Part shown: in pieces, positions 1-64,000 of the stretch | Position numbering within the stretch: the stretch's first letter is position 1 | Layout of the letters: each line of letters starts with the position of its first letter | Program-made: the position numbers and the translations under genes | The notes under the pieces: model-generated | The model's database searches: none | Told to the model about the DNA's origin: nothing | What the model saw: only the letters and a program-made list of their open reading frames with translations | Assembly (NCBI GenBank): GCA_045628525.1 | Contig: JAZQPJ010000034.1 | Span: forward strand, 4,061-68,060 | From: Bacteroidales bacterium | GTDB taxonomy: Bacteria > Bacteroidota > Bacteroidia > Bacteroidales > UBA3663 | Length of the DNA: 64,000 nt | Direction: 5' to 3'

Positions 1-2
1 TG

Positions 3-1634
3 CTGGCTCCTGTGACGTGGGAACTCATTGAACCTGTGGAGGGAAAGTACGATTTCTCTTCGCTTGACAATATCATCCAGGAGGCGCGACGGAACGACCT
101 GAAGGTGGTGGTGCTGTGGTTCGGCGCATGGAAGAACTCGATGAGCTGCTATGCGCCCGAGTGGTTCAAACGCGACGTGAAGCGTTTCCCTCGTGTGCAT
201 GATCGCAACGGCCTGCCGATGGAGGAGGCCTCTTCGCTCTCGGCCAATGTGCTGGAGGCGGACAAGCGTGTGTTCTGCCAGATCATGCAGCACATCAGGG
301 AGGTGGACAGCGAGGAGCAGACCATCGTGATGGTGCAGGTGGAGAATGAGATAGGCATGATCAAGGAGCCGCGGGACTACAGCAAGGATGCGACGAAGAT
401 GTATGAGAGCCAGGTGCCGAAGGAGCTGACAGAGTATCTGCTAAGTTTGAAGGGTTTGAAGGGTTCGAAGGGTTCGAAGGGTTTGAAGGGTTCGAAAGAT
501 CCGAATGGTTCAAAGGTTACTCTCAAACCCCTCAAACCTTTCAAACCCCTCAAGCTTAATAATCCTCGCTTAGAGATCTCGACCGACAAGGGCAGCTGGG
601 CAGAGCTCTTTGGCAACGACATGTATGCCGAGGAGATCTTCCAGGCATGGACCTATGCCGTCTATGTGGAGGAACTTGCCAAGGCGGGCAAGGCCATCTA
701 TGACCTGCCGATGTATGTGAATGTGGCGCTCAACAGCCGTGGCCGTAAGCCTGGCGAATACCCTTCGGCCGGCCCTTTGGCGCACCTCATCGACATCTGG
801 CATTGTGGCGCACCAAGCATCGCTGTCCTCGGCCTTGACCTCTACGACAAGGGTTATCGCGACTGGACGGCTAAGTATCATCTGCCTAACAATCCGCTCT
901 TTATCCCGGAAATCCGTCTCGAAGATCAGGATGCCATGCGTGCGCTCTATGCCTTCGGTCATCATGACGCGATGGGCTTCTGCCCGTTCTCGATCGAGGA
1001 TTATCCGCTGTATCTTAACTCTTCAAACTCCTCAAACTCTTCAAACTCCTCAAACTCCCTCGACCTCTCACTCGATGATCAGCTGAACGCGTTTTCTTCT
1101 AATAGTTCATCCCTTTCGCCTTTGGCAGCATCTTATAAATTGCTAAGACAAGCCGAGCCCTTGATCCTCGCACACCAAGGCACCGACGACATGGATGCCG
1201 TTATCCTCGACAACGACATGCGCGAAGCTGATATCCGTACGCCTGACGGCATCACCCTGCACGTAAAGCACAGCTACTCACTTGGTTGGGAGCCAGGCGC
1301 GCAATCGGACACTTGGCCGGAAGCTGCCTGCATCATCGTCCGTCAGGGCAAGGAGGATTATGTCGTGATCGGGTCGGGCGTGGTCATAACTTATGAGAAG
1401 AGTATGGAGGGGTTGAGGGGTTTGAAGGGTTCGAAAGGTTTGAGAGGTTCGAAGGGTTTGAGGGGTTCGAATGTTCAGATCGGCCTTGCCAAGTGCGAGC
1501 AAGTAGAATATGACAAGGATGGCAACATGCAGATCATCCGTCACCTGAGTGGCGATCAGACGCACCAGGGCCGTCACGTCCGCATCCCGGTAGGAGAGTA
1601 CGCGATCCAGCACTTCCGCCTTTACGAATACTAA
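3..1634 (+). CDS. Glycoside hydrolase, clan GH-A beta-galactosidase-like (GH35/42-type catalytic region with DUF5597-like C-terminal part); 5' end cut by the window edge
   Basis: The frame is open to the window start. It contains WELIEPVEGKYDFSSLD, VVLWFGAWKN and the catalytic-type VQVENEIG motif. Three repeat insertions interrupt it in frame. Confidence 0.6.
   Translation: MAPVTWELIEPVEGKYDFSSLDNIIQEARRNDLKVVVLWFGAWKNSMSCYAPEWFKRDVKRFPRVHDRNGLPMEEASSLSANVLEADKRVFCQIMQHIREVDSEEQTIVMVQVENEIGMIKEPRDYSKDATKMYESQVPKELTEYLLSLKGLKGSKGSKGLKGSKDPNGSKVTLKPLKPFKPLKLNNPRLEISTDKGSWAELFGNDMYAEEIFQAWTYAVYVEELAKAGKAIYDLPMYVNVALNSRGRKPGEYPSAGPLAHLIDIWHCGAPSIAVLGLDLYDKGYRDWTAKYHLPNNPLFIPEIRLEDQDAMRALYAFGHHDAMGFCPFSIEDYPLYLNSSNSSNSSNSSNSLDLSLDDQLNAFSSNSSSLSPLAASYKLLRQAEPLILAHQGTDDMDAVILDNDMREADIRTPDGITLHVKHSYSLGWEPGAQSDTWPEAACIIVRQGKEDYVVIGSGVVITYEKSMEGLRGLKGSKGLRGSKGLRGSNVQIGLAKCEQVEYDKDGNMQIIRHLSGDQTHQGRHVRIPVGEYAIQHFRLYEY
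445..557. repeat. Intragenic self-complementary element: six GTTYGAAGG 9-mers, a 23-bp centre, then four CTCAAACCY-type 9-mers (reverse complement of the left arm)
   Basis: Direct reading of the sequence. Period 9 keeps the frame, and it translates as SLKGLKGSKGSKGLKGSKDPNGSKVTLKPLKPFKPLKL. Confidence 0.85.
1019..1063. repeat. Intragenic 9-bp tandem repeat CTCYTCAAA x4-5 (C-strand orientation of the TTYGARG family)
   Basis: Direct reading; translates as NSSNSSNSSNSSNS. Confidence 0.85.
1407..1472. repeat. Intragenic 9-bp tandem repeat GARRGGTTY x7 (G-strand orientation), the inverted partner of 1019-1063
   Basis: Direct reading; translates as EGLRGLKGSKGLRGSKGLRGSN. Positions 1429-1446 are identical to 26459-26476. 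Confidence 0.85.
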
Positions 1635-1683
1635 CTACTTTCCATAGCCAATGCTGATTATCGGCACTTTCGATGAGTGTGCT

Positions 1684-3027
1684 TCATGATGCCTTGTTCT
1701 GATCGCTGATAGACAGCGCAATAATGATGGTCAAGCCGCCGCCATCGGTTTCTTCGGCCACGGCACTTCCACCATATTGCACGGCGATGTTCTTGACGAT
1801 GGCAAGGCCAAGACCAGTGCCACCTAACTTGCGGCTTCGCCCTTTATCGACGCGATAGAAGCGCTCGAAGAGGTGGGGGAGGTGTGCAGCAGGTACGCCT
1901 ACGCCATTGTCGCTGAACGTGAAGATGTAGTCAGATGACGTCATTGCAGCAGATACCGTGAAGCGTGTGGCACCCATGGCGTATGCCAGTGTGTTGTCGA
2001 AGATATTGCGAAACAGGGAGTAAATCAGGGCGGAATCGCCTTGCATGGGCATTGAACCAGGGAGCGAAAGCATATCGAGTTCAATGCCTTGTTCTGTGAA
2101 TTTGGCTTTTGTCTCGTCGGCGATGCCTTGCAGGATTTCTGCTGCATCGACTTTGGTCGTAGGGCGTACGATGGCGGCTTCGTCCAGACGTGTGAGCATG
2201 GACATGTCCTGTAGCAAGCGGCTCATGCGCTGGCTTTGCGCATAGCAGCGTGTGAGGAAAGACTGCCGTTGTTGGGCAGAAAGTGAATCGCCGGCAGAGA
2301 TCATCGTCTCAAGGTAGCCTTCGATGGCGGCAGCCGGCGTCTTGAGCTCGTGGGCGGCATTTTCGGTGAGCTGGCGCTTGATGCGACGCTTGTCCTCCTC
2401 GCTGCGATGCAATCTGAACCGAAGATAAAGCACCACGGCTATGAGCACGAGGATGCCTGCGGTGTAATAGAAAAAAGTGTAGTCGCGTTCGAGCGAAGAG
2501 GTAAGAGGGGCGGAATAGGGTACGGACGAGCGGATAATAAGACCCTTTCCCCAACCCTCCTCTGCACCCCTTCTATCCCCCGAACAGCGGGGGCAGAAAT
2601 CCGTAATCGGGAGGGAGTATTGGTTACTATCTATAGCGAAATAGGTTGCCGAATAGAAATACTTTTCACCATTGGTTTCGGACGCTCGCTTAATGTCAAA
2701 TCCAGAACCATACTGAAGGGCATCCTGAATCTCCTTGCGGAGAAGGTGGTTGCCCATTTTCTTTACATCTTTCTCCTGGCTATCATAGAGCACATTTCCT
2801 TCAGTGTCAATTATTGTGATGCGAAATGTGGTATCTATTTCTCCCTCCCCATTACGGGTGAGGGTTGGGGAGAGGGTCCTATAGTTATTGAGCTGCAGCT
2901 GCGAGTGCAGGATATCGACGCGAAACGCATGTTCACGCTGGTATTCATACACGCCGAAGCTGATGGTAAACAATGCCACCAGCAGCGTAACAATCAGAAA
3001 CAGATTATTTTTCGAACGAATATCCAT
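1684..3027 (-). CDS. Sensor histidine kinase (two TM segments, periplasmic sensor region, HisKA + HATPase_c)
   Basis: H-box ENAAHELKTP and G-box GGTGLGLAIVKNI. The start was chosen at MDIRSKNN (ATG 3027, overlapping the regulator's 3' end); ATG 3057 is an alternative. Confidence 0.85.
   Translation of the reverse strand: MDIRSKNNLFLIVTLLVALFTISFGVYEYQREHAFRVDILHSQLQLNNYRTLSPTLTRNGEGEIDTTFRITIIDTEGNVLYDSQEKDVKKMGNHLLRKEIQDALQYGSGFDIKRASETNGEKYFYSATYFAIDSNQYSLPITDFCPRCSGDRRGAEEGWGKGLIIRSSVPYSAPLTSSLERDYTFFYYTAGILVLIAVVLYLRFRLHRSEEDKRRIKRQLTENAAHELKTPAAAIEGYLETMISAGDSLSAQQRQSFLTRCYAQSQRMSRLLQDMSMLTRLDEAAIVRPTTKVDAAEILQGIADETKAKFTEQGIELDMLSLPGSMPMQGDSALIYSLFRNIFDNTLAYAMGATRFTVSAAMTSSDYIFTFSDNGVGVPAAHLPHLFERFYRVDKGRSRKLGGTGLGLAIVKNIAVQYGGSAVAEETDGGGLTIIIALSISDQNKAS
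2541..2617. repeat. C-tract/G-tract palindromic element (long form) inside the kinase sensor region
   Basis: GACCCTTTCCCCAACCCTCC...CCCCCGAACAGCGGGGG...CCGTAATCGGGAGGGAG. It is read through in frame. Confidence 0.75.
2841..2879. repeat. C-tract/G-tract palindromic element (short form, inverted relative to 2541-2617)
   Basis: The reverse complement reads GACCCTCTCCCCAACCCTCACCCGTAATGGGGAGGGAG, with the same termini as the long form. Confidence 0.75.
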
Positions 3028-3739
3028 AGCCGAACCTTGTGCGAATACATTTGCCATATTGTCCGATCTTCTTGCGCAGACGCGTGATGTTGACATCCAC
3101 CGTGCGGTCGAGCACGTACGCATCATTTGGCCAGATGCGTGTCAGGATCTCCTCGCGAGAGAAGACGGTGTGTGGGTGTTCCAGGAGCAAATCAAGCAGC
3201 TCATATTCAAGCTTTGTGAGCGTCACCTCCGTACCATCCACATGGCAGGTCTTTGCCAACGTATCGAGCACCAAACCCTCATAACTCACCTTATTGTCGC
3301 TGTTATTTGTTTCTTTGGCAGGGAGCTCTTTATCTTTTTCACTCTTTACCTCTTTCGCTTGCTGAGATGCAGCGCGGCGAAGCACCGCCTTGACCCTCGC
3401 CTTCACCTCACTCAATCTGAATGGCTTCGTGATATAGTCATCCGACCCCAGCGAGAATCCGTCCAGCACATCCTTCTCCTCGGTCTTTGCCGTGCAGAAG
3501 ATGATGGGGATTGCTGCCAACGCCGCATCCTGTTTCATCAGTTTGGCCACCTCAAACCCGCTGAGGCCCTCCATCATCACGTCGAGCAGCACTAGGTCAA
3601 ATGCCTCGGCCTTGAGCATGACAAGCGCTTCCTCGCCCGATGCCGCGGTCTCGACCGTGTACCCTTCCGTCTGGAGGTTATACTGCAGGATGTCGCAGAT
3701 GTCCTGCTCATCATCCACTATCAAAATTCGTTCGTTCAT
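3005..3739 (-). CDS. OmpR/PhoB-family DNA-binding response regulator
   Basis: Receiver domain (ILIVDDEQDI, LLDVMMEGLSG) and a winged-helix C-terminus (LTKLEYELL...VDVNITRLRKKI). The start was set at MNERIL because a -7 box lies inside the longer ORF. Confidence 0.9.
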   Translation of the reverse strand: MNERILIVDDEQDICDILQYNLQTEGYTVETAASGEEALVMLKAEAFDLVLLDVMMEGLSGFEVAKLMKQDAALAAIPIIFCTAKTEEKDVLDGFSLGSDDYITKPFRLSEVKARVKAVLRRAASQQAKEVKSEKDKELPAKETNNSDNKVSYEGLVLDTLAKTCHVDGTEVTLTKLEYELLDLLLEHPHTVFSREEILTRIWPNDAYVLDRTVDVNITRLRKKIGQYGKCIRTRFGYGYSFEK

Positions 3740-3758
3740 AGTTCCATGTTTGTGGGTG

Positions 3759-3766
3759 CAAAGATA
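3759..3766 (-). promoter_or_regulatory. Bacteroidetes-type -7 promoter box (TATCTTTG) for the response regulator/kinase operon
   Basis: Matches the TAnnTTTG consensus about 20 nt upstream of ATG 3739. Confidence 0.5.
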
Positions 3767-3913
3767 ATACATTTTTGTTACAAAGTTGTGACGAATGCCT
3801 GGGAAGTGAATTTTTTTGCTAATCGCACACTCTATTTTCGCGTATTTTAGTCAAAATTGCATTCATTTCATCCATTTAGTTCTCAAAACTGCGGAACTTT
3901 GAAGAAAAAGACT

Positions 3914-3921
3914 TACCTTTG
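3914..3921 (+). promoter_or_regulatory. -7 promoter box (TACCTTTG) upstream of the toxin-antitoxin pair
   Basis: Matches TAnnTTTG about 60 nt upstream of ATG 3984. Confidence 0.4.
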
Positions 3922-3983
3922 CACTCAAATGGTCGCGAAGAACAAAAGCGACACTCATAACAATCGAACAAAATCATACTACT

Positions 3984-4223
3984 ATGGCAACATTGGCAAT
4001 ACAACCCGAAGCAAATCAGATGGTCGTTACATTCAGCGATGTTAGCGTTATGCAGCAAGTAAAGAAAGCCATCGCACTTATGCGAGGCGTAAAATCGGTT
4101 ACTATGCCTCGCAAGAAGCGTATGTGCGGCCTTGATCTCGCCTTGCAGGACGTAGAAGAAGGACGTGTAACTCGGTGGAATAGTGTGGAAGAGATGTTTG
4201 AGCACTTGAATAAAGAGGATTGA
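3984..4223 (+). CDS. Putative type II antitoxin (DinJ/RelB-like C-terminal segment)
   Basis: A 79-aa ORF ending 3 nt before a YafQ-family toxin gene. Its C-terminal ...QDVEEGRVTRWNSVEEMFEHL resembles the DinJ tail. Confidence 0.65.
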   Translation: MATLAIQPEANQMVVTFSDVSVMQQVKKAIALMRGVKSVTMPRKKRMCGLDLALQDVEEGRVTRWNSVEEMFEHLNKED

Positions 4224-4226
4224 TCC

Positions 4227-4499
4227 ATGTACACAGTCATCACTTCAAAAGCTTTTGAGAAGGATTATAAAAGGTGCCAAAAGCGAGGCTTGAATATTCG
4301 ACTACTTCAGGAAGCAATCACCCTTCTGGCCAATGACGGAAAACTTCCACCAGAATATCGCCCACACATCCTAAGCGGCAAGTATGCCGGCATCTGGGAA
4401 TGCCATATCAAGGGTGACTGGCTCATGACATGGCGACAGTATGATGACCGTCTTGAGCTGCTCATGCTCAATACGGGTACACATTCCGACTTATTTTAG
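4227..4499 (+). CDS. yafQ: Type II toxin, YafQ/RelE family mRNA interferase
   Basis: 90 aa, collinear with E. coli YafQ (KDYKRCQKRG..., ECHIKGDWLM..., C-terminal NTGTHSDLF versus TGTHAALF). Confidence 0.85.
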   Translation: MYTVITSKAFEKDYKRCQKRGLNIRLLQEAITLLANDGKLPPEYRPHILSGKYAGIWECHIKGDWLMTWRQYDDRLELLMLNTGTHSDLF

Positions 4500-4527
4500 T
4501 TGCTCAAAGTGGTACATCTTTTTTATT

Positions 4528-4565
4528 AGGCCCTGCCTCCCAAGAACATCCAGGAGGCAGGGCCT
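4528..4565. terminator. Convergent-gene hairpin (13-bp perfect stem AGGCCCTGCCTCC/GGAGGCAGGGCCT)
   Basis: Lies between the yafQ stop and the nptA stop. There is no canonical U-tract on either side. Confidence 0.5.
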
Positions 4566-4570
4566 TAATA

Positions 4571-6253
4571 TTACTTGTTCACAGCAGCTTCTGCCTGCAC
4601 CACATTGATCGCATAGTCGCCTATCTTCTCGCATTCGGCAATGAAGTCGTTGAAGAAGGCGCCGAGGCGGTAGCTGTACTTGCCCTCGTTCACGGCGATG
4701 AGGTTCTCCTCGCGGCTGATGGTGCGCAGGGAGTTGATCTCGTTTTCTGCCTCGATGTTGTCGCGCAGATTGATTACCACGTGTTCAGGGTCGGTGATCA
4801 CCTGACGCATCTCATGCAGGGCGCGCTCGGTGAGGTCGAGCATCTGGGTCATCTGCATCTTCTGGTAGTCGGTGAAGTCGCTCGGCTCATTCTCACGCTT
4901 GCGCTGCAGGGTACGGCCGAGGTGGAACATCGAGTCTCCGATCGACTCCAGCTCGTCCACCTGTCGCAGCATCTGGGCGATGTGGTTCTTCGAGTAAGCC
5001 GAGAGCCTGCCCTCCGACACCTTGCGCAGGTAGCCGGCAATCTCCACCTCCATGTTGTCGGTGATCTGCTCGTAGTGTTCCAGTCGCTTGTATTCCTCGG
5101 CAAAGTCGCTCTCCTTCTTGGCCGAAAGGGCGCGGTTCACCATGTCGAGCATCTTCTGGCAACGCTCGGCCATGACACCCACCTCGTTGCGTGCCTGCAG
5201 GATGGAGAGCTCGGCCGTAGAGAGCAAGCCGCCGCTGATGTAGCGCAGACGTGTCTCCTCCTGCGTCTCCTTCTGAGGCAGCACGCGGCACACCAGCTGC
5301 TCAATCTGCTTGACGAAGCCAATCAATAACAAGGTGTTGAATACGTTGAATGCCGTGTGGAAGGCCGAGAGCTTGAAGAGGTCGTTGTTGCCAGCGCCCA
5401 TCACATGCTCCACGAACCATGACACGCCGTTGCAGAACGGATAGAACATCAGGAGCACCACCACCACGCCGAACACATTGAAGAACATGTGCGCGAGTGC
5501 CGCGCGTCGTGCCTGCGTGTTGGCGGTCAGGGAGGCGATGAATGCCGTGATCGTCGTACCGATGTTCTGACCCATGGCCAAAGCCGCTGCCTGCTCAAGG
5601 CCGAAGCCGGGGATCTGCATGTCGAACAGCATCAACGTGATGGCCATCGTGGCGGCCGATGCCTGAACGAGCATGGTAACCAATGCACCCACTACCACGA
5701 AAAGCAAGATTGTGAGGAAACCGCCATCGGCCACGCCTGCCAGCATCTGTGCCACCAGTTCGCCGATGTTCAGATCGGTGGCCGATTGCTGCAGGAAACT
5801 CAAGCCCATGAACAGGAACGAGAAGCCGAAGATGAACTCGCCGATCGACTTGCGATGCGAATTGCTGCTGAAGATGAGCGGAATGCCAAAGGCAAGCAAC
5901 GGCAACGCCAGGGCGGCGATATTGACCTTGAAACCGACAGCCGAGATGATCCATGCCGTCACCGTGGTGCCCACATTGGCACCCATGATCACGCCGATGG
6001 CTTGTGCCAGCGTCATCAATCCGGCATTGACAAACGAAACGACCATCACCGTGGTGGCCGAAGAGGATTGGATCAAGGCGGTCACGGCAATGCCCGTGAG
6101 AACACCCATCACACGATTGCGCGTCATGGCAGCCAGGATGCTGCGCAGACGATCGCCAGCAAATTTCTCAAGACCCTCGCTCATCGTCTTCATGCCGAAG
6201 AGGAAGAGTGCCAGGGATCCGATCAGGGAGAGGAGATTCAGAATTGTATCCAT
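4571..6253 (-). CDS. Na+/phosphate cotransporter family protein (NptA/YjbB type) with a C-terminal PhoU-like helical domain
   Basis: Duplicated Na_Pi_cotrans motifs (QSSSATTVMVVSF, GANVGTTVTAW; GQNIGTTITAF) and a long helical C-terminal half. Confidence 0.9.
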   Translation of the reverse strand: MDTILNLLSLIGSLALFLFGMKTMSEGLEKFAGDRLRSILAAMTRNRVMGVLTGIAVTALIQSSSATTVMVVSFVNAGLMTLAQAIGVIMGANVGTTVTAWIISAVGFKVNIAALALPLLAFGIPLIFSSNSHRKSIGEFIFGFSFLFMGLSFLQQSATDLNIGELVAQMLAGVADGGFLTILLFVVVGALVTMLVQASAATMAITLMLFDMQIPGFGLEQAAALAMGQNIGTTITAFIASLTANTQARRAALAHMFFNVFGVVVVLLMFYPFCNGVSWFVEHVMGAGNNDLFKLSAFHTAFNVFNTLLLIGFVKQIEQLVCRVLPQKETQEETRLRYISGGLLSTAELSILQARNEVGVMAERCQKMLDMVNRALSAKKESDFAEEYKRLEHYEQITDNMEVEIAGYLRKVSEGRLSAYSKNHIAQMLRQVDELESIGDSMFHLGRTLQRKRENEPSDFTDYQKMQMTQMLDLTERALHEMRQVITDPEHVVINLRDNIEAENEINSLRTISREENLIAVNEGKYSYRLGAFFNDFIAECEKIGDYAINVVQAEAAVNK

Positions 6254-6255
6254 AT

Positions 6256-6302
6256 TTTCAAATTACAGATTACAGATTTCAGATTACGAATTACAAATTA
6301 CG
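6256..6302. repeat. Heptamer tandem repeat (GTAATYT/GAAATCT x6-7 on the gene strand) filling the 5' leader of nptA
   Basis: The gene strand reads CGTAATTTGTAATTCGTAATCTGAAATCTGTAATCTGTAATTTGAAAAT-ATG. The 18-mer at 6256-6273 is identical to 57896-57913. Confidence 0.85.
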
Positions 6303-6314
6303 TTATTGACGCTG

Positions 6315-6322
6315 CAAAGATA
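6315..6322 (-). promoter_or_regulatory. -7 promoter box (TATCTTTG) for nptA
   Basis: Matches TAnnTTTG, which places the heptamer repeats in the transcribed leader. Confidence 0.5.
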
Positions 6323-6424
6323 TTACAACAATGTTACAATTTTATGACAAATGCTAAAAAAATGCGCAAATACCCTATTATTAGATCTTATAGTGGTCGT
6401 TTTTGTCTGTCCTCCTCAAAAAAA

Positions 6425-6552
6425 AGTTGAATGGATTAGACGTTAACTTCAGCCCTAGTTGAATGCTTTTAGGCATAACTCCGACAAGAGTTGAATGATT
6501 ATCTCTTAACTCCAAAACCTATTGAGTTCAGCCTTGTCTGGCCTGTTCAACT
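6425..6552. repeat. Three direct repeats in exact 32-bp register (AGTTGAATG-N9/10-TAACTYC) plus a degenerate fourth unit
   Basis: Units start at 6425, 6457 and 6489. The fourth (6521) ends in GTTCAACT, an inverted copy of the AGTTGAA core. Confidence 0.7.
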
Positions 6553-6846
6553 AAATCCAGAGTTTGTTGTTGCGTGGAGGGGGAGAGTATGAAACGATAT
6601 CTGTGAAATGATATGGATAGTATTGGTTTGATATAGTTTATATTTCATGCGGGCGTTTTTAGGTGTTTTGTTTGGGATTTGTCGTGACGACACGTCCCTT
6701 TTTCAATTTCATAATGTCTTGCGTTCTGGATAGATTTGACGATTACAAATGTGAAGAAATGCAATGTTTCTACTTGTTTAGGATGTACAAACCCAAATAT
6801 TTTTATGATTTATTTGATTTTATTTGTAACCGCAAATTATTTTGCG

Positions 6847-6854
6847 TATATTTG
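6847..6854 (+). promoter_or_regulatory. -7 promoter box (TATATTTG) for the DUF3791/DUF3990 module
   Basis: Matches TAnnTTTG about 40 nt upstream of ATG 6896. Confidence 0.45.
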
Positions 6855-6895
6855 CACCGTGATAATGTCGAATCATTAGATTAGTGTGAAGTAAT

Positions 6896-7114
6896 ATGTC
6901 AAAGCAAGAACAAGATAAGTCATATTTCGTTGCTTTCTGCATTGAGCAGTATAAGGCAGCAAAGGGAATGGACGGTGCAGACGTGGCGCAGCTGTTCTTC
7001 CAAAAAGGCGTGGCATCGTACCTCGCTGATAACTTTGATGTGCTTCATACTCAAAGCCGACAGTGGCTTATGGAGGAGATCGATGAATATCTGGAACAAA
7101 ACGAAGAGAAGTAA
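6896..7114 (+). CDS. DUF3791-family small helical protein
   Basis: 72 aa with the family-typical FVAFCIEQYK...YLADNFDVLHTQ. Its stop lies 1 nt before the next start. Confidence 0.75.
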   Translation: MSKQEQDKSYFVAFCIEQYKAAKGMDGADVAQLFFQKGVASYLADNFDVLHTQSRQWLMEEIDEYLEQNEEK

Positions 7115-7115
7115 A

Positions 7116-14874: not shown

Positions 14875-15160
14875 TGCAATAGTCCGACTTGGATCTGAGT
14901 CGGACTATTGCAGATCTGCAAAAGCATGTCGCAAGACAGAATATGTAATTGTAAATCTGCAGCAGTCCGACCTGGATCCAAGTCGGACTGCTGCGGCTCT
15001 TCAATAGTCCGACTTGATACCGTGTCGGACTGTCGCGCGTTTGCAATAGTCCGACTTGGTACCGTGTCGGACTGTCGCACGTTTGCAATAGTCCGACTTG
15101 GGTTCAGGTCGGACTGTCGCGCGTTTGCATTAGTCCGACTTGGGTTCAGGTCGGACTTTT
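14875..15160. repeat. Array of six palindromic units (AGTCCGAC-N10-GTCGGACT); the last four are in exact 42-bp register
   Basis: Left half-sites at 14881, 14964, 15006, 15048, 15090 and 15132. A conserved 16-bp linker GTCGCRCGTTTGCAAT separates units; the first two stems extend to 13-14 bp. Confidence 0.9.
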
Positions 15161-15255
15161 GTAAAACTTAAGTGCATTTAAACCTTCTAATACGATCATC
15201 GTCCTAAAGACAAAGAACGAAACTTGTATTATTAACACTTTAATACCTTAGAATT

Positions 15256-16047
15256 ATGAAGAAGATGTTCATGACCATGATGCTCGTCATCATCGCAGCC
15301 GCACAGGTATTCGCAATGTCAAACAGCAGCATCCGCCAGCACGCCCGTTTCCTGAGCGACCGCATGGCTTACGAGCTCGACCTGACTCCGTATCAGTACG
15401 ACGACGTGTATGAGATCAACTACGACTTCATCTACAGCATCGATCGCTATATGGACGATGTAGTTTATGGCTACCACGATGCCATCGAGCGCTACTATCG
15501 CTTGCTTGACTATCGCAACGAGGATCTGCGCTTCGTACTCAATGCGCGCCAGTATGCCAAGATGCTGACCCGCGACTACTTCTATCGTCCGGTGTATAGC
15601 AATGGCCGGAGCTGGTACTTCCGCATCTATACGATCTACAGCAACCGTAACTTCTTCTATTACGATGCACCAACCGTGTATAAGAGCTATCGCGGCGGTC
15701 ACTCGCAGGGCAGCTACAACCACAACTACTACAACCAGCGCCATCATCATGACAGCTACGGCCAGCAGTCGGCCATCCACGGCTCAAGCAGCTACCAGGA
15801 GCATGGTCGCAACGACTTCGGCGTAAACCGTCGCGAGCGTGGCAACAAGCACCAGAACGAGATCAACAACTACAACAACCACAACCAGCACAACCGCACC
15901 CAGGATCCTCGCTACCAGGATAATAGCGGCAACCACAATTCGCCACAGATCAATAACCGTGGGCAGCAGGGTGGCCAGGGCAAACCGCAGGACAGCAAGC
16001 AGGGCAATAGCCAGCAGGGCGGCGGTGCCAAGTCGGGAAGAAGATGA
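15256..16047 (+). CDS. Secreted protein with a conserved Tyr-rich N-terminal domain and a His/Asn/Gln/Gly-rich tail (paralog of 31673-32719)
   Basis: Signal peptide MKKMFMTMMLVIIAAAQVFA. About 125 aa align with the other copy (DRMAYEL.LTP.QY, MDDVVYGY, LDYRNEDLR). Confidence 0.8.
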   Translation: MKKMFMTMMLVIIAAAQVFAMSNSSIRQHARFLSDRMAYELDLTPYQYDDVYEINYDFIYSIDRYMDDVVYGYHDAIERYYRLLDYRNEDLRFVLNARQYAKMLTRDYFYRPVYSNGRSWYFRIYTIYSNRNFFYYDAPTVYKSYRGGHSQGSYNHNYYNQRHHHDSYGQQSAIHGSSSYQEHGRNDFGVNRRERGNKHQNEINNYNNHNQHNRTQDPRYQDNSGNHNSPQINNRGQQGGQGKPQDSKQGNSQQGGGAKSGRR

Positions 16048-16093
16048 GGGATTGAGGTGCGAACGCCTCAACACGATGGCTGAAAAATAAGAT

Positions 16094-16126
16094 GCCCCCT
16101 CGCTACAAATGGTGTGGCGAGGGGGC
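16094..16126. terminator. Bidirectional hairpin terminator (GCCCCCTCGC/GCGAGGGGGC)
   Basis: A 10-bp GC-rich perfect stem between convergent genes. Confidence 0.6.
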
Positions 16127-16127
16127 G

Positions 16128-16160
16128 TTGTCATGATTGTCAATTGTCATGATTGTCATT
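16128..16160. repeat. 16-bp tandem repeat GTCATGATTGTCAATT x2 (ATTGTCA sub-repeat)
   Basis: Direct reading; it lies just downstream of the SDR gene stop. Confidence 0.8.
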
Positions 16161-16194
16161 AAGCATTTGCCATTTAGCAGTTGCGCTCATGCAA

Positions 16195-17004
16195 TTACTT
16201 AGGCTGCTTGCCGATGTAGGCGAGGATGCCGCCATCGACGTAGAGCACATGGCCGTTGACAGCGTCAGAAGCCTTAGAGGCGAGGAAGACGGCTGGGCCA
16301 CCGAGCTCAGATGGGTCGAGCCAACGGCCGGCAGGGGTCTTAGCCACGATGAATGAGTCGAATGGGTGACGGCTACCATCTGGCTGACGCTCGCGGAGTG
16401 GTGCTGTCTGTGGGGTGGCGATGTAGCCAGGGCCGATGCCGTTGCACTGGATGTTGTACTCGCCATACTCTGAGCAGATGTTGCGGGTGAGCATCTTGAG
16501 GCCACCCTTGGCAGCTGCATAGGCGCTGACGGTTTCGCGGCCAAGCTCAGACATCATAGAGCAGATGTTGATGATCTTGCCTTCGCGACGCTCCATCATC
16601 TCGGGGAGCACGGCGCTGGCGCAGATGTATGGGGCCACGAGGTCGATGTCGATGACCTGCTGGAACTCGGCGCGCTTCATCTCGTGCATTGGGATGCGCT
16701 TGATGATGCCGGCGTTGTTGACGAGGATGTCGATCTGGCCGACCTCCTGGTGAACCTTCTCGACCAGGGCCTTGACGCCCTCTTCGTCGGTCACGTCGCA
16801 GACGTAGCCCTTGACGTTATCGATGCCTGCCTCCTTGTAGTTGGCAAGGCCGCGCTCGAGAGCTGCCTCGTTGATATCGTTGAAGATGATGGTCTTGGCA
16901 CCAGCGGCTACGAATGCCTTGGCGATGTTGAAACCGATGCCGTAAGATGCGCCGGTGATCCAGGCGTTCTTACCTTCGAGGGAGAATGCTTTCAATGATT
17001 CCAT
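16195..17004 (-). CDS. SDR-family oxidoreductase, gluconate 5-dehydrogenase / KduD-like
   Basis: TGASYGIG, NNAG and YAAAKGG motifs. The start was set at MESLKAF (ATG 17004). Confidence 0.85.
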   Translation of the reverse strand: MESLKAFSLEGKNAWITGASYGIGFNIAKAFVAAGAKTIIFNDINEAALERGLANYKEAGIDNVKGYVCDVTDEEGVKALVEKVHQEVGQIDILVNNAGIIKRIPMHEMKRAEFQQVIDIDLVAPYICASAVLPEMMERREGKIINICSMMSELGRETVSAYAAAKGGLKMLTRNICSEYGEYNIQCNGIGPGYIATPQTAPLRERQPDGSRHPFDSFIVAKTPAGRWLDPSELGGPAVFLASKASDAVNGHVLYVDGGILAYIGKQPK

Positions 17005-17038
17005 TTTGATAAGATTTATGATGTTAGTGGATGATTGT

Positions 17039-17079
17039 TTCGAGGTTTCGATAATTCGAGGTTTCGATGCTTCGAGGGG
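17039..17079. repeat. 16-bp tandem repeat TTCGAGGTTTCGATRM x2.5 in the LacI-SDR spacer
   Basis: Direct reading; related to the TTYGARG family. Confidence 0.8.
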
Positions 17080-17083
17080 AAAC

Positions 17084-18109
17084 TCAGATGGCACTTTCGC
17101 GCAGGATCAGATCGTGGTTGACGATGAGGTGCGCCGGGTGCTGCGTCTCGTCCTCGATTTCGCCGAGGCGGCTGAGCAGGAGGGTGGCTGCCATCTCGCC
17201 GATGCGCTGCTGATGCAGGTCGAACGAGGTGAGGGGTGTGGACAGATAATTGTCGAAGGGCTCGTTGGCCACGCCGATGATGGCGATGTCCCGGGGCACG
17301 TTGAGGCCCTTGCGGCGGAAGAGGTCGATGGCGGTGATGGCCGGGAAGTCGCCGGCCGAGAAGATGGCATCGGGACGATCCTGCATGGTGAGGATGCTCT
17401 GTGCGGCTTCGGTTCCTGCCTCGATGGTGATGGTGTTGCTGAACAGCCACTCGGGGCGGCATTCAAGGTCGAGATCTGCAAGCGCCTTGCAGTAGCCGTT
17501 GTAGCGGTCGGCATACGCCTTCTGGGCGAGAGGGCCGGCGAAGTGTCCGATCTTGCGGCATCCAAGCTTGTAGAGTTGCTGCACGGCATCGTAGCCTATC
17601 TGGAAGTTGTCGTTGGTCACCGAATCGGTGTCCTGCTGGGTGGCAGGCAGACGGTCGAAATAGACGAGCGGAATCTTGTGCTGGGCAAGGAGCGTCTCGT
17701 AGATGGGGTTCTGTGTCCTGGCCGAGAGTGAGAGGGCGATGCCATCGACCTTCTTCGAGATAAGGGCCTTGATGGCGTTTTCCTCCTGCTCCTGGCTCTC
17801 GTTGCTGGCAGCGATGATGACCTGGTAGCCGTACTTGTCGGCCATCTTCTGGAACGAACTGATGATGGTGGCAAAGAAGTTGCGGTCGATACGAGGCACC
17901 ACGATGCCGAGGACATTGCCTTTGCCCGTGCGCAGGTGGTGAGCTACAGGGTCGGGGATGTAATTGAGTTCCTTGGCCAGCTTCTGCACGGCTTGTCGCA
18001 TCTTGAGGCTGATGCGTGGATTGTTCTGCAGGGCGCGTGACACGGTCGAGGCCGTGGTGTGAAGCTGCTGCGCCAGATCGTAGATGGTCACTTTGCCATT
18101 CTCGCTCAT
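17084..18109 (-). CDS. LacI-family transcriptional regulator
   Basis: N-terminal HTH VTIYDLAQQLHTTASTVSRALQN plus a periplasmic-binding-protein-like sugar-binding core. Confidence 0.9.
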   Translation of the reverse strand: MSENGKVTIYDLAQQLHTTASTVSRALQNNPRISLKMRQAVQKLAKELNYIPDPVAHHLRTGKGNVLGIVVPRIDRNFFATIISSFQKMADKYGYQVIIAASNESQEQEENAIKALISKKVDGIALSLSARTQNPIYETLLAQHKIPLVYFDRLPATQQDTDSVTNDNFQIGYDAVQQLYKLGCRKIGHFAGPLAQKAYADRYNGYCKALADLDLECRPEWLFSNTITIEAGTEAAQSILTMQDRPDAIFSAGDFPAITAIDLFRRKGLNVPRDIAIIGVANEPFDNYLSTPLTSFDLHQQRIGEMAATLLLSRLGEIEDETQHPAHLIVNHDLILRESAI

Positions 18110-18172
18110 GGGTGTATAAGATGTTTGGTTGGTTGTCTTAGGTGTTAATATGTAATTTCGACTTGCCGAATT

Positions 18173-18187
18173 GTGTCAAATCGACAC
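18173..18187. promoter_or_regulatory. Candidate LacI-type operator GTGTCAAATCGACAC
   Basis: A 5+5 bp inverted repeat immediately downstream of the -7 box of the lacI-family gene. Confidence 0.3.
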
Positions 18188-18189
18188 CG

Positions 18190-18197
18190 CAAAGTTA
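18190..18197 (-). promoter_or_regulatory. -7 promoter box (TAACTTTG) for the LacI-SDR unit
   Basis: Matches TAnnTTTG about 80 nt upstream of ATG 18109. Confidence 0.4.
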
Positions 18198-18309
18198 AAC
18201 CATTATTTCTTTTTTTGCAAATTTTTGAGCAAAAAAATGCGCAACGAGTATTATTTTGTTGCATAAAGAGACGAAAACAGCGATTTTGACGCGCAATTGA
18301 TTGTGCAAA

Positions 18310-19236
18310 TCACACCAACGCAGCGTGGCATCGGGCAATGTAGCCAGGCGCGAACCATTGCTGGCAGAGGGGTTGTGGCTGGGCAAAGATGCCGAACAGC
18401 GCCGAACCCGAACCCGACATGCTGGCATAGAGGGCACCGTGCTGATAGAGCAGATCCTTGGCTTGCTGCAGCTCGGGATGCAGGGGGAAGACGGAGGTCT
18501 CGAAGTCATTGCGCACACAATCCTTCCACTGGGTGAGCGGACGCTGGAGCAGGTCGCACAGGTCGATGGCCGGCTGCTGCGGATGCACATTGCTGTAGGC
18601 CTCCTTGGTGCTCACACCGAACGGCGGCTTGACCACCACGATGTGATAGCCCAGCAGGGTGAGGGGGTGGGGTTGGAGCTCGTGGCCGATGCCTTCGCAA
18701 TACTGAGCCACCATGCGGCCATCGTTGCACGCCGTGTTGTAGAGGCTGCCGCAACGGCAGAAGAAGGCGCAGTCGGCACCCATGCCGGCAGCCAGGGCTT
18801 CGAGTTCGGCATCGGTGATGTCGAGCTGGAACATGTGACGCAACATGAGCAGGGCATGGGCACCGTCGCTGCTGCCACCGCCCAAGCCGGCACCGAAGGG
18901 TACCTCCTTCTGCAAGTGCATATCGACGGCAGGCAAGTCGGGGTAGCGCTCCTGGAGCAGACGGTAAGCCTTGACGCAGAGGTTCAGCTCAGGATCACAA
19001 TTGACCTGGATGCCCGTCTGGAACCATCGGATGCGGCCATCGGCCGTGGTTTGGAAAGTGCTCTGTGGCAATGCCTCGCCCTGCAGGCGGATCTCGAGGG
19101 CATCGCGCCAGTCGATGGGGTAGAAGAGCGTCTGCAGGATGTGGTAGCCATCAGGGCGGCGACGTGTGACGAAGAGGCCGAGGTTGATCTTGGCTTGCGG
19201 GAAGAGGATTTCCTTGTCGGCAGGAGTTGCGTTCAT
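18310..19236 (-). CDS. ispE: 4-(cytidine 5'-diphospho)-2-C-methyl-D-erythritol kinase
   Basis: GHMP kinase motif PFGAGLGGGSSDGA and N-terminal AKINLGLFV. The start was set at MNATPADK because a -7 box lies in the longer ORF. Confidence 0.9.
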   Translation of the reverse strand: MNATPADKEILFPQAKINLGLFVTRRRPDGYHILQTLFYPIDWRDALEIRLQGEALPQSTFQTTADGRIRWFQTGIQVNCDPELNLCVKAYRLLQERYPDLPAVDMHLQKEVPFGAGLGGGSSDGAHALLMLRHMFQLDITDAELEALAAGMGADCAFFCRCGSLYNTACNDGRMVAQYCEGIGHELQPHPLTLLGYHIVVVKPPFGVSTKEAYSNVHPQQPAIDLCDLLQRPLTQWKDCVRNDFETSVFPLHPELQQAKDLLYQHGALYASMSGSGSALFGIFAQPQPLCQQWFAPGYIARCHAALV

Positions 19237-19272
19237 AATATTATATTTAATGTGTATGACATTTTTGCGCTG

Positions 19273-19280
19273 CAAAGATA
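19273..19280 (-). promoter_or_regulatory. -7 promoter box (TATCTTTG) for ispE
   Basis: Matches TAnnTTTG about 37 nt upstream of ATG 19236. Confidence 0.5.
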
Positions 19281-19441
19281 ATCATTTTAGTCGAATAATA
19301 GAAAAGAATTGACAAAAAACTTAAGATTGACCCCGAAAAACGGCATCACGAAGTCGAAATGCTTTGACATTTTGTCGTGGCACGGAGTTTGCAAGGCGTT
19401 GATCGTAAAACAAACAACCCGAAAATAATAAAACAGACAAT

Positions 19442-20026
19442 ATGGAACAGAACGAAAACAAGAACTACGAGGAGCCAATCAACGAGGCCCAGGATCAGGA
19501 AACCGCCAACGAGCAGGACAACGTGAACAACCCAGAGGAGAGCGCCGAAGAGAAAAAGGAACAAAACCCTGAAGAGAAGCTCGAAGCCCTAGAAGCCGAG
19601 CTGGCTGCGATGAAGGACAAGTACCTGCGCCAGGCAGCCGAGTTTGACAACTACCGCAAGCGCACCATCCAGGAGAAGGCCGACTTGCTGAAGTATGGCG
19701 CACAGAAGGCCGTAGAGGCGCTGTTGCCTGTGGTTGACGACATCGAGCGTGCCATGCAGCACATCGAGAAGGCAGAGGACGTAGAGAGCGTGAAGGAGGG
19801 CATGACGTTGATCTACCAGAAGTTTCAGAAATATCTGGAGCAGCAGCAGGTTTCAGTCATCCCTGCAAGCCAAGGCGACGACTTCGACGACAGCATCCAT
19901 GAAGCTGTCACCATGTTTCCGGCACCCGATCCATCACTTAAGGGTAAGGTTGTCGATTGCGTTACGAAGGGCTACAAGTTGTATGACAAGGTGGTTCGTT
20001 TCGCGAAAGTAGTAGTGGGACAATAA
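19442..20026 (+). CDS. grpE: Nucleotide exchange factor GrpE
   Basis: Acidic N-terminus, a coiled-coil ([17 protein letters not shown]) and a C-terminal beta domain. Confidence 0.95.
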
Positions 20027-20030
20027 TTTT

Positions 20031-21110
20031 ATGGCAAAGAGAGATTACTATGAGGTGCTAGGTCTTCAGAAGGGAGCAAGCACCGACGAAATAAAGAAAG
20101 CCTACCGCAAGTTGGCTATAAAATGGCACCCAGACAGGTGGCAACAGGCCAGTGATGCCGAGAAGAAGACCGCTGAGGAGAATTTCAAGGAGCTGGCAGA
20201 GGCCTATGGTGTGCTGAGCGACGACAACAAGCGTGCACGCTACGATCAGTTTGGCCATGCCGGCATGAGCGGATCGGGCTTCGGAGGTGCAGGTGGCGGT
20301 GGCGGTTTTGGCGGCTTCGGTGCCGACTTTGACCCAATGGACATCTTCAATGCCTTCTTTGGCGGCGGTGCACGTGGCGGTCGTGGCGGCCGCACCTATA
20401 CCTATACCAACATGGGTGGCAACCCCTTTGGCGGTGGCGGTTTCGGTGGTTTTGCCGATGCCTTCAGCGGTGGTTTCGGCCGTCAGGCGGTGAAGGGGCA
20501 GGACTTGAATATCACGCTGAAAGTTACCCTCGATGAGGTGGTGAACGGCGTGGAGAAGAAGGTCAAGATACGTCACACTGTGGCCGATGCCAATGGCGAG
20601 GTGCGCCAGATAGAGGACATCATCCCCATCAAACTGCCAAAGGGCGTGATGGAGGGTCAGAAGTTCAAGGCCAAGGGCAAGGGCAATGCGGCTCCTGGCG
20701 GCCAGGGTGAACCGGGCGACCTCATCGTCAACATCGAGGAGGTGCCACATCATGAACTGTTGCGCGACAAGGAGGATCTGGTGTACAACCTCGTCATCTC
20801 GTTCCCCACGGCAGCACTGGGTGGCCCTGTGGAGATTCCGACGCTTAATGGACGTGTGCGCATCACCATCCCAGCCGGCACACAGCCAGGCAAGATGTTG
20901 CGCCTGAAGGGCAAGGGGTTGCCAACCAACGGTGGTGCATCGACAGGCGATATGATTGTGAATATTCTTGTTTATGTGCCTGAGAACTTGACAAAAGAAG
21001 AAAGAAAGGCTATTGAATGCCTTGCCAGCGGCAAGAATTGTGAACCGAATGAGGAAAAGCGTCAATCGCTCTTCTCAAAACTTAAGTGGTTCTTCACCAA
21101 ACATGAGTGA
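20031..21110 (+). CDS. J-domain co-chaperone, class II (CbpA/DnaJB-like): J domain + G/F region + CTD I/II but no zinc-finger domain
   Basis: DYYEVLG...HPDR J domain and a G/F-rich stretch. There are no CxxCxGxG repeats anywhere in the 359 aa. Confidence 0.85.
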
Positions 21111-21147
21111 TTGTATAATTCATAATTGAAAAATCATAATATCACGT

Positions 21148-21402
21148 ATGAAAGAATTGATTTACCCAACACAGGGCACTTGCAGCAAAGCAATCCGTGT
21201 GGTGCTGAACGACGAGAATGTCATCGAGGAGGTACAGTTTGTAGGCGGCTGCCACGGCAACACGCAAGGCATCTGCGCCCTGGTCAAAGGCCAGAAAGCT
21301 GAGGATATTATCGGCCGCGTGAAGGGCATCTCGTGCAACGGGCGACCCACCTCATGTCCCGACCAGCTCTCGATAGCGTTGACACAGGCAATGGCAAAAT
21401 AA
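21148..21402 (+). CDS. TSCPD-domain small protein (TIGR03905-like)
   Basis: 84 aa with the GGCHGN and TSCPDQL motifs. Confidence 0.8.
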   Translation: MKELIYPTQGTCSKAIRVVLNDENVIEEVQFVGGCHGNTQGICALVKGQKAEDIIGRVKGISCNGRPTSCPDQLSIALTQAMAK

Positions 21403-21423
21403 GTTTGCATATTTATTAAAAAA

Positions 21424-21466
21424 ACGTCGATTTAGGATAAAAATGACTAAATCGACGCTTTTTTTT
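21424..21466 (+). terminator. Rho-independent terminator
   Basis: Stem ACGTCGATTTAG/CTAAATCGACG followed by T8. Confidence 0.8.
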
Positions 21467-21498
21467 GTTAAATGATTGGAGGATTGATAAATTTTATT

Positions 21499-21506
21499 TA
21501 TCTTTG
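21499..21506 (+). promoter_or_regulatory. -7 promoter box (TATCTTTG) only 4 nt before ATG 21511 (leaderless or near-leaderless mRNA)
   Basis: Matches TAnnTTTG; the geometry implies a TSS at or next to the start codon. Confidence 0.35.
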
Positions 21507-21510
21507 CAGC

Positions 21511-22491
21511 ATGAATAATCGTAGAATTCTGCTGTTAGCCATCACAGTATTGATCATAAATTTCAGTTTTCGAACAAAAGCAGACGTAGTGCCACAGGTT
21601 CACCGCGACATTCATCGTATCCTTCAGGATGAGATGAGCGATTCGCAGCTCTTTCAGGCAATGGTTGACTCCGTGAACAGTACGCAGGAACCAGGAGAAT
21701 TTGTTGATTTGTTTTCGACCAACGATTTCTATGCCGTTTGGAGCAATAATTATGTGAATCCGCTGCTCGATATGAACGGACAGACGATTCCCAATTCAAC
21801 GGATATTGACCTCACCGGTTTTGTTGCTCCTGTTGTAGGCCCTATCACGTCGCCTTATGGCTGGCGTCGCCGTCGTATGCATAAGGGTGAAGATATAGGA
21901 TTGCATACTGGTGATACCGTGCGAGCTGCCTTCGATGGACGTGTCCGCATTAAGCGTTACGAGCGTCGTGGCTATGGATACTATTATGTGATTCGACATG
22001 CTAATAATCTTGAGACAATCTATGGTCACCTGTCACGTCAGTTGGTACAGGAGGGAGACTATGTAAAGGCCGGACAAGCAATCGGGTTGGGAGGAAGTAC
22101 AGGACGAAGCACCGGACCACACCTGCATTTTGAAATGCGTTTCATGGGAATCGCCCTTGACCCTTCAGATTTGATTGACTTCGAAAATTATAAGCCAAGG
22201 ATGCAGGTTTATCATTTCGACAAGAAACACGCTGAGTGGGCGCAAGACAATAAAGGCAAGCGTGGAGCTGGAAGTGGTCCTGGCAAGACAAGCGCATCGA
22301 CAACCCAGAAATCAACGACTTCAAGCAAGGGAACAAGCGGCTCGGGTGGTAGTGTTCATCGCGTCAAGCAAGGTGACACACTCAGCAGCATTGCCCGAAG
22401 GTATGGCACTACTGTATCGCGTCTATGCAAGCTGAACGGCATTAAAGCTAACAAGGTTTTGCAGCTAGGTGAAAAGATACGTTACAAGTGA
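21511..22491 (+). CDS. M23 family metallopeptidase with a C-terminal LysM domain
   Basis: HKGEDIG ... HLHFEM M23 motifs and LysM HRVKQGDTLSSIARRYGTTVSRLCKLNG. Confidence 0.9.
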   Translation: MNNRRILLLAITVLIINFSFRTKADVVPQVHRDIHRILQDEMSDSQLFQAMVDSVNSTQEPGEFVDLFSTNDFYAVWSNNYVNPLLDMNGQTIPNSTDIDLTGFVAPVVGPITSPYGWRRRRMHKGEDIGLHTGDTVRAAFDGRVRIKRYERRGYGYYYVIRHANNLETIYGHLSRQLVQEGDYVKAGQAIGLGGSTGRSTGPHLHFEMRFMGIALDPSDLIDFENYKPRMQVYHFDKKHAEWAQDNKGKRGAGSGPGKTSASTTQKSTTSSKGTSGSGGSVHRVKQGDTLSSIARRYGTTVSRLCKLNGIKANKVLQLGEKIRYK

Positions 22492-22533
22492 ATCGGTCAT
22501 GTAAGAAAAAACAATTGTTAACAAACTTCGAAT

Positions 22534-22713
22534 ATGGATCCAATTGATGTTGCGCAGAAAGTGCTGCGTGTTTTGTTTTACATTTTCGTAGGTATAGCCC
22601 TCTATGGCTTTATTACAGATCACTTTTACAATACGCCAAATACTTACTGGATCTGGTCAGGTCTTGGAGCAATCGGAACTTCTGTCATTCGATTCTTCCT
22701 TCGATTTATTTGA
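22534..22713 (+). CDS. Candidate small membrane protein (59 aa, two hydrophobic helices)
   Basis: An ATG..TGA ORF below the track cutoff: MDPIDVAQKVLRVLFYIFVGIALYGFITDHFYNTPNTYWIWSGLGAIGTSVIRFFLRFI. Confidence 0.4.
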   Translation: MDPIDVAQKVLRVLFYIFVGIALYGFITDHFYNTPNTYWIWSGLGAIGTSVIRFFLRFI

Positions 22714-22764
22714 GATGGGATGATTGTTGACACCAATCGGCTCTTTATGAATTGGTAAACTGCT

Positions 22765-23877
22765 ATGAAAAGAAACCTCCTGTTCATCATCAATCCAATT
22801 GCTGGTATCCGTCCTAAAGATGAGATTCCGGCTTTGATACGTGAGGTGTTTGCCCAGTCGGAAGCATTTGAATTCGAGATTTGTTTCACGGAATATGCCG
22901 GACATGCCAGTGAATTGGCACATCGGGCAGTGTTGCAAGGCATTGATACGGTGGTGGCAATTGGTGGAGACGGAACCATCAATGAGACAGGTCGTAGCCT
23001 GGTTGGATCAAACGTAAAATTCGGAATTGTCCCAATGGGAAGCGGCAATGGCCTGGCTCGTCACATGCAACTGCCTTTGAGCATTCCTAATGCATTGGAG
23101 AGTATCAAGGAAGGGCATGTTGAAGCGGTGGATTATGGTACAGTTAATAATCATATCTTTTTCTGTACTGCAGGAGTAGGTCTTGATGCCAAGGTTTCTG
23201 CCAAGTTTGCAGAATCCGGGAAAAGAGGTCCGATTACTTACCTGAGAAGCTTTGTTGAACTATTGAGTGACTACAAGCCTTCGACGTATGTGATCTATAC
23301 AGATGATGGCAAGGTGCGAGAGAAAGCATTTCTCATTGCAATCGGAAATGCGTCGCAATGGGGCAACAACGCCTTCATTACACCTCACGCTTCCCTACAA
23401 GACGGATTGCTTGACATCACGCTTGTCAAACCGATGCCGCTCATAGAGATCCCACACATGGCAATGCAGCTATTTACACGTCAGCTTGACACTAATTCCA
23501 GGGTGCTGACATTTCGATCCAATCACATTCGCATAATCATGCCACATCCCGATGTTGTGCACGTCGATGGTGAGCCTATTCAGATGGATGGTGTATTGGA
23601 CATACTGACTCACGCTGGTCAGTTGAATGTAATAACACCATTACATCACACGAATGTGGTGCAAGATACCTTGCAGTTTGCCTTTGAGGATCTATATTAT
23701 AGTGTTCAGGACAATGTGCGCAAGGGAATCCGTCAGTTGGAAGAACAGAACAAACAGGTCCTAAAGGTGGCCGAAGACACCGTTACCAATGTCATGCATA
23801 ATCCATTGTTCCGATTGATGTCTTCCAATGGAGTTGAAGAAAGCAAAGACTCGAAACGAAAACAAGATAAACAATAA
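22765..23877 (+). CDS. Diacylglycerol/lipid kinase family protein (YegS/DagK-like)
   Basis: N-terminal LFIINPIAG and the GGDGTINE catalytic-domain motif. Confidence 0.85.
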   Translation: MKRNLLFIINPIAGIRPKDEIPALIREVFAQSEAFEFEICFTEYAGHASELAHRAVLQGIDTVVAIGGDGTINETGRSLVGSNVKFGIVPMGSGNGLARHMQLPLSIPNALESIKEGHVEAVDYGTVNNHIFFCTAGVGLDAKVSAKFAESGKRGPITYLRSFVELLSDYKPSTYVIYTDDGKVREKAFLIAIGNASQWGNNAFITPHASLQDGLLDITLVKPMPLIEIPHMAMQLFTRQLDTNSRVLTFRSNHIRIIMPHPDVVHVDGEPIQMDGVLDILTHAGQLNVITPLHHTNVVQDTLQFAFEDLYYSVQDNVRKGIRQLEEQNKQVLKVAEDTVTNVMHNPLFRLMSSNGVEESKDSKRKQDKQ

Positions 23878-23889
23878 AATAATTAGACT

Positions 23890-24210
23890 ATGGCAAATCA
23901 AATTGAAGACGCTATCTATGATGATGATGAGGCAGTAAAATATATTCAGGCTCATCTCCCACAAGAGGTTCAGGGCAAGTACTCTGATGATGACATTGTT
24001 CTCATCACCGACACGATGGTAGAGTATTATGAGCGAAATGGCTGGCTCGATGCAGATCCTACTGAGGAAATTGATATTGATGTTGAGGACTTGGTCAACT
24101 ATGTTTGCAATACATGTAAAAAAGATGTTGACTGTCAGTTCGATACGAATCCGGAAATGCTCCGTTGGGTGATTGAGGCAGAACTCGATTATGAAGAGTC
24201 TCTTGCTTGA
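23890..24210 (+). CDS. Hypothetical acidic protein
   Basis: A 106-aa ORF with good coding appearance and tight spacing to neighbours. I recognised no family. Confidence 0.55.
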   Translation: MANQIEDAIYDDDEAVKYIQAHLPQEVQGKYSDDDIVLITDTMVEYYERNGWLDADPTEEIDIDVEDLVNYVCNTCKKDVDCQFDTNPEMLRWVIEAELDYEESLA

Positions 24211-24245
24211 TCATTCAGTCAGGTATTCCATGGTAAACGATTTAT

Positions 24246-24920
24246 ATGCAATTAGTAAAGAATAAACATAATAAATATTTCAATACTGCATTCATTCGCG
24301 CTATATTTGTAGCGTGTGCAATACTATGTGTTTCATGCCCTCTTCATGCTCAGACGGTTGAGCGCATGTCTGACATCGAGTCAGAACTCTATGCAGCTAA
24401 TGCATTCGTCAAGGGAGATGACTATGAGACGATGAAAAATGTGCGTAATTACTGGCAAAAGGAGGTTTTACGCATGCGCTCAATGCGTCAGATAGAGTTT
24501 GCATTAACTGGAAGTCATGAAGCTGTGCTCAAGGTTACGATTCCAGCTCGCCTACTATTCAACCAGAACGATACAACTCTTATCTCATCGGCAGAAGGCA
24601 CACTTCGTCCATTTCTACGTCTGGTGCGTGGGGACGAGGCGGTTGCAACACTCATCGTAGCTGCATATACTGATAACAATGGTTCCGCGCCTTATTTGCA
24701 ACGTCTTTCCACAGGTCGGTCGAGCACTTTACACCGCTGGTTTGCACGACAAGGAGTCGGTGCGGCTTGTATCCATAGTTTTGGATTGGGCAACCGAGTG
24801 CCTCGCACCGACAATTCAAGCATCAAGGAGCGTGAGCGTAATCGAAGGATATCCCTTTATTTTGTTCCGAATAAGAAAATGCTTAAGAATGCGAAGAAAG
24901 GCAATCTTGAATTGAAATAA
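24246..24920 (+). CDS. OmpA-family (OmpA/MotB C-terminal domain) protein
   Basis: Signal/anchor region plus ...VAAYTDNNGS...LSTGRS...NRRISLYF, typical of the OmpA_C fold. Confidence 0.75.
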   Translation: MQLVKNKHNKYFNTAFIRAIFVACAILCVSCPLHAQTVERMSDIESELYAANAFVKGDDYETMKNVRNYWQKEVLRMRSMRQIEFALTGSHEAVLKVTIPARLLFNQNDTTLISSAEGTLRPFLRLVRGDEAVATLIVAAYTDNNGSAPYLQRLSTGRSSTLHRWFARQGVGAACIHSFGLGNRVPRTDNSSIKERERNRRISLYFVPNKKMLKNAKKGNLELK

Positions 24921-24953
24921 TCAATATAGTTTAAATCAATAATAAATATATTT

Positions 24954-26447
24954 ATGGCAAAAGAATTGAACAAAATGACCAAGCGCTCCGATGACTATTC
25001 GAAGTGGTATAATGACTTGGTCGTAAACGCTGACCTCGCCGAGCAGTCAGCTGTGCGTGGCTGTATGGTCATCAAGCCTTATGGCTACGCTATCTGGGAG
25101 AAGATGCAGAGCATCCTCGACGCCAAGTTCAAGCAGCAGGGCGTACAGAACGCATACTTCCCACTCCTCATCCCTAAGTCATACCTCTGCCGCGAGGCCG
25201 AGCACGTTGAGGGCTTTGCCAAGGAGTGCGCCGTTGTTACCCACTACCGCTTGAAGAACGATCCTGACGGCAATGGTGTTGTTGTCGATCCTGAGGCTCG
25301 ATTGGAGGAGGAGCTCATTGTGCGTCCAACCTCAGAGACCATCATCTGGTCAACCTATAAGAACTGGATCACCTCGCACCGCGACCTGCCAATCCTCTGC
25401 AACCAGTGGTGTAACGTGATGCGTTGGGAGATGCGTACCCGCATGTTCCTCCGCACCTCTGAGTTCCTCTGGCAGGAGGGACACACCGCTCACGCCACCA
25501 AGGAGGAGGCTGGCGAGATGGCTATGAAGATGATCAACGTGTATGGCGACTTTGCCGAGAACTACATGGCTGTGCCTGTGATCAAGGGTCCTAAGTCGCC
25601 AAACGAGCGCTTCGCCGGTGCCCTCGACACCTTCACCATCGAGGCTATGATGCAGGATGGCAAAGCCCTCCAGGCAGGTACTTCGCACTTCCTCGGCCAG
25701 AACTTCGCCAAGGCTTTCGACGTAATGTTCACCAATAAGGAGAACAAACAGGAGTATGTTTGGGCAACCTCATGGGGCGTTTCGACCCGACTGATGGGTG
25801 CGCTCATCATGACCCACTCTGACGACAACGGCCTCGTGCTGCCTCCAAAGCTTGCTCCAATTCAGGTTGTCATCGTGCCTATCTACAAGAAGCCAGAGGA
25901 GCTCGCTGCTCTCACCGAGCGCATCCAGCCATGGGTTGACGCACTCCGCGACAAGGGCGTGAGCGTGAAGTACGACGATGCTGACAACAAGAAACCAGGT
26001 TGGAAGTTCTCTGAGTACGAGCTCAAGGGCATTCCAGTACGTATCGCCATGGGTCCTCGCGACCTGGAGAACGGCACGCTCGAGATCATGCGTCGTGACA
26101 CACTCGAGAAGGAGACCATCTCGCAGGAGGGCATCGTAGAGCACGTTGTGACTCTGCTCGACGACATCCAGGAGGGCATCTTCCAGAAGGCCAAGGCCAT
26201 GCGCGACGGCTATATCCGCCGTGTTGATACCTGGGACGACTTCAAGACCGAGATCGAGAAGGGCGGCTTCCTCCTTTGCCACTGGGACGGCACCACCGAA
26301 ACAGAGGAGCGCATCAAGGCCGAAACCAAGGCTACCATCCGCTGCATCCCATTCGAGGCACAGGATCCTGCCGACCTCGAGCCAGGCTTCGACATTCTCA
26401 CCGGCAAGCCATCTGCACGTCGCGTGCTGTTTGCTCGTTCATACTAA
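24954..26447 (+). CDS. proS: Proline--tRNA ligase (archaeal/eukaryotic-type class II)
   Basis: 497 aa with [23 protein letters not shown] and a C-terminal ProRS-C1 domain. Confidence 0.95.
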
Positions 26448-26455
26448 GGGAAAAT

Positions 26456-26541
26456 AGAGTTCGAAAGGTTTGAGAGATTTGAAAAGTATGTATTTGATAA
26501 CACTCTCGAACATTTCGAACTTCTCAAACTCTCAGATTCAA
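26456..26541. repeat. Intergenic palindromic element of the TTYGARG family, exactly filling the proS-pnuC spacer
   Basis: The left arm GTTCGAAAGGTTTGAGAGATTTGAAAAG faces the right arm CTCTCGAACATTTCGAACTTCTCAAACTCTCAGATTCAAA. The 18-mer at 26459-26476 is identical to 1429-1446. Confidence 0.85.
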
Positions 26542-27333
26542 ATGAGAAATAAATATACCACCCTTTTGAAGCTCACATTTCGCAGCCTCAATTGGTTTGA
26601 GATCATGCTGCTGCTGGCGATTCTGTCGCTGGCAGTGGCATCTTTCGTCATTAAGGGATCGTTCACGATCAATTCTGTCATCGCAGCTGTGGCCGCCATC
26701 TTAGGCGTTTTCTGCGTCGTGCTGGGTGCCAAGGGTTCGATGGCCAACTGGCTGTTTGGTATCGTTGAGGCATTCCTGCATATTTATATATGTTTTTGCA
26801 CGCACATCTACGGCGACTTTCTGCAACGATTGTTCTACAATCTGCCCATGCAGTTTGTGGGATGGAAGACGTGGGGCAAACGCAAGCGTCATGACAACTC
26901 GGGCACCATACATACCCGTTACATGACGTGGCGCCAGCGTGGCATCACGTTGCTCTCGGTCATCGTGGGAACGTTCGTGCTTGGCGAATTCCTCATTTAT
27001 TTCGGCCCTTGGATGATTCAAGCCATTACCTCGTTGTTCGATTCGATGGGATGGGGCGAGGTGTCGTTCAAGACGCTCAAGATGGATTATGACACGCAGT
27101 CGCAGCTCTGGCTCGACTCGTTCACCACCGTTATGAGCATCATCACGATGATCGTTTCGGTCAAGGCGTTCGTCGAGCAGTGGTATATGTGGCTCTTCAT
27201 CAACGTGGCATACATCGCCATGTGGCTTATGTCCGATTCTGACTTCTCGTTCATGACCGTAGCCAAATACAGCGTCTATCTCATCAATTCGTTCTACGGC
27301 ATCTATATGTGGAACAAGTTGAGCAAGAATTGA
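26542..27333 (+). CDS. pnuC: Nicotinamide riboside transporter PnuC
   Basis: A multi-TM protein with family-typical NWLFGIV and W..W motifs. The start was set at MRNKYTT. Confidence 0.85.
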   Translation: MRNKYTTLLKLTFRSLNWFEIMLLLAILSLAVASFVIKGSFTINSVIAAVAAILGVFCVVLGAKGSMANWLFGIVEAFLHIYICFCTHIYGDFLQRLFYNLPMQFVGWKTWGKRKRHDNSGTIHTRYMTWRQRGITLLSVIVGTFVLGEFLIYFGPWMIQAITSLFDSMGWGEVSFKTLKMDYDTQSQLWLDSFTTVMSIITMIVSVKAFVEQWYMWLFINVAYIAMWLMSDSDFSFMTVAKYSVYLINSFYGIYMWNKLSKN

Positions 27334-27337
27334 ATCT

Positions 27338-27345
27338 TACCTTTG
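27338..27345 (+). promoter_or_regulatory. -7 promoter box (TACCTTTG) for hisB
   Basis: Matches TAnnTTTG about 22 nt upstream of ATG 27367. Confidence 0.45.
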
Positions 27346-27366
27346 TGTAATTTTAATTTCATAGAT

Positions 27367-28575
27367 ATGAAAAAGTGTCTCTTCATAGATCGTGACGGCA
27401 CGCTGGTTGTTGAACCGCCCATCACCGAGCAGATTGACAGCTTCGAGCAGGTCGAGTTCCTGCCGCGTGTCATCCAGAACCTCTCGTTCATCCGCCATAC
27501 GCTCGATTATGACTTCATCATCGTGAGCAATCAGGATGGCTTGGGCACGCCTGCCAATCCGTTGAAGCGATTCAAGCAGATCAACGACTTCATCTTCCGT
27601 GTGTTCCACACCGAGGGCGTTGATTTTGAGGCGATGCACTTCGATGAGCATTACCCGGACGATTTCCATCCCAACCGCAAGCCAGAGACAGGTATGCTCA
27701 CCAAGTACATCGAGGGAAGCAAACCTGCTAAGGAAGGGGAGGAGCCAGAATATGACCTGGTCAACAGCTTTGTGATCGGCGATCGCCTGACCGATATTGA
27801 GCTCGCCAAGAATCTCGGTTGCAAGGGAATCCTTCTGGCGCAGAATGGCACGGTAGATGAGTGCCGCGAGTGGCTGCAGGAGTCGAACCTCACCGAGCAT
27901 TGTGCGCTCATCGCTGCCGATTGGGATGCGATTGCTGCCTTCCTCTTTGCTGGCGAGCGTCGTGCCGAAGTGACACGCACCACGAAAGAAACCGACATCC
28001 ACATCACCATCGACCTCGACGGAACAGGTCGCACCCAGATCTCTACGGGCCTTGGTTTCTTCGATCACATGCTCGAGCAGATTGGCAAGCACAGCGGCAT
28101 GGACCTGACCATTCAGGTAAAGGGCGACCTTAACGTCGATGAGCATCACACCATCGAGGACACAGGCATCGCGCTGGGTGAGTGCATCGCCAAGGCATTG
28201 GGAAACAAGCGCGGCATCGGCCGCTATGGTTTCTGTCTGCCTATGGACGATTGCCTCTGCACAGTGGAGACAGATTTCGGTCATGCCTCTGAGACCAAAA
28301 CACAGGTAGCGCTCGACTTCGGAGGCCGTCCTTGGCTCGTGTGGGATGCAGAGTTTCATCGCGAGAAGGTGGGCGACATGCCTACCGAGATGTTCCTGCA
28401 CTTCTTCAAGTCGTTTGCTGACAGCGCCCGCATCAACCTCAACATCAAGGCTGAGGGCGAGAATGAGCATCACAAGATTGAGGGTATCTTCAAGGCTCTG
28501 GCTCGTAGCCTCCAGATGGCCATTCGTCGCGACATCCATCACTTCCAGCTTCCATCGAGCAAGGGTGTGCTCTGA
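27367..28575 (+). CDS. hisB: Bifunctional histidinol-phosphatase / imidazoleglycerol-phosphate dehydratase
   Basis: HAD motif FIDRDGTL at the N-terminus; IGPD motifs HHTIED and [10 protein letters not shown]. Confidence 0.95.
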
Positions 28576-28632
28576 TGTGCCTCATCAGGTGCTATGTAGA
28601 TTCAGTATTTATTATTCTCAAAACAAACAGCA

Positions 28633-29580
28633 ATGCAATATCATGAAATAGGAAATACCGGCATGAAGGTCTCCGCCCTTTCGTTTGGAGCCTCTTCGCT
28701 GGGTGGGGTGTTCCGCAACATCAATGAGAGCGAAGCCATCAACGCTGTCTTCACGGCCGTGGAGGGTGGCATGAACTTCATCGACGTGTCGCCTTACTAC
28801 GGTCACTACAAGGCCGAAACCGTGTTGGGCAAGGCGCTGAAGGAGCTGCCACGCGACAAGTATTATCTCTCGACCAAGGTGGGCCGCTATGGCAAAGATG
28901 GTGTCAATACCTGGGATTATAGCGCCGAGCGTGTCACTGCCAGCGTCTATGAGAGCATGGAGCGCCTGAACATCGAGCACATCGACCTGATTAACGTGCA
29001 CGACATCGAGTTCCAGGCATCCCTGCCCGGCGGCTTGCAGAAGGTGGCTGAAGAGACGTTGCCAGCTTTGGTCGAGCTCAAGAAGAAAGGCATAGTGAGC
29101 CACGTAGGCATCACCGACCTTCAGCCGGAGAACATCAAGTGGGTGATCGAGCACGTCGAGCCAGGTACGGTGGAGGCCACCCTCTGCTTCTGCCACTATT
29201 CGCTCAACGATGAGCTGCTCAACGAGTACTTCGACTTCTTCGAAGCCAACAACGTAGGCATCATCAATGCCTCGCCACTCTCAATGGGTCTGCTGTCATC
29301 GCGTGGTGTTCCTGACTGGCATCCTGCCCCCAAGGCATTGGTCGAGGCATGTCAGCGTGCTGTGCAGCATTGCAACGCCAAGGGCTATCCGATCGAGAAA
29401 CTCGCCATCCAGTACGCCATCAGCAACCCTCGCATCGCCACCACGCTGTTCAGTTCGGCCAATCCTGTGAATGTTCAGAAGAATATCGAGTACGCTGAGG
29501 CACCTATCGACTGGGATCTGGTGCGCGAGGTGCAGGAAATCATTGGCGACCAGATGCGTGTTCGTTGGAAGAATTCATAA
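28633..29580 (+). CDS. Aldo/keto reductase, aldose 1-dehydrogenase type (L-galactose/L-fucose dehydrogenase-like)
   Basis: AKR fold motifs (GASSLGG, FIDVSPYYG, LSTKVGRY) in the context of a lactonase and a Zn-ADH. Confidence 0.75.
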   Translation: MQYHEIGNTGMKVSALSFGASSLGGVFRNINESEAINAVFTAVEGGMNFIDVSPYYGHYKAETVLGKALKELPRDKYYLSTKVGRYGKDGVNTWDYSAERVTASVYESMERLNIEHIDLINVHDIEFQASLPGGLQKVAEETLPALVELKKKGIVSHVGITDLQPENIKWVIEHVEPGTVEATLCFCHYSLNDELLNEYFDFFEANNVGIINASPLSMGLLSSRGVPDWHPAPKALVEACQRAVQHCNAKGYPIEKLAIQYAISNPRIATTLFSSANPVNVQKNIEYAEAPIDWDLVREVQEIIGDQMRVRWKNS

Positions 29581-29602
29581 CTTTTCAAACTCTACAAATT
29601 CC

Positions 29603-30529
29603 ATGTTAGTCATCGATGCCCACAGCCACCTTTGGCTGAAACAAGATACCATGGTCAACGGCCAGCCGATACGGACGTTGTCGCCCAATGGCTCGCGCTC
29701 GCTCTTCTTTGGCAAGGAGGTGCAGATGATGCCGCCGTTCATGATTGACGGTCGCAATACCGCCGAGGTGTTCCTCTCGAACATGGACTTTGCCCAGGTG
29801 ACTGCTGCCGTGGTGGTGCAGGAGTTCATCGACGGCGAGCAGAATGACTACCTGCGTGAGGTTTCGCAGCAATACCCCGACCGATTCAAGGTGTGTGCCA
29901 TGTGCGAGGTTCGCAAGCCAGGATTCCTGGAGGAGGCAAAACGTCTCATCGCCATTGGTGCATACGCCGGCATTGCCATCCCTGGTCATCGTCTGCAGTT
30001 GCCCGAAGGTGTGCGCCGCCTGAACGATCCGGAGTTCATGGCTATGTATCAGTTGCTTGACGATGCTGGCATGTACCTCTCGCTCTGTCTGCATGAGGAC
30101 AATTCGCAGCTCGCAGAAGTAGAGGAGATCGTGGCTCGTTTCCCGAACCTGCGCATCGCCATCGGTCACTTCGGCATGGTGACCTATCCAAACTGGATGG
30201 CTCAGATCCGATTGGCTCGTCACCCCAACGTCTATGTGGAGGCAGGTGGCATCACGTGGCTGTTCAATGACGAAGGCTATCCTTATCCAGGTGCCGTGCA
30301 GGCCATTCGCGAAGCAGCGGATGAGGTGGGCATTGAGAAACTGATGTGGGGCAGCGACTACCCCCGCACCATTTCGGTGATTACCTATCGCATGGCATAC
30401 GACTTCGTGCTCAAGTCGGACGTCTTGTCCGAACGCGAGAAGGAGCTCTTCCTGGGCGAGAATGCGCGCAAATTCTATGGATTTGGAGCATTGCCCGAGA
30501 TGCCATATATTCACCACATGGCAGAATAA
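29603..30529 (+). CDS. Amidohydrolase_2 family sugar lactonase (L-galactono/L-fucono-1,5-lactonase-like)
   Basis: Starts MLVIDAHSHLW (HxH metal motif) and has the C-terminal WGSDYP motif. The start was set at ATG 29603. Confidence 0.75.
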   Translation: MLVIDAHSHLWLKQDTMVNGQPIRTLSPNGSRSLFFGKEVQMMPPFMIDGRNTAEVFLSNMDFAQVTAAVVVQEFIDGEQNDYLREVSQQYPDRFKVCAMCEVRKPGFLEEAKRLIAIGAYAGIAIPGHRLQLPEGVRRLNDPEFMAMYQLLDDAGMYLSLCLHEDNSQLAEVEEIVARFPNLRIAIGHFGMVTYPNWMAQIRLARHPNVYVEAGGITWLFNDEGYPYPGAVQAIREAADEVGIEKLMWGSDYPRTISVITYRMAYDFVLKSDVLSEREKELFLGENARKFYGFGALPEMPYIHHMAE

Positions 30530-30550
30530 CTAAAGATTACAAAATTAAAT

Positions 30551-31567
30551 ATGAAAGCTGTACAAATTTCTGAAATAGGCAAGTTAGAGGTAATCCAGAT
30601 GGAGAAGCCCGCTTACGGTGACCATGAAGTATTGATCCGTCTGGCATACGTAGGCTTCTGCGGCTCGGACATCAACACCTGGCGAGGACGCAATGCCATG
30701 GCCAAGATGCCGGTGATTCCTGGCCACGAAGTAGGCGGCATTATCGAAGCAGTAGGCAAGGAGGTGCCCGAAGGTTTGAAGCCAGGCATGACCGTGACTG
30801 TAAATCCCTACACCAACTGCGGCAAGTGTGCATCGTGCCGCAATGGTCGTGTCAATGCCTGTCAGCACAACGAGACCCTGGGCGTGCAGCGTGACGGTGC
30901 CATGCGCGAATACATCGCCCTGCCTTGGGAGAAGGTGATCCCTGCCGGATTGCTCACCCCACGCAACTGTGCTTTGATCGAGCCAATGAGTGTGGGCTTC
31001 CATGCCGTTTCGCGTGCCGAAGTAACTGACATCGACGTGGTTCTGGTCATCGGCTGTGGTATGGTCGGCTTGGGTGCTGTGGTGCGTGCTGCCCAGCGTG
31101 GCGCTACCGTAGTGGCTGCTGACATCGACGATGACAAGCTGGCTTTGGCTCGTCGCATGGGTGCCAGCTACACGGTCAACACCCTGACCGAAGATGTTCA
31201 CGCTCGTATGCTGGAGTGCACCTCGGGCTTCGGTCCTGATGTGGTCATCGAGGCCGTGGGAAGCGCACAGACTTACCAGATGGCTGTTGATGAGGTGGCC
31301 TTCACCGGTCGCGTGATCTGCATCGGCTATGCCAAGAGCGAGGTGTCGTTCCAGACAAAGTACTTCGTGCAAAAGGAACTTGACATCCGCGGCTCACGCA
31401 ACGCCATGCCTTCGGATTTCCGTGCCGTGATCCATTATCTGGAGCGTGGCACCTGTCCGATGGACGAACTCATCTCGCGCATCGTTGAGCCTGAAGGCTG
31501 CGAGGATGTGATGGAATGGTGGGACAAGAATCCGGGTAAGGTGTTCCGAATCCTCGTTCAGTTTTGA
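30551..31567 (+). CDS. Zinc-dependent medium-chain dehydrogenase (L-galactonate 5-dehydrogenase-like)
   Basis: GHEVGG, structural Zn site CGKCASCRNG and the Rossmann motif GCGMVG. Confidence 0.8.
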   Translation: MKAVQISEIGKLEVIQMEKPAYGDHEVLIRLAYVGFCGSDINTWRGRNAMAKMPVIPGHEVGGIIEAVGKEVPEGLKPGMTVTVNPYTNCGKCASCRNGRVNACQHNETLGVQRDGAMREYIALPWEKVIPAGLLTPRNCALIEPMSVGFHAVSRAEVTDIDVVLVIGCGMVGLGAVVRAAQRGATVVAADIDDDKLALARRMGASYTVNTLTEDVHARMLECTSGFGPDVVIEAVGSAQTYQMAVDEVAFTGRVICIGYAKSEVSFQTKYFVQKELDIRGSRNAMPSDFRAVIHYLERGTCPMDELISRIVEPEGCEDVMEWWDKNPGKVFRILVQF

Positions 31568-31593
31568 GATTCCGTATCCAGGATCAGGAAATG

Positions 31594-31662
31594 AAATTGT
31601 GCCTGCACAAATTGTCTGTCCGAGATGTTGACAGAGAATTGTGCAGGCACAATTTTTTTTTT
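31594..31662 (+). terminator. Rho-independent terminator with a long perfect stem
   Basis: TTGTGCCTGCACAA ... TTGTGCAGGCACAA followed by T10. Confidence 0.8.
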
Positions 31663-31672
31663 GTTCTAAGTT

Positions 31673-32719
31673 TTATCTGCGGCCGCCACGTTCACCATGG
31701 CTTCCACCACCGTGGTTGCCGTGGTTGTTGCCGTTGCCTTCGCTACGGTTGCCATGGCTACCTGATGAACGCTCGTGTGAGCGGGTTCCTCCATTGGCTC
31801 GTTGCTCGTGCGAATGAGCGGCCTGGTTTGAACGCTGATCGTGAGAACGGTTGGCAGAAGAGCGTTCCGATGAACGATGCTGCTTTTCAGGGCGGATATT
31901 GCCTTGGTTGCCATGTTTGTTGTTGCCACCTTGGCCAGCATTGCCATGGTTACCGTGGTTGTTTCCGCCGCCTTGACCGGCATTGCCATGGTCGTTGTGA
32001 CCGCCGTTGCTGTGGTCGTTGCGGTTGCCATGACCACCATTGTTGTGACCGCCGTTGCCATGGTTGTTGTTGTGGCCACCAGGACGTGCGTCGTGGTTGT
32101 TGTGTCCGTTGCTGTTATGATGGCCACCATGATCGCGGTGATGGTAACGATTGCCAAAATCGTTGTGACGATGGGTTTCGTAATGAGGACCGCGGAGGAT
32201 AGGAGCGGGGACAGCGTGATGTGGGTGGCTGTAACGATTCACGTAGAAGCCGCCATGATGATGGTGGTGGCTGTGCAGGCCGTGGTAGGTATGATAGCAG
32301 TTGGGCAAACCATAATAGTAATAGTGATGGTTGTGATATACATCATAGATGCGGAATGCCCAGCGACGTGCTGTGGTGTAGATTGGACGGAAGAAATAGT
32401 CCAAACCCATGAAGATGCCGTACTGTGTAGCGTTGAGGATGTAACGCAGATCCTCGTTGCGGTAGTCGAGATAGTCGTAGTATGTGTCGATGGCATCAGA
32501 GTAGCCATACACTACATCGTCCATCAGGTTATTTGCCTCGTAGATGAAGTCGTAGTTGACCTCAAAGCAGTCTTCGTACTGAGCAGGGGTGAGCTGCAAC
32601 TCGTAAGCCATGCGGTCGGTGAGGAAACGTGCTGTCTCACGAATGCGTGCATCGCTCATTGCCATTACGCTCATCAGGGTGAGCAGCGGCAGGGCCAGGG
32701 TTAGAAAAAGTCTTTTCAT
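31673..32719 (-). CDS. Secreted protein with a conserved Tyr-rich N-terminal domain and a very long His/Asn/Gly-rich tail (paralog of 15256-16047)
   Basis: Signal peptide MKRLFLTLALPLLTLMSVMA. The N-terminal domain is homologous to the 15256 product. The tail is full of HGN/HNN/GGH repeats. Confidence 0.8.
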   Translation of the reverse strand: MKRLFLTLALPLLTLMSVMAMSDARIRETARFLTDRMAYELQLTPAQYEDCFEVNYDFIYEANNLMDDVVYGYSDAIDTYYDYLDYRNEDLRYILNATQYGIFMGLDYFFRPIYTTARRWAFRIYDVYHNHHYYYYGLPNCYHTYHGLHSHHHHHGGFYVNRYSHPHHAVPAPILRGPHYETHRHNDFGNRYHHRDHGGHHNSNGHNNHDARPGGHNNNHGNGGHNNGGHGNRNDHSNGGHNDHGNAGQGGGNNHGNHGNAGQGGNNKHGNQGNIRPEKQHRSSERSSANRSHDQRSNQAAHSHEQRANGGTRSHERSSGSHGNRSEGNGNNHGNHGGGSHGERGGRR

Positions 32720-32823
32720 AGTTCAAAGGTATTTATGTGTAACTATTATTGTTTCCTTTGTGCAACAAGCTTTACCCACTTGTTTGATTATAAGACGAAC
32801 AGATGGACGAATGGTTTAAAACA

Positions 32824-32862
32824 AATGCATCCCGACTACCAGTTTGATAATCGGGATGCATT
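32824..32862 (-). terminator. Hairpin terminator downstream of pfp
   Basis: AATGCATCCCGA/TCGGGATGCATT, a 12-bp perfect stem with U-rich sequence following on the minus strand. Confidence 0.7.
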
Positions 32863-32899
32863 ATTTATGATTTGCTATTTGTTATTTTTGCAATAGCAA

Positions 32900-34543
32900 T
32901 TACTCCTGCTCGAGGGTAAGGGTGATGGTTGGACGGTCGCAAACCTCGGCTGGACCCCAGTACTGGATAGGACCAGGATATACGAAGCTTGTCTCCTTTG
33001 CCCACTCGTCGCGCTTAGAGACGAAGAACTTGAATGGCTTGCCATCGAGCTCAACGAGAGCCTTGCGGATTACTGGCTTCATCTCACCCGAACGCTTCTC
33101 CATGTTCATCATAGCGGTGATAGGGATACCACCAGCAACCCACTCATCAGCTGGACGGAAGGTGTTCTTGATAGATGACATGTAGCCGGTCTTGCCAGCA
33201 GCCATCAACATTGAAGCATTGAAGCCAAGGCTGTAGCAGTAGTCAGCATCCCAGTTAGAAGGAGCTGCGCAACGGCCCTCATAGCCGAAGAAGTGGTGCT
33301 GGGTAGAGAACTTGCCGTTGAACTTGCCCTCCTTCTTCCACTGAGCGAGCTTCTTGCCAACCATCTCAGCAAGCAACTGCTCGGTCTCGATCAGAGATAC
33401 CTGTACGTTGCCGTGTGGGTCACGCTCGAGTGCGAGCTGACGTGAAACTGAGAGTGGGAGCGAGTTGAAGATAGCAGCATTCTCAGCTGAGAGCTTGCCA
33501 AGTACGTACTCAATCTTCTTGTCATCAGCAACGGTGTCGAACTCAGCCTGGTTGGCAGCCAGCATATCGTTGAGCTCAGAGATGAGCTTCTTGATGGCAG
33601 GGATGAACTCGATAAGGCCCTCTGGAACGAGCACAACACCGAAGTTCTTGCCCTCGTTAGCACGGGCAGTAACTACCTCAGCGATGTAAGTTACAACGTC
33701 GTCGAGCGTCTGGTTCTTAGCCTCAACCTCCTCACCGATGAGGGTTACGTTTGGATGAGTCTGAAGAGCGCACTCGAGGGTAACGTGTGAAGCCGAACGG
33801 CCCATCAGCTTGATGAAGTGCCAGTACTTCTTGGCTGAGTTACAGTCGCGCATGATGTTGCCGATAACCTCAGAGTAAACCTTGGTAGCGGTGTCGAAAC
33901 CGAATGAAGCCTCGATAGCCTCGTTCTTGAGGTCGCCGTCGATGGTCTTAGGACAGCCGATAACCTGAACGCCAGCGTTGATGGCCTTGTAATACTCTGC
34001 GAGTACGCAAGCGTTAGTGTTAGAGTCGTCACCACCGATGATTACGAGAGCCTTGATGCCGAGCTCCTTGAGGATCTCGAGACCCTTGTCGAACTGCTCC
34101 TTCTTCTCGAGTTTGGTACGGTCAGAGCCGATGATGTCGAAGCCACCGGTGTTACGATACTCGTCGATGATCTCAGGAGTGAGCTCCATGTAGTTGTGAT
34201 CAACGAGACCGCCAGGGCCGAGGATGAAGCCGTAGAGCTTGTTGGCTGGGTTGAGCTTCTTGATGCCGTCGAAGAGGCCAGAGATTACGTTGTGACCGCC
34301 AGGAGCCTGACCGCCAGAGAGGATTACGCCTACGTTCATCTGAGCGTTTGGCATAGCCTCGGTTGTTGGCTCGAACTTGAGGTATGGCATACCATAAGTG
34401 TTAGGGAAGAGCTTCTTAACCTCCTCCTGATTGGCTACTGACTGGGTTGGCTCACCCTCAACAGCCTTGAGTGCGCCACGCAAAGCTACTGGGAGCTTTG
34501 GCTGATAGGCAGCACGAGCAATCTGAAGTGCTGATTTTTCCAT
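32900..34543 (-). CDS. pfp: Diphosphate--fructose-6-phosphate 1-phosphotransferase (PPi-dependent PFK)
   Basis: 547 aa with GGDDSNT, PKTIDGD and the long-type PPi-PFK architecture. Confidence 0.95.
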
Positions 34544-34648
34544 AGTTATTTTTGTAATGTTGATTGTTATATTTGATGTATTCGTGTACTAGTTGATCTG
34601 GGATTTCAAGTTATTCTAGGATTTCTAGACTTCCAAGTACCTAGAATA

Positions 34649-35830
34649 TTAGTGGTGGAACAGGCGGACACCGGTGAAGCACATGGCGATGCCATACTTG
34701 TCGCAGGTGGCAATGACATTGTCATCACGAACGCTGCCGCCAGCCTCGGCGATGTACTCTACACCACTCTTGTGTGCACGCTCGATGTTGTCACCGAATG
34801 GGAAGAAGGCATCCGATCCGAGGGCAACGCCCTTGAGCTGCTTGAGCCATTCCTTCTTCTCTGCAAGGGTCAGCACCTCAGGCTTTTCGGTGAAGAAGTT
34901 CTGCCATGTACCCTCACGGAGTACGTCGTCGTGCTCCTCCTCGCTGATGTAAACGTCGATGGTGTTGTCACGATCGGCACGTTTCACGCCCTCCTTGAAT
35001 GGGAGAGCCATTACCTTTGGATGCTGACGCAGCCACCAGATGTCAGCCTTGTTGCCAGCCAGACGGGTGCAGTGGATGCGGCTCTGCTGACCGGCACCAA
35101 TGCCAATGGCCTGACCGTCCTTCACGTAGCACACTGAGTTCGACTGAGTGTACTTGAGGGTGATGAGTGCAATGACGAGGTCACGACGTGCCTCAGCAGT
35201 GAAGTTCTTATTCTGGGTTGGGATGTTCTGGAAGAGTGCATCATCGTTGAGGTCGATCTCGTTGCGACCCTGCTCGAAGGTGATGCCATAGACCATCTTG
35301 CGCTCGATAGGAGCAGGACGATACTCGGGATCCATCTGGATCACGCAGTAAGTACCCTTACGCTTGGCCTGGAGAATCTCAAGCGCCTCAGGCTCGTAAC
35401 CAGGAGCAATGACGCCATCGCTGACCTCACGGTTGATGAGCTTGGCAGTAGCCACGTCGCAAACGTCGCTCAGAGCGATGAAGTCGCCAAACGAAGACAT
35501 ACGGTCAGCACCACGGGCACGAACGTAGGCGCAAGCCAATGGAGAGAGCTCGTAATCGTCGGTGAAGTAGATCTTCTTGAGGGTGTCGGTCAATGGCAGG
35601 CCAACGGCAGCACCGGCAGGAGAGACGTGCTTGAACGAAGTGGCTGCAGGCAGACCTGTGGCACGCTTCAGCTCGCTTACCAACTGCCAGCTGTTGAATG
35701 CATCAAGAAGATTGATATAACCTGGGCGGCCATTGAGCACGGTGATAGGAAGCTCCTGATCGCCCTCCATGAAAATACGTGACGGCTTCTGGTTAGGATT
35801 GCAGCCGTACTTGAGCTCGAGTTCTTTCAT
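34649..35830 (-). CDS. AICAR transformylase-domain protein (PurH C-terminal-domain homolog lacking the IMP cyclohydrolase/MGS domain)
   Basis: KYGCNPNQ, FKHVSPAGAA and C-terminal GGSVRDD motifs in only 393 aa. Confidence 0.8.
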   Translation of the reverse strand: MKELELKYGCNPNQKPSRIFMEGDQELPITVLNGRPGYINLLDAFNSWQLVSELKRATGLPAATSFKHVSPAGAAVGLPLTDTLKKIYFTDDYELSPLACAYVRARGADRMSSFGDFIALSDVCDVATAKLINREVSDGVIAPGYEPEALEILQAKRKGTYCVIQMDPEYRPAPIERKMVYGITFEQGRNEIDLNDDALFQNIPTQNKNFTAEARRDLVIALITLKYTQSNSVCYVKDGQAIGIGAGQQSRIHCTRLAGNKADIWWLRQHPKVMALPFKEGVKRADRDNTIDVYISEEEHDDVLREGTWQNFFTEKPEVLTLAEKKEWLKQLKGVALGSDAFFPFGDNIERAHKSGVEYIAEAGGSVRDDNVIATCDKYGIAMCFTGVRLFHH

Positions 35831-35862
35831 TTAAATATAAATATGTATAGCTATTTTCGGTG

Positions 35863-35870
35863 CAAAGTTA
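35863..35870 (-). promoter_or_regulatory. -7 promoter box (TAACTTTG) for the AICARFT-domain gene
   Basis: Matches TAnnTTTG about 33 nt upstream of ATG 35830. Confidence 0.45.
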
Positions 35871-35933
35871 ACAAATTTCGGGCAATATTCCAAATTATCA
35901 TTCTCAATTTTTGTTTCTATAAGAAATTATTAC

Positions 35934-35941
35934 TATTTTTG
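35934..35941 (+). promoter_or_regulatory. -7 promoter box (TATTTTTG) for the 36029 gene
   Basis: Matches TAnnTTTG about 88 nt upstream of ATG 36029. Confidence 0.35.
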
Positions 35942-36028
35942 CAGCATCAAATAAACAATTTTGACATGTTCGAGTATTTACATTGGTCCAATAATAGCCA
36001 TGTGAGTATCTGTACGACATAAAAGAGA

Positions 36029-36850
36029 ATGAAGAAATTACTGTTCCGCATCATAGCATCATTAGAGAAACGTTATTGGGCCCTGTCATATTGGCCACGT
36101 CACATAGTCGGCATTTGCATTCTTTTGGGTGTCTTTGCCGGAGTGTTTGGCATTGTTTATGGCTGTTATTATGGTGTTCGCTCAACAGTCGTCTATGTGT
36201 CAGAATTATTAAACTCTGGCAGCAGTTCAAATGATGTTGATGAAGGGGCGACGGATCTAGAAGAATATAGTCGTCCCGGACGTAATCATTTTGAATTTCC
36301 ATTAAAGGCAGAGGAAAAGCATCCCAAGCGTCGTCCGAACTATCATCGTGACTTCGATTATATCAACGATGTGCACATGGGAGCCGCCCGACGCCTCGGC
36401 ATCAAGCCATTGGTCGACCGTGACGCAGTGAAAGGCATGGAAAACAAGTTGGTCGAACTTCATAACACTCGCTACTATAAAATTGATCCACTGACCAGTT
36501 CTGTACCATATCTGGTCCCGAAGGCAGCAGACTTTCTGACAGCGTTAGGACGCCTGATGCAAGAATACAATGGCACAAAGTCACGTTTTATTGTTACAAG
36601 TGTATTGCGCACACAGGCCGATGTCAAATCTCTCCGTCGCCGCAATGGCAATGCCTCCGAAAACTCTACACATTGCTATGCAACAACAGTAGATATTACC
36701 TATAACCGATTTGACATTCATGGCAATACCTGGGAGGGGAAACTGAAGGAAGATCTGGCAAAAGCCTTGTATGACCTGCAGGAACGTGGCTACTGCTATG
36801 TGAAATATGAGGTAAAGCAACCCTGCTATCACATCACGGTACGTCCATGA
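36029..36850 (+). CDS. Conserved Bacteroidales membrane-anchored protein (DUF5715-like, family assignment from memory)
   Basis: An N-terminal TM segment and a C-terminal VTSVLRTQADVKSLRRRNGNASENSTHCYATTVDITY block. Confidence 0.55.
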   Translation: MKKLLFRIIASLEKRYWALSYWPRHIVGICILLGVFAGVFGIVYGCYYGVRSTVVYVSELLNSGSSSNDVDEGATDLEEYSRPGRNHFEFPLKAEEKHPKRRPNYHRDFDYINDVHMGAARRLGIKPLVDRDAVKGMENKLVELHNTRYYKIDPLTSSVPYLVPKAADFLTALGRLMQEYNGTKSRFIVTSVLRTQADVKSLRRRNGNASENSTHCYATTVDITYNRFDIHGNTWEGKLKEDLAKALYDLQERGYCYVKYEVKQPCYHITVRP

Positions 36851-37145
36851 ATAGACAGCAGGGCTGAAGCAATAATATTTTGGAAATAAAAAATGTAGTG
36901 TAGTACAATAAAAGAGAGCGGTTGCCGTTATATTAGAAAACAAAAATATAATATTGCCTATGAAGCATCGCTCTACCTCTTCACTAATTTCATCTTTGAT
37001 GTTTGCCAGCAGTTTGGCTTTGCCAGCAGTTTCGGACGATGCAATTAACATTGACGAAAAACCAATGGATTGTATCGCAACGCAAGGACCACGTCAAGAG
37101 ACCATTTGTGCGTTACAGATGTTTGCCCGTGTTTATACTGCGAAA

Positions 37146-39098
37146 TCAAAAGATGGATGGTTCGACAAACATGCGCTTGCCAGCGAACCCGTCTAATTGT
37201 TGCAAGCTAAGTCCGAGTCGGAAATGCAACATCTGTAGATGTGAATCGTCGCGTGCAGTGAGGTGTTGACCCAGTGCATCGTTTTCAGGTGCAATCAGTA
37301 TGTACGAATCCTGACCGCCGTCATCCTTTATCATGAGGTTGAGGGTGGTTTCTTTTTTTAGTTCCTCTATGAACTGGCTCAGTCCGCCATGTCCCTCGTA
37401 AAGTTGCGTCAACCTGTCTGCAATTGTCACATCAAGCACGGCAGGCAGCGTACCATCCTGTATTCTGTGATTGAGGTATTGGTCGATTTTGGCAGAGAAC
37501 TTGGTACGAAGACGCTGAAGCAGATCCTCTCCATCAAGAATAGGGCTCTTGCCATAAAGACATTCAACAAGTTGCAGATATTGAACAGTAAGGTGTTCAC
37601 GATCGAGTGCAATGGCCTGTGCTGCCTGATGAATCGGTTCAATGGGGAAAATACCGCATAGCGATGCAGGTTCGCTCTCGGTCAGACTACGCTTTGTGGC
37701 GAGTATGGCATCGTAGCAGTAGGCTGTAAGCCGATCGCTGCCATCCGACAGAGCCGCTACCTGAGGAATCAGCTCGTTAAGCAGTTTGTTGGCAAACGTG
37801 CATCCAGGTATCAGTGTGCGCTGTTCGAAGAAATTCTGCAGCAGCGCTTTGTATTGACTCAGCAAAACCTGATTCTTGCCACGCAGACGATCGAACAGTC
37901 CGAGGTTGTTCCATTGATTGGTGAGCGCATCTAATTCAGCCTGGATTGATTTGACCTGTTGCTGTGACTGCTGCAGAATCTGGTTGATTTCAAGCACCTT
38001 CTGCTGCAATCGGTTCACGATGGCGTGCACAATATCCTTGAGCACTGAGGGTGGGTAAGGAGATTGCAACATCGTCTTGTGCAAGCCGTCGCTAATGATT
38101 GCCAGCAGTATGCGGTTGTAGTCGGCTGTCTTCTTGAACTCAAGATTGAAGAAGAACTCTACACCCAGCTCTCGGAAACGACTTTGGAACAATACCTCAA
38201 CACGGTTGCGCATCTGTCTGAACCATTCTTCACGCGGCAAGTCATTCATGCCTTGGCAGGACAGGTCGATTGATTGCTGCCAATAGTTGGATGGCACGTC
38301 CCATGTCTGGTCGGAGTCGGGATTCAGATTGATGAACATTTCCTCCTGCAGGCAAACCCGCATATTCGAGAGGGGCACCTGAGCGAGAATAGAATCCGCT
38401 TCCTCGTTGCACACTTCCATTTCTACAGGATTGTCTTTCACCTGTGTCAATGTCAGCAAAGCATTCAGATATGCCTGATGCAGGTGGTAGCGCACTTCGT
38501 CGTCGGGATAGCTGATGCCCGTTGCATTGAACGTGGCAAAAACTGGTGGGAAGTCGCAAGCATCGCCTAAAGGAATATATATTTTTTGCTCAATGACCGG
38601 ATTCTGGGTTACATTGAACAAGAACTGGGAGAGGCTGACCTGCGTTGCATCTGTGTATAGAAAACAGGTTTGCAGAAGTTGTATGTCGAGATAGTCTGTA
38701 ACGGCATTGTTGATGCATGCCAGACTCTTCCATGCACCGTTTCGCTCCTTGTCTGAGCAATGATTCAGATCGGGAAGCTGGCAATAGCAGAAATTATGAT
38801 AGGCGTATTTCTCGGAGACAGCAAAATTCTTGCGGATCAATGTAAGCGTCTGAACGATCATCGACCCGACGTCCACATGATCGAGTGTAGCACATATATG
38901 GAAAGAGATGTCGCTTGGGTTTTCTTCCTTGCGGCGCAATTCATTGACTTCATGCAGCAACTCACGTTCCTCCAGCTGCTTGCTGAGGAACAACAATGTT
39001 GCATTGCGCGAAACCAAAGAGGTGGTTGCAAACTGCCTGTACACGGGGTTTTGTATGCGTGACTGGCAGTAATTGAGGAAGATGATCAGATGCTTCAT
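37146..39098 (-). CDS. Large hypothetical protein (650 aa) with a central Gln-rich coiled coil, translationally coupled to tdk
   Basis: A long uninterrupted ORF whose ATG overlaps the tdk stop (TAATG). I saw no P-loop or other recognisable catalytic motif. Confidence 0.7.
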   Translation of the reverse strand: MKHLIIFLNYCQSRIQNPVYRQFATTSLVSRNATLLFLSKQLEERELLHEVNELRRKEENPSDISFHICATLDHVDVGSMIVQTLTLIRKNFAVSEKYAYHNFCYCQLPDLNHCSDKERNGAWKSLACINNAVTDYLDIQLLQTCFLYTDATQVSLSQFLFNVTQNPVIEQKIYIPLGDACDFPPVFATFNATGISYPDDEVRYHLHQAYLNALLTLTQVKDNPVEMEVCNEEADSILAQVPLSNMRVCLQEEMFINLNPDSDQTWDVPSNYWQQSIDLSCQGMNDLPREEWFRQMRNRVEVLFQSRFRELGVEFFFNLEFKKTADYNRILLAIISDGLHKTMLQSPYPPSVLKDIVHAIVNRLQQKVLEINQILQQSQQQVKSIQAELDALTNQWNNLGLFDRLRGKNQVLLSQYKALLQNFFEQRTLIPGCTFANKLLNELIPQVAALSDGSDRLTAYCYDAILATKRSLTESEPASLCGIFPIEPIHQAAQAIALDREHLTVQYLQLVECLYGKSPILDGEDLLQRLRTKFSAKIDQYLNHRIQDGTLPAVLDVTIADRLTQLYEGHGGLSQFIEELKKETTLNLMIKDDGGQDSYILIAPENDALGQHLTARDDSHLQMLHFRLGLSLQQLDGFAGKRMFVEPSIF

Positions 39099-39697
39099 TA
39101 CTTTCTATTCTTGTCTTTCATCATTTCATGGTAGCAGGCACGACACAGTGGCATGTATTCCTGCTTTTCACCAATCAGCACCTGATCCACACCTTTGGCG
39201 ATGCGATAGGAATAATTGGCAAGGTGTCCGCACTTCATGCAGATGGCACGACACTTGTACACATCATCGGCAATGGCCATCAGTTCGGGCATGGGGCCGA
39301 AAGGTTGACCAAGGTAGTCCATGTCAAGACCAGCCAGGATGACTCTTTTGCCGGAAGAAGCCAGAGCATTAACAACCTTGACCAGTTCGGCATCGAAGAA
39401 CTGTGCCTCGTCGATAGCCACTACGTCAACGTCGTCGGTCACGGTGTTGGCAATGACCTGAGCAGACTGTACAGGAATGGCTTCACTGCTGCTGTGTGTA
39501 TGTGAGACGATGTCGCGCTCGCTGTATCGGTAATCGAGCGATGGTTTGAATATCATGATATTGCGTTTGGCAATCTTGACGCGATTGATTCGGCGGATCA
39601 ACTCTTCGGTTTTGCCTGAGAACATTGATCCACAGATTACTTCAATACATCCGGTGGAACGATAGGAGTTTGCGGGAAAACTGTTTTCGAAATACAT
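39098..39697 (-). CDS. tdk: Thymidine kinase
   Basis: P-loop GSMFSGKTEELI and C-terminal zinc-ribbon cysteines CMKCG...CRAC. Confidence 0.95.
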   Translation of the reverse strand: MYFENSFPANSYRSTGCIEVICGSMFSGKTEELIRRINRVKIAKRNIMIFKPSLDYRYSERDIVSHTHSSSEAIPVQSAQVIANTVTDDVDVVAIDEAQFFDAELVKVVNALASSGKRVILAGLDMDYLGQPFGPMPELMAIADDVYKCRAICMKCGHLANYSYRIAKGVDQVLIGEKQEYMPLCRACYHEMMKDKNRK

Positions 39698-39737
39698 AAT
39701 ATTATGTTTTATTGTTGATTATTCAATTTTTAGAAGG

Positions 39738-39975
39738 GTTCTTCGATTCGAGACGTCGAAAAGCATGTCCGGAATCTTGGCGAAGGAATTCGAGTTGTCG
39801 AATAGTTTGTCCGGACCTTGTGACAAGGAATTCGAGCCGTCGAAAAGGCTGTCTGGATTCTTGGACAAGGAATTCGAGCCGTCGAAGAGCCTATCCGAAA
39901 CCTCAGACAAAGATTTCGAGCCGTCGAAAAGCATGTCATAGAACTCTGGCAAAGATTTCGAGACGTCGAACTCTA
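39738..39975. repeat. Tandem array of about 5.6 units in exact 42-bp register (ATTCGAGCCGTCGAAAAGSMTGTCYGGAWYCTTGGMCAAGGA)
   Basis: TTCGAG anchors at 39747, 39789, 39831, 39873, 39915 and 39957. Each unit carries TTCGA-N4-TCGAA and CCTTG/CAAGG mini-palindromes. Confidence 0.9.
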
Positions 39976-39977
39976 TT

Positions 39978-41684
39978 TTATCGTTCTTCAGATGCTGTTA
40001 CTACATTGATGATGTAGTCACCGATCTTTTCGCATTCATTGATGAGCATCATGAAAAACGTACTTTGCTGATATTGCACCTCGTTGCGGTCAAATTGATC
40101 CAATACGGAGTTACGATATTGATTGCGGAAGTTGTTGATCTCGTCCTCGATGTTGAATGCTTTGTTCAGAGCGCTTGACGTCACTTCGTCCATGTCCATC
40201 AGCTTGAGCATGTGCTGCAAGGCATCGTCGGTGAGAGCGAACATCTTGTTTACATTCGTGTTGAGCTCAGGACTGAAGCGTACCCGTTGCTCGCTCTTGC
40301 TGTACAAGGTGGCAGACAGGTGATAGATGGAATCGGCAATGGATTCAAGTTCATCGACGATCTTGTACAGATTGCGACACAACTGCTCACCTTGCCCAGA
40401 CAGCGATTTAGGTGAGATCTTGTTGAGGAAGTCCGCAATTTCCATCTCTGCCCGATCGCTTTCCTGCTCCATCGTCCGCACTTGGTCATCGATCTGCAAC
40501 TGACGCTCAGAACCAAGCGGTTCGGACAACATCTCACGAACAAGCGAGAACATGATATAGACATTCTCACCATATCTTGTCGCTTCTTTCTGCACTTGAG
40601 CCAAAGCCATTTCGCTTGATGAAATGATGCCAGAGGTGATGAATTGCAGCTTGAATGACTGTTCGGAGTCGGGTTCTGTCTCTGGCGTGTTCCTGGAAAC
40701 AAGGCGTACAAACTGATGACGCAAAGGCAACAACAAGAGCATCGTCACGACATTGAAAGCTGTATGGAAAAGGGCCAGACCGGCTGGCATGTTTTCCTGA
40801 AGGTTCGGATTGCCTAAGCCGATGCTTTCGCAGCAATAGGCAATCGTGGATTCTCCGTCTGCCAGTTTTCCATTGAAAATAAAATACAAGCCAAGCATCA
40901 GCAGGAGCACCCAAAGCATTCCAATAAAATTAAATAGGAAATGTAACAGGGCTGCACGTCGTGCCATGGCATTGGCCTTTCGTGCTGCAATCAATGGAGG
41001 TATGCAAGTGCCGATATTGGCCAATACGATGAGTGCGCAGCCAAGATCGAACGATATCCATTCAGACACACACAGCAGTAGGGCGATGAGGAAGGTGATG
41101 GTTGACGAACGGAACAGAACGGTTAGCAGCAATCCGCTCAGCAAGACAACTGATACCGACAATACATACAGATATCCCTCTCCATCGAGCCCCTGGGGCA
41201 ACCACGTACCATCCATCTGGTGGAATGAAACCTGCATGAAGTGGATGCTAATGACCAGAAGTGCTATGCCAATGATCAGTTCACCCCATGAGACAGACGA
41301 TCCCTTGCGGAATCCGAAGAGCGGAATCGTTATGGCAACCAGCGGAAAAGCCCAGAGATAAGCGTCGAAATTGAAGCACAGGAGCGCAATGAGCCAGGCG
41401 GTGATGGTTGTGCCGATGTTGGCACCCATGATGACAGATGCTGATTGCGAAAGCGTGATCAATCCGGCGTTGGTGAACGAAACCGCCATCATGGTTACAG
41501 CAGTTGATGACTGAACCAGAGCGGTGACACCAAGGCCGGTGAACATACCTGTCAGGGCATTGCCTGTCATGGCTGATTGCGCATGACGCAGCACATCACC
41601 CGCAATCTTTTGCAGATTGTCGCTGATGAGCTGCATGGCAAACAGGAAGAGGCCAATGGAGCCGATGAGGGTCAGTAGTGTCAT
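39978..41684 (-). CDS. Na+/phosphate cotransporter family protein (second copy) with a C-terminal PhoU-like domain
   Basis: QSSTAVTMMAVSF and GANIGTTITAW motifs, and the same architecture as 4571-6253. Confidence 0.9.
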   Translation of the reverse strand: MTLLTLIGSIGLFLFAMQLISDNLQKIAGDVLRHAQSAMTGNALTGMFTGLGVTALVQSSTAVTMMAVSFTNAGLITLSQSASVIMGANIGTTITAWLIALLCFNFDAYLWAFPLVAITIPLFGFRKGSSVSWGELIIGIALLVISIHFMQVSFHQMDGTWLPQGLDGEGYLYVLSVSVVLLSGLLLTVLFRSSTITFLIALLLCVSEWISFDLGCALIVLANIGTCIPPLIAARKANAMARRAALLHFLFNFIGMLWVLLLMLGLYFIFNGKLADGESTIAYCCESIGLGNPNLQENMPAGLALFHTAFNVVTMLLLLPLRHQFVRLVSRNTPETEPDSEQSFKLQFITSGIISSSEMALAQVQKEATRYGENVYIMFSLVREMLSEPLGSERQLQIDDQVRTMEQESDRAEMEIADFLNKISPKSLSGQGEQLCRNLYKIVDELESIADSIYHLSATLYSKSEQRVRFSPELNTNVNKMFALTDDALQHMLKLMDMDEVTSSALNKAFNIEDEINNFRNQYRNSVLDQFDRNEVQYQQSTFFMMLINECEKIGDYIINVVTASEER

Positions 41685-42403
41685 CGCAGGTTATTGATTG
41701 AAGTTTCAAATGATTCGCGGTATGTCTTTCCCATGGGGACTTCCTCGCCCGAAGTGAGCAGGACCGACTGGGTATTGTAGCTGCACACGTGTTTCAATCC
41801 CACTATATAGGAGCGTTGCACACGGGCAAATCGTGCGCTTGGCAATTGTTGCTCGAAGCTGCTGAGCGTGCCGAGTGTCGTAAGCTTGCGACCATCAGAG
41901 AGGACGAGCTGGGTGTAGTCCTTGAACGCTTCGAGACATACGATGTCAGCAACACGGATCATCTCAGTACGGCCTTCGCTGCGAATGCCAATCATCTGAT
42001 CTGCTGATGCTGCGTCCTGTGTCCTTTCGATTTCATGATGCACTTTCGATAGCGCTTGCTTCAGTCTGTCCAGCGTATATGGTTTCAGCAGATAGTCCGT
42101 GACACCATAATTAAATCCGTCGATGGCATACTGATCGTAGGCAGAGGTAATGATGATGGCTGTGCGTCCTGCATCTTTGTTATCTTTGGTATTCTGCAGG
42201 GATTTCAGGAACTCCAGGCCAGTAAGATTGGGCATCTGGATATCAAGGAATATCAAATCGGGGAGCCCCTCTTCTCTGATCGCAGTCTGAAGCTTACTTC
42301 CATCGCCGAAGGTCGAGATGTCTCCACCTTCACCGGCTTTCTCAAGGAAAAGCTTGAGTTTGGCGGCTGCCAATGGTTCGTCTTCGGCAATGTAGATTCT
42401 CAT
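41681..42403 (-). CDS. LytTR-family response regulator (receiver + LytTR DNA-binding domain)
   Basis: MRIYIAEDEPLA...FLDIQMPNLTG receiver and a C-terminal LytTR region. Its stop overlaps the nptA start (ATGA). Confidence 0.9.
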   Translation of the reverse strand: MRIYIAEDEPLAAAKLKLFLEKAGEGGDISTFGDGSKLQTAIREEGLPDLIFLDIQMPNLTGLEFLKSLQNTKDNKDAGRTAIIITSAYDQYAIDGFNYGVTDYLLKPYTLDRLKQALSKVHHEIERTQDAASADQMIGIRSEGRTEMIRVADIVCLEAFKDYTQLVLSDGRKLTTLGTLSSFEQQLPSARFARVQRSYIVGLKHVCSYNTQSVLLTSGEEVPMGKTYRESFETSINNLR

Positions 42404-42437
42404 ATGATCGGATGGGTATTGTCTAAGATTGAATATT

Positions 42438-43451
42438 TTAATTAAGTGCGGTCAGTATCTTGTCAGCCACAGTCTCTGGTGTCAAGCCGCTCATACAGCG
42501 ATAGTCGCCAAACTTGCAAGGCTTGTTGCCATAGATGGAGCAAGGACGGCAGGGGAGGGGCAGCTCGATGCAGTCAGAAGGCTGTTGTCCGTAGCCCAGG
42601 AATCCGGCATACTGATGTGTGGCTCCCCAGATGGAGAAGCAGCGTGTTCCGACAAGAGAAGCCAGATGCATATTGGCCGAGTCCATCGAAACCATGGCAC
42701 GCAGACATGACATGGTGCGCAGGTCAGCATCAATGAACTGAGCTCCGGCCAGATTGTGTATGCGGTCAGGGTTGTCTTGTCTCCACAATTCGAGTTCTGC
42801 AGCCTCTTCCTTGCTGCCAAACAGATAAATGTGCAGGTCGGGACGCTTTTGCAACATGAGACGGATTGCCTGCCGCATCTGGGCTATCGGATAAATCTTG
42901 CCTTGATGTTGAGCAAAGGGGGCGATACCGATTGAGGTCGGGGAGACATCTCTGTCTGTCCCTGCTAATAGTAGTCCGACCTTTCGGCCATCGTAATCAA
43001 CCTCAAAAGGATAACCAAGTTCTGCAAAGACAGCCCGATAACGTTCGATGCCACTGGTCAATTGCTTGAAGTCCTGATGGGCGGTGAGTGACTTTTTGTC
43101 CTTGCGTCCCTTGTCGATTACGCTTACCTTCTTTCCTGCCAACTTGAAGCGGATACGTACCCACTTGGTTCGCAACACATCGTGCAGATCAGCCACAACA
43201 TCAAAATGCTGCTCCCGTAACTCATTATAGAGTTTGTTCATACCCGACAGACCATTGTAGTCGTTCTTGTTGATGGCAAGACACTTGAAGTTGGGCAGAT
43301 GGATGACAGTATTGGCGACCTTGGCGCCAATCTTGCTGGTGAGCAAGGTCAGCTCCACATCTGGATAGGTGCGGCAGAACGAATCAAGCACGGGCAACGT
43401 CATACAGATGTCGCCCAATGCACTCAAGCGGATGGCAAGGATCTTAGTCAT
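42438..43451 (-). CDS. Glycosyltransferase family 9 (LPS heptosyltransferase-like)
   Basis: ILAIRLSALGD N-terminus, the GT9 C-terminal SMDSANMHLA motif and a terminal CRPC...C cluster. Confidence 0.85.
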   Translation of the reverse strand: MTKILAIRLSALGDICMTLPVLDSFCRTYPDVELTLLTSKIGAKVANTVIHLPNFKCLAINKNDYNGLSGMNKLYNELREQHFDVVADLHDVLRTKWVRIRFKLAGKKVSVIDKGRKDKKSLTAHQDFKQLTSGIERYRAVFAELGYPFEVDYDGRKVGLLLAGTDRDVSPTSIGIAPFAQHQGKIYPIAQMRQAIRLMLQKRPDLHIYLFGSKEEAAELELWRQDNPDRIHNLAGAQFIDADLRTMSCLRAMVSMDSANMHLASLVGTRCFSIWGATHQYAGFLGYGQQPSDCIELPLPCRPCSIYGNKPCKFGDYRCMSGLTPETVADKILTALN

Positions 43452-44060
43452 TTATTTCGTGTTGGCGTAGAGCACAGGATTGAGGTTCGGATCGTTGTAC
43501 ATCTTCATCTGCTTATACACTTTCATGTACTTGCGGCCTGCTGCTATATCGTCGAGCAGCTGGCTGATGGCGGTGGTCAGATCCTCATGCTGTGTGAGCA
43601 GCACGTTGAGCTTCTGCTGGCACTTGTCATGATGCTCCTGGCTTACGTCGGTGCGATCCACTTCTACCTGCATGTGATAGATCTTCAGATAAAGGATCGA
43701 CAGGCGGTCAATGGCCCATGCTGGTGATTCTGTGTTGATGGTGGCATCAGGCAACACGTTTACCTCCTTGTATGTATCCAGGAAGTAGGAATCGATCATC
43801 TCTACCAAGTCGGTACGGTCCTGGTTCGATTTGTCAATACGACGCTTCAAGACCAAAGCGGCAGCCGGATCAATTTCCGGGTCACGGATGATGTCTTCGA
43901 AGTGCCACTGTACAGTATCGATCCAATTCTTCAGATAGAGATAGAACTCGATAGTGCCCTGCTGGAAGGGATTCTGGATGGGAGTGTCAACGTTGTCAGT
44001 CTTGTGATAGTCGGCAATCGACTGCTTGAAGATGCCGTCACATAGTTCAGTAAATTTCAT
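43452..44060 (-). CDS. DUF4254-family protein
   Basis: About 200 aa directly abutting the GT9 gene, a pairing typical of Bacteroidetes. The start was set at MKFTELC downstream of a -7 box. Confidence 0.7.
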   Translation of the reverse strand: MKFTELCDGIFKQSIADYHKTDNVDTPIQNPFQQGTIEFYLYLKNWIDTVQWHFEDIIRDPEIDPAAALVLKRRIDKSNQDRTDLVEMIDSYFLDTYKEVNVLPDATINTESPAWAIDRLSILYLKIYHMQVEVDRTDVSQEHHDKCQQKLNVLLTQHEDLTTAISQLLDDIAAGRKYMKVYKQMKMYNDPNLNPVLYANTK

Positions 44061-44092
44061 ATTTATATTTAATGTTAATTTCAAAATTGCTG

Positions 44093-44100
44093 CAAAGATA
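44093..44100 (-). promoter_or_regulatory. -7 promoter box (TATCTTTG) for the DUF4254-GT9 unit
   Basis: Matches TAnnTTTG about 33 nt upstream of ATG 44060. Confidence 0.5.
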
Positions 44101-44143
44101 GTTATTTTTTTCCAAAAAAAGTACAACTTTGCCAAAAATTCTT

Positions 44144-44151
44144 TATCTTTG
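44144..44151 (+). promoter_or_regulatory. -7 promoter box (TATCTTTG) for topB
   Basis: Matches TAnnTTTG about 86 nt upstream of ATG 44237. Confidence 0.4.
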
Positions 44152-44236
44152 CACCCGATTTTTCACGAAAAGGGGATGTTTTTACAACTTATCGCCCTAT
44201 AAATAGCCCAAATCTAATTATAAATTAGTTTACGAA

Positions 44237-46357
44237 ATGAAAGTTTGTATCGCAGAGAAGCCCTCCGTGGCTCAGAGCATCGCCCAAATCCTTGGAGCCA
44301 GTCAGCGCCAGGGTCGCGGCCCTGTAGGTTATTGGGAGGGCAATGGCTATCAGGTCACCTGGACTTTTGGCCATCTGTGCGAGCTCAAGAATCCCGAGGA
44401 ATACGATCAGCGCTGGAAAGCCTGGAGTCTGGTGTGGCTTCCCATCATGCCACAACGTTTTGGCATCTCGCTCAAGGAGGACAACATGGTCAAGCAGCAG
44501 TTCGATGTCATCAAGCGTCTATATGACGATGCCGAGTGCATCATCAACTGCGGTGATGCCGGCCAGGAAGGAGAACTGATACAGCGATGGGTGATGCAGA
44601 AGTCTGGTGCTAGCGATCGCGAGCGTGCCGGGCAAATCCCTATTTATCGACTGTGGATCAACTCGATGACCGATGATGCTATTCGCGAAGGATTTGCTCA
44701 TCTGGAGTTGCAGCAGAAGTACGAACGTCTCTATCTGGCAGGCCTCAGTCGCGCCATTGGCGACTGGCTTCTGGGCATGAATGCCACACGCCTCTATACG
44801 CTTCGCTATGGACAGACGGGAGCACGCCAGGTGCTCTCCATCGGTCGTGTGCAGACGCCCACGCTTGCCATGATCGTGAAGCGACACTTTGAGATTGTGA
44901 ATTTCCAGCCACAACCATATTGGGAACTCAAGACCCTTTATCGTGATGTCACCTTCAACAGCACCAAAGGGCGCTACGAGAAGATTGAGGAGGCACAGCA
45001 GGCACTTGAGGCAATCAAGGATGCTCCATTCACAATCACCGATGTGCAGAAGAAGTCGGGCAAGGAGTCGCCCAAGCGTCTGTATGACCTTTCGGCCCTG
45101 CAGGTGGATTGTAATCGAAAGTTCGGGTTGACGGCCGAGCAGACGCTGCAGACCATCCAGTCCCTTTATGAAAAGAAGGTAGCCACATACCCACGTGTGG
45201 ATACTACATTCCTGCCCGATGATGTCTATCCGAAGTGTCCTGGCATCTTACAGGGATTGCGTGGCTATGAAGGATTCACCCAGCCTCTGTTGAACTCTGG
45301 CAAGAAGTTGCCGAAGTCCAAGCAGGTGTTCGACAACAGTAAGGTGACCGACCACCACGCCATCATTCCGACAGGCGTTCCTCCCATGGCTTTGACCCAG
45401 ATTGAGCATCAGGTATTCGACTTGATTGCACGTCGGTTTATTTCAGTCTTTTATCCTGATTGCCTGTTCGATACGACCACAGTCATGGGCGAAGCAGCCA
45501 AGGTGGAATTCAAGGCAACGGGCAAGCTGATTACCAATCCTGGCTGGCGCATACTTTACAGCGATCAGAAGGAGGAGGAAGATGATAAGGATGGTGGATC
45601 TTTGCTGCCAGAATTTACTATTGGCGAACGTGGTCCGCACACTCCTTCGTTGCTCGACAAATGGACTCAACCTCCGAAGTTGTATAATGAGGCTACGCTG
45701 ATCCGTGCCATGGAGACGGCGGGCAAGCAATGTGAGGATGAAGAACTTCGTGATGCCATGAAGGAGAACGGCATCGGACGTCCTTCCACCCGCGCCGCTA
45801 TCATCGAGACGCTGATCAAGCGACGCTACATCCGTCGTGACAAGAAGAGTCTTGTGGCCACACAGACGGGCATCGACGTCATTCAGGTAATTCACGAGGA
45901 GTTGCTCAAGAGCCCCGAGTTGACGGGCCAATGGGAACGCAAGCTGCGCATGATCGAACGAGGCGAATATGAAGCCTCGCAATTCATTGCCGAACTCAAG
46001 CAGATGGTGATGGAGATTATCCAGAGCGTGATGAGTGACAACACCAACCGCCAGGTGGCGTATGTCGATCCGGAAGAGGAAAAGAAACGTGCAGCCGCCG
46101 AAAAGCGTGCTGCTGCTGCCGAGAAGAAGGCTGCGGACGAAGCTGCCGGAGTGGTCAAACCCAAGCGCGCTCCTCGCAAGAAGAAGTCCGATACTGCTTC
46201 CACATCATCCACTCCACAAAATCCTCAGCCTCCACAATCTCTTCCCCAACCTCCTGCCGTCTGCCCTCTTTGTGGCGGACAGGTTCTCAAGGGGAAGACT
46301 GCATTCGGTTGTGCCAATTGGCGTAATGGTTGCACATGGCGTCTGCCGTTTGCCTGA
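44237..46357 (+). CDS. topB: DNA topoisomerase III
   Basis: TOPRIM start MKVCIAEKPS, GRVQTPTL and the active-site region. It has a K/A/E-rich and Pro-rich tail ending in a zinc ribbon, CPLCGG...CANWRNGC. Confidence 0.9.
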   Translation: MKVCIAEKPSVAQSIAQILGASQRQGRGPVGYWEGNGYQVTWTFGHLCELKNPEEYDQRWKAWSLVWLPIMPQRFGISLKEDNMVKQQFDVIKRLYDDAECIINCGDAGQEGELIQRWVMQKSGASDRERAGQIPIYRLWINSMTDDAIREGFAHLELQQKYERLYLAGLSRAIGDWLLGMNATRLYTLRYGQTGARQVLSIGRVQTPTLAMIVKRHFEIVNFQPQPYWELKTLYRDVTFNSTKGRYEKIEEAQQALEAIKDAPFTITDVQKKSGKESPKRLYDLSALQVDCNRKFGLTAEQTLQTIQSLYEKKVATYPRVDTTFLPDDVYPKCPGILQGLRGYEGFTQPLLNSGKKLPKSKQVFDNSKVTDHHAIIPTGVPPMALTQIEHQVFDLIARRFISVFYPDCLFDTTTVMGEAAKVEFKATGKLITNPGWRILYSDQKEEEDDKDGGSLLPEFTIGERGPHTPSLLDKWTQPPKLYNEATLIRAMETAGKQCEDEELRDAMKENGIGRPSTRAAIIETLIKRRYIRRDKKSLVATQTGIDVIQVIHEELLKSPELTGQWERKLRMIERGEYEASQFIAELKQMVMEIIQSVMSDNTNRQVAYVDPEEEKKRAAAEKRAAAAEKKAADEAAGVVKPKRAPRKKKSDTASTSSTPQNPQPPQSLPQPPAVCPLCGGQVLKGKTAFGCANWRNGCTWRLPFA

Positions 46358-46450
46358 TAGGAACTGCTATTTCAATATTTAAAAAAGGCAATTTACTAGC
46401 GGAAAAAGTGAAAAAGGTATAAATTATTTGGTATTTCGCGAAAAATAGAC

Positions 46451-46458
46451 TATCTTTG
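46451..46458 (+). promoter_or_regulatory. -7 promoter box (TATCTTTG) for the lptD-like gene
   Basis: Matches TAnnTTTG about 24 nt upstream of ATG 46482. Confidence 0.5.
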
Positions 46459-46481
46459 CGCCGTTTTACGTACGAATATAG

Positions 46482-49388
46482 ATGCTTTCGCATATCAAAT
46501 ATATCATTCGAAAGGGATTTGCACCCTTGTTGCTGGCCCTCCTGCTGCTGCCATCATGGCTCGGTGGGGGAGCCTTTGCTGCATCTGTGCGTCAGGTATT
46601 GATTGATACACTTGGCTTGGGTGCAGATGTACCTGCTGACAGTCTTGCCGTTCGTGACAGCATCCTCGATCCTGCCGACAGCATACGCCATGCCATGGAT
46701 AGCTTGCTCAATGCCTCGGATCTGTCTGATCCTATCGCATTGGATAGTTTGCCAGCTGACTCTACCAAGAAAAAGAAGGAGGGAGGCGGCCTCACGGCTG
46801 TGGTTAACTACAAGGCCAAGGATTCTGTCGTGTTCACGATGGGCAACCTTGCCTGGCTGTATGGTCAGTCGCAGATCACGTATGCTGACATCCAGCTCGA
46901 TGCCGAGCGCATCCAACTCTCGCTCGATTCTTCGCTGGTGCATGCCAACGGCGTGCCTGACTCGCTTGGCAAACTTCAGGGCAAGCCTGTTTTCAAGGAC
47001 AATTCAGGTGAGTATGAGACGCGCACCATGTCTTATAACTTCAAGACTGCCAAGGGTTACATCTGTGACGTCGTGACACAGCAGGGCGATGGTTACGTGA
47101 CCGGTGGCGTCACCAAGAAGATGCCCGACAGCGACATCTTCCTCGAGGACGGCAAATACACCACTTGCGACCAGGTGGAGTGTCCGCACTTCTACATCCA
47201 GCTCACCAAGGCACGCGTCCGTCCGAAGAAGAACATAGTGACCGGCCCTGCCTATCTCGTTGTGGCCGATGTGCCACTGCCTGTGGCCATTCCTTTCGGG
47301 TATTTCCCATTCACGAAGAGTTATTCTTCGGGTATTATCATGCCAAGCTATGGTACGGACCAGCAGCGAGGCCTCTATCTGCGCGATGGCGGTTATTACT
47401 TCGCCATCAACGATTATGTCGATCTGGCGCTGAAGGGCGAGATTTATACCAAGGGTTCATGGGGTATCTCAGCCGAAAGCCGTTATTCCGTTCGCTACAA
47501 GTACAAGGGCAACTTCTCGTTCAGCTATCTGGTGAGCAAGACGGGCGACAAGGGCCTGCAGGATTATCAGGAGCAGAACAACATGCGCGTGGTATGGAGC
47601 CACTCGCAGGACAGCCGCTTCAATCCGAACCTCACGCTTTCGGCCTCGGTCAACTATACAACTTCCGGATTTGAACGCAGCAACACCCGTTCGCTCTATA
47701 GCAACGAGATGACGCAGTCCACCAAGTCGTCAACCATCAATGCGACATACAAGGTTCCAAATTCCCTGTGGAGCCTCTCTGCTTCGACCAGCATCACGCA
47801 GCGAACCACCGACTCCACGCTCGTCGTTTCGTTGCCCGACCTTTCTCTCTCCATGAGCCGATGGTTCCCATTCAAGCGCAAGAAGGCTGCAGGTGCCGAC
47901 CGTTGGTACGAGAAGATTTCGATGACCTACCAGGGACGCATCAGCAACAACATCACCGCCAAGCAGGATGAGATCTTGCGCAAGAGCCTGATACGCGATT
48001 GGGATAACGGCATGCAGCACAGCATTCCACTTAGCGCCACGTTCACGGCCTTGAAGTATATCAACATTACGCCAAGTTTCTCATTCACCGATCGAACCTA
48101 TTCGCACAAAACCGTACAGCACTATGATCCGAGTCTGCGCAATGAACGCGACGGATCGCTGGGCGGTGTAGCAAAGGACACGATCTACGGTTTCTACAAT
48201 GCTTATAATTTCAACACGGCTATTTCTGCCAATACCAAGCTGTATGGCTTCTACACTCCATTGTGGAAGAACTCCAAGCTCGTGGCAGTACGTCACCTGC
48301 TGACTCCATCCATCTCGTTCAACTATACTCCTGACTTCTCTGATAAGAAGTACGGCAGCTGGGGCTCATACTATGTTCCCGATTCCACGTCTGTCACAGG
48401 CCGCAAAGAGGTGAAGTATTCGTATTTCCAGGGATATAAATTCGGCACACCAAGTGGTGGACGCAGCGGAAGCATCAGTCTTAGTCTGGCCAATAATATT
48501 GAGGCAAAAGTTCGTTCTGATAAAGATTCAACAGGATACAAGAAGATTTCAATTATCGATAATCTTACGACTAATCTGTCGTATAACATGGTTGCCGACT
48601 CCATGCGCTGGAGTCCCACTTTGCCTGTGACCGCCACTTTCAAGTTCAGCAAGAACTCGACGATGAACCTCAATGCCACCTTCGACCTGTACTGCTACGA
48701 TGACAATGGTAAATATTATGACAAGTTCCGTCTTTTCCACGGTCCATTGCCTCGACTGATGAATACAGGTTACTCCTGGAGCTATCAGTTGAACAACGAG
48801 AAGCTCGCCAAACTCTTTGGCCGAGGCAGCGGCAACGATGATGATGACGATGACATGGACGAAGATCTAGACTTTGACGAAGATGGCTATGTCGATGAAG
48901 AGATTGATCCCACCAGCCTCGAAGGCATGCAGCGCAGTCAGGCCAAGAACAAACGCAAGAAAGAAAAGAAAGCTGCCACCGGCAAATACGATGATGATGG
49001 CTACCTGATCTGGAAGTTGCCTTGGTCACTCAACTTCTCATATTCGATGCGTTACCAGTACGATCGTCAGAAGTTTGACAAGAAGACGCATGAATATGAT
49101 CGAACCATCGTACATTCAGCGACGTTGTCGGGAACTTTCCAACCGACCGAGGCATGGAACTTCTCGTTCAATGCGTCCTACGATTTCAATTTGGGCAGAG
49201 TGACCCACATGAATATAAATTGTACGCGTGACATGCATTGCTGGGCGCTGACTGCTTCGCTCAATCCGATGGGCCGTTATGCTTCATTCAATGTCAACAT
49301 TGCTGTCAAGAGCTCTATGCTTTCTGACCTCAAGTACGAGAAGACTAGCGTAAGCCGCTCGAACAAGATTGACTGGTACAACGACTAG
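46482..49388 (+). CDS. lptD: LPS-assembly outer-membrane protein, LptD/OstA-like (Bacteroidetes long form)
   Basis: 968 aa with a signal peptide, an OstA-like N-terminal region and a large beta-barrel-type sequence ending in an aromatic residue. It has an acidic D/E insertion near residue 790. Confidence 0.65.
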   Translation: MLSHIKYIIRKGFAPLLLALLLLPSWLGGGAFAASVRQVLIDTLGLGADVPADSLAVRDSILDPADSIRHAMDSLLNASDLSDPIALDSLPADSTKKKKEGGGLTAVVNYKAKDSVVFTMGNLAWLYGQSQITYADIQLDAERIQLSLDSSLVHANGVPDSLGKLQGKPVFKDNSGEYETRTMSYNFKTAKGYICDVVTQQGDGYVTGGVTKKMPDSDIFLEDGKYTTCDQVECPHFYIQLTKARVRPKKNIVTGPAYLVVADVPLPVAIPFGYFPFTKSYSSGIIMPSYGTDQQRGLYLRDGGYYFAINDYVDLALKGEIYTKGSWGISAESRYSVRYKYKGNFSFSYLVSKTGDKGLQDYQEQNNMRVVWSHSQDSRFNPNLTLSASVNYTTSGFERSNTRSLYSNEMTQSTKSSTINATYKVPNSLWSLSASTSITQRTTDSTLVVSLPDLSLSMSRWFPFKRKKAAGADRWYEKISMTYQGRISNNITAKQDEILRKSLIRDWDNGMQHSIPLSATFTALKYINITPSFSFTDRTYSHKTVQHYDPSLRNERDGSLGGVAKDTIYGFYNAYNFNTAISANTKLYGFYTPLWKNSKLVAVRHLLTPSISFNYTPDFSDKKYGSWGSYYVPDSTSVTGRKEVKYSYFQGYKFGTPSGGRSGSISLSLANNIEAKVRSDKDSTGYKKISIIDNLTTNLSYNMVADSMRWSPTLPVTATFKFSKNSTMNLNATFDLYCYDDNGKYYDKFRLFHGPLPRLMNTGYSWSYQLNNEKLAKLFGRGSGNDDDDDDMDEDLDFDEDGYVDEEIDPTSLEGMQRSQAKNKRKKEKKAATGKYDDDGYLIWKLPWSLNFSYSMRYQYDRQKFDKKTHEYDRTIVHSATLSGTFQPTEAWNFSFNASYDFNLGRVTHMNINCTRDMHCWALTASLNPMGRYASFNVNIAVKSSMLSDLKYEKTSVSRSNKIDWYND

Positions 49389-49402
49389 TAAGGTATTATA
49401 CA

Positions 49403-50020
49403 ATGAAAGTAGCAATCATCAAATACAATGCAGGCAATATCTATAGCGTTTATTGTGCCTGCAAGCGCTTGGGTGCCGAGGCTGTGATTACCGACGATCC
49501 CGAGGTGATCCGCTCTGCCGACCGCGTCATCTTCCCTGGCGTAGGCGAGGCACGTGCAGCCATGGACTATCTGCGCGAGCATGGTCTTGACCTGTTGATC
49601 CGAAGCCTCAGGCAACCTGTGCTGGGCATCTGCATCGGCATGCAGCTGATGTGCCGGGAGAGCGAAGAGGGTGCGGCAGATGGCCGAAATACGGAATGTC
49701 TTGGCATTTTCGACGTTCCTGTGCAGCGCTTCCGTCCCGCAGATGCTGACCTCAAGGTTCCGCAGATGGGTTGGAACCAGGTGGCCCCTACTGTCGATAC
49801 CCCATTGTTCGACGGCATTACGGCCGAGGATTACGTCTATTACGTGCATTCCTATCGCGTACCTCTCTCAGCCTACACTATCGCTACCACCGAGTATGGC
49901 GAAGTCTATAGCGCCGCCCTGCATAAAGACAACTTCTGGGCCACGCAGTTCCATCCCGAGAAGTCGGGTTCCATAGGGGAGCAGATCCTCAAGAACTTTA
50001 TTTTCACAGCTCGTAAATAG
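49403..50020 (+). CDS. hisH: Imidazole glycerol phosphate synthase, glutamine amidotransferase subunit
   Basis: PGVGEA, the nucleophile motif GICIGMQL and QFHPEKS. Confidence 0.95.
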   Translation: MKVAIIKYNAGNIYSVYCACKRLGAEAVITDDPEVIRSADRVIFPGVGEARAAMDYLREHGLDLLIRSLRQPVLGICIGMQLMCRESEEGAADGRNTECLGIFDVPVQRFRPADADLKVPQMGWNQVAPTVDTPLFDGITAEDYVYYVHSYRVPLSAYTIATTEYGEVYSAALHKDNFWATQFHPEKSGSIGEQILKNFIFTARK

Positions 50021-50039
50021 TCAAATTCCACGTCGTGTT

Positions 50040-50768
50040 ATGATCGAACTCATTCCTGCCATTGACATTATCGATGGCAAACTGGTGCGCCTCTCCAAGG
50101 GCGACTATAATGCCAAGACCGAATACAGCCAAGAGCCGCTCGAAGTGGCCAAGAGCCTCGAAGACATCGGCATACGCCGCCTGCATCTCGTTGACCTGGA
50201 TGGTGCCAAGGGCGGCCACATCGTCAACCATCGCGTGCTTGAGCAGATAGCCACCAACACCCACCTCACCATCGACTTCGGCGGTGGCATCAAGAGCGAC
50301 GAGGATGCTCACATCGCCTTCGAGAGTGGTGCCAGCATGATCACAGGCGGCTCCATTGCCGTCAAATATCCGCAGATGTTCCTGTCATGGCTCGAACGCT
50401 ATGGATCGGATCATATCATCCTCGGCGCCGACATCAAGAACGGCTGCATAGCCGTACAGGGCTGGCTTGAGTCGAGCGATGCTCGCTGGCAGACCTTCCT
50501 GCAGAGTTATGTGTCGCGTGGCGTCAGCCAGGTCATCAGCACCGACATCTCGCGCGACGGCATGCTCTCCGGTCCCGCCACCGAACTCTATAAGGACATG
50601 ATGGCCGAGTTTCCAGGTCTCCACGTCACAGCCTCGGGCGGCGTGTCGTGCATGAGCGATGTCTTCCAGCTGCAGGACGCTGGCGTGCCTGCTGTCATCA
50701 TGGGCAAAGCCATCTATGAGGGCCGCATCACCTATCAGGAGATTGAGTCGTTCCTGGCCAAGGGCTAA
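50040..50768 (+). CDS. hisA: 1-(5-phosphoribosyl)-5-[(5-phosphoribosylamino)methylideneamino]imidazole-4-carboxamide isomerase
   Basis: IPAIDIIDGKLVRL start and the HisA/HisF barrel motifs. Confidence 0.95.
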   Translation: MIELIPAIDIIDGKLVRLSKGDYNAKTEYSQEPLEVAKSLEDIGIRRLHLVDLDGAKGGHIVNHRVLEQIATNTHLTIDFGGGIKSDEDAHIAFESGASMITGGSIAVKYPQMFLSWLERYGSDHIILGADIKNGCIAVQGWLESSDARWQTFLQSYVSRGVSQVISTDISRDGMLSGPATELYKDMMAEFPGLHVTASGGVSCMSDVFQLQDAGVPAVIMGKAIYEGRITYQEIESFLAKG

Positions 50769-50831
50769 CCCAGCTTCACACCATCCTAACTCCCTAATTT
50801 CAGAACTCCATAACTTCTTAATTTGAAAATT

Positions 50832-50866
50832 CGAGTCCCACGTCCCACGTAGGACTCGTTTTTTTT
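50832..50866 (+). terminator. Rho-independent terminator after hisA
   Basis: CGAGTCCCACG/CGTAGGACTCG stem followed by T8. Confidence 0.8.
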
Positions 50867-50949
50867 ATATTATGTTTCAAAAATGAAACAAAGACTACGA
50901 TTTTTGATACCATTTATCACATGTGCACGTATGTTACATAATAACTTAT

Positions 50950-50957
50950 TATCTTTG
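50950..50957 (+). promoter_or_regulatory. -7 promoter box (TATCTTTG) for the GH9 gene
   Basis: Matches TAnnTTTG about 47 nt upstream of ATG 51004. Confidence 0.5.
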
Positions 50958-51003
50958 CAGCGTTGTTTCACATACTCTCATTCATCAAAATATATCAAAT
51001 CTT

Positions 51004-53550
51004 ATGAAAAAACAACTATTCCTAACCCTCGCCGCTGGCTTCCTGCTTGCTTCGTGCAGCGGAAACAAGACTGGCGAACAGGCATTGATGCTGAATGACC
51101 TCGACTATTTCGAGGAGCAGGGCGTGAACGTGCTGGTCTATAGCAACGACTTCAACGGCGGCTTCAATGACGAGAAGAACTCGGGCATCGAGCTCATTCA
51201 CCACGGCGTTCGTACCGTGCAGGGTGGTGCCGTGCGTCTGAACAAGACCCCCGAGCAGTGGGACCTCGTTCCCAAAACCACCAACCGCGTGGTGAATCAT
51301 GAGGACAACTCCATCGAGGTGAGCCTCCGTTACGAAGACTACGATTTCGATTCGCGCGTCGTCGTTACCGGCAAGGGCAAGGCTGTGGAGATTGCCGTCT
51401 ATCTGGACAAGCCCGTGCCAGAGCAGTTGGTGGGCGATGCAGGTTTCAACCTGGAGTTCCTGCCATCGCAGTACTGGGCCAAGACCTACATGATGGATGG
51501 CCGCCTGAACCGCTTCCCACGCATCGCAGCCAGCGAGACCGTCACCCGTCCCAACTCGGAGAAAGCCAAGCAGTTCAAGGGCTTCAAGACCTACGACGAC
51601 CGCGGCACCGACCGCTTCATCGATCCGCTTCCACTCGAGACCGGCCACACCATCCTCATGGCACAGGACGCTCCTGAGCGCATGATCAAGGTCACCAGCG
51701 AGGATGCCGAACTCAAGCTCTACGACGGCCGCATGCTCGCTCAGAACGGCTGGTTTGTGCTCCGTTCTGAGCTCCCGGCAGGCAAGACCGGCAAGGTCAT
51801 CACCTGGACCCTTGAGCCAAACGCCATTCAGGGCTGGGTGCGCGAGCCGAACATCGGCTTCTCACAGGTAGGCTATCTGCCCGAGCAGCCGAAGGTGGCT
51901 GTCATCGAGCTCGACAAGGTCGATCAGCCACGCTCTACCGCCAGCGTCCATCGCGTGATGCCCGACGGCTCTGTAAAGCAGGCTTATAGCGGCAAGACCA
52001 CCACCTGGGGCCGTTACTTCAAGTATAACTATGTGAAGTTCGACTTCTCGGAGGTTACCGAGCCAGGCGTTTACTACATCCAGTATGGCGACACCAAGAC
52101 CAACAACTTCATCATCGACAAGACCGTCTATGACAAGATTACCGATGCAACCAGCGACGTCTGGATCCCAATCCACATGAACCACATGACCGTCAACGAG
52201 GGCTATCGCATCTGGCACGGCGAGCCATTCAAGGAGGGCTACCTCCAGGCTCCTGAGTCTGACCACTTCGACCTCCACTGGCAGAAGCAGTCCGACACCA
52301 AGTACAAGCCATACCAGCTCATCCCAGGCCTGAACGTAGGTGGCTTCTTCGATGCCGGCGACTACGACATCGAGACCGGTTCGAACATCTCCGTTGTGCA
52401 GAACTTCGTATCTGCCTGGGAGCTCTTCCACTCAGAGCGCGACGAGACCTTCGTCAGCCAGGAGCAGCGCTACGTTGACCTGCATCGTCCAGACGGCAAG
52501 CCAGACCTCCTGCAGTTCATCGAGCACGGCACCCTCAACCTTGTGACCCAGGCTGAGGTCATCGGCCACATGTCGCAGACCTTGTCGAACGGTGTACTCG
52601 ACAACTATCACCACCTCGGCGACATCTCGGCCATTACCGATGGTCTGCATTATGACCCATCGCTCAAGCCATACGAGAAGTCAGCCGACGGCAAGCGCAG
52701 CGGCACCAACGACGACCTCTGGGCATTCACCACACGCAATCCTCAGCTTGACTTCCGCGGCGCCACCATGCTCGCAGCTGCCAGCCGTGCGCTTGAGGGT
52801 TACAACGATGCCCTTGCCAAGCGTGCCCTCGTGCAGTCGAAGCGTCTCATGGCCGAGGCTACCGAGCTCATGAAGAAGAACGGTCGCGTGGACAACGAGC
52901 GCGACAGCCTGGCACGTGCTGGCTTCGGCAACATGGCCACCAACCTCCAGCTCTTTGCCGCCACCGGTGAGCAGCAGTACCTTGAAGCCTTCGAGGGCCA
53001 GATCTGGAAGGCTCTCGACCGCAACGTCGAAGCCTCGATCAAGGTGGCACTCGACGGCATCCCATACATGAACGATGCCTATCGCGAGAAGCTCCGTCCA
53101 TACGTCGAGAAGTTCAACGAGAGCATCAAGGCCCTTGAGGAGGACAATCCTTATGGTGTGCCCATCGGCCTCGGCAACTGGGCAGGCAGCACACAGGTTG
53201 CCACCTGGGGTACCACCGTCTGCTTCGCTTCGAAGTATTATCCTGACATTGTGAGCAAGAACGAGGCCTACAAGGCTGCAGCCTGGATCTTCGGCTGTCA
53301 CCCATATCACAACTACTCACTCGTTGCCGCCGTGGGTGCAGCCCGTCCAAAGGCTGTATTCTATGGCAACAACCGCGCCGACTTCTCGTTCATTCCAGGC
53401 AACATGGCACCAGGCCTCCTGTTCCGCAAGCCTGACCACTTCGAGAACTACGACGATTGGCCGTTCCTTTGGGGTCAGAACGAGGGCACCATCGCTGGCA
53501 ATACCCTCTACCTGATCTTCGGTTCTGCTTTCAAGGACCTTGAGAAGTAA
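51004..53550 (+). CDS. Glycoside hydrolase family 9 lipoprotein (N-terminal Ig-like domain + GH9 catalytic domain)
   Basis: Lipobox LLASCSG and the GH9 signature GGFFDAGDYD. The start was set at MKKQLF. Confidence 0.85.
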   Translation: MKKQLFLTLAAGFLLASCSGNKTGEQALMLNDLDYFEEQGVNVLVYSNDFNGGFNDEKNSGIELIHHGVRTVQGGAVRLNKTPEQWDLVPKTTNRVVNHEDNSIEVSLRYEDYDFDSRVVVTGKGKAVEIAVYLDKPVPEQLVGDAGFNLEFLPSQYWAKTYMMDGRLNRFPRIAASETVTRPNSEKAKQFKGFKTYDDRGTDRFIDPLPLETGHTILMAQDAPERMIKVTSEDAELKLYDGRMLAQNGWFVLRSELPAGKTGKVITWTLEPNAIQGWVREPNIGFSQVGYLPEQPKVAVIELDKVDQPRSTASVHRVMPDGSVKQAYSGKTTTWGRYFKYNYVKFDFSEVTEPGVYYIQYGDTKTNNFIIDKTVYDKITDATSDVWIPIHMNHMTVNEGYRIWHGEPFKEGYLQAPESDHFDLHWQKQSDTKYKPYQLIPGLNVGGFFDAGDYDIETGSNISVVQNFVSAWELFHSERDETFVSQEQRYVDLHRPDGKPDLLQFIEHGTLNLVTQAEVIGHMSQTLSNGVLDNYHHLGDISAITDGLHYDPSLKPYEKSADGKRSGTNDDLWAFTTRNPQLDFRGATMLAAASRALEGYNDALAKRALVQSKRLMAEATELMKKNGRVDNERDSLARAGFGNMATNLQLFAATGEQQYLEAFEGQIWKALDRNVEASIKVALDGIPYMNDAYREKLRPYVEKFNESIKALEEDNPYGVPIGLGNWAGSTQVATWGTTVCFASKYYPDIVSKNEAYKAAAWIFGCHPYHNYSLVAAVGAARPKAVFYGNNRADFSFIPGNMAPGLLFRKPDHFENYDDWPFLWGQNEGTIAGNTLYLIFGSAFKDLEK

Positions 53551-53611
53551 TTTGCACCTTTGCTGAAAGTCAAAGAGTTGCAAAAACATTTGTTGCAATC
53601 AAAAAATATTT

Positions 53612-53640
53612 GCGCCCGGCACAAAAAATGTGTCGGGCGC
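53612..53640 (+). terminator. Hairpin terminator after the GH9 gene
   Basis: GCGCCCGGCACA-AAAAA-TGTGTCGGGCGC (one G-U pair), followed by GTTTCGTT. Confidence 0.6.
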
Positions 53641-53652
53641 GTTTCGTTCAGT

Positions 53653-54090
53653 AGCGGTGGCATGTCGAAAGAGATGGAAAAAGCGCTGAAAATGTGCTGA
53701 AAGTTCGCAAATCCATTAGGAATGCCTCTGCAAGTGTGCGGAAGGGCGGAAAATGATTTTTTGCGGCTCAGCAGATCTGCGGAGGGTTTCCAAAAGTTTT
53801 TTTTGCGGCTCCGCACGTTTGCGAAAGCTCTACAAAAAGTTTTTCTGTGACTCTGCAAATCTGCGGAAGCTCTCCAAAAGTTTTTCCAAGGCTCAGCAAA
53901 CTGTCGGAGCTCAGAAAATGTTTTAGCGAAGGTTTTGCAGGTTTGCAGAGGCATTCCTAAAGATTTTGTGTCCGCTCCGCATGTTTGCATCACCTTTTCG
54001 ATGCGATTTGCAGATTCAGTGCGAGCTCGCATCACCTTTTCGATGCGATTTGCAGATTCAATGCAAGTTCGCGTCACTTTTCCTGATGCT
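53653..54090. repeat. Degenerate tandem array of about 10 units holding a 40-42-bp register; the last 2.5 units are near-identical (GCATCACCTTTTCGATGCGATTTGCAGATTCARTGCRAGYTC)
   Basis: Unit anchors at 53695, 53737, 53778, 53820, 53862, 53904, 53944 and 53986/53987, then 54029 and 54071. The final unit runs into the 3' end of the DUF2851 gene. Confidence 0.8.
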
Positions 54091-55387
54091 TGATGAGCCA
54101 GCAGCCAAGTCGGCAATGGAGGCATTTATGAGGCTGGCAATAGTTTTGCGACAGGTGGAGGAGTGCCTGCGTGTCGAGGGCCGACCGTGCAGGGATGCCG
54201 GCCTCAATCCATTGGGTAATGAAGCGGTTCGATTCGGCTGGGAGCTGTTCGAGCAGGGCGAGCGCCTGTTCTGCACGTTCGTCGTCGCCCTGCCAGCGGT
54301 GGTAGGAGAGGAGCGTAGGCACGACGGCGTTGATCAGCACGATCTGGACCGTCTGCTTGCCGATGCCCTTGACCGAGAAGATGCGTTGCAGCTCGTCGAG
54401 CGACTTGGCTTCGAGCGTCTCGCTCAGCAGGTTGGGATGCGTCCAGATGAGGGCGGCAAACGCATCGAGTCGGCATTGTGGCGTGGCTTGTGGACGCAGT
54501 CGGCTCATGCGCCAGGCTGTCGGGTCGATGGGTGTGAGGCTGAATTTGTTGCGAAGGAAGTTGTATTCCTGCTCCAGTTGTCGGCCTTCGGGGGTGGTGA
54601 AGTCGATGAGCCCTGCCTGACCGAGCAGCATGGCGCGCAGCTGGAAGAGGTTGTCGCGATGGTGCAGCAGGCAGCTGTATGGGAGGCTGCGGGCAAGGCG
54701 CTCCATGGCATCGCTGTTGGTGCCCGAGCCGAGGCTACGGAGCAGGATGGTGTAGAAGGCCTCTTCCCACGACTTCATGTCGGTCTGAACCACCTGTTGC
54801 ACACGTTGCATCTTGCCCAACATGCGCTGGATGGCCAGGGCGTTGATCCAGTCGTGCAGGACGATGGCGGGAACCTCGGTGACGCGTGGGCGGCAGTACA
54901 GGAGGGAGCCCGGAGTGAAGGGGGAGGGGTTGCCGGGAATCAGGGGCTTCGTAGCAGATGCCGGCGAAACTGCGTCAACGGAGACAGACTCTGGTGAAAG
55001 AGGGTCAACAGCCGAGGTGCCGGCAGGGACGCAGAGCGCATAGTAGCGGCGCATCACGTCGTTGGGAATGTGCATCACCACGGTCTTGAGTTCGGTGCCA
55101 TCGTGCAGGTGGATCTGCGCATCGGCCTGAAGCACGACGTGGAGGATCACGGAATCGTAGGCGCGGTTGTCCTGATGATGGTGGCGGTACCAGTCGGAAG
55201 CCTTGACGTGCATCTCCACGTTGCCCGCCCAGGTCACGCCGTCGTAGCGCACCTTGGCGTTGAAGAAGTCAGGGCCGACCTCATGGTTGCGAAGGCCGGG
55301 ATGAATGACCTCGAGCGGCTGTCCGTCGAGTGTCACGATGCTATTGAACAGGCGTTGCTGCCACACGAAATACATGAGCTCCTCCAT
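54074..55387 (-). CDS. DUF2851-family protein
   Basis: Starts MEELMYFVWQQRLF... and has HPGLRN..GPDF and VEMHVKASDWYRHHH. The start was set at ATG 55387 downstream of a -7 box. Confidence 0.8.
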   Translation of the reverse strand: MEELMYFVWQQRLFNSIVTLDGQPLEVIHPGLRNHEVGPDFFNAKVRYDGVTWAGNVEMHVKASDWYRHHHQDNRAYDSVILHVVLQADAQIHLHDGTELKTVVMHIPNDVMRRYYALCVPAGTSAVDPLSPESVSVDAVSPASATKPLIPGNPSPFTPGSLLYCRPRVTEVPAIVLHDWINALAIQRMLGKMQRVQQVVQTDMKSWEEAFYTILLRSLGSGTNSDAMERLARSLPYSCLLHHRDNLFQLRAMLLGQAGLIDFTTPEGRQLEQEYNFLRNKFSLTPIDPTAWRMSRLRPQATPQCRLDAFAALIWTHPNLLSETLEAKSLDELQRIFSVKGIGKQTVQIVLINAVVPTLLSYHRWQGDDERAEQALALLEQLPAESNRFITQWIEAGIPARSALDTQALLHLSQNYCQPHKCLHCRLGCWLIKHQEK

Positions 55388-55469
55388 GCTGTTTCTGGTG
55401 CTTGTGATGTTGGTTTCGACTGCTCCATTCCTTGCCATTTTGCGCAAAAAACGGAGCATTAGGATGGGG

Positions 55470-55477
55470 CAAAGATA
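55470..55477 (-). promoter_or_regulatory. -7 promoter box (TATCTTTG) for the DUF2851 gene
   Basis: Matches TAnnTTTG about 83 nt upstream of ATG 55387. Confidence 0.4.
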
Positions 55478-55582
55478 TGGAAAAAATCATAAATAGCATA
55501 TACGTTGTGCAAAAAATGAGAAAAATAGGGGGCAAAAAAGACAAAAATAATAAAATGTGTGGGAAATGTCGAAAAAAATCCG

Positions 55583-55590
55583 TATCTTTG
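55583..55590 (+). promoter_or_regulatory. -7 promoter box (TATCTTTG) for dapB-lepB
   Basis: Matches TAnnTTTG about 27 nt upstream of ATG 55617. Confidence 0.5.
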
Positions 55591-55616
55591 CGCCAAATTG
55601 TATATTATAATTTAAT

Positions 55617-56405
55617 ATGAAGATAGCATTGATCGGATATGGCAAGATGGGCCATATCATCGAAGAGATAGCATTGAGCCGCGGCCACGAGGTGGTGTGC
55701 ACCATCGACGTGAACAACCTGGAGGACTTCGAGAGCGAAGCCTTCAGGAGTGCCGATGTGGCCATTGAGTTCACCACCCCAAAGACCACACGCGGCAATA
55801 TGGCCAAGTGCCTCAAGGCCGGCGTTCCTGTCGTGGTCGGCTCGACCGGTTGGTATGACCAGCTCGACGAGGTGAAGGCCGAGGTGGCAGCGGCTGACGG
55901 CTCGCTGTTCTGGGCGTCGAACTTCTCGATCGGCGTGAATGTGTTCGTGGCCATGCAGAAGTACATTGCCCGCATCATGAATCAGTACCCACAGTACGAC
56001 GTGACGATGGAGGAGGTGCACCACATCCACAAGCTCGATTCGCCATCGGGCACCGCCATCACCATTGCCAATGCCATCACCGACAACCTGGAGCGCAAGC
56101 AGACCTGGAAGGAGACCGCCTGCATCTGGCAGCATGAGGACGAGAGCGTGGACGTGGCCCGCAATGCTGAGGTCGGCACCCAATTCGCAGCCCACAAGCC
56201 TGAGGAGCTCGAAGTGGTGGCCAAGCGTCGTGGCGAGGTGCCAGGCATCCACACCGTGGTTTACGACAGCGAGGTGGACACCATCACGATGACCCATTCG
56301 GCCAAGAGCCGCCGTGGCTTTGCCCTCGGAGCCGTAGTGGCTGCCGAGTGGATGGGCGATGGCAAGAAGGGTGTTTATACGATGACTGACTTGATGAAAT
56401 TCTAA
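55617..56405 (+). CDS. dapB: 4-hydroxy-tetrahydrodipicolinate reductase
   Basis: MKIALIGYGKMG Rossmann start and EEVHHIHKLDSPSGTA (the E.HH..K.D.PSGTA motif). Confidence 0.95.
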   Translation: MKIALIGYGKMGHIIEEIALSRGHEVVCTIDVNNLEDFESEAFRSADVAIEFTTPKTTRGNMAKCLKAGVPVVVGSTGWYDQLDEVKAEVAAADGSLFWASNFSIGVNVFVAMQKYIARIMNQYPQYDVTMEEVHHIHKLDSPSGTAITIANAITDNLERKQTWKETACIWQHEDESVDVARNAEVGTQFAAHKPEELEVVAKRRGEVPGIHTVVYDSEVDTITMTHSAKSRRGFALGAVVAAEWMGDGKKGVYTMTDLMKF

Positions 56406-56408
56406 AAG

Positions 56409-57881
56409 ATGGGAAATAAAGAGCGCGGCTTCGGCCGCAAGATGACGACAGGCGACAAGGTGAAGCTCGCGATCTGGGTGGTGCTGATCATCCTGTTTGG
56501 TGTGTGGATGGCATCGTGGATTCCATTCCTGGCCATCCTCTATGTGCTGGACCTCTACTGGTGGCATTTCATCAACTGGGATTGGTGGAAGGACATCAAG
56601 AACAGCCTGCTGCGTAATGTAATGTCATGGGTGGATGCCATCGTGTTCGCCCTCTGCGCCGTATGGGTACTGCAGAACTTCTTCTTCCAGAACTTCCAGA
56701 TCCCTACCACATCGCTCGAGAAGACGATGCTGGCAGGTGACTATCTGCTGGTGTCGAAGTATCACTATGGACCTCGTGTGCCGATGACTCCGCTGTCGTT
56801 GCCCTTGTTCCAGCATTCGATCACCATCGGCAGCAAGAACCTGGGCAAGTCGTACATCGAGAAGCCGCAGGTGAACTACCGCCGCATGCCGGGCCTGACC
56901 GATATGGAGCGCTACGACATCGTGGTGTTTAACTATCCGAATGGCGACACCGTGTGCACCAAGTGCGAAAATCCGGATTACTACTCGCTGTGCAAGGCAT
57001 ACGGCCGCGAGCGAGTGTGGAACGACAAGAAGAACTTCGGCGACGTGGTGTATCGCCCTGTGGATCGCCGCGAGAACTATGTGAAGCGTCTGGTAGGCAT
57101 GCCAGGCGAAACACTCCAGATCATTGATCGCCAGGTGATGATCGACGGCAAGAAGCTGGAAGATCCAAAATACCTGCAGCATCGTTATCTGGTGCTGGGC
57201 AAGGGTCCGATCACCGAGACCTACTGGCGCAAGGAGCTGGGCGTCTATACCAAGGGCAATGGCGCGACGCTGGATCGTGACGTGGAACTGGTGCAGGATG
57301 CTTCGCTCTATGAACACCTCGGCATCGAACCCGACAGCGTGACCAAGATACTGCCTCCGCTCTACATGGCCAACATGACCCGTGAGATGGTGGAGAAGCT
57401 GGAGAAGAGCGGCAAGGTGCAATGGGTGCAGGACTATTCGAATGTGTTTGTTGACACTCCGGGTGTCGTCTATCCACAGAACGAGCTGTCTGATTGGACA
57501 TCGACCAACTTCGGCCCGCTCTGGATACCCAAGCGTGGCGCATCGATCAAGCTGACCGACGACAATGTGATGCTCTACGGCCGCTGCATCCGCTCGTATG
57601 AGCAGAACCTCAAGACCGGCAAGGGCCAGGGCAACGAGCTGGTGCGCGTGGCAAAGGACAAATACGAGCTGAACGGCGAGCCTGCTGCAGAATATACCTT
57701 CCAGATGGATTACTTCTGGATGATGGGCGACAACCGCGACAATTCGCTCGACTCGCGCTTCTGGGGCTTTGTGCCTGAGGATCATATCGTGGGCACTCCG
57801 CTCTTCGTGTGGTTCTCAATCAACCAGGAGACGGGCGAGTGGAGGTCGGATCGATGGTTCAAGCAGGTCAAGGGACTGTAA
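56409..57881 (+). CDS. lepB: Signal peptidase I (long Bacteroidetes form)
   Basis: The SLEKTMLAGD serine box and GDNRDNSLDSRFWGFV box E. Confidence 0.9.
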   Translation: MGNKERGFGRKMTTGDKVKLAIWVVLIILFGVWMASWIPFLAILYVLDLYWWHFINWDWWKDIKNSLLRNVMSWVDAIVFALCAVWVLQNFFFQNFQIPTTSLEKTMLAGDYLLVSKYHYGPRVPMTPLSLPLFQHSITIGSKNLGKSYIEKPQVNYRRMPGLTDMERYDIVVFNYPNGDTVCTKCENPDYYSLCKAYGRERVWNDKKNFGDVVYRPVDRRENYVKRLVGMPGETLQIIDRQVMIDGKKLEDPKYLQHRYLVLGKGPITETYWRKELGVYTKGNGATLDRDVELVQDASLYEHLGIEPDSVTKILPPLYMANMTREMVEKLEKSGKVQWVQDYSNVFVDTPGVVYPQNELSDWTSTNFGPLWIPKRGASIKLTDDNVMLYGRCIRSYEQNLKTGKGQGNELVRVAKDKYELNGEPAAEYTFQMDYFWMMGDNRDNSLDSRFWGFVPEDHIVGTPLFVWFSINQETGEWRSDRWFKQVKGL

Positions 57882-57915
57882 TTCTAGATAATTACGTAAT
57901 CTGTAATTTGAAATC
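57878..57915. repeat. Heptamer-repeat element in the wbqC leader
   Basis: GTAATTCTAGATAATTACGTAATCTGTAATTTGAAATC. Positions 57896-57913 are identical to the nptA leader 18-mer. Confidence 0.8.
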
Positions 57916-57921
57916 AACAAT

Positions 57922-58521
57922 ATGGTCGTATTGCCGGTAGCATACTTTGCGCCAATATCATACTATGCAACGATGTTTCAGTCGCCCGAAGTGGTGATTG
58001 AGGCACAGGAGCATTATGTGAAGCAGAGCATTCGCAACCGCTGCGTGATCGGAACAAACCAAGGGCCGCAGACATTGAGCTACAGCGTGCAGAAGGGTAA
58101 CAAGCTGAAGATGCCAATCCGCGAGGTGCTGCTGAGCGACCACGGCAACTGGATGCACCAGCATCTGTATTCGCTGGCCACTTATTACGGCAACTCGCCA
58201 TTCTATGAATACTACATCGACGAACTGCGCGAGGTGATGCAGCATGGACATGACGGCACGCTCTTCGGATTCAACGAAGCCCTGCGCCGCAAGGTGTGTG
58301 AACTGATCGGCTTTGAGCCCAACGTGCGCTATAGTGAACAGTGGATGGGAGGCGTGGATGCCGATATCACCGAGGGTGTCACCATCGACACAACCCCTTA
58401 CTATCAGGTGGCGACCGTAGGCACCAGACAGCCTTTCATGGCCAACCTGTGCATTTTGGACTTGCTCTTCAATATGGGAAATGAGAGCATCCTCTATCTA
58501 AATCAATGGAACAGAGACTGA
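57922..58521 (+). CDS. WbqC-family protein
   Basis: 199 aa with the N-terminal YFAPISYY... and KQSIRNRC motifs typical of the WbqC-like family. Confidence 0.8.
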
Positions 58522-60410
58522 CAGATATATTAGAAAAGATAGGATATCCATCCGACCTGCGCAAGTTGCCTGTTGACAGCTTGCCGGACGTATGTGAAGC
58601 CATCCGCCACTTCATCATCGAGCAGGTGAGTGTCCATCCCGGCCATTTTGCTTCGAGCCTCGGTGCTGTGGAACTGACGGTGGCGTTGCATTATGTTTAC
58701 AACACACCCGATGACCGTCTGGTGTGGGACGTGGGTCATCAGGCCTATCCGCACAAGGTGCTTACCGGCCGTCGCGAACAGTTCCACACCTTGCGACAGA
58801 TGGGCGGACTGAGCGGATTCCCCACTCCGAGCGAGAGCGAATACGACACCTTCAGCGCCGGACATGCCAGCAACAGTATCAGCGCGGCATTGGGCATGGC
58901 TGTGGCCAACAAGCTGCAGGGCAATGACCGCAAGGTGGTGGCTATCATAGGCGATGCTTCGATCAGCGGCGGCATGGCATTTGAGGGTTTGAACAACGCT
59001 TCGTCAAACCCCAACGACCTGCTGATAGTGCTCAACGACAACCAGATGGCCATCGACCCCAATGTGGGTGGCCTCTATCACTATCTGACACGCATCACGA
59101 CAAGCCAGCGCTACAACCTGCTGCGATATAAGGCTTACAACGCGTTGAAGCGCCATAAGCTGGTGGGCGACAAGTTCCGCCGCACGGTGATCCGCTTCAA
59201 CAATGCAATCAAGTCGCTGGTGAGCCATCGGCAGAACATCTTCGAGGGACTCGACATCCGCTACTTCGGTCCTGTGGACGGCCACAATGTCATCTCGCTG
59301 GTCCGAACCTTGCGTAAGATCAAGGATCTGCAGGGACCCAAGATGCTGCACGTGTGCACAATCAAGGGCAAAGGCTTTGCGCCGGCAGAGGAATCAGCCA
59401 CCATCTGGCACGCACCAGGCAAGTTCAATCCTGAGACGGGCGAGCGCATCAAGGAGAACACCGTGGGCAAGGCTCCGAAGTTTCAAGACGTCTTTGGTAA
59501 GACATTGGTGGAACTGGCCGAGCAGGACGAGCGCATCGTGGGCATTACGCCCGCCATGCCGACAGGTTGCTCTATGACCTATATGATGGAGCGCTTCCCC
59601 AATCGCTCGTTTGACGTGGGCATCGCCGAAGAGCATGCCGTGACGTTCAGCGGCGGTTTGGCCAAGGAGGGACACATCCCGTTCTGCAACATCTATTCTG
59701 CCTTCATGCAACGTGCCATGGATCAGGTGATCAACGATGTGGCCCTGACGCGACTTCATGTAGTCTTCTGCCTGGATCGAGCCGGCATCGTGGGTGCCGA
59801 TGGTGCCACGCATCATGGTGTGTTCGATATCGCTTATTTCCGTGCCATTCCCGGCATGACCGTCTGCTCGCCCATCAACGAGCATTGGCTGCGCAAGCTG
59901 ATGTTTACGGCCTCACAACCAGCCTCTGGCCCCTGGGTGATACGTTATCCTCGCGGCACGGGCAGCATCGGAGGTCTGGATGCCGAGGGGCAGCCCTTGT
60001 GGCAATGTCCGTTGGAGGAGGTGCCCGTTGGCAAGGGATATTGTCTGCGCGAAGGACATGGCGATACTGCCATCCTCTCATTTGGCCCCATCGGCATCGA
60101 GGCAGCCAAGGCCATCGAACAGAGTGGCAAGGATGTGGCACATTATGATATGGTGTTCTGCAAGCCGCTCGACAAGGAGCTTCTGGCCGATATCTTCGCA
60201 CGCTTTGCTCGCATCATCACCGTGGAAGATGGTGTTGTCAACGGAGGTTTCGGTTCGGCTGTGCTCGAAGAGGCCAATGTGCGCGGCTATCAGGGCAAGA
60301 TCATCCGCCTGGGTACGCCTGACGAGTTTGTGACTCATGGCAGCGTGAAGGAACTTCATGCCCTGTGTGGCATCGATGCTGTTTCAATCGCTAAGGTTCT
60401 GACAGAGTAA
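58506..60410 (+). CDS. dxs: 1-deoxy-D-xylulose-5-phosphate synthase
   Basis: [13 protein letters not shown] and the TPP motif [17 protein letters not shown]. It overlaps wbqC by 16 nt. Confidence 0.95.
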
Positions 60411-60448
60411 CATCTCTATCACTCCCTTTTCACTCCTTATTTAATAAT

Positions 60449-64000: not shown

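Follow-up and report, generated by a model that had tools for sequence, protein, structure and literature searches.

Short tandem repeats comparable to the one reported here are the STRR heptamers of cyanobacteria. In Xanthomonas and Nostoc, the heptamers GGGAATC and GGGGAYT, respectively, form head-to-tail arrays, with about 200 such sites in each genome (Rehm et al. 2015, PMC4692102). These G-rich arrays comprise 2 to 26 copies, vary at conserved sites among close species, form 70 to 75 convergent inverted pairs per genome in Xanthomonas, and adjoin the ends of open reading frames (ORFs), within which they are underrepresented (PMC4692102). Another heptamer, TAACTGA, is repeated in Beggiatoaceae, cyanobacteria, and some Bacteroidetes, mostly beside start codons; the few copies in ORFs lie at the protein periphery, and translational regulation has been proposed as its role (MacGregor 2015, PMC4679880). 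Inserts within genes are represented by the Rickettsia palindromic elements (RPEs), in-frame palindromes of ~100 to 150 nt that are carried by genes with housekeeping and metabolic roles, are missing from orthologs, and can be accommodated by the protein fold (PMC10969869). REPs, according to the outline given in PMC3733652, are units of 20 to 40 nt with GTAG or CGTC tags that are mobilized by RAYT transposases.

Our analysis concerns a 64-kb stretch of Bacteroidales DNA (here, the window, meaning the whole stretch that was analyzed), in which a preliminary description had noted a hairpin inside a glycoside hydrolase (GH) gene. This hairpin, at positions 445 to 557, is probably built from a dispersed simple-sequence repeat with a nonamer unit, (GGTTYGARR)n, two arrays of which converge here, the G-rich one first and its complement after it. 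The repeat family has further coding and intergenic sites in the source genome, and other Bacteroidota and Acidobacteriota carry it at hundreds of sites. Like the Xanthomonas and Nostoc heptamers, the nonamers form head-to-tail arrays at many loci as well as convergent inverted pairs, differ in copy number among close relatives at conserved sites, and, where intergenic, have an ORF close by at the 5' flank of the G-rich strand, so that they lie either upstream of a gene in antisense orientation or past a stop codon in sense orientation. They differ from these heptamers in having a unit of 9 instead of 7 nt, so that any copy number keeps the reading frame, in the quasi-palindromic TTYGAA core of the unit, and in their host taxa (Bacteroidota and Acidobacteriota). 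With TAACTGA, the nonamer shares a single short unit that is tandem at many loci and patchy across phyla, and relatives that keep the gene neighborhood without the repeats. In contrast to the nonamer, TAACTGA contains stop codons whichever forward frame is read, is essentially intergenic and not G rich, and rarely forms inverted pairs, and nothing points to translational regulation by the nonamer. Literature searches on the repeat sequence, on nonamer repeats, and on in-frame repeats of Prevotella or Bacteroidetes returned nothing specific. The earlier impression that no equivalent had been described for Bacteroidales stands, and the same holds for 9-mers, but an equivalent class is known from the heptamers of Xanthomonas and Nostoc (PMC4692102). 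What is new is a frame-neutral repeat unit.

The hairpin and its host gene

The host gene and its arrays have the following positions in the window.

3 to 1634, plus strand: host gene, encoding a GH35-type beta-galactosidase with a C-terminal DUF5597 domain (5' end cut by the window)
445 to 516, plus strand: G-rich arm of the hairpin, eight units in the GGTTYGARR register, six good and two degenerate
517 to 521, no strand assigned: short center (loop) separating the hairpin arms
520 to 557, minus strand: C-rich arm, four GGTTYGARR units
1017 to 1061, minus strand: second array in the host gene, about five AGTTTGARG units, translated as SNSSNSSNSSNS
1397 to 1472, plus strand: third array in the host gene, seven to eight G-rich units, translated as GLRGLKGSKGLRGSKGLRGS

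The host protein matches DUF5597 (1.7e-27) and Glyco_hydro_42/35 in Pfam, has relatives in the PDB that include 8z47, 3u7v, and 4d1i, and has more than 6,000 homologs. Its second array, which stands in place of a conserved NDWxxM segment of the orthologs, and its third had been overlooked previously, as had an intergenic hairpin (see below). One 1.6-kb gene holds three of the four arrays of the window, which a random passenger model does not predict.

The six GTTYGAAGG 9-mers first reported at 445 to 498 are present, although the sixth (GTTCGAAAG) is not an exact match as the other five are, and the array runs on to 516, giving 8.0 copies of which the final two are degenerate (Tandem Repeats Finder). 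Facing them at 522 to 557 are the four expected CTCAAACCY words, CTCAAACCC, CTCAAACCT, TTCAAACCC, and CTCAAGCTT, of which two match exactly and two are degenerate; the loop proper thus measures ~5 nt, not the 23 bp that had been proposed for the center. The long imperfect hairpin was borne out: folding of positions 436 to 566 as RNA gives a single such structure of -53.8 kcal/mol, with a z score of -5.65 (shuffle mean, -32.7; none of 200 shuffles folds as well), and DNA parameters give -24.1 kcal/mol. The peptide read through the hairpin is exactly as quoted before, with LKGLKGSKGSKGLKGSKDPNGSK encoded by the G-rich arm and LKPLKPFKPLKL by the sense strand of the C-rich arm, the latter in a rarely used frame.

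A very stable predicted fold could belong to a functional hairpin and/or G-quadruplex (G4) that is kept by selection and that pauses the ribosome or RNA polymerase in the gene, stabilizes the mRNA, or terminates transcription at intergenic copies. Consistent with such a role, positions 452 to 481 match the canonical G4 motif (G3N6 x4), intergenic arrays lie close to gene ends in a strand-specific manner like the G4-forming heptamers, and arrays are kept at orthologous sites across species. However, the arms are unequal (eight versus four units) and whole-unit changes are not compensated in the other arm; the insert is absent from nearly all orthologs, which function without it; and another repeat family takes the place of this one at an orthologous site where L084 has its GGTTYGARR hairpin and ortholog L082 carries a different 9-mer family. 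Terminator and promoter scans found no T tail at this hairpin or at the intergenic one, and the whole window gave no Rfam matches at gathering thresholds. While the G-rich arm self-folds, ViennaRNA folding that takes quadruplexes into account does not prefer the G4, and a canonical G4 is possible in just 66 of the 181 arrays of our census (36%), so that in this respect the nonamers resemble the G4-forming heptamers only in part. Selection for such a structure is, in our judgment, highly improbable, and we regard the hairpin in the GH gene as a passenger rather than a functional element of the enzyme. A possible link to the tRNA T-arm (GGTTCGAA) was considered as well, but the window contains no tRNA genes.

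Comparison with orthologs bore out the expectation of an empty site. Among the 120 orthologs listed, 119 lack the insert at 445 to 557, and the remaining one has a version that is two units shorter; distant orthologs carry no conserved linker at this position. This exception (P0001/L001; 96% amino acid and 91% nucleotide identity) has all three arrays of the host gene, shorter than those of the window by 18, 9, and 27 nt, i.e., by two, one, and three whole units, whereas P0002 (90% amino acid and 84% nucleotide identity) has none of them, and neither do the other listed orthologs. The spacing at the three sites is 82, 22, and 30 residues in the window, 50, 17, and 10 in P0002, and 54, 17, and 17 as the mode. 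The insert therefore arose in the lineage of the source genome and its closest relative, the site being short and free of repeats in the other orthologs, and changes of the arrays between close relatives are changes of whole 9-nt units. The closest named relatives are "Bacteroidales bacterium" MAGs, with Muribaculaceae at ~78% ProRS identity. Compared with the empty site, the first site shows a net gain of 96 nt (32 amino acids) and the replacement of ~12 nt of target, and the filled/empty alignment contains no target-site duplication. This net gain is in frame; the interval 445 to 557, whose total length had been supposed to preserve the frame, is 113 nt long and not a multiple of three. An assembly artifact was considered and rejected, because an independent ENA assembly has the same arrays at the same sites and arrays are also present in a cultured isolate.

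The insert falls in a low-confidence loop of the modeled protein. In the model of P0001, three of the four segments with pLDDT below 50 (228-253, 408-436, and 539-547) coincide with the three arrays. Because the unit equals three codons, five of its six frames are free of stop codons, and the modeled enzyme has a low-confidence loop at this position, the array is tolerated.

Dispersal, reading frame, and polarity of the arrays

The fourth nonamer site of the window lies between genes.

26458 to 26530, no strand assigned: intergenic hairpin of the same architecture (G-arm at 26458 to 26484, center, and C-arm at 26503 to 26530)

It begins 10 nt past the stop codon of proS, upstream of pnuC, and is missing in four relatives with 89 to 96% ProRS identity. 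A two-unit pattern with at most two mismatches was expected 0.07 times in the window and occurs there 21 times. Besides the four nonamer array sites, the window contains three heptamer array sites, and 49 kb of close relatives contains neither. The anticipated further copies of the word in the genome were found on both strands. In public species-representative genomes, more than 116 stretches carry arrays of the 9-mer, mostly in rumen and gut Bacteroidales but also in Saprospiraceae, Chitinophagales, and Acidobacteriota; in rumen Bacteroidales MAGs the arrays sit on many contigs per genome, and one cultured isolate, Prevotella sp. P3-122, has the repeat as well. Position 5 of the unit is C in 98% of the Acidobacteriota units and T in 95% of those of Saprospiria and Chitinophagia, and it is mixed in rumen Bacteroidales. 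Unrelated families with units of 7, 8, 9, and 10 nt coexist within the same genomes. The GGTTYGARR unit is the same in two phyla. A phage origin was rejected, as 2.9 million viral contigs gave only four arrays and no hairpins.

The preliminary description had compared the hairpin to the RPEs, and several features invite the idea of discrete palindromic mobile DNA, an RPE-like or MITE-like selfish element that transposes in frame into genes. Presence/absence polymorphism at coding and intergenic sites, a multicopy family, a hairpin fold, and an in-frame insertion into a loop would all fit; a 113-nt hairpin that adds 32 amino acids in frame and is missing from orthologs does resemble an RPE, and MITEs and REP/BIME elements are likewise small, multicopy, hairpin-forming, and noncoding, and usually lie near gene ends. 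The census of 181 arrays does not sustain the comparison. The arrays comprise 3 to 23 units, most in a single orientation, with boundaries in every one of the nine unit phases, and the centers of different hairpins are unrelated; copies thus vary in length, center sequence, orientation, and reading frame. RPEs are discrete families of ~150 bp, each with a conserved encoded peptide, whereas the nonamer arrays share just the 9-nt unit, use five frames, and have no such peptide. The terminal inverted repeats (other than the tandem units themselves), target-site duplications, and fixed size of MITEs are missing, target bases being replaced instead, and the arrays differ from REP/BIME in having no tag, in being tandem 9-mers, and in being intragenic in many cases. 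Because their ends are not fixed, target-site duplication is missing, and the center is not conserved, the arrays are not of the RPE or MITE type, and we consider a mobile element of this kind quite improbable.

The position of the arrays in genes sets them apart from the heptamers. In rumen and gut Bacteroidales, 39 of 88 arrays (~44%) are intragenic, compared with 4 of 35 in Saprospiria and Chitinophagia and 3 of 20 in Acidobacteriota. Outside the window, gene context was assigned with our own simple gene caller, checked with Pfam for eight host genes, all of which proved real. Since 9 is a multiple of 3, arrays can sit in working genes as extra protein loops. The 39 intragenic arrays are read as SN[PLS] in 22 cases, G[LS][KR] in 9, T[PSL]Q in 5, [LF][KE]P in 2, and FE[GR] in 1; the stop-containing frame was never seen. 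For gene boundaries within 50 nt of an array, 25 lie on the 5' side of the G strand (13 starts and 12 stops) and 12 on the 3' side, and the median distances to a boundary, as given by the same gene caller, are 30 and 136 nt, respectively.

This strong skew toward hydrophilic tripeptides might be read as adaptation at the protein level, the selected feature being a flexible or collagen-like G-X-Y linker and the DNA palindrome being incidental. The G-rich arm does encode G-X-Y triplets with a weak match to Pfam Collagen, but its score (20.5 bits) is below the cutoff (27.2 bits), and the inserts are predicted to be disordered. Moreover, the same DNA word is used in five frames and both orientations, is mostly intergenic outside rumen Bacteroidales, and is conserved while the peptides vary. 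We find selection for the peptide extremely improbable; the frame skew is the expected product of purifying selection on an insertion at the DNA level. It is likely that the sequence at 445 to 557 is repetitive DNA, neither a protein motif nor a transposon.

Where two arrays are inverted, the G-rich array always lies 5' of the C-rich one. Counted at genome loci alone, about 10 independent pairs are convergent and none is divergent. When 241 million metagenome records were scanned for divergent pairs, five matches came up, four of which are ordinary single-unit stems; the fifth (L126) has a few extra G-rich units past the 3' arm. Strict convergent polarity could stem from function instead of origin.

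Origin and consequences of the arrays

For the spread of the arrays, we infer the following route. (i) New arrays would start at targets that already look like part of the unit, either through slippage or because an existing array is copied there with microhomology as the primer. (ii) Replication slippage would then expand and contract the arrays. (iii) An inverted arm may be gained when the G-rich strand is copied after a strand switch or fold-back. (iv) Later selection would purge insertions in unsuitable frames or places. As for the first step, the ancestral sequence contains proto-units at all three sites of the host gene, namely, CTCAA at site 1, where it forms the right junction, GCTTCGAAT at site 2, and GTCAAATG at site 3, and in another gene with a 7-mer array it shows GATTAT at that spot; these are just four to five filled/empty comparisons, in which such short matches can be due to chance. 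As for the second, L082 and L084 differ by three units at two sites. As for the third, the G-arm of L084 consists of a perfect higher-order repeat of 18 nt, pointing to a recent expansion, and L082 has no GGTTYGARR array at this site. Tandem repeats with slippage-driven copy number are shared with contingency loci. Phase variation at the latter needs frame-shifting units or changes of promoter spacing in surface or virulence genes, whereas the 9-nt unit keeps the frame and its hosts are ordinary metabolic enzymes.

An active, sequence-specific generator that extends the 3' ends of breaks or stalled forks with G-rich repeats is a further candidate, whether a short-template reverse transcriptase or polymerase or a repair activity resembling telomere healing. 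The joining of two extended ends, or of one end folded back on itself, would yield the convergent architecture, and a strict convergent polarity is seen in Xanthomonas too. The lineage-specific flavors of the unit, the loss of target bases at the junction, and the burst-like occurrence (the sites of the window versus none in 49 kb of close relatives) would also be accounted for, and the palindromic TTCGAA core would let two G-rich tails anneal, in line with the computed self-folding of the G-arm. On the other hand, no candidate enzyme was identified, the coexisting unrelated families of 7-, 8-, 9-, and 10-nt units argue against a single fixed template, and slippage with template switching accounts for the same facts without a new enzyme. 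We therefore think a dedicated generator rather unlikely, and in the same measure doubtful is the broader reading that the arrays are footprints of a lineage-restricted repair or synthesis pathway that reiterates a G-rich unit at microhomology-primed 3' ends. Such a pathway would explain the polarity, the loss of target bases, the lineage flavors, and a burst that is absent from relatives with 84 to 96% identity. If it exists, it would be a bacterial counterpart of telomere-type healing, through which genes acquire new peptide loops.

Ever since the cyanobacterial heptamers were described, it has been a puzzle how identical short tandem repeats come to spread over hundreds of separate positions of one bacterial genome. 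The flanks of intergenic copies fail to align between species, which makes such copies difficult to investigate. A 9-nt family inside conserved enzymes permits exact filled/empty comparison of junctions, lost bases, and proto-units, and the frame usage of its arrays is a readout of selection; with both in hand, the spread of repeats becomes testable. The arrays probably break metagenome assemblies, and they make low-complexity segments that are able to mislead annotation and structure prediction. For rumen and gut Bacteroidales, they give carbohydrate-active enzymes variable, disordered tripeptide loops.

A nonamer hairpin in a beta-galactosidase gene and its companions

The arrays flagged at 445-557 are real, and the phenomenon is wider than the preliminary description saw. 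Six 9-mers at 445-498, five of them exactly GTTYGAAGG, belong to an array that reaches 516 (8.0 copies by Tandem Repeats Finder) and faces four units of the complementary word at 520-557 (two exact and two degenerate). Re-reading bears out that description of the sequence, as well as the long imperfect hairpin proposed for it: the RNA fold of 436-566 reaches -53.8 kcal/mol, against a mean of -32.7 kcal/mol for shuffled sequences (z = -5.65), and none of 200 shuffles folds as well. With DNA parameters, the hairpin energy is -24.1 kcal/mol. Two dimensions are revised. Because the supposed 23-bp centre holds two degenerate units, the hairpin loop is in fact about 5 nt, and the net insertion is 96 nt rather than 113 nt. 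The peptide said to be read through the hairpin is exactly encoded, in a 543-codon open reading frame (ORF) that is open at the window's 5' end and specifies a GH35-type beta-galactosidase with a DUF5597 domain.

A two-unit pattern has 21 matches in the window versus 0.07 expected, and the search for further copies of the word that had been proposed for the genome found three more array sites within the 64-kb window.

Array sites in the window
445-557: G-rich arm and complementary C-rich arm, GH35-type gene (site 1)
1017-1058: complementary word, same GH35-type gene (site 2), read as SNSSNSSNSSNS
1397-1472: G-rich word, same GH35-type gene (site 3), read as GLRGLKGSKGLRGSKGLRGS
26458-26530: intergenic hairpin beginning 10 nt past the prolyl-tRNA synthetase (ProRS) stop codon; fold of -30.3 kcal/mol (z = -3.8)

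Other tandem repeats occur in the window. An GTTTCGAG-like 8-mer array of about five units (17037-17077) lies just upstream of where a minus-strand short-chain dehydrogenase gene probably starts. Four apparently intergenic arrays (14964-15157, 39746-39970, 53757-53912, and 53987-54082) share a 42-nt period and have unlike unit sequences; each unit of the first contains the inverted repeat AGTCCGAC...GTCGGACT. A 33-nt-period repeat, CGGTAATAATGGCGGTAATGTCGGTAAAAGTGG (3.7 copies, 95% matches), is found at 10750-10882, in or beside the ORF 9597-11081.

Filled and empty sites

Among the best 120 orthologues of the host protein, tripeptide arrays are present only in P0001, the 96% identical nearest relative. 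The spacing between conserved anchors was measured at each site.

Anchor spacing at the three sites of the GH35-type protein
Window protein: site 1, 82; site 2, 22; site 3, 30
P0001: site 1, 76; site 2, 19; site 3, 21
P0002 (90% identical): site 1, 50; site 2, 17; site 3, 10
Modal value: site 1, 54; site 2, 17; site 3, 17

At the DNA level, the P0001 contig (91% identity) also carries the three arrays, each lacking whole units relative to the window (18, 9, and 27 nt, respectively), and the P0002 contig (84% identity) has none of the three. The empty sequence at site 1 is TATCTTATAAAGAACAAGAAAACGCTCAATAAC, of which about 12 nt were replaced; the filled/empty DNA comparison reveals no target-site duplication at this site. 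The intergenic hairpin is likewise lineage specific: four relatives (ProRS 89-96% identical) keep the proS-pnuC synteny and carry an unrelated spacer of 12-61 nt.

In an AlphaFold2 model of P0001 (mean pLDDT of 73.7), the three arrays coincide with three of the four segments of pLDDT below 50 (228-253, 408-436, and 539-547), the fourth being only three residues long. All three sit between regular elements of the GH35 fold, and the inserts are thus predicted to be disordered loops.

The preliminary description had likened the hairpin to Rickettsia palindromic elements (RPEs), and this label is wrong. Among the matches listed, array boundaries fall in all nine unit phases and the centres of separate hairpins are mutually unrelated; the arrays therefore do not form a discrete element with defined ends and cannot belong to the RPE, MITE, or REP families. 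The resemblance to RPEs is a functional analogy only, both being in-frame palindromic passengers (PMC10969869). Inverted pairs among the matches listed are all convergent, the G-rich array preceding the C-rich one (about 10 independent loci versus none in reverse). When 241 million metagenome records were scanned for the opposite order, five matches came back: four are ordinary perfect stems with a single unit, and the fifth (locus L126) has a few extra G-rich units beyond its 3' arm.

Distribution and reading frames

With one genome per species and three exact GGTTYGARR units required, at least 116 stretches were found. Among the matches listed, several contigs per genome come from rumen/gut Bacteroidales and Prevotellaceae MAGs, from Saprospiraceae, Chitinophagales, Lentimicrobiaceae, and Paludibacter, and from Acidobacteriota; a cultured isolate, Prevotella sp. 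P3-122, contributes one match. The viral contigs searched yielded only four arrays and no hairpins. At the loci of the matches listed, 181 arrays were counted, with 3 to 23 units each, and their flavours differ by lineage: unit position 5 is C in 98% of Acidobacteriota units, T in 95% of those of Saprospiria and Chitinophagia, and T (65%) or C (34%) in rumen Bacteroidales.

The same nonamer, nearly always as GGTTCGARR, recurs in a distant phylum at the Acidobacteriota MAG loci (L011, L014, L023, L026, L039, L047, L056, L061, L074, L088, and L104), where some of the arrays form long convergent hairpins (in L104, of 20 and 15 units). A MAG labelled Citrobacter freundii has GGTTTGAGA-type arrays with AT-rich flanks on four contigs (L010, L059, L063, and L103), which may come from misbinned contigs or from an unrelated family of repeats.

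Genes outside the window were called with our own codon-usage caller, trained on the window genes. Antisense ORFs of nearly full length lie opposite many genes (27334-28581 and several other loci; e.g., 413 versus 414 amino acids), so gene calling by ORF length alone is unusable in this genome. By the codon-usage calls, 39 of 88 arrays in the rumen/gut Bacteroidales loci among the matches listed are intragenic, and each of the eight host proteins checked against Pfam is confirmed (GH2, GH31, GH43, two GH78, a hybrid two-component sensor, a BadF-type activase, and a DUF5107/TPR protein). Frame use is strongly uneven. Several of the 39 occupy orthologous sites in different species, and approximate counts with likely orthologous pairs collapsed are also given.

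Frames of the 39 intragenic arrays (collapsed counts in parentheses)
SN[PLS]: 22 (~16)
G[LS][KR]: 9 (~8)
T[PSL]Q: 5 (~4)
[LF][KE]P: 2 (~2)
FE[GR]: 1 (~1)
Stop-containing frame: 0 (~0)

The C-rich arm of the window hairpin is read in the rare LKP frame, presumably because the G-rich arm and the centre set its frame. A smaller fraction of arrays is intragenic in other groups (4/35, 3/20, and 0/10), and the frames are the same. Intergenic arrays tend to lie close to a gene located 5' of their G-rich strand: within 50 nt, 25 gene boundaries (13 starts and 12 stops) fall on that side versus 12 on the 3' side, with median distances of 30 and 136 nt, respectively.

Known repeat classes and origin of the arrays

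The closest described class comprises the dispersed G-rich heptamers of Xanthomonas (GGGAATC) and Nostoc (GGGGAYT), which occupy about 200 sites per genome with 2-26 units and, in Xanthomonas, form 70-75 convergent inverted pairs per genome (PMC4692102). The TAACTGA heptamer arrays of Beggiatoaceae, cyanobacteria, and some Bacteroidetes are also similar (PMC4679880). Dispersal, length variation, convergent pairs, and positional bias are common to GGTTYGARR and the described repeats. Unlike the heptamers, however, the nonamer has a frame-neutral length, often lies within coding sequence, and has only partial G-quadruplex potential (canonical motif in 36% of arrays); folding of the GGTTYGARR array does not favour a quadruplex. 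Our literature search found no description of the GGTTYGARR sequence or of comparable nonamer arrays. The 445-557 arrays are very probably a previously undescribed version of a known class of dispersed simple-sequence repeats, and we consider our overall explanation of them likely.

Several observations bear on their origin. The empty sites are already similar to part of a unit: the ancestor has GCTTCGAAT at site 2, GTCAAATG at site 3, and CTCAA where site 1 has its right-hand junction. The window also holds a second dispersed tandem family, the 7-mer (ATTACAG)n.

(ATTACAG)n arrays in the window
6256-6301: immediately upstream of the start of a minus-strand gene
12354-12376: in frame in a porin gene, read as NKLQITDY
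13457-13483: in frame in a phosphate transporter gene, read as NYRLQITDY

The transporter array is missing from 94% identical orthologues, the ancestor having GATTAT at the seed point, and the porin copy corresponds to an equal-length nonrepetitive stretch in a relative. A second in-gene GGTTYGARR hairpin, in a GH78 gene (L084:1620-1799), has a G-rich arm built as a perfect higher-order repeat of 18 nt, which points to a recent expansion. Its 88.7% identical orthologue from another species (L082, about 4840-4930) has GAGTACTCR-type 9-mers at the same interdomain site, implying that repeat families turned over at a permissive site. GGTTYGARR arrays often adjoin arrays of other short units, including GGGGTTAAGA, GGTTCTGAAG, CCCCCAATC, TCCCGATAT, GGTAAAAT, and CACGACTK (L007, L009, L018, L029, L042, L048, L052, and L114); 10-nt unit variants move the reading frame inside genes, and all three C-sense frames are still open (e.g., L052). 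Finally, no 9-mer or 7-mer arrays occur in 49 kb of sequence from relatives that are 84-96% identical (L002 and L128-L132), versus about seven sites in the 64-kb window, whose repeat load has the look of a burst specific to its lineage. Together, the proto-units, the 7-mer seeding, the GH78 swap, the abutting families, and the array-free relatives suggest that arrays may arise in lineage-specific bursts, would be seeded at microhomologies, either through slippage or through copying of arrays already present, would expand through slippage, and may turn over at permissive sites, a mode of origin whose chances we judge to be evenly balanced.

The arrays are notable in that they write variable tripeptide loops into enzymes of rumen/gut Bacteroidales and in that clean filled/empty junctions are available.

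Follow-up and report, generated by a model that had tools for sequence, protein, structure and literature searches.

Judged by analogy, the closest known relatives of the repeats described here would be the Rickettsia palindromic elements (RPE) and the STRR heptamer hairpins of cyanobacteria. The former, reportedly described by Ogata and colleagues in 2000, are said to occur both between genes and in frame within conserved protein genes, where they add surface peptides and leave function intact. Palindromes of the REP/BIME type are imperfect, lie just past stop codons or within operons, are sometimes clustered and are thought to protect the upstream mRNA, and REPs themselves are extragenic, 20-40 nt long, fixed in sequence and RAYT-dependent. 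REP elements also bear a GTAG/CGTC tag (PMC3733652). STRR consist of a short unit that is tandemly arrayed at many unrelated loci and forms intergenic hairpins, for which roles in transcript stability or translational coupling have been proposed (PMC2670836), and one is cited as lying inside a functional gene, that of RNase P RNA (Vioque 1997, cited in PMC2858038). In addition, PARCEL repeats lie in tandem in coding sequence and have dyad symmetry, and their scatter over distant microbes is patchy and apparently horizontal in origin (PMC2996958).

Repeat loci in the window and their host gene

We analysed a 64,000-nt stretch of Bacteroidales DNA (the window), in which a two-unit pattern of the 9-mer GGTTYGARR had 21 matches with at most two mismatches, against 0.07 expected from shuffles. 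All 21 were confined to four loci (444-556, 1021-1056, 1410-1472 and 26458-26530), and the clustering of three of the four in 1.03 kb has a probability of about 0.003 under random placement. These three, referred to as sites a, b and c, share one gene, while the fourth is intergenic:

12..1634, + strand: host gene, a GH35-like beta-galactosidase with a C-terminal DUF5597 domain (from the ORF, Pfam and PDB matches)
444..515, + strand: site a, G-rich arm; about eight GGTTYGARR units, the inner two degenerate; translation (S)LKGLKGSKGSKGLKGSKDPNGSK
521..556, - strand: site a, C-rich arm; four YYTCRAACC units as read on the + strand; translation LKPLKPFKPLK; pairs with 444-515
1017..1063, - strand: site b, solo array with the C-rich strand coding; five AACTCYTCA units; translation NSSNSSNSSNSSNS
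1410..1472, + strand: site c, solo array with the G-rich strand coding; seven GGTTYGARR units; translation GLRGLKGSKGLRGSKGLRGSN
26458..26530, no strand: intergenic hairpin; three G-rich and three C-rich units around a 19-nt loop

Tandem Repeats Finder reported period 9 at 1017-1058 (4.7 copies, with a 100% match at period 18) and at 1397-1471 (8.3 copies), as well as additional arrays at 445-516 and 522-553. Aligned to the unit, site b spans 1017-1061 and comprises four AACTCYTCA units and a degenerate fifth, whose reverse complement, AGTTTGARG, has A rather than G at position 1. Folded as RNA, site a (444-556) reached a minimum free energy of -53.8 kcal/mol, with a z-score of about -6.2. The initial annotation had placed the two solo arrays in frame in the host ORF with the translations YLNSSNSSNSSNSSNSLDLS and MEGLRGLKGSKGLRGSKGLRGSNVQ, and both the frame and the translations proved correct. 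Its count of three independent in-frame insertions stands in so far as one DNA-level family occupies three in-frame sites of one gene; however, 444-556 is a complete hairpin of G-rich arm, loop and C-rich arm, and native codons were replaced at each site, so that none is a clean insertion. Stop codons can arise in only one of the unit's six reading frames and the period equals three codons, and thus any number of units preserves the frame.

The host ORF represents the C-terminal 540 codons of the gene, the 5' end being truncated by the window edge. Its product matched PF18120, PF02449 and PF01301 in Pfam and GH35 beta-galactosidases among PDB sequences (E = 2e-93), and the enzyme is still under strong purifying selection, with a dN/dS of 0.044-0.046 against the relatives L001 and L002 (0.044 at a dS of 0.49 for L001). 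In the AlphaFold model of P0001, the L001 protein, the inserts are coil of low pLDDT (residues 225-254, 409-419 and 536-548) and site c separates two beta-strands of DUF5597; all three array sites are thereby predicted to be disordered surface loops of the enzyme. The collagen-like repeat PF01391 scored 20.5 bits against a cut-off of 27.2 on the host protein, over 20 residues only. We rejected a collagen-like function because this match is sub-threshold and the same DNA is translated in five frames elsewhere; the Gly-X-Y pattern is a by-product of GGT-TYG-ARR being read as codons. Downstream of the host gene lie a histidine kinase gene (Pfam) and a response-regulator-like ORF (from its translation). 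The kinase gene contains an inverted pair of another small element, which brackets about 200-300 nt and whose peptide is found at a different site in a homologue.

As with STRR, tandem arrays of one unit, here GGTTYGARR, occur at many unlinked loci, and inverted arrays of it form predicted hairpins, namely at 444-556, at 26458-26530 and in 23 pairs of the census described below, although not at sites b and c individually. Unlike the heptanucleotide of STRR, the unit has 9 nt (9-10 nt in related arrays), which is why arrays of any length fit in frame in protein genes, and its hosts are Bacteroidota, Acidobacteriota and others rather than heterocystous cyanobacteria. We know of no description of STRR that combines strict G-arm-first polarity with in-frame occupancy of loops. 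The arrays resemble RPE as a dispersed repeat that occupies conserved protein genes in frame; RPE, however, are 100-150-bp elements of unique sequence that form consensus families, whereas the present arrays are variable in length, built of 9-nt units, mostly solo and non-palindromic in genes and spread over several phyla. Palindromes of the family lie just past stop codons, as do REP/BIME, but in contrast to REP/REPIN three sites are inside ORF 12-1634 and 64 arrays lie deep in ORFs elsewhere, and no conserved GTAG/CGTC tag was evident when the sequences of the window copies and of 14 further hairpins were read directly. Head-to-tail units, a length that is a multiple of 3 nt, a preserved ORF and unit numbers that differ between related genomes with aligned flanks (L001; L082 vs L084) are shared with in-frame VNTRs or minisatellites. 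The unit of a VNTR is locus-specific, whereas GGTTYGARR recurs on both strands and in five frames, with four loci in the window alone and over 116 in other genomes. PARCEL shares tandem coding repeats, dyad symmetry and a patchy distribution with these arrays, but it is a protein domain with 75-nt units (25 residues) in ORFs without assigned function, many of them membrane-targeted, and not a 9-nt filler of enzyme loops and spacers.

Gain of the arrays and change in unit number

In a codon alignment, five homologues of 77-90% identity lacked arrays at all three sites, site a being missing from L002 and L197-L199 and site c from L002 and other homologues. The sole 96% relative, L001, has arrays at all three sites with fewer units, the deficit being two at site a, one at site b and three at site c. 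The initial annotation had called for a comparison of strains for copy-number variation and had held that a lack of length or orientation polymorphism, together with homologous low-complexity linkers at the same sites in unrelated taxa, would speak against its reading; unit number does differ in the one close relative at each of the three sites, and homologues at most 90% identical are free of arrays there. The alignment shows that the arrays were gained after the 90%-identical lineage split off and before the 96%-identical lineage did, and that unit numbers changed after entry, as replication slippage would produce. A metagenome scan for nearer relatives of the host gene (416 kb of contigs that doubled as an unselected sample) returned nothing above 67% identity, and hence the test for rearrangement discussed below rests on one relative.

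The intergenic copy begins 10 nt past the proS stop codon and stops 13 nt short of the likely pnuC-like gene start. An exact look-up returned no record for the ProRS of the window, and the spacer was therefore compared in its cluster mates, where the copy is identical in L193 and L194 and missing from L195 and L196. The exact identity of the 18-mers at 1429-1446 and 26459-26476, pointed out in the initial annotation, was confirmed. We do not take it as independent evidence of transfer, as such identity is expected within so degenerate a family and holds little information beyond family membership. None of the five filled/empty comparisons showed a target-site duplication; instead, the arrays replace native bases, and at site b the array takes the place of the ancestral ...SNASNS DWKNM... 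codons. The ancestral sequence already had unit-like words at two sites, namely GCTTCGAAT at site b and GGTTCCAAT and GTGTCAAAT at site c, while the empty-site sequences of site a and of the intergenic copy have none.

These junctions bear on whether the arrays were born in place, which we consider unlikely. A native loop proto-unit, such as GGT-TCN-AAT or AAT-GCT-TCG, would have undergone a 9-nt duplication and slippage without any transfer between loci, and the family would seem dispersed only because nearly every frame of its unit translates into tripeptides that suit loops. Homologues do have SN(A/S)SNS at site b, with a perfect AGCAACAGC x2 in L198, and GGT TCC AAT and TCA AAT words at site c, where the loop of the distant homologue L175 bears a different 9-mer array, TCCGATAAG; moreover, tandem repeats in 480 kb of unselected rumen contigs have a period of 9 more often than any other. 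However, the empty alleles of site a and of the intergenic hairpin lack a proto-unit, and peptide-level selection is impossible for intergenic copies and for the hairpin architecture. In addition, slippage alone does not overwrite conserved codons such as those of DWKNM at site b, and the Ser codons change from AGC/GCT to TCY, as in the family unit.

Sites b and c as a putative inverted pair

Sites b and c are most likely two independent solo arrays and not a working inverted pair or switch. Their earlier description as reverse complements holds at the word level only, since no exact complementary word exceeds 8 nt and the arms share 72-78% identity, with 72% in the best ungapped register. The 340 bp of normal-looking coding sequence noted between them is indeed ordinary and under purifying selection, with a dN/dS of 0.03. 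The suggestion that the pair could mediate inversion or deletion was not supported, as exact complementarity of 8 nt is far below the requirement of RecA-type recombination and the C-then-G order of the arms is the exception in the family (1 vs 23). Neither rearrangement was seen in L001, the one other array-bearing lineage, which is collinear at a dS of 0.49, and inversion would destroy the bracketed 340 bp because this segment is coding and under purifying selection. Thus, unlike an invertible DNA switch, the sites have inverted repeats with at most 8 nt exact and a single orientation in the one relative available.

A cooperating pair could also take the form of a long-range mRNA stem that loops out the intervening 340 nt, and the predicted minimum-free-energy fold of 1005-1485 does pair both arrays (z = -3.3), although such pairing follows automatically from their complementarity. 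Both arrays have been kept across a dS of 0.49, and the inverted pair of the other element in the adjacent histidine kinase gene would be in line with cooperation as well. Against this, the two arms changed unit number independently, a stem in translated mRNA would be melted by ribosomes, as is textbook knowledge, and the points raised above (an arm order that is the 1-in-24 exception, limited complementarity and identity, the unrearranged L001 and a segment that inversion would scramble) count as well. We therefore regard cooperation of sites b and c, whether as a recombination substrate or as a stem, as very improbable.

The wider family, arm polarity and the origin of the arrays

That the family is not gene-specific, as first proposed from the intergenic copy, was borne out by a genome scan, in which more than 116 loci turned up, distributed over Bacteroidales, Saprospiraceae, Chitinophagales, Acidobacteriota and others. 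Sixty-four arrays are deep inside long ORFs, where they are read in five frames and encode SNP, PQT, LKP, GLK and FEG, with the C-rich strand as the sense strand in 47 vs 17 cases. Their host genes include GH2, GH31, GH43, rhamnosidase, hybrid two-component sensor and DPP-IV genes, and rhamnosidase orthologues of two species (L082 and L084) have arrays at the same two sites with unlike unit numbers. On this evidence, the arrays are a DNA-level family and not a peptide family. It is widespread and apparently undescribed, as our search of the full-text literature on tandem and palindromic repeats yielded analogies only and no description of a GGTTYGARR family. Several contigs of one MAG bear arrays; the label 'Citrobacter freundii' of array-rich MAG contigs was set aside as a probable binning error, given their AdoHcyase and SET-domain genes and 46% GC.

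Some of this distribution would suit a mobile element, in which a non-autonomous MITE-, REP/RAYT- or retroelement-like element, moved in trans by an enzyme whose gene lies elsewhere, has the arrays as its protein-binding ends, and solo arrays are half-elements from abortive or decayed insertions. An array is present in one and absent from the other of L174 and L164 between otherwise 99%-identical flanks, copy number is high in some genomes, the distribution over phyla is patchy and the polarity of the arms is fixed as in a structured element; the other small element in the neighbouring histidine kinase gene, with its peptide at a different site in a homologue, may be added to this list. Nonetheless, the examined junctions lack the target-site duplication of a MITE, and internal sequence and length are not conserved among copies: central regions and arm lengths vary even within one contig or genome, and unit type varies freely. 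Viral contigs gave just 4 matches among 2.9 million, which makes a phage vehicle unlikely, and a plasmid search with the array-rich contig L103 gave no match. There is, in our view, little to recommend the mobile element.

We are similarly sceptical of a functional nucleic-acid element, by which hairpins would serve as transcript-end stabilisers, insulators, terminators or pause sites, in the manner of REP/BIME or STRR hairpins, and some in-gene copies, at least the hairpin at 444-556, would persist on that account. The inner 82 nt of that hairpin (472-553) are free of mismatches against L001, from which the lineage differs at 8.9% of sites, and only about 0.07 such runs are expected; this suggests some constraint and hence possibly function, although the conservation signal is marginal. 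Hairpins are also found directly past stop codons at orthologous spacers of lineages that are 78-99% identical, despite changes in unit type, the excess of C-rich sense strands in genes looks as if G-rich RNA were avoided, and STRR hairpins have been proposed as transcript stabilisers (PMC2670836). On the other hand, an Rfam scan of the whole window gave zero matches, arm sequence and length drift freely, near-identical strains differ in the presence of arrays, and nothing links sites b and c to such a role.

The most regular property of the family is the order of its arms. Of the 36 close array pairs in the census, those no more than 600 nt apart have the G-rich arm 5' of the C-rich arm in 23 vs 1 cases and those within 150 nt in 16 vs 0, and the count is 41 vs 1 if any repeat unit is considered. 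The sole C-arm-then-G-arm pair in the GGTTYGARR census is that of sites b and c themselves. One tentative reading is that the two sites represent a class of 'polar' tandem-repeat hairpins, hitherto undescribed and spread across phyla, with units of 7-10 nt, created by a strand-specific generating mechanism rather than by selection. The G-rich strand would run 5' to 3' towards the centre from both sides, which is the topology of a head-to-head telomere fusion, and such hairpins would colonise spacers close to stop codons and, when the period is 9, protein loops too. There are two candidate mechanisms: G-rich nascent 3' ends could fold back and prime synthesis, or a dedicated enzyme could add repeats to the 3' ends of both sides of a break. 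Telomerase-like healing of both break ends predicts polarity, loss of the target and variable centres, yet we ranked it low, because the order of unit variants is mirrored between arms (e.g. L103, 6082-6389) and centres of 100-500 nt can hold native terminators. We know of no enzyme for healing of this kind.

On balance, we favour somewhat the explanation that sites b and c are independent solo members of a dispersed short-period satellite with the unit GGTTYGARR, seeded by template switching. The complete satellite would form a hairpin whose G-rich arm comes first (5') and whose C-rich arm follows, examples being 444-556 and 26458-26530, and new sites would be seeded from existing arrays through copying by microhomology-primed template switching, with the palindromic TTCGAA/TTYGAA core permitting a nascent 3' end to anneal to either strand. 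Seeding of this type would explain the occurrence of both orientations, the replacement of a few native codons at each site, the clustering of sites a to c within about 1 kb and the ancestral unit-like words at sites b and c. A solo array might then become a hairpin when the G-rich nascent strand folds back on itself, and the observed polarity may arise because G.T wobble favours the G strand. Sites b and c would have no function as a pair, and the SNS and GLK/GSK peptides they encode would be tolerated linker filler. The seeding step is drawn from three gene junctions and two intergenic filled/empty comparisons, among which no intermediate was seen. Since site a and the intergenic copy lack a unit-like word, microhomology cannot be the whole story, and the occurrence of the unit in distant phyla makes purely local copying insufficient, hinting at an enzyme common to these phyla, at horizontal spread or at a property inherent in the unit itself.

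The GH35-like enzyme accommodates about 33, 5 and 19 added residues at sites a, b and c, purifying selection notwithstanding. If the satellite explanation is true, a single 9-nt satellite has, in rumen and gut Bacteroidales as well as in distant phyla, repeatedly entered the loops of housekeeping and carbohydrate-active enzymes without breaking the reading frame, and it would represent a steady supply of protein length variation and linker sequence. Such arrays would confound annotation, domain calling and short-read assembly, and could be exploited as natural VNTR markers for strain typing. In addition, the strict polarity of the arms would offer a testable handle on the birth of dispersed tandem repeats, a question that dates from the cyanobacterial STRR.

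Repeat arrays in a GH35-like gene

The open reading frame at 12-1634, a GH35-like beta-galactosidase with a DUF5597 domain (Pfam; GH35 matches in the PDB, E = 2e-93), carries arrays of a 9-nt unit, GGTTYGARR, termed the G-rich arm on this strand and the C-rich arm on its reverse complement. Period-9 arrays were confirmed at 1017-1058 and 1397-1471 from the window sequence and by Tandem Repeats Finder, and both are translated within the frame, as NSSNSSNSSNSSNS at site b and GLRGLKGSKGLRGSKGLRGSN at site c. A two-unit pattern matched 21 times in the 64 kb against 0.07 expected, all matches being confined to four loci (444-556, 1021-1056, 1410-1472 and 26458-26530), three of which cluster inside 1.03 kb (P ~0.003 under random placement).

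Arrays of the GGTTYGARR family in the window
444-515, site a, G-rich arm of a hairpin, followed by a loop of 5 nt
521-556, site a, C-rich arm of the same hairpin
1017-1061 in unit register, site b, C-rich strand reading AACTCYTCA four times plus one degenerate unit
1410-1472, site c, seven GGTTYGARR units
26458-26530, intergenic copy between proS and a pnuC-like gene

The stretch at 444-556, initially annotated as a third copy, does belong to the family, but inverted-repeat and fold evidence identify it as a complete hairpin (RNA fold -53.8 kcal/mol, z -6.2). Its inner 82 nt are without mismatch to L001, the contig of the homologous protein P0001, at an overall divergence of 8.9% (~0.07 such runs expected), which hints at constraint. 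A 20-nt exact direct repeat, GGGTTTGAAGGGTTCGAAAG, at 479-498 and 1418-1437 joins sites a and c; its copies lie 939 nt apart, offset in frame, no other exact repeat in the arrays is as long, and the two might serve as a deletion substrate, in which case most of the enzyme would be lost.

Acquisition of the arrays was lineage-specific. In protein and codon alignments with the closest database relatives, all three are confined to the window and P0001 (identical at 96% of amino acids), and none was found at sites a, b and c in five homologues read at the DNA level (77-90% identity), which have short native loops there. Native codons were replaced at every site: at site a 113 nt stand where 14 stood, the site b array overwrites ...SNASNS-DWKNM..., the otherwise conserved DW included, and the site c array takes the place of V-SNAK, with a net length change that is each time a multiple of three. 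Copy-number variation of the 9-mers, as raised in the initial annotation, is present, L001 having 2, 1 and 3 fewer units at a, b and c, a change of the type made by replication slippage. Since the window and L001 have diverged to a dS of 0.49 and dN/dS outside the arrays is only 0.044 (0.046 against a second locus, L002), the arrays have been kept through substantial divergence in a clearly functional gene. In an AlphaFold2 model of P0001 (mean pLDDT 75) the inserts lie in coil segments, at residues 225-254 (a), 409-419 (b) and 536-548 (c), with pLDDT <50 at sites a and b and ~60-68 at site c. A distant homologue has an in-frame TCCGATAAG array in the loop equivalent to site c.

Arm polarity and the relation of sites b and c

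Among neighbouring arrays of the family no more than 600 nt apart, the G-rich arm precedes the C-rich arm in 23 pairs and follows it in one, while 12 pairs share the same orientation; within 150 nt the counts are 16 and 0. Repeated for any unit at every locus retrieved (L003-L196; periods 7 to 12; adjacent arrays with reverse-complement consensus units), the test gave 41 G-arm-first, one C-arm-first and 7 ambiguous pairs, 18 pairs with unrelated units included, and the polarity rule is general, extending beyond the GGTTYGARR family. One orthologous spacer directly after a stop codon, compared among lineages 78-99% identical, holds hairpins or solo arrays (one arm only) whose unit differs by lineage (GGTTYGARR, GGTTCTGAAA, TTAAGGG-type or CTCCGAnnA), and a single near-empty allele is flanked by sequence of 99% identity. 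From these counts and this spacer it follows that the normal complete element is a G-arm/centre/C-arm hairpin. In relatives of the GH gene, the post-stop spacer likewise holds arrays of varied 9-10-nt units (TTAAGGG-type hairpins, CTCCGAnnA, AATTAGRCC and CCCTAAAG).

Arrays at loci with relatives of the GH gene
L161, L162, L165 (about 4500-4700 / 3390-3570)
L163, L177, L187 (after stop at about 1595 / 4500)
L149, 4469-4624; L158, 2960-2996; L175, 4288-4365

The lone C-rich-first pair within the family is 1021-1056/1410-1472, namely sites b and c, which the initial annotation had taken as an inverted pair that could mediate inversion, deletion or long-range RNA pairing. The inverse relation between them holds for complementary words, but site b units read AGTTTGARG, and its reverse complement shares with site c only 8-nt exact words (at best 72% identical when aligned without gaps), which is no substrate for homologous recombination. 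It is very improbable that the two act jointly, whether in recombination or as a long-range RNA stem; the predicted minimum-free-energy fold does pair them (z -3.3), but such pairing is the automatic outcome for complementary repeats. Moreover, L001, the one relative compared, is collinear across b-c with neither inversion nor deletion, unit numbers in the two arms changed independently, and purifying selection acts strongly on the segment between them (dN/dS = 0.03 in 1076-1394). A functional inverted pair is thus not borne out, and sites b and c most likely represent two solo arrays facing away from one another by chance, the initial annotation being most probably right on the repeat family and wrong on the pair.

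A dispersed family in coding and intergenic DNA

That the family is not gene-specific was confirmed by the intergenic copy in the window and by a census with three exact units in one genome per species, which yielded at least 116 stretches. The 18-mer common to site c and 26459-26476 is indeed identical, as expected in so degenerate a family. The copy at 26458-26530 is itself identical in two close strains and was not found in a more distant strain pair, which simply has another spacer. The matches listed come from rumen and gut Bacteroidales, Prevotella (including the isolate Prevotella sp. P3-122), Saprospiraceae, Chitinophagales, Lentimicrobiaceae, Acidobacteriota and a few others, and among them the unit core GGTT-Y-GA is constant, with C or T at position 5 following taxon. 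Viral contigs gave four matches only, and 416 kb of unselected rumen contigs held three distinct array loci, period 9 being the most frequent tandem-repeat period there.

Of 177 arrays, 64 lie deep within ORFs of at least 250 aa, with the C-rich strand as sense strand in 47. Because these occupy five reading frames (SNP/SNL, PQT/LQT, LKP/FKP, GLK/GSK and FEG), what unites the family is its DNA and not a peptide. The genes that carry them encode ordinary enzymes and sensors (GH2, GH31, GH43, alpha-L-rhamnosidase, hybrid two-component sensor, BcrAD-type activase, DPP-IV, pectinesterase). Orthologous rhamnosidases of two species have arrays at two common positions (4 vs 7 units), and at a third site a full hairpin in one and a decayed arm alone in the other. 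Intergenic array hairpins are very abundant in L010, L059, L063 and L103, from a MAG labelled Citrobacter freundii (QFQQ01); its contigs have 46% GC and genes for AdoHcyase, a SET-domain protein and an Iso_dh-family (isocitrate/isopropylmalate) dehydrogenase, and the label is probably a binning error.

The window holds other repeats. A histidine kinase gene (1684-3126, minus strand) has a different small in-frame element at 2537-2627 (peptide ...LPITDFCPRCSGDRRGAEEGWG...) and a partial inverted copy ~200 nt off (2831-2882), the two flanking a Cache-like domain; most homologues are without either copy, and one, P0139, has this same peptide inserted elsewhere, after the HisKA helix, pointing to a possible mobile in-frame element. 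Arrays of the 7-nt unit ATTACAG (6256-6301, 12354-12376, 13457-13483), two of them within long ORFs in a common frame reading ...LQITDY..., look like a second dispersed short-repeat family gone into coding sequence. Four period-42 arrays have unrelated units (14964-15157, 39746-39970, 53757-53912, 53987-54082); the first two, at least, fall outside every stop-to-stop ORF of at least 150 aa, and each of their units has its own small stem-loop, e.g. AGTCCGAC-N10-GTCGGACT. A 33-nt repeat (10750-10882; 3.7 copies, 95% match) lies within a 494-aa ORF, and a period-8/16 array, GTTTCGAG, similar to the 9-mer unit, lies close to a gene start (17037-17077).

Origin of the arrays and relation to known repeats

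No target duplication was found at filled/empty comparisons; target bases were replaced. Here we propose that new sites are seeded from existing arrays via microhomology-primed template switching, in which a nascent end could anneal to either strand, giving both orientations, because the TTCGAA core reads alike on both strands. Unit-like words are present in the ancestral sequences at site b (GCTTCGAAT) and site c (GGTTCCAAT and GTGTCAAAT); weak points are the lack of a proto-unit in empty alleles at site a or the intergenic copy, and the same unit across phyla, for which the proposal gives no account; the mismatch-free inner stretch of the site a hairpin is a further weak point. Polarity may arise if fold-back copying begins on G-rich nascent strands, since only the TTYGAA G-rich strand self-pairs by G.T wobble, its complement needing C.A mismatches.

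Rickettsia palindromic elements, which sit in frame in conserved genes, are the nearest precedent for such occupancy. Among kinds already described, the closest is the cyanobacterial STRR heptamer family, dispersed tandem units forming intergenic hairpins of unknown function (PMC2670836) and present even inside the gene for RNase P RNA (PMC2858038). REP/BIME, MITEs, PARCELs (PMC2996958) and ordinary VNTRs have some features in common with the arrays but fail in the defining ones. No description of the 9-mer family, its in-frame spread or the polarity rule was found in the literature searched; it appears to be an undescribed family akin to STRR-type repeats, and its arrays are tolerated in protein loops and persist across speciation.

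Follow-up and report, generated by a model that had tools for sequence, protein, structure and literature searches.

The BoxC/PIT/TMECO repeat is a G/C-rich intrastrand-triplex motif with the pattern CCCTCNCCC-N3-6-GGGNGAGGG-N3-GGGNGAGGG (Holder et al. 2015, PMC4666352). It has been known since the 1990s (Bachellier et al. 1990s and Hoyne/Maher 2000, as cited in PMC4666352), and 3,610 copies were recorded in 262 proteobacterial genomes (PMC4666352). In E. coli and Enterobacter, the number of motifs runs from 1 to 143 (PMC4666352). The copies in E. coli K-12 are always intergenic and have no promoter or terminator activity; no link to a transposase or integrase, no remnants of such genes and no mobility function were reported near them, and in vivo footprinting gave no sign of a stable triplex (PMC4666352). 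The motif is also associated with local genomic variability (PMC4666352). The motif has gone unexplained for about 30 years, and it has been reported without a link to mobility.

Here we describe two copies of this motif in the window, by which we mean the whole 64-kb stretch of DNA that was analysed. Whereas the copies in E. coli are intergenic, those in the window, which to judge by the names given to homologues has a Bacteroidales-type (Bacteroidales/Prevotella) genome as its source, lie in frame within the ORF of a sensor histidine kinase (Table 1), and across the 64 kb examined the two copies both fall within this one gene. The element itself is known; its coding-sequence context is new.

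The kinase has two predicted membrane helices, a small periplasmic PAS/Cache-like domain, and HisKA and HATPase_c domains. The core of the sensor domain is modelled by AlphaFold2 as beta-strands at residues 69-131. The OmpR-type response regulator encoded next to the kinase is its two-component partner, and the order of the two genes is kept in five related contigs (L001-L005). Because genes for a Na/Pi cotransporter, a phosphate-selective porin (Porin_O_P) and a polyphosphate kinase adjoin the system in these contigs, the kinase is probably phosphate-related. No transposase was present among the ORFs around the kinase, and an Rfam scan at the gathering threshold and a tRNA scan of the 64-kb window gave no matches.

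Table 1. Positions in the window of the kinase locus and of the parts of the two triplex motifs (TM)
Feature	Position	Strand	Basis
Sensor histidine kinase, 447 aa	1684..3027	-	Pfam, homologues, AlphaFold2 model
OmpR-type response regulator, overlaps kinase start	3005..3742	-	Response_reg and Trans_reg_C (Pfam)
Sensor-domain core, ~74 codons, between the inverted motifs	2618..2840	-	weak sCache_like and dCache_1 matches
Recombinant patch (both motifs and sensor core)	2531..2883	-	informative sites
Short solo TM	2841..2878	+	sequence reading, termini, pattern match
Short TM, C-stem CTCCCTCCCC	2841-2850	+	sequence reading
Short TM, loop ATTAC	2851-2855	+	sequence reading
Short TM, G-stem 1 GGGTGAGGG	2856-2864	+	sequence reading
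Short TM, loop TTG	2865-2867	+	sequence reading
Short TM, G-stem 2 GGGAGAGGG, then TC	2868-2876	+	sequence reading
Long-loop TM, inverted relative to the short copy	2541..2617	-	shared termini, core search
Long TM, third-strand C tract CCCTTTCCCC, then AA	2543-2552	written on +	sequence reading
Long TM, outer C-stem CCCTCC	2555-2560	written on +	sequence reading
Long TM, nested mini-motif CACCCC / TTCTAT / CCCCCG-AACAG-CGGGGG	2565-2593	written on +	sequence reading
Long TM, inner hairpin CCCCCGAACAGCGGGGG	2577-2593		sequence reading
Long TM, outer G-stem GGGAGGGAG	2609-2617	written on +	sequence reading

The two segments are delimited by shared termini. The 19-nt sequence GACCCTYTCCCCAACCCTC occurs at exactly two sites in 64 kb, 2541-2559 (+) and 2860-2878 (-), with a chance expectation of 0.02 and two or more matches in 0/100 shuffles. 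The 17-nt sequence CCGTAATSGGGAGGGAG also occurs at exactly two sites, 2601-2617 (+) and 2841-2857 (-), with an expectation of 0.10. The resulting copies of 77 bp and 38 bp are inverted, with 223 bp between them. The original prediction of inverted segments with common termini is thus borne out far beyond chance. It had placed the short copy at 2841-2879, of which the start is correct and the end is one base too far (2878). It had further held that both copies are translated in frame between the transmembrane segments TM1 and TM2; they do lie inside the 447-aa ORF, where they are read as RTLSPTLTRNGEGEI and SLPITDFCPRCSGDRRGAEEGWGKGL (the latter being the long copy), and both are located between the two predicted membrane helices, in the periplasmic sensor region. 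The inner hairpin that it described in the long copy was likewise found.

On its minus strand, as the kinase reads it, the short copy gives (R)TLSPTLTRNGEGE(I). Four of its six reading frames are open as judged by sequence reading, so the motif would readily survive in frame wherever the length it adds is divisible by three. A loose search of the window for further copies returned seven against 3.7 expected, which is the level of chance, and the core of the long copy has no second copy in the 64 kb. Single-strand DNA folding, in which only hairpins were modelled, gave -7.8 and about -14 to -15 kcal/mol (z about -1 to -1.6 relative to shuffles); because these folds are unremarkable against shuffled sequences, hairpin energy alone does not mark out the segments.

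Judged by their layout at the sequence level, both segments are firmly identified as copies of the BoxC/PIT/TMECO repeat, in which a loop joins a C-stem to its complementary G-stem and a 3-nt loop leads from there to a second G-stem. The short copy (2843-2876, CCCTC-CCC ATTAC GGGTGAGGG TTG GGGAGAGGG) fits the pattern given above apart from a single deletion in its C-stem. The 64-kb window has no other such match, and 50 shuffles gave 0. The long copy fails the strict pattern, as ~48 nt rather than 3-6 nt separate its outer C-stem from its G-stem, and we have filed it by its sequence as a long-loop variant rather than as a strict member. The short copy had been described earlier as lacking the core of the long one. 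This is better put in reverse: the short copy is the canonical form, and the long copy is a member of a long-loop subfamily in which a mini-motif is nested. The separate GC-rich element family that had been proposed is replaced by this already described motif. Similar elements had been suggested in a porin gene (12127-12160) and a DUF2851 gene (54901-54935), and neither site matched the motif even at two edits per stem. The peptide encoded at the porin site is also present in the related orthologue in L002.

Long-loop versions were also present in L054, L102, L109, L207 and L208. The ~40-nt long core recurs almost unchanged in L207 and L208, nested in the same way; in L207 it lies at the 3' end of an ORF with a DUF559 domain, and in L208 it lies outside any annotated domain. 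When the long insert was used in a peptide search, three unrelated proteins proved to contain the core; this search used a concatenated query and did not recover the known kinase copies, probably on account of composition filters. A scan of viral contigs for the long core gave no match. Because the core recurs in unrelated contigs, the long form is a subfamily and not a peculiarity of the kinase gene.

A 16-nt terminus was scanned against one genome per species, which returned at least 120 loci, a number to be read with the expectation that a 14-base pattern in 596 Gb will also match by chance. The loci came from Proteobacteria, Bacteroidota, Planctomycetota, Chloroflexota, candidate-phyla bacteria and others. 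Nearly all of the matches listed extend into the leader CCTCTCCCC, AA and the hairpin CCCTCTCCC-loop-GGGAGAGGG, and compensatory stem variants (CCCTCCCC/GGGGAGGG) are found among them. Among the 120 loci listed, 90 have the full motif, and 83 instances of the motif are strict matches.

Motifs were also present inside other genes. We limited such calls to low-GC genomes of the scan and to genes confirmed by Pfam, as a stop-free reading frame is uninformative as a heuristic in GC-rich genomes. The genes concerned encode TGT (two copies), a DHH-family protein, an NAD-binding/amine-oxidase-type protein and an IcmF-like mutase (two copies), and the repeat sits in linkers and loops of unrelated enzymes.

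Comparison with orthologous kinases, which the original prediction had named as the way to find empty sites, did reveal them. Most of 120 close homologues are 398-414 aa long, against 447 aa for the kinase in the window, and a protein alignment shows the two segments as additions at two points of the periplasmic domain. There, the loops of many orthologues are minimal and those of others hold different occupants, and both loops are hot spots of length variation among the 120 homologues. At the DNA level, the first position (site 1) is empty in L001 and L003 and the second (site 2) is empty in L003, while different short C/G palindromes occupy site 2 in L001, L002 and L005. The insertion at site 1 is not clean: 21 nt are replaced by 45 nt (net +24 nt), the DNA alignment shows no target-site duplication at the flanks (TAT|...|GAT), and GGAGGGA is already present in the empty allele where it aligns with the motif. 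In L002, an orthologue (P0004) has the long segment at another place, in the region of the DHp helix, and ~18 nt of upstream flank are common to that copy and the site-2 copy in the window. As far as sequence can tell, this shared flank fits intragenic copying as well as transposition.

The AlphaFold2 model of the kinase has a mean pLDDT of 72.5. Within the sensor domain, pLDDT falls below 50 only at residues 53-63 and 134-160, which are the two inserts. The first follows the long N-terminal helix and precedes the first strand, the second is in a beta-hairpin loop, and both inserts are modelled as loops that are predicted to be disordered.

The orthologues also bear on what became of the DNA between the motifs. 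Relative to L001, the window kinase gene is 97.8% identical in its backbone and 67% identical in its sensor core, whereas relative to L004 the backbone is 75% identical, the core 97%, and the two motif blocks 89% and 93%. The switch between the two types lies close to the motifs on either side. On the left, informative sites are of the L001 type up to 2884 and of the L004 type from 2880, with the outer edge of the short motif at 2878; on the right, they are of the L004 type up to 2536 and of the L001 type from 2530, with the outer edge of the long motif at 2541. Read from these informative sites, the motif-to-motif interval is a ~345-bp patch exchanged between diverged alleles, with ends within about 6 nt; the breakpoints lie 4-6 nt or less from either outer motif edge. 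Because the pair marks the ends of the exchanged patch, the motifs appear to behave as sites of recombination or breakage. A second mosaic was found between L005 and L003 (backbone 92%, core 66%), with an identical left edge and an end further downstream. A very conserved helix ends at the left breakpoint, and this could bias the place at which exchange becomes visible. We considered an assembly chimera as the cause of the mosaic and found it unlikely: L001 and L004 differ every ~3 nt up to the junction, which leaves no long shared k-mer at which a k-mer chimera could form.

One of the genes with internal motifs pointed to a nuclease. In the IcmF-like gene of L073, a DUF559 domain (PF04480, a Vsr-like PD-(D/E)xK nuclease) is embedded between motifs. 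DUF559 was present in five of the 120 motif-selected loci listed, and all five have motifs on both sides of it; the distance from motif to DUF559 was 11-77 nt in four of them by pattern scan, and the long-loop copies in the remaining locus, L109, were seen by eye. The domain matches PDB 3HRL, an 'endonuclease-like protein'. In P0244, a DUF559 protein, the C-terminal tail is formed by the long-loop subfamily. In E. coli K-12, the sole motif in the 30-kb region of the DUF559 gene ycjD lies ~165 nt past the 3' end of that gene.

An independent sample consisted of 80 metagenomic loci picked by DUF559 protein similarity alone. A motif lay within 200 nt of DUF559 in 66 of these 80 loci, compared with 7/64 control ORFs from the same loci (either end), and motifs were present on both sides in 39/80, compared with 0/64 control ORFs. 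Motif density was 4.8 per kb near DUF559 and 0.17 per kb in the far flanks. The arrangement is oriented as well: the nearest upstream motif was on the + strand in 41/52 cases and the nearest downstream motif on the - strand in 42/52, and the flanking pairs were inverted in 34/39. The units so bounded had an outer size of 396-530 bp (median 440 bp). Identity between arms was 0.83 within a locus and 0.72 between loci, and an arm's best match was its own partner in 15/34. The motif is statistically and geometrically associated with DUF559 genes.

Orthologues of the mutase show three states of one codon position, all in frame. The position is empty in L211 (DNA) and in P0136, P0146, P0141 and P0156 (protein alignment); it holds a motif pair without an ORF in L210 (DNA) and in P0130 and P0133 (peptide); and it holds motif-DUF559-motif in L073, P0124 and P0126. 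Two other mutase orthologues have DUF559 at a different site.

The 64-kb window has no DUF559 match. In the proposed unit, inverted motifs 320-456 nt apart surround a DUF559 ORF, and the pair in the window encloses the 223 bp of the sensor core; its third strands point outward, which is the minority geometry (about 20% of DUF559 units). The copies in the window are at most solo derivatives of a motif-DUF559-motif unit. In a comparison of E. coli fabI-ycjD, homology stops ~40 nt short of the motif in about 2,080 of 5,426 genomes. An unrelated TetR/RND island was responsible in the single strain that was inspected, so this comparison neither tests nor supports mobility of DUF559.

From these data, we think it probable that BoxC-family inserts are tolerated in the loops of the sensor, that patches are exchanged at the motifs, and that the motifs go back to a DUF559 unit, the last part being what we infer. 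The 38-bp canonical solo motif and the 77-bp long-loop variant would each have entered a surface loop of the periplasmic domain. With no stop in the frame in use, with that frame left intact and with a loop around it that tolerates extra residues, each insert would have persisted. The ~440-bp unit would consist of two inverted motifs around a DUF559 (Vsr-like PD-(D/E)xK) nuclease gene, and solo motifs and pairs would be ORF-less derivatives of it or would have been moved in trans. The nuclease may act on the folded or mismatched motif and make breaks, whose repair would copy motifs to new sites and drive exchange of the neighbouring DNA; in this way, DUF559 may mobilise the motif. The wider reading, that the BoxC/triplex motif is the terminal inverted repeat of a selfish DUF559 unit of ~440 bp found across many phyla, and that motif-bounded segments are exchanged between strains as cassettes, is one that we offer tentatively, as possible and somewhat short of probable.

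It may instead be that the segments arose where they stand, through fold-back or template-switch synthesis that extended existing G tracts of the loops (such as CTGGAGGG, the conserved LEG codons) while the DNA was replicated or repaired, with no mobile family involved. The GGAGGGA that empty alleles already have where the G-stem aligns, the replacement at site 1 and the many different short C/G palindromes in these loops of orthologues would all follow from such an origin. However, it does not account for 19-nt and 17-nt termini that are common to both copies, loop GTAAT included, nor for a composite motif of leader, stems and TTG loop that recurs in many phyla or a ~40-nt core that is nearly identical in unrelated contigs, and we consider a local origin unlikely. 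Selection on the protein is a further explanation, in which the loop residues or the swapped cassette were favoured for changed sensing and the DNA structure is incidental; the original prediction had likewise suggested that the elements may alter sensor specificity. The sensor core has re-assorted against the backbone at least twice, as it would under diversifying selection, and the length variation of both loops among the 120 homologues agrees with this. Yet the inserts are predicted to be disordered and their peptides are plain translations of a repeat that is also found in linkers and loops of unrelated enzymes. In L002 and L005, moreover, the short motif is degraded, and close relatives lack it; its decay argues against selection on the insert itself, and an adaptive role seems rather improbable to us.

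A classical element of the MITE or REP type would be moved in trans by an IS transposase or a RAYT, and DUF559 would then be a passenger or a landing site. The motif is short, palindromic, dispersed, variably present and able to nest, as such elements are. A MITE is recognised by terminal inverted repeats with a target-site duplication, however, and at site 1 no duplication was seen and 21 nt were replaced. There is no transposase nearby, nor are there transposase or integrase remnants near the E. coli copies (PMC4666352), and the geometry, fixed spacing and matched arms around DUF559 fit the termini of a unit better than random landing. We therefore regard a classical element as very improbable. 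With the tolerated BoxC-family insert as our preferred reading, three points appear to be absent from the literature searched, namely in-frame genic copies, exact ends of an exchanged patch and the link with DUF559. The in-frame copies come from a phylum outside earlier surveys, and the patch in the sensor domain is a concrete example of an instability that was earlier reported only statistically. We did not find DUF559 linked to BoxC/triplex motifs in the openly accessible DUF559 literature. DUF559 is a very common domain (E. coli YcjD, PDB 3HRL), and the association joins two questions, the agent that spreads BoxC/PIT motifs and the function of DUF559, in one candidate that can be tested at the bench. 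For annotation, peptides such as LSPTL...GEG or GEGWGEG in bacterial proteins should be taken as a warning that they are repeat-derived.

Several known systems resemble the one described here in part. The Rickettsia palindromic elements of Ogata et al. (2000) are reportedly tolerated in frame within proteins, as the motifs in the window are, and the likeness is one of function only. They are presumably unrelated in sequence, longer (~100-150 bp) and from another host clade. No triplex-type three-block layout or associated nuclease is known in them.

REP/REPIN elements with their RAYT genes are, like the motif, short GC-rich palindromes that occur singly or as inverted pairs, and a single-copy gene flanked by the repeats and thought to mobilise them is the closest analogy to motif-DUF559-motif (PMC3733652). 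REP sequences, however, have GTAG or CGTC head tags and an IS200/IS605-type Y1 transposase, whereas the motif has no such tag, ending in GACCCT at one end and in the reverse complement of GGGAGGGAG at the other, and is accompanied by a gene for a Vsr-like PD-(D/E)xK nuclease. No RAYT was noticed among the ORFs at 1-7000 of the window (Pfam scan of the kinase, regulator and glycosidase ORFs). Vsr-like homing endonucleases of the I-Bth0305I type are selfish, belong to the DUF559 fold clade and can sit in host genes (PMC2677866, PMC3239194), and they have been grouped with Vsr/DUF559 (PMC3424549). These enzymes reside in group I introns or between the halves of split inteins and have extra DNA-binding domains, whereas the DUF559 units are ~440 bp long, are bounded by inverted triplex motifs, have no splicing element and can be read through in frame as part of the host protein. 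The BoxC/PIT/TMECO repeat itself agrees with the copies in the window in architecture, near-identical sequence, compensatory stems, inverted pairs and variable neighbouring DNA, and its link with variability takes the form here of presence/absence polymorphism among orthologues and of mosaic breakpoints at the edges of the motifs.

The palindrome in the porin gene is read as the peptide YYERPLPSSPYRGGVLH, and the orthologue in the related contig L002 carries YYERPLPSSPSRGGVLH as its counterpart, so the palindrome is no obvious recent insertion. The original prediction had listed this site as a similar element, but it does not match the pattern of the triplex motif (the BoxC/PIT/TMECO repeat).

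Repeats of other kinds are found at several places in the window (table). Three different tandem arrays share a 42-bp period and seem to lie within or beside intergenic DNA; in the first of them, the repeat units (TGCAATAGTCCGACTTGG...GTCGGACT) form clear palindromes. Within the DUF5597/GH42-like glycosidase gene, 9-bp repeat arrays (GGGTTYGAA, giving LKGSKG...) are read in frame and are matched by reverse-complement arrays (PLKPFKPLK) as inverted repeats (34 nt, 88%). These are probably what the original prediction had in mind as a "first family" of coding-tolerated repeats. Degenerate short-period tandem repeats of types TGGCGGTAATG and GCCATGGTTGTTG look like coding low-complexity regions, and runs of the heptamer ATTACAG/ATTACGA stand close to gene ends at three sites. 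Two inverted-repeat arms of ~108 nt, 76-78% complementary and separated by 17 kb, may represent oppositely oriented segments of paralogous genes.

Features of the window and their positions
Feature	Position	Strand
DUF5597/GH42-like glycosidase gene	12-1634	+
9-bp arrays in the glycosidase gene	417-560, 1017-1058, 1383-1502	
Two-gene pair	3984-4499	
Heptamer runs	6261-6302, 12350-12377, 13457-13484	
Degenerate repeats (periods 9/12/21 bp and 24/48 bp)	10730-10900, 31690-32100	
Porin gene	11408-12538	+
Porin palindrome	12127-12160	
42-bp-period arrays	14875-15175 (palindromic units), 39746-39970, 53750-53967	
Inverted-repeat arms	15329-15559, 32416-32646	

Between the two-component system and a Na/Pi cotransporter, the window carries a small two-gene pair (79 and 90 aa). 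In the related contig L001, a YafQ-type toxin gene occupies the matching region; this gene is absent from the orthologous locus of L005, and no gene is found there in L004.

Elsewhere, triplex motifs accompany the Vsr-like nuclease domain DUF559 in several arrangements. At the motif-selected locus L109 (6750-7700), long-loop motifs flank a DUF559 gene on both sides, and the inverted repeat extends ~60 nt beyond them on each side; the unit as a whole forms one large palindrome whose loop contains the gene. In a Bacteroidota MAG (L073, 2011-5940), a whole DUF559 nuclease domain with motifs at its bounds is read in frame within a B12-dependent IcmF-like mutase fusion protein, where neither an intein nor an intron was evident. 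In orthologues of this mutase (P0138 and P0214), DUF559 is found at a second, different position. In E. coli, a BoxC motif lies next to the DUF559 gene ycjD, and in ~2,080 of 5,426 complete genomes homology in the fabI-ycjD spacer (K-12 region L126, 16040-16408; also L209) is lost ~40 nt ahead of this motif, with a TetR/RND efflux island beyond that point in the one strain inspected.

Follow-up and report, generated by a model that had tools for sequence, protein, structure and literature searches.

A heptanucleotide repeat in the leader of a Bacteroidales phosphate transporter gene and its turnover among close relatives

Results

The heptamer array of the nptA leader

The window analysed here, a 64,000-nt stretch of a contig from an uncultured Bacteroidales bacterium, carries on its minus strand an nptA-like gene and the gene of a PhoB response regulator and, on its plus strand, a porin gene and a PHO4 transporter gene (Table 1). 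Read directly from 6301 to 6251, the minus strand gives GTAATTT GTAATTC GTAATCT GAAATCT GTAATCT GTAATTT GAAAAT ATG, in which the six heptamers account for about 42-48 nt, or three quarters, of the ~57-nt nptA leader. The preliminary description of this DNA had the tract fill the whole leader; the repeat is real, but neither the first ~9 nt (GTCAATAAC), which presumably follow the transcription start of nptA, nor the last 6 nt contain units. Tandem Repeats Finder (TRF) describes the tract as period 7 with 5.7 copies, 84% matches, and a score of 52, and a per-leader repeat test shows the leader to be clearly repetitive (p<0.005). The tract is thus a member of the long heptanucleotide simple-sequence repeats, with at least three units arranged head to tail, beyond what is expected by chance.

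Matches to the repeat unit are far more frequent in the window than in shuffled sequences (11-15 found, 0.05-0.9 expected), and the 18-mer GTAATCTGTAATTTGAAA alone, when up to 3 mismatches are allowed, has 11 matches against 0.05 expected. This 18-mer occurs exactly at 6256-6273 (minus strand) and again in the lepB-wbqC spacer, and the recurrence in the same orientation relative to the gene, which had been pointed out before, is borne out: both copies are in gene sense, 2 nt 5' of the ATG of nptA and 8 nt 5' of that of wbqC (57922). Across the leaders and intergenic DNA of the window we found no general 7-nt periodicity, and in the per-leader test the leaders of porin and wbqC come out as marginal (p ~0.04) and that of PHO4 as not significant.

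Table 1. Positions of the repeat tracts, promoter elements and associated genes; coordinates are those of the window unless a relative is named.
Feature	Position	Strand	Basis
Six tandem GTAATYT-type heptamers, nptA 5' leader	6260..6301	-	sequence, TRF, shuffles, per-leader test
GAAAAT, non-repeat tail abutting the nptA ATG; sets A at -3	6254..6259	-	sequence; role of A at -3, PMC6847099
nptA-like gene, 560-aa ORF, Na/Pi cotransporter + PhoU	4571..6253	-	Na_Pi_cotrans and PhoU domains; NCBIfam Na/Pi symporter
Bacteroidetes-type PhoB response regulator	3005..3772	-	NF053854, 316 bits (cut-off 270); Pfam Response_reg, Trans_reg_C
Bacteroidales -7 promoter box TATCTTTG	6315..6322	-	kept in L123, L124, L126; TAATTTTG in L125
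Pho-box-like element, candidate PhoB operator: direct half-sites TTGTCATAAAA TTGTAACATTG, 11-bp period	6329..6350	-	invariant alignment block
Third unit TTGTAATATCT, overlapping the -7 box	6318-6328	-	11-bp period
Second exact 18-mer (GTAATCT GTAATTT GAAA), lepB-wbqC spacer	57896..57913	+	exact match
GTAATTC unit whose TAA (57879-57881) is the lepB stop codon	57878..57884	+	sequence, gene calls
GTAATCT GTAATCT GTAATTT G, antisense in Porin_O_P gene (11453-12538 +); KLQITDY	12355..12376	-	
GTAATCT GTAATTT GTAATCT GTAATTA, antisense in PHO4 transporter gene (12578-14848 +); NYRLQITDY	13456..13483	-	
21-nt in-frame porin array, three heptamers	12355-12376; L123 6552-6572; L124 8729-8749		

Copies at other loci of the window

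The second intergenic tract lies in the 40-nt spacer (57882-57921) between the signal peptidase I gene lepB (56409-57881) and a WbqC-family gene (57922-58521). The earlier list of copies was correct for the two leaders but missed two antisense coding tracts, one in the porin gene and one in the PHO4 gene, so that the window tracts are two intergenic and two in-frame within genes, antisense. A tandem heptamer translated in any frame gives one cyclic 7-residue peptide, and the tracts inside genes are antisense because the sense strand of GTAATYT has TAA in all three frames. The NYRLQITDY peptide encoded by the PHO4 tract falls in a variable loop of the transporter. We also observe that the hexapeptide LQITDY is encoded in one and the same frame in the porin and in PHO4.

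All four tracts have in common the 15-mer GTAATCTGTAATTTG, which is present in 9 of 130 tracts from other genomes among the matches listed, and they are therefore not independent products of slippage: either the four tracts were copied from one another or GTAATCTGTAATTTG is under selection. Three of the four are located in or beside three phosphate-uptake genes, within 7 kb and with one absolute orientation. Copying over short distances from array to array would account for both the shared 15-mer and the clustering, although the clustering could also result from the function of the phosphate genes rather than from their physical proximity within 7 kb.

Promoter and candidate PhoB operator

The -7 box that had been placed at 6315-6322 is present and is kept in the four nptA relatives described below. 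Upstream of it, at the -35-equivalent position, the Pho-box-like element consists of two 7-bp repeats with 4-bp A/T spacers, and the pattern TGTMAY-N5-TGTMAY matches only this promoter element (6322-6349) in the window. The E. coli Pho box has the core CTGTCAT, with direct repeats occupied head to tail by PhoB (PMC4415409); the sole experimental paper on a Bacteroides PhoB that we found defines no Pho-box consensus (PMC3547664). The CTGTAAT register of the leader repeat resembles an E. coli half-site, the full architecture is present at 6329-6350, and the tract differs from the E. coli Pho box in its 7-bp period, its position within the transcribed leader, and its lack of conservation. Phosphate control of nptA is therefore most likely exerted by the adjacent PhoB at the conserved 6329-6350 element, at the -33 position 5' of the -7 box, to judge from sequence and conservation. 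The proposal that the tract itself is an operator for the adjacent OmpR-type protein fares poorly, since the tract has a 7-bp and not an 11-bp period, lies downstream of the -7 box, and is not conserved.

The porin promoter (11375-11410, plus strand) has a similar arrangement, with TTGCAACAACT TTGAAATAGGA followed by the -7 box TAATTTTG, and is kept in L121, L122, and L124.

Turnover of the tracts among relatives

Relatives were reached through homologues of PHO4 and NptA, whose named members come from 'Bacteroidaceae bacterium' MAGs and Sodaliphilus. For NptA, the contigs L123, L124, L126, and L125 show 95%, 89%, 82%, and 81% identity, respectively. In the alignment, the promoter block TTGTCATAAAATTGTAACATnnTTGwAATAyCTTTG is common to the window, L123, L124, and L126, and L125 keeps its layout in a variant form. 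Downstream of the block, the leaders measure ~150 nt in L123, ~45 in L124, ~50 in L126, and ~30 in L125, and a GTAATYT array is found in none of these four. The L123 leader contains AATCGA-type repeats in place of GTAATYT, and the L124 sequence that aligns with the window tract, GAAATTT GTAAACA GTAACTA, looks like a weak proto-repeat and suggests an origin of the window array in situ, through expansion and homogenisation. Two contigs of the same species as the window, L150 and L151, reached through the YafQ toxin, stop ~200 nt before the nptA start. A scan of metagenomes for the 20-mer TTGTCATAAAATTGTAACAT returned 17 loci, with zero nptA promoters among them. Some metagenome contigs (L134, L138, L144, L146, L149), from activated sludge and other metagenomes, carry iteron-like 11-bp runs TTGTCATAAAG TTGTCATAAAA TTGTAACATAA TTGTAACATAAAA that adjoin GCGCTAAGGTATGCGCTAT-type repeats and are unrelated to nptA.

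The wbqC tract has an equal number of units in two same-species contigs, L127 and L128 (99% WbqC identity). In relatives with 89% WbqC identity the spacer reads ATAATTC TGAAATC TGAATTA TGAATTG, with a 12-nt indel between samples, and in a 79% relative a TGATG stop/start overlap leaves zero spacer. The PHO4 tract is missing in relatives with an 89-94% identical protein, which have (Q)DYIANGQ at that loop. A frameshift was considered as the cause of the divergent PHO4 loop and was discarded, since the downstream part resembles the loops of more distant homologues, as expected for a variable loop.

The porin segment is constant in length among relatives and altered by substitutions: L121 and L122 have a non-periodic KLIISDY, L124 has RLWITDY from AGATTAT GGATTAC GGATTAC, and the window and L123 have KLQITDY from AAATTAC AGATTAC AGATTAC. 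Judged from these sequences, the three porin heptamers changed in concert. Rapid change in units or sequence between close relatives is thus seen at the nptA leader, the wbqC spacer, the PHO4 loop, and the porin array. The idea of a conserved or demonstrably portable module is not consistent with these comparisons, as the four nptA relatives (81-95% at the amino acid level) share the promoter and have unrelated leaders, and the wbqC spacer varies or is missing.

Distribution and orientation in other genomes

We scanned species-representative genomes for the three-unit pattern GWAATYTGTAATYTGTAATYT and obtained at least 120 loci, none of those listed being a close relative of the window. Among the matches listed are Bacteroidota, Acidobacteriota, Ignavibacteria, candidate-phyla bacteria, Planctomycetota, cyanobacteria, and others, several genomes have more than one GTAATYT locus, and 91 of 130 tracts have four units or more. 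The other tandem arrays in the 813 kb around these tracts are predominantly of period 7 (n=139, versus 19 of period 6, 37 of period 8, and 40 of period 9) and represent more than 40 different units.

The orientation of the tracts was tallied heuristically from simple ORF calls. Among the matches listed, ORFs contain 23 of 130 tracts, of which 22 are antisense, and the remaining 107 fall outside. Within 60 nt of a start codon, 24 tracts are forward and 19 reverse, to which ~5 reverse cases that are probable start miscalls can be added, and within 12 nt the numbers are 15 and 6, again among the matches listed. Bacteroidota examples occur directly 5' of rpmA, fabF, and other genes. The placement of the tracts is non-random, being intergenic and at gene ends; their orientation towards start codons is not clearly biased across phyla. 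Random placement and orientation had been named beforehand as what would speak against a module associated with start codons: in the matches listed from other genomes the orientation is indeed unbiased (24 versus 19-24), but the placement is not random.

Several further features of these loci can be mentioned. In L001-L120, 21 of 47 tracts are no more than 12 nt away from the stop codon of an opposite-strand gene (e.g. L004, L010, L032, L034, L046, L116), and in those opposite-strand cases that were inspected, the complement of that stop is made up of the final two array bases and an A; in four cases among the same loci, the TAA of the tract is itself the stop of the upstream gene. In Terriglobales (L011, L029, L033, L071, L074), GTAATTT arrays form inverted pairs around a ~30-nt G+C-rich core, an arrangement that is reminiscent of hairpin or REP-like elements and differs from that of the Bacteroidales tracts.

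Leader RNA

The nptA leader folds at -6.3 kcal/mol over 87 nt, no differently from shuffled sequences (z = 0.01), and the wbqC region has z = 0.54 against its shuffles. Searches of the leader against Rfam gave no match at the gathering score and none at E<=1. The leader thus lacks the marks of a structured cis-regulatory RNA, such as a riboswitch. The repeat units contain no ATG, and in both the nptA and the wbqC leaders an A at -3 is supplied by the non-repeat tail. Initiation in Bacteroidia is characterised by Shine-Dalgarno (SD)-blind ribosomes, low structure, A at -3, and depletion of AUG near starts (PMC6847099), so that the earlier remark about SD-poor Bacteroidetes with unstructured A/U-rich leaders holds for this tract. 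Since GTAATCTGTAATTTG is in the nptA leader and its complement in the porin and PHO4 mRNAs, pairing is possible over 20 nt with the porin and 15 nt with PHO4. The corresponding RNA duplex energies are strong, a trivial consequence of the repeat that these RNAs have in common, and L123 does not retain the pairing.

Short repeats and gene content of the neighbourhood

Short tandem repeats abound in this genome in general. In the window, four arrays with 42-bp units (2.3-5.4 copies) have differing unit sequences and are mostly intergenic (14964-15157, 39746-39970, 53757-53912, 53987-54082); a 33-bp tandem array at 10750-10882 (3.7 copies, 95% matches) within ORF 9597-11081 encodes GGN(V/D)G(K/E)S-type repeats; arrays of 9-bp units (445-553, 1017-1058, 1397-1471) fall within the coordinates of a glycoside hydrolase ORF (12-1634); and an 8-bp repeat (3326-3356) is located in the inter-domain linker of PhoB. 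Short A-rich repeats are found in the porin leader (11419-11447), with two copies of TTTAATCGTAAATCG, and in the PHO4 leader (12543-12576), which reads AATCGAA AATAGTA AATCAAA AAATCTA AATCAAT, and the ppk leader of L123 contains ~150 nt of 14-nt CAATCGTAAATAGT-type units. Repeat-laden leaders in relatives were counted for 6 of 24 phosphate-gene leaders and 3 of 36 others, at loci that are not independent, and their specificity for phosphate genes is unconvincing.

The order porin-ppk-ppx-PHO4 is present in L121, L122, and L123, and L126 shows porin-ppk-ppx up to the end of the contig; L124 has no ppk, and L125 has no porin, ppk, or ppx. In the window, ppk and ppx are missing and the porin-PHO4 gap is 39 nt (12539-12577). 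It looks as if the beginning of the porin-ppk spacer had been fused to the last part of the ppx-PHO4 spacer. Both are AATCG-type repeats, so that ppk and ppx may have been lost by a deletion between leaders laden with repeats.

The gap between nptA and phoB holds, on the other strand (3984-4499, plus), a type II toxin-antitoxin pair, consisting of a YafQ-family toxin (4227-4499) and a small upstream ORF (3984-4223), with its own -7 box and terminator hairpin. The pair is present in the same-species contigs L150 and L151 and missing in L123, where the gap is 94 nt.

Discussion

The closest known system is found in marine Beggiatoaceae, cyanobacteria, and some Bacteroidetes, whose genomes carry direct repeats of the heptamer TAACTGA; a part in translation has been suggested for these repeats, and their function is unproven (MacGregor 2015, PMC4679880). 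As in the window, these are tandem 7-nt units (two to six or more), intergenic, often forward and a few nucleotides 5' of a start codon; as for GTAATYT, they have stops in three forward frames, some overlap an upstream stop, and they are reversed in ORFs; and one unit is favoured per genome, as here. They differ from the GTAATYT repeats in the unit itself, in the absence of a forward bias from our cross-phyla tally, and in the rapid loss or replacement that we observe in close relatives. According to the account of Mrazek 2007 given in PMC4679880, heptanucleotides are the commonest class of long simple-sequence repeats (5-11 nt units), for which slippage was proposed; as far as this account goes, those repeats resemble the window tract in their predominant heptanucleotide period, mostly non-coding location, variability between strains, and presumed origin by slippage. 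Deletion tests of heptamers near start codons in Nostoc gave modest, unresolved effects (10.1101/2022.06.06.494920, preprint). The Mrazek survey, as summarised there, and the Nostoc work do not describe the GTAATYT unit or Bacteroidales leaders, and GTAATYT is a new unit, in a new lineage, for heptamer repeats already described near start codons. The TTTTGAT repeats of V. cholerae ctxAB likewise form an array of tandem heptamers; transcriptional regulators are recruited to it (10.1101/2021.05.14.444153), and expression varies with the number of copies. That array is upstream of the core promoter and is proven to bind protein, and neither applies to the window tract.

On balance, we favour the view that the tract is a heptanucleotide repeat generated by slippage and tolerated in the leader as a variable spacer, and not a sequence-specific operator. 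A weak proto-repeat in the ancestral nptA leader would have been the seed, and the array would have grown and been homogenised in place by replication slippage, probably together with short-range copying between nearby arrays. It would persist because it satisfies the loose requirements of Bacteroidia leaders, being A/U-rich and without stable structure, free of AUG in every register, with TAA in all three frames, and with a tail that provides A at -3. The tract would then act mainly as a spacer of variable length, by which the start codon stays single-stranded for initiation independent of SD pairing, with at most a quantitative tuning of expression, and we infer that it is neutral. The forward position of both intergenic tracts near a start codon, as in the TAACTGA system, argues against this explanation.

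The same position, 2 nt and 8 nt 5' of the ATG, would be explained by a post-transcriptional element, in which the (GUAAUYU)n RNA is bound by ribosomal protein S1, a cold-shock protein or similar, or is a ribosome standby site, and aids or regulates SD-independent initiation. The genome-specific 15-mer in all window tracts, the 15 forward against 6 reverse tracts within 12 nt of a start among the matches listed from elsewhere, the Bacteroidota tracts just 5' of rpmA, fabF, and others, and the anatomy shared with TAACTGA repeats (PMC4679880) are consistent with such a role. We nevertheless regard it as rather unlikely: the tract is unconserved at nptA and wbqC even among close relatives, the overall orientation tally is unbiased, half of the window tracts are antisense in genes and would give RNA with the complementary motif, and the dozens of unrelated heptamer units in the same genomes argue against one sequence-specific reader. 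A further version, in which GTAATCTGTAATTTG is a genome-specific element for a trans-acting factor, of the sort suspected without proof for TAACTGA repeats, that ties the phosphate-uptake genes together, and in which, more generally, heptamer arrays are SD-independent ribosome landing or regulatory sites in SD-poor phyla, is decidedly improbable in our judgement.

If the array acted at the DNA level instead, as an operator or decoy for PhoB or another direct-repeat regulator, it could provide feedback control in the nptA-phoB-phoR region. The CTGTAAT unit does resemble the promoter half-sites TTGTAAT, TTGTAAC, and TTGTCAT, the neighbouring regulator is a genuine PhoB of the Bacteroidetes type, phosphate genes hold three of the four tracts, and the TTTTGAT heptads of the V. 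cholerae ctx promoter, which are reported to recruit transcriptional regulators, are a precedent. Such an operator is very improbable, however, because a 7-bp period leaves no pair of half-sites 11 bp apart, with TGTMAY-N5-TGTMAY matching the promoter element only, the tract sits 3' of the -7 box, it is missing in four relatives that have both the Pho-box-like block and PhoB, and the GTAATYT unit also occurs in the unrelated lepB-wbqC spacer and in many phyla. The great variation in leader and spacer lengths between relatives raises the alternative of a contingency (tuning) locus, where gain or loss of 7-nt units would alter the leader length, and through it nptA expression, at high frequency within populations; the equal number of wbqC units in two same-species contigs and the fact that a phosphate transporter is an atypical phase-variable surface gene make this improbable. 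A portable cassette, moved by a mobile element or by dedicated copying, has in its favour the 15-18-mer common to four loci, but flanking inverted repeats, target duplications, and associated genes are all absent, the nptA tract aligns with a proto-repeat in L124, the porin tract is in a segment of constant length changed by substitutions, and three tracts within 7 kb in the same absolute orientation fit local copying, so that we give it hardly any credence.

If the tract is only a tolerated repeat, as we favour, it cautions annotators against calling such arrays operators or cassettes. The tract is now set apart from the probable real control element, the conserved Pho-box-like site, and the nptA locus, whose promoter is defined and whose regulator is known, and which occurs naturally both with the repeat and without it, would make a convenient test case. 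One heptamer is favoured at many loci per genome, often beside start codons, and the comparison of nptA and wbqC shows how fast the leaders and intercistronic spacers of Bacteroidales turn over.

Follow-up and report, generated by a model that had tools for sequence, protein, structure and literature searches.

A tandem array of 42-bp palindromes behind a phosphate transporter gene is probably a local cluster of a REP/BIME-like repeat family in gut-type Bacteroidales

Directly downstream of a PiT/PHO4-family phosphate transporter gene, the Bacteroidales contig studied here carries a stack of six long palindromes, and the question is whether this array serves the expression of its neighbours, binds a protein, acts as a structured RNA or is one cluster of a family of repeats found elsewhere. 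The window (the whole stretch of DNA analysed, 64 kb) places it between two genes on the same strand, with a phosphate-selective porin gene upstream of PiT (Table 1). The protein encoded downstream of the array (263 aa) combines a hydrophobic, signal-peptide-like N-terminus, as judged by eye, with an H/N/Q/G-rich tail, and beyond its gene lie those of an SDR and a LacI-type regulator on the - strand. Exact-protein look-ups of the window PiT and of the 263-aa protein returned no record, which left no further example of the locus to compare.

Exact matches to AGTCCGAC-N10-GTCGGACT were found on the + strand at 14881, 14964, 15006, 15048, 15090 and 15132, the six cores spanning 14881-15157, and the pattern has no further match in the 64 kb. 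All six copies listed in the first-pass annotation were therefore recovered without a mismatch, against a chance expectation of 0.01 from shuffled sequences, and six or more matches were reached in none of 100 shuffles. Moreover, 12 of the 14 occurrences of the 8-mer AGTCCGAC in the window lie inside the array (1.28 expected). Tandem Repeats Finder reported a 42-bp period with 4.6 copies at 14964-15157, and a repeat finder grouped all six units together, at successive distances of 83, 42, 42, 42 and 42. The exact 42-bp spacing had been assigned to the last four units; the spacing is as described but the number of units in strict phase is five (units 2 to 6), because the one at 14964 is also in register. 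The remaining step, from unit 1 to unit 2, is 83 bp, that is 42 bp plus a 41-bp degenerate filler, possibly the remnant of a unit that lost 1 bp and so moved the phase by one. The 16-bp linker GTCGCRCGTTTGCAAT is indeed present three times (15032, 15074 and 15116), with one mismatch in the last copy. As to the borders of the array, the first core begins 32 nt and the full palindrome 24 nt downstream of the PiT stop at 14848, instead of the 27 bp given before, and the approximate 95 bp to the next gene on the same strand was measured as 98 nt, from the last core to 15256.

Each unit consists of a 26-bp core palindrome extended by 8 nt on each side, giving a 42-bp element. The earlier remark that the N10 is itself nearly palindromic was correct, and unit 1 with its 8-nt flanks is a palindrome over the full 42 bp. 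Units 1 and 2 are both near-perfect, and their outer arms differ by changes on both sides (GCAAT...ATTGC in unit 1, GCAGC...GCTGC in unit 2). In units 3 to 6 complementarity is left in the core and the inner pairs alone, and units 3/4 and 5/6 form near-identical pairs. We refer to this palindrome as type A. A scan of the window for 42-bp palindromes returned the type-A array, an isolated hairpin of terminator type at 4526-4567 and some weak matches (14-15 of 21 pairs), and no module type other than A in the 64 kb. Three other arrays of 42-bp period in the window (39746, 53757 and 53987) were left out of the family, being weakly structured (z about -2 to -6) and having no match in related loci.

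Table 1. Features of the window around the array, and palindrome types of the wider 42-bp family
Feature	Position	Strand	Sequence	Evidence or property
Phosphate-selective porin gene	11408-12538	+		Pfam PF07396, E = 1e-11
PiT / PHO4-family inorganic phosphate transporter gene, 756 aa	12578..14848	+		ORF list; Pfam PF01384, E = 2.6e-26
Unit 1 (type A)	14873..14914	+	TCTGCAATAGTCCGAC-TTGGATCTGA-GTCGGACTATTGCAGA	19 Watson-Crick + 2 G.T of 21 pairs; RNA hairpin -30.2 kcal/mol, z = -8.7
41-bp filler between units 1 and 2, non-palindromic	14915..14955	+		4 of 21 pairs
Unit 2 (type A)	14956..14997	+		18 of 21 Watson-Crick; RNA hairpin -30.9 kcal/mol
Unit 3 (type A), outer arms non-complementary	14998..15039	+		RNA hairpin -15.8 kcal/mol
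Unit 4 (type A), near-copy of unit 3	15040..15081	+	centre GGTACC	RNA hairpin -20.1 kcal/mol
Unit 5 (type A), inner pairs G.U wobbles on + strand	15082..15123	+		Hairpin -23.9 (+) vs -19.5 (-) kcal/mol
Unit 6 (type A), loop as in unit 5	15124..15165	+		Hairpin -24.6 (+) vs -14.3 (-) kcal/mol
Downstream gene, 263 aa	15256..16047	+		ORF list; no Pfam family (Pfam scan)
Type A core			AGTCCGAC...GTCGGACT	
Type B			CAGAGGGGCAAAA...TTTTGCCCCTCTG	
Type D			GGAATGGACGTC...GACGTCCATTCC	
Type E			GGCATC-N5-CACGGTACCGTG-N5-GATGCC	
Type F (C included)			GAGTCAACAC...GTGTTGACTC, or TTTGACAC...GTGTCAAA	
Type G			AGCTGACATCGCGTACGCGATGTCAGCT	
Type H			ATTTCAACGTTGCGTACGTAACGTTGAAAT	

Several familiar kinds of repeat were considered. 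A DNA-uptake sequence was ruled out, the 8-mer not being enriched outside the array. The A array does not encode a 14-aa repeat either, as most of its frames contain stops and none of its ORFs continues that of PiT. A CRISPR array is at odds with units that abut, with the lack of unique spacers and with a 16-bp linker that is itself repeated, and no Cas families were detected among the array-flanking proteins scanned. As for MITE features, each unit consists solely of two inverted 21-nt arms, no duplication is visible by eye at the array ends, and no related IS element was seen in the window and the related-locus DNA.

The intergenic RNA downstream of PiT is predicted to be strongly folded as a whole (z = -15.7). 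The single-unit hairpins of the + strand range from -15.8 to -30.9 kcal/mol, and in five of the six window units the + strand hairpin is more stable than that of the - strand. Unit 6 alone is followed by a short T run on the + strand (GGACTTTTGT; TTTTGT, of which the first T lies within the stem), and this makes it weakly terminator-like. A terminator scan called no canonical terminator in 12000-17500, unit 6 included, and a consensus scan for sigma-70-type promoters found none in the region. Against Rfam 15, the window gave only sub-threshold chance matches to miRNA models, and 11 related loci gave no match.

Its location between two same-strand genes makes the array a candidate phosphate-operon element, in which a stack of attenuators or terminators, possibly under Pho control, would fix how much PiT is made relative to the secreted protein encoded downstream. 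The short T run after the last unit would suit such a role, and so would the Pho-box-like CTGTCATTTATCTGCAAT that adjoins unit 1 as the sole such match in the window, although that pattern was picked with the sequence already in view and follows the E. coli consensus. The PiT loci of relatives tell otherwise. In four orthologues, at 94, 94, 90 and 89% identity to the window PiT (89% in the MAG JAZQQU, 94% in a sister MAG, JAZRXO), no array follows the gene and a different gene, not the 263-aa one, lies downstream; in three of the four, PiT is followed by an ordinary A8-stem-T8 terminator. A relative at 83% has nothing of the array kind after PiT, and in one at 79% the gene is followed by one 42-bp palindrome whose arms resemble those of type A (AAAATAGTC...GACTATTTT), a possible hint at a terminator ancestry of the family. 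As the array is missing at the orthologous loci, the six units were added at the window locus; it is an addition to the PiT locus and no conserved part of it, which excludes a conserved PiT-specific regulatory role. Furthermore, the same palindrome stands beside unrelated genes in about 30 other loci. A phosphate-operon function is accordingly very improbable and largely refuted by the comparative data. The attenuator that the first-pass annotation had listed among its candidate roles is likewise unlikely in a PiT-specific form, since close PiT orthologues do without the array.

Those other loci came from a scan with AGTCCGACYTG-N7-GTCGGACT of one genome per species in 185,579 species. It returned 36 loci, of which 30 belong to four Bacteroidales MAGs that are close relatives of the window's organism (18 in JAZRVB, 10 in JAZQQU and one each in JAZRXZ and JAZQQH with this strict pattern), where they are spread over many contigs. 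The remaining six, single hairpins from unrelated phyla, are roughly as many as chance predicts. When the pattern was relaxed, most loci in the four MAGs proved to hold several units at exact 42-bp multiples. Searches of JGI metagenomes and IMG/VR with the type-A palindrome gave just lone, unrelated, terminator-like hairpins, and types B and E of the wider family (see below) had no match in IMG/VR. The repeats are scattered between the genes of related genomes and, as far as these collections show, seem confined to a narrow lineage; the window's own genome was seen over 64 kb, with one array therein. The searchable literature yielded no description of these repeats, either by sequence or by topic.

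According to the first-pass annotation, a palindrome unique to this locus and without strain variation, with transcripts ending at the first hairpin, would have been an ordinary terminator duplicated by chance. The palindrome is neither unique nor invariant: it has about 30 dispersed intergenic loci in relatives, varies in copy number among close relatives and is absent after orthologous PiT genes. These are features that fit the REP/BIME-like candidate of the same annotation, and we consider that the array is probably one local group of extragenic palindromes from a REP/BIME-like family specific to a lineage of uncultured gut-type Bacteroidales.

A more trivial origin, an assembly or library artefact built from adapters, had to be weighed since all true type-A matches lie in MAGs with JAZQ* or JAZR* prefixes, which together with their common isolate naming suggest a single project, and since many arrays sit at contig ends. 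In addition, the 8-mers AAGTCGGA and AGATCGGA are the first bases of common MGI and Illumina adapters; the former occurs in the cores, and the latter in some related-locus units and in none of the window. Such an origin is nevertheless hardly credible. The arrays lie between intact genes and interrupt none of them, they are common to MAGs from different samples at orthologous sites, with variation, and they include palindrome types unrelated to any adapter. Arrays of 42-bp palindromes were also present in relatives from other projects and assemblers, with near-perfect units in L057 (7616-7746; ENA, NODE_... contig) and moderately palindromic ones in L038 (1-142; ENA, k141_... contig). The position at contig ends is in turn what real dispersed repeats would give.

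When the related loci were set in rows of 42 bp, type-A units turned out to sit in head-to-tail arrays with other palindromes of the same length. In 31 arrays, which comprise 171 distinct units, modules of types A, B, D, E, F, G and H directly adjoin one another without spacer, and all type-A matches of a locus share one phase, so that a single 42-bp register holds at least seven sequence types in head-to-tail order. This mosaic of types belongs to the related genomes, the window array being of type A alone. The module is a full-length palindrome of 42 bp, with arms of 16-19 nt and usually GGTACC or GGATCC at its centre. Many unit ends approximate T(C/G)(A/C)(A/T)GG...CC(A/T)(G/T)(C/G)A, with GTAC or GATC frequent in the middle. 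The CGTACG centres of types H, G and C resemble the Mpi invertase site of B. fragilis, a likeness too partial to be used. Arrays hold up to eight units, and A and T runs flank some members of the family, for example CAAAAAATAGTCCGAC...GTCGGACTATTTTTGA in L007. Considering all units, pairs 7/36 to 16/27 are Watson-Crick in 79-95% of cases with 3-4 pair types each, as compared with 35-62% expected from column composition, and the central pair 21/22 reaches 61% against 35% expected. The conserved property is thus palindromy of a fixed length and not a particular sequence. Such a module, common to unrelated palindrome types, is unusual and, as far as found, apparently undescribed.

Position and turnover of the arrays agree with a REP-like behaviour. 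With the crude gene calls available for the related loci, nine arrays lie between convergent, eight between tandem and four between divergent gene pairs, and none inside a credible gene; they are mostly at gene 3' ends, a REP-like bias. Housekeeping genes flank the arrays (ComF-like phosphoribosyltransferase, AraC-type regulator, SpoU methylase, glutamate dehydrogenase), and clustering of all locus ORFs revealed no gene recurring beside arrays other than ordinary orthologues. A comparison of copy number between strains had been proposed earlier; between close relatives, arrays differ by blocks of units. In the best-resolved case, L004 and L033, which are the same site in two species with flanking proteins 98% identical, the difference is a clean 84-bp block, accompanied by an extra inverted A unit, other indels and many substitutions within hairpins. 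In 35 of 41 cases, neighbouring A units follow each other head-to-tail, and outside the core A units are more alike within arrays (identity 0.66) than between them (0.53). Together with the near-identical unit pairs 3/4 and 5/6 of the window, this orientation and this likeness fit slippage or unequal exchange in steps of 42 bp.

The strict register also invites a reading at the level of double-stranded DNA. A period of 42 bp corresponds to four helical turns, so that all sites would face the same side of the helix. Each palindrome would be bound by a dimeric protein, for example a recombinase, a nucleoid-associated protein or a centromere protein of the ParB/SopB kind. The phase is kept in all arrays and palindromy extends through the centre. 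Variable positions preserve their purine/pyrimidine identity without covariation, as at pairs 6/37 and 8/35 of type A. In 82 units the 8-bp half-sites show no variation although the spacer does. This could suggest sequence-specific recognition, even though the invariance is partly an ascertainment bias, as the units were found by searching with that core. On the other hand, at least seven unrelated palindromes occur in the same arrays and the same phase and would require as many proteins, no partition, recombinase or DNA-binding gene recurs beside the arrays, and these are scattered at gene 3' ends and variable between close relatives. We therefore regard a protein-binding array as unlikely. 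The likeness to sopC proposed in the first-pass annotation found no support either. In plasmid F, sopC occupies a single locus beside sopAB and consists of 12 x 43-bp units that all contain an inverted repeat bound by SopB. Tandem units of about 42-43 bp with an inverted repeat in each are common to both, but here there are no ParA/ParB-type genes nearby, the loci are many and chromosomal, several palindrome types are mixed, and units are rapidly gained and lost.

At the RNA level, the arrays might instead form a multi-hairpin non-coding RNA or an RNA-protein platform, acting as a sponge, as a scaffold or through RNase III sites that uncouple cistrons, and the H-G-F-E-A-D composite would be included in it. 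Its hairpins are very stable, with up to 19 pairs, and their order is conserved at unrelated loci: H-G-F-E-A(-D) recurs with unrelated flanks in L028, L031 and L011/L012, and inverted in L022. Non-Watson-Crick pairs show an excess of G.U over A.C on the sense strand, both in arrays for which the crude gene calls give the direction of the upstream gene (83 vs 44) and in the window (16 vs 4). As a pattern read from sequence, this excess and the more stable + strand hairpins are a hint of a transcript-level role, with which the stability of the hairpins, their position right behind stop codons and the T run after the last unit agree; the excess could alternatively derive from a C-to-T mutation bias linked to transcription or replication. 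Against a dedicated RNA stand the lack of an Rfam family and of a promoter in the sigma-70-type scan, the free variation of unit number and composition across loci and relatives, the flipping of units in place (the F loop in L028 and L031) and type-A pairs without compensatory covariation, and we consider it quite improbable. Pair 17/26 of type A is anti-correlated (C..A or T..G) and marks the polarity of the unit. Complementarity through the very centre is not needed by a hairpin, and since type A also shows no covariation, hairpin stability alone fails to explain the sequence pattern. Evidence for the RNA and for the DNA level is mixed.

For the REP/BIME-like family that we favour, a mechanism can be proposed in outline. 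Arrays would grow and shrink by slipped-strand mispairing or unequal recombination between the 42-bp repeats, and single modules or multi-module composites would now and then be seeded at new gene 3' ends, a candidate agent being a hairpin-recognising single-strand DNA transposase of the RAYT/Y1 kind. At the window locus the array would be transcribed as the 3' UTR of PiT, each module forming a hairpin of -16 to -31 kcal/mol, in place of the ordinary terminator found in relatives. The hairpins may stall 3'-to-5' exonucleases, and the last unit, a hairpin followed by UUUUGU, may partly terminate transcription. If it acts at all, the array is probably such a 3'-UTR hairpin stack, a barrier to exonucleases and a weak terminator.

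As to the seeding agent, no convincing RAYT/Y1 HUH...Y motif was detected in a sample of about 450 kb of the window and the related loci, where a regular-expression search returned two weak candidates, neither with a Pfam match. No Y1_Tnp domain was present among the proteins scanned around the window array and the related loci, nor was a transposase found beside arrays among the locus proteins scanned, and the array neighbours scanned with Pfam include no partition, recombinase, transposase or cas genes. A bolder proposal, which we hold only tentatively and think rather doubtful, is that the modules, those of the window array included, make up a previously undescribed superfamily of "phase-locked" palindromes: at least seven unrelated palindromes of exactly 42 bp (2 x 21), with similar ends (T-S-M-W-G-G...C-C-W-K-S-A), a symmetric GTAC-type centre, spacer-free mosaics and recurrent composites such as H-G-F-E-A-D. 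Modules so uniform hint at a machinery of their own that makes or moves them and has a built-in ruler of 21/42 nt, which may be hairpin-templated (fold-back) copying or a new single-strand DNA transposase. If true, this machinery would be unlike the classic RAYT/GTAG system and new for Bacteroidales.

How close the family stands to known REPs can be judged feature by feature. REPs are short imperfect palindromes, extragenic, dispersed and lineage-specific (PMC3733652, PMC6006769), and their families comprise singletons, inverted dimers and tandem clusters, with a GTAG or CGTC tag left unpaired at one end (PMC3733652). A genome with REPs has a cognate RAYT (TnpA-REP, Y1 HUH) transposase gene, which the REPs usually flank. 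In Enterobacteria and Pseudomonas, REPs and BIMEs measure 20-40 bp and can fold into stem-loops. The present repeats resemble them in the size of the core and unit, in their extragenic location at many loci with a preference for 3' ends, in occurring as singletons, inverted dimers and tandem clusters, the clusters being mosaics of palindrome types, and in a lineage-specific sequence whose copy number varies between relatives. They differ in lacking a GTAG/CGTC tag, positions 7-10 being A-(T/C)-A-G paired with C-T-(A/G)-T (a foot of ATAG or ACAG), in having a fixed 42 bp for every type with no linkers and a single phase, in palindromy that runs through the centre (GGTACC), and in a modest copy number, with one array in 64 kb. 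The host also differs, being an uncultured Bacteroidales lineage in which no RAYT was found in the roughly 450 kb sampled. BIMEs alternate the orientation of their units, whereas adjacent like units are here mostly head-to-tail.

Within the same phylum, Bacteroidetes carry RAYT subclasses 2.4 and 2.6, which PMC6006769 links to "double-foot" and "atypical" REPs. These are likewise fully symmetric, with the 5' foot reverse-complemented at the 3' end, and exist as scattered copies, but they are defined by a flanking tnpA-REP gene and a GT[AG]G foot; the present modules have A[TC]AG instead, and no such gene was seen. Phase-locked arrays of multiple types do not seem to be reported in PMC6006769. 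Bidirectional terminators (A-tract, stem-loop, T-tract) share the position just after stops and between convergent genes, and the ordinary terminators of the relatives are also palindromes of about 42 bp; in contrast, most units of the family, five of six in the window, have no T run, units are iterated, and the terminator scan around the window array called none. A further parallel is offered by the NIMEs of Neisseria, in which dRS3 palindromes (ATTCCC-N8-GGGAAT) flank RS units and form rearrangement hotspots; dRS3 serves as an integration site for phages and IS elements, and the NIME units of 50-150 bp are non-palindromic. Both systems are intergenic mosaics in which a small palindrome is repeated with different interspersed unit types, but NIME units vary in length, unlike the 42-bp modules. 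In relation to known REPs, the novelty lies in the 42-bp module common to at least seven types, in phase-locked and spacer-free mosaics, in the mostly direct orientation and in the host lineage.

REP-type repeats affect how stable mRNAs are, where transcription ends, how genomes rearrange and how well they assemble, and thorough study of them has been mostly in Proteobacteria. The repeats described here would add a modular family of unusually strict architecture in a gut-type Bacteroidales lineage known from MAGs alone. If the family is confirmed on complete genomes, the array in the window should not be annotated as a phosphate-specific regulator, and the frequent contig breaks in these MAGs would be explained. 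Arrays that differ by blocks of units between near-identical relatives would then provide markers for strain typing, and the family would be a tractable case in which to study how a repeat length is kept fixed and how palindromes spread without an obvious RAYT.

Arrays with a 42-bp period recur in the window outside the type-A array that follows the PiT (PHO4-family inorganic phosphate transporter) gene. On the - strand, a Na/Pi cotransporter gene (39978-41684) has a second intergenic array starting 8 nt past its stop codon; a thymidine kinase gene comes after the array. The structure of this array is weak (z about -3), 14-aa repeats can be read through it in several open frames, and its comparison with the related loci gave no match. 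Two further arrays have the 11-mer CGCACGTTTGC in common with the type-A linker, and in both places, here and at window positions 14908-14925, there are GCAGATCTGC-like motifs. Overall, four intergenic 42-bp arrays were counted in the 64 kb, a number that is striking by itself.

Features of the window and of related Bacteroidales loci (L handles)
Feature	Location	Sequence or context
Lone 42-bp palindromic hairpin	window 4526-4567	TTAGGCCCTGCCTCC-N12-GGAGGCAGGGCCTTA
33-bp coding repeat	window 10754-10876	in Schlafen/AlbA_2 HATPase_c_4 gene
Pho-box-like site	window 14863-14880	CTGTCATTTATCTGCAAT
Adapter-like 8-mer	window 14981-14988	AAGTCGGA, in unit 2
Second 42-bp-period intergenic array	window 39746-39970	5.4 copies, consensus ATTCGAGCCGTCGAAAAGCATGTCCGGAATCTTGGACAAGGA
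Two further 42-bp-period arrays	window 53757-53912 and 53987-54082	between convergent GH9 and DUF2851 genes
Single 42-bp palindrome	L058 12372-12413	AAAGAAAATAGTCATCGACGAGCGTCGATGACTATTTTCCTT, 3' of PiT, between convergent genes
42-bp-period array, other units	L057 7616-7746	AAATTAACATCGCGTCCGCGATGTTAATTT, G/H-like
42-bp-period array, other units	L038 1-142	CTTGAAACCTTACAAACCGAACAGTTTATAACGTCTGGAGGC
H-G-F-E-A composites	L028 5966-6217, L031 3601-3810, L022 74-283, L011 1545-1838, L012 367-618	

Palindromes of this length were also found singly. The lone hairpin of the window directly follows the stop codon of a further Na/Pi cotransporter gene, also on the - strand (4571-6253), and the ordinary terminators of relatives (in locus L037, at 9275 and 11613) are ~42-bp palindromes as well. 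The single palindrome of L058, a relative with 79% PiT identity, has type-A-like arms (AATAGTC...GACTATT) with A and T runs on its flanks, and may represent a terminator-like ancestor form.

Just 3' of the PiT gene, overlapping the outer arm of unit 1, lies a site resembling the E. coli-type Pho box (CTGTCAT-N4-CTGTCAY, a consensus that may not hold for Bacteroidales); it is the sole match in the window vs 0.05 expected, for a pattern picked after seeing the sequence. Further upstream, at 6000-12000, GC drops to 0.34-0.44 vs about 0.52 elsewhere, over genes for a DUF3990 protein, an aspartyl-protease-like protein and a Schlafen/AlbA_2 HATPase_c_4 protein. The first of these has a counterpart in the related locus L003, with 93% protein identity (about 85% between the DNA sequences), whose gene is about 500 bp away from a type-A array.

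The 8-mers AAGTCGGA and AGATCGGA, with which widely used MGI and Illumina adapters begin, occur in unit cores, the latter in some related-locus units and in none of those in the window. Such adapter-like 8-mers are also carried by units of five related loci (L001, L005, L013, L033 and L036). We judge the likeness a coincidence; adapter trimmers could nevertheless clip reads at these palindromic repeats, leading to poorer assembly there.

Among the related loci, the palindrome types follow one another in the order H-G-F-E-A, often then D, at sites whose flanking genes are unrelated, with some individual units having inverted loops. This points to block-wise copying of multi-module composites some 250-300 bp long. 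Finally, 42-bp-period arrays built of other units are present in L057 and L038, relatives from other sequencing projects, which shows that the 42-bp habit extends beyond one study.
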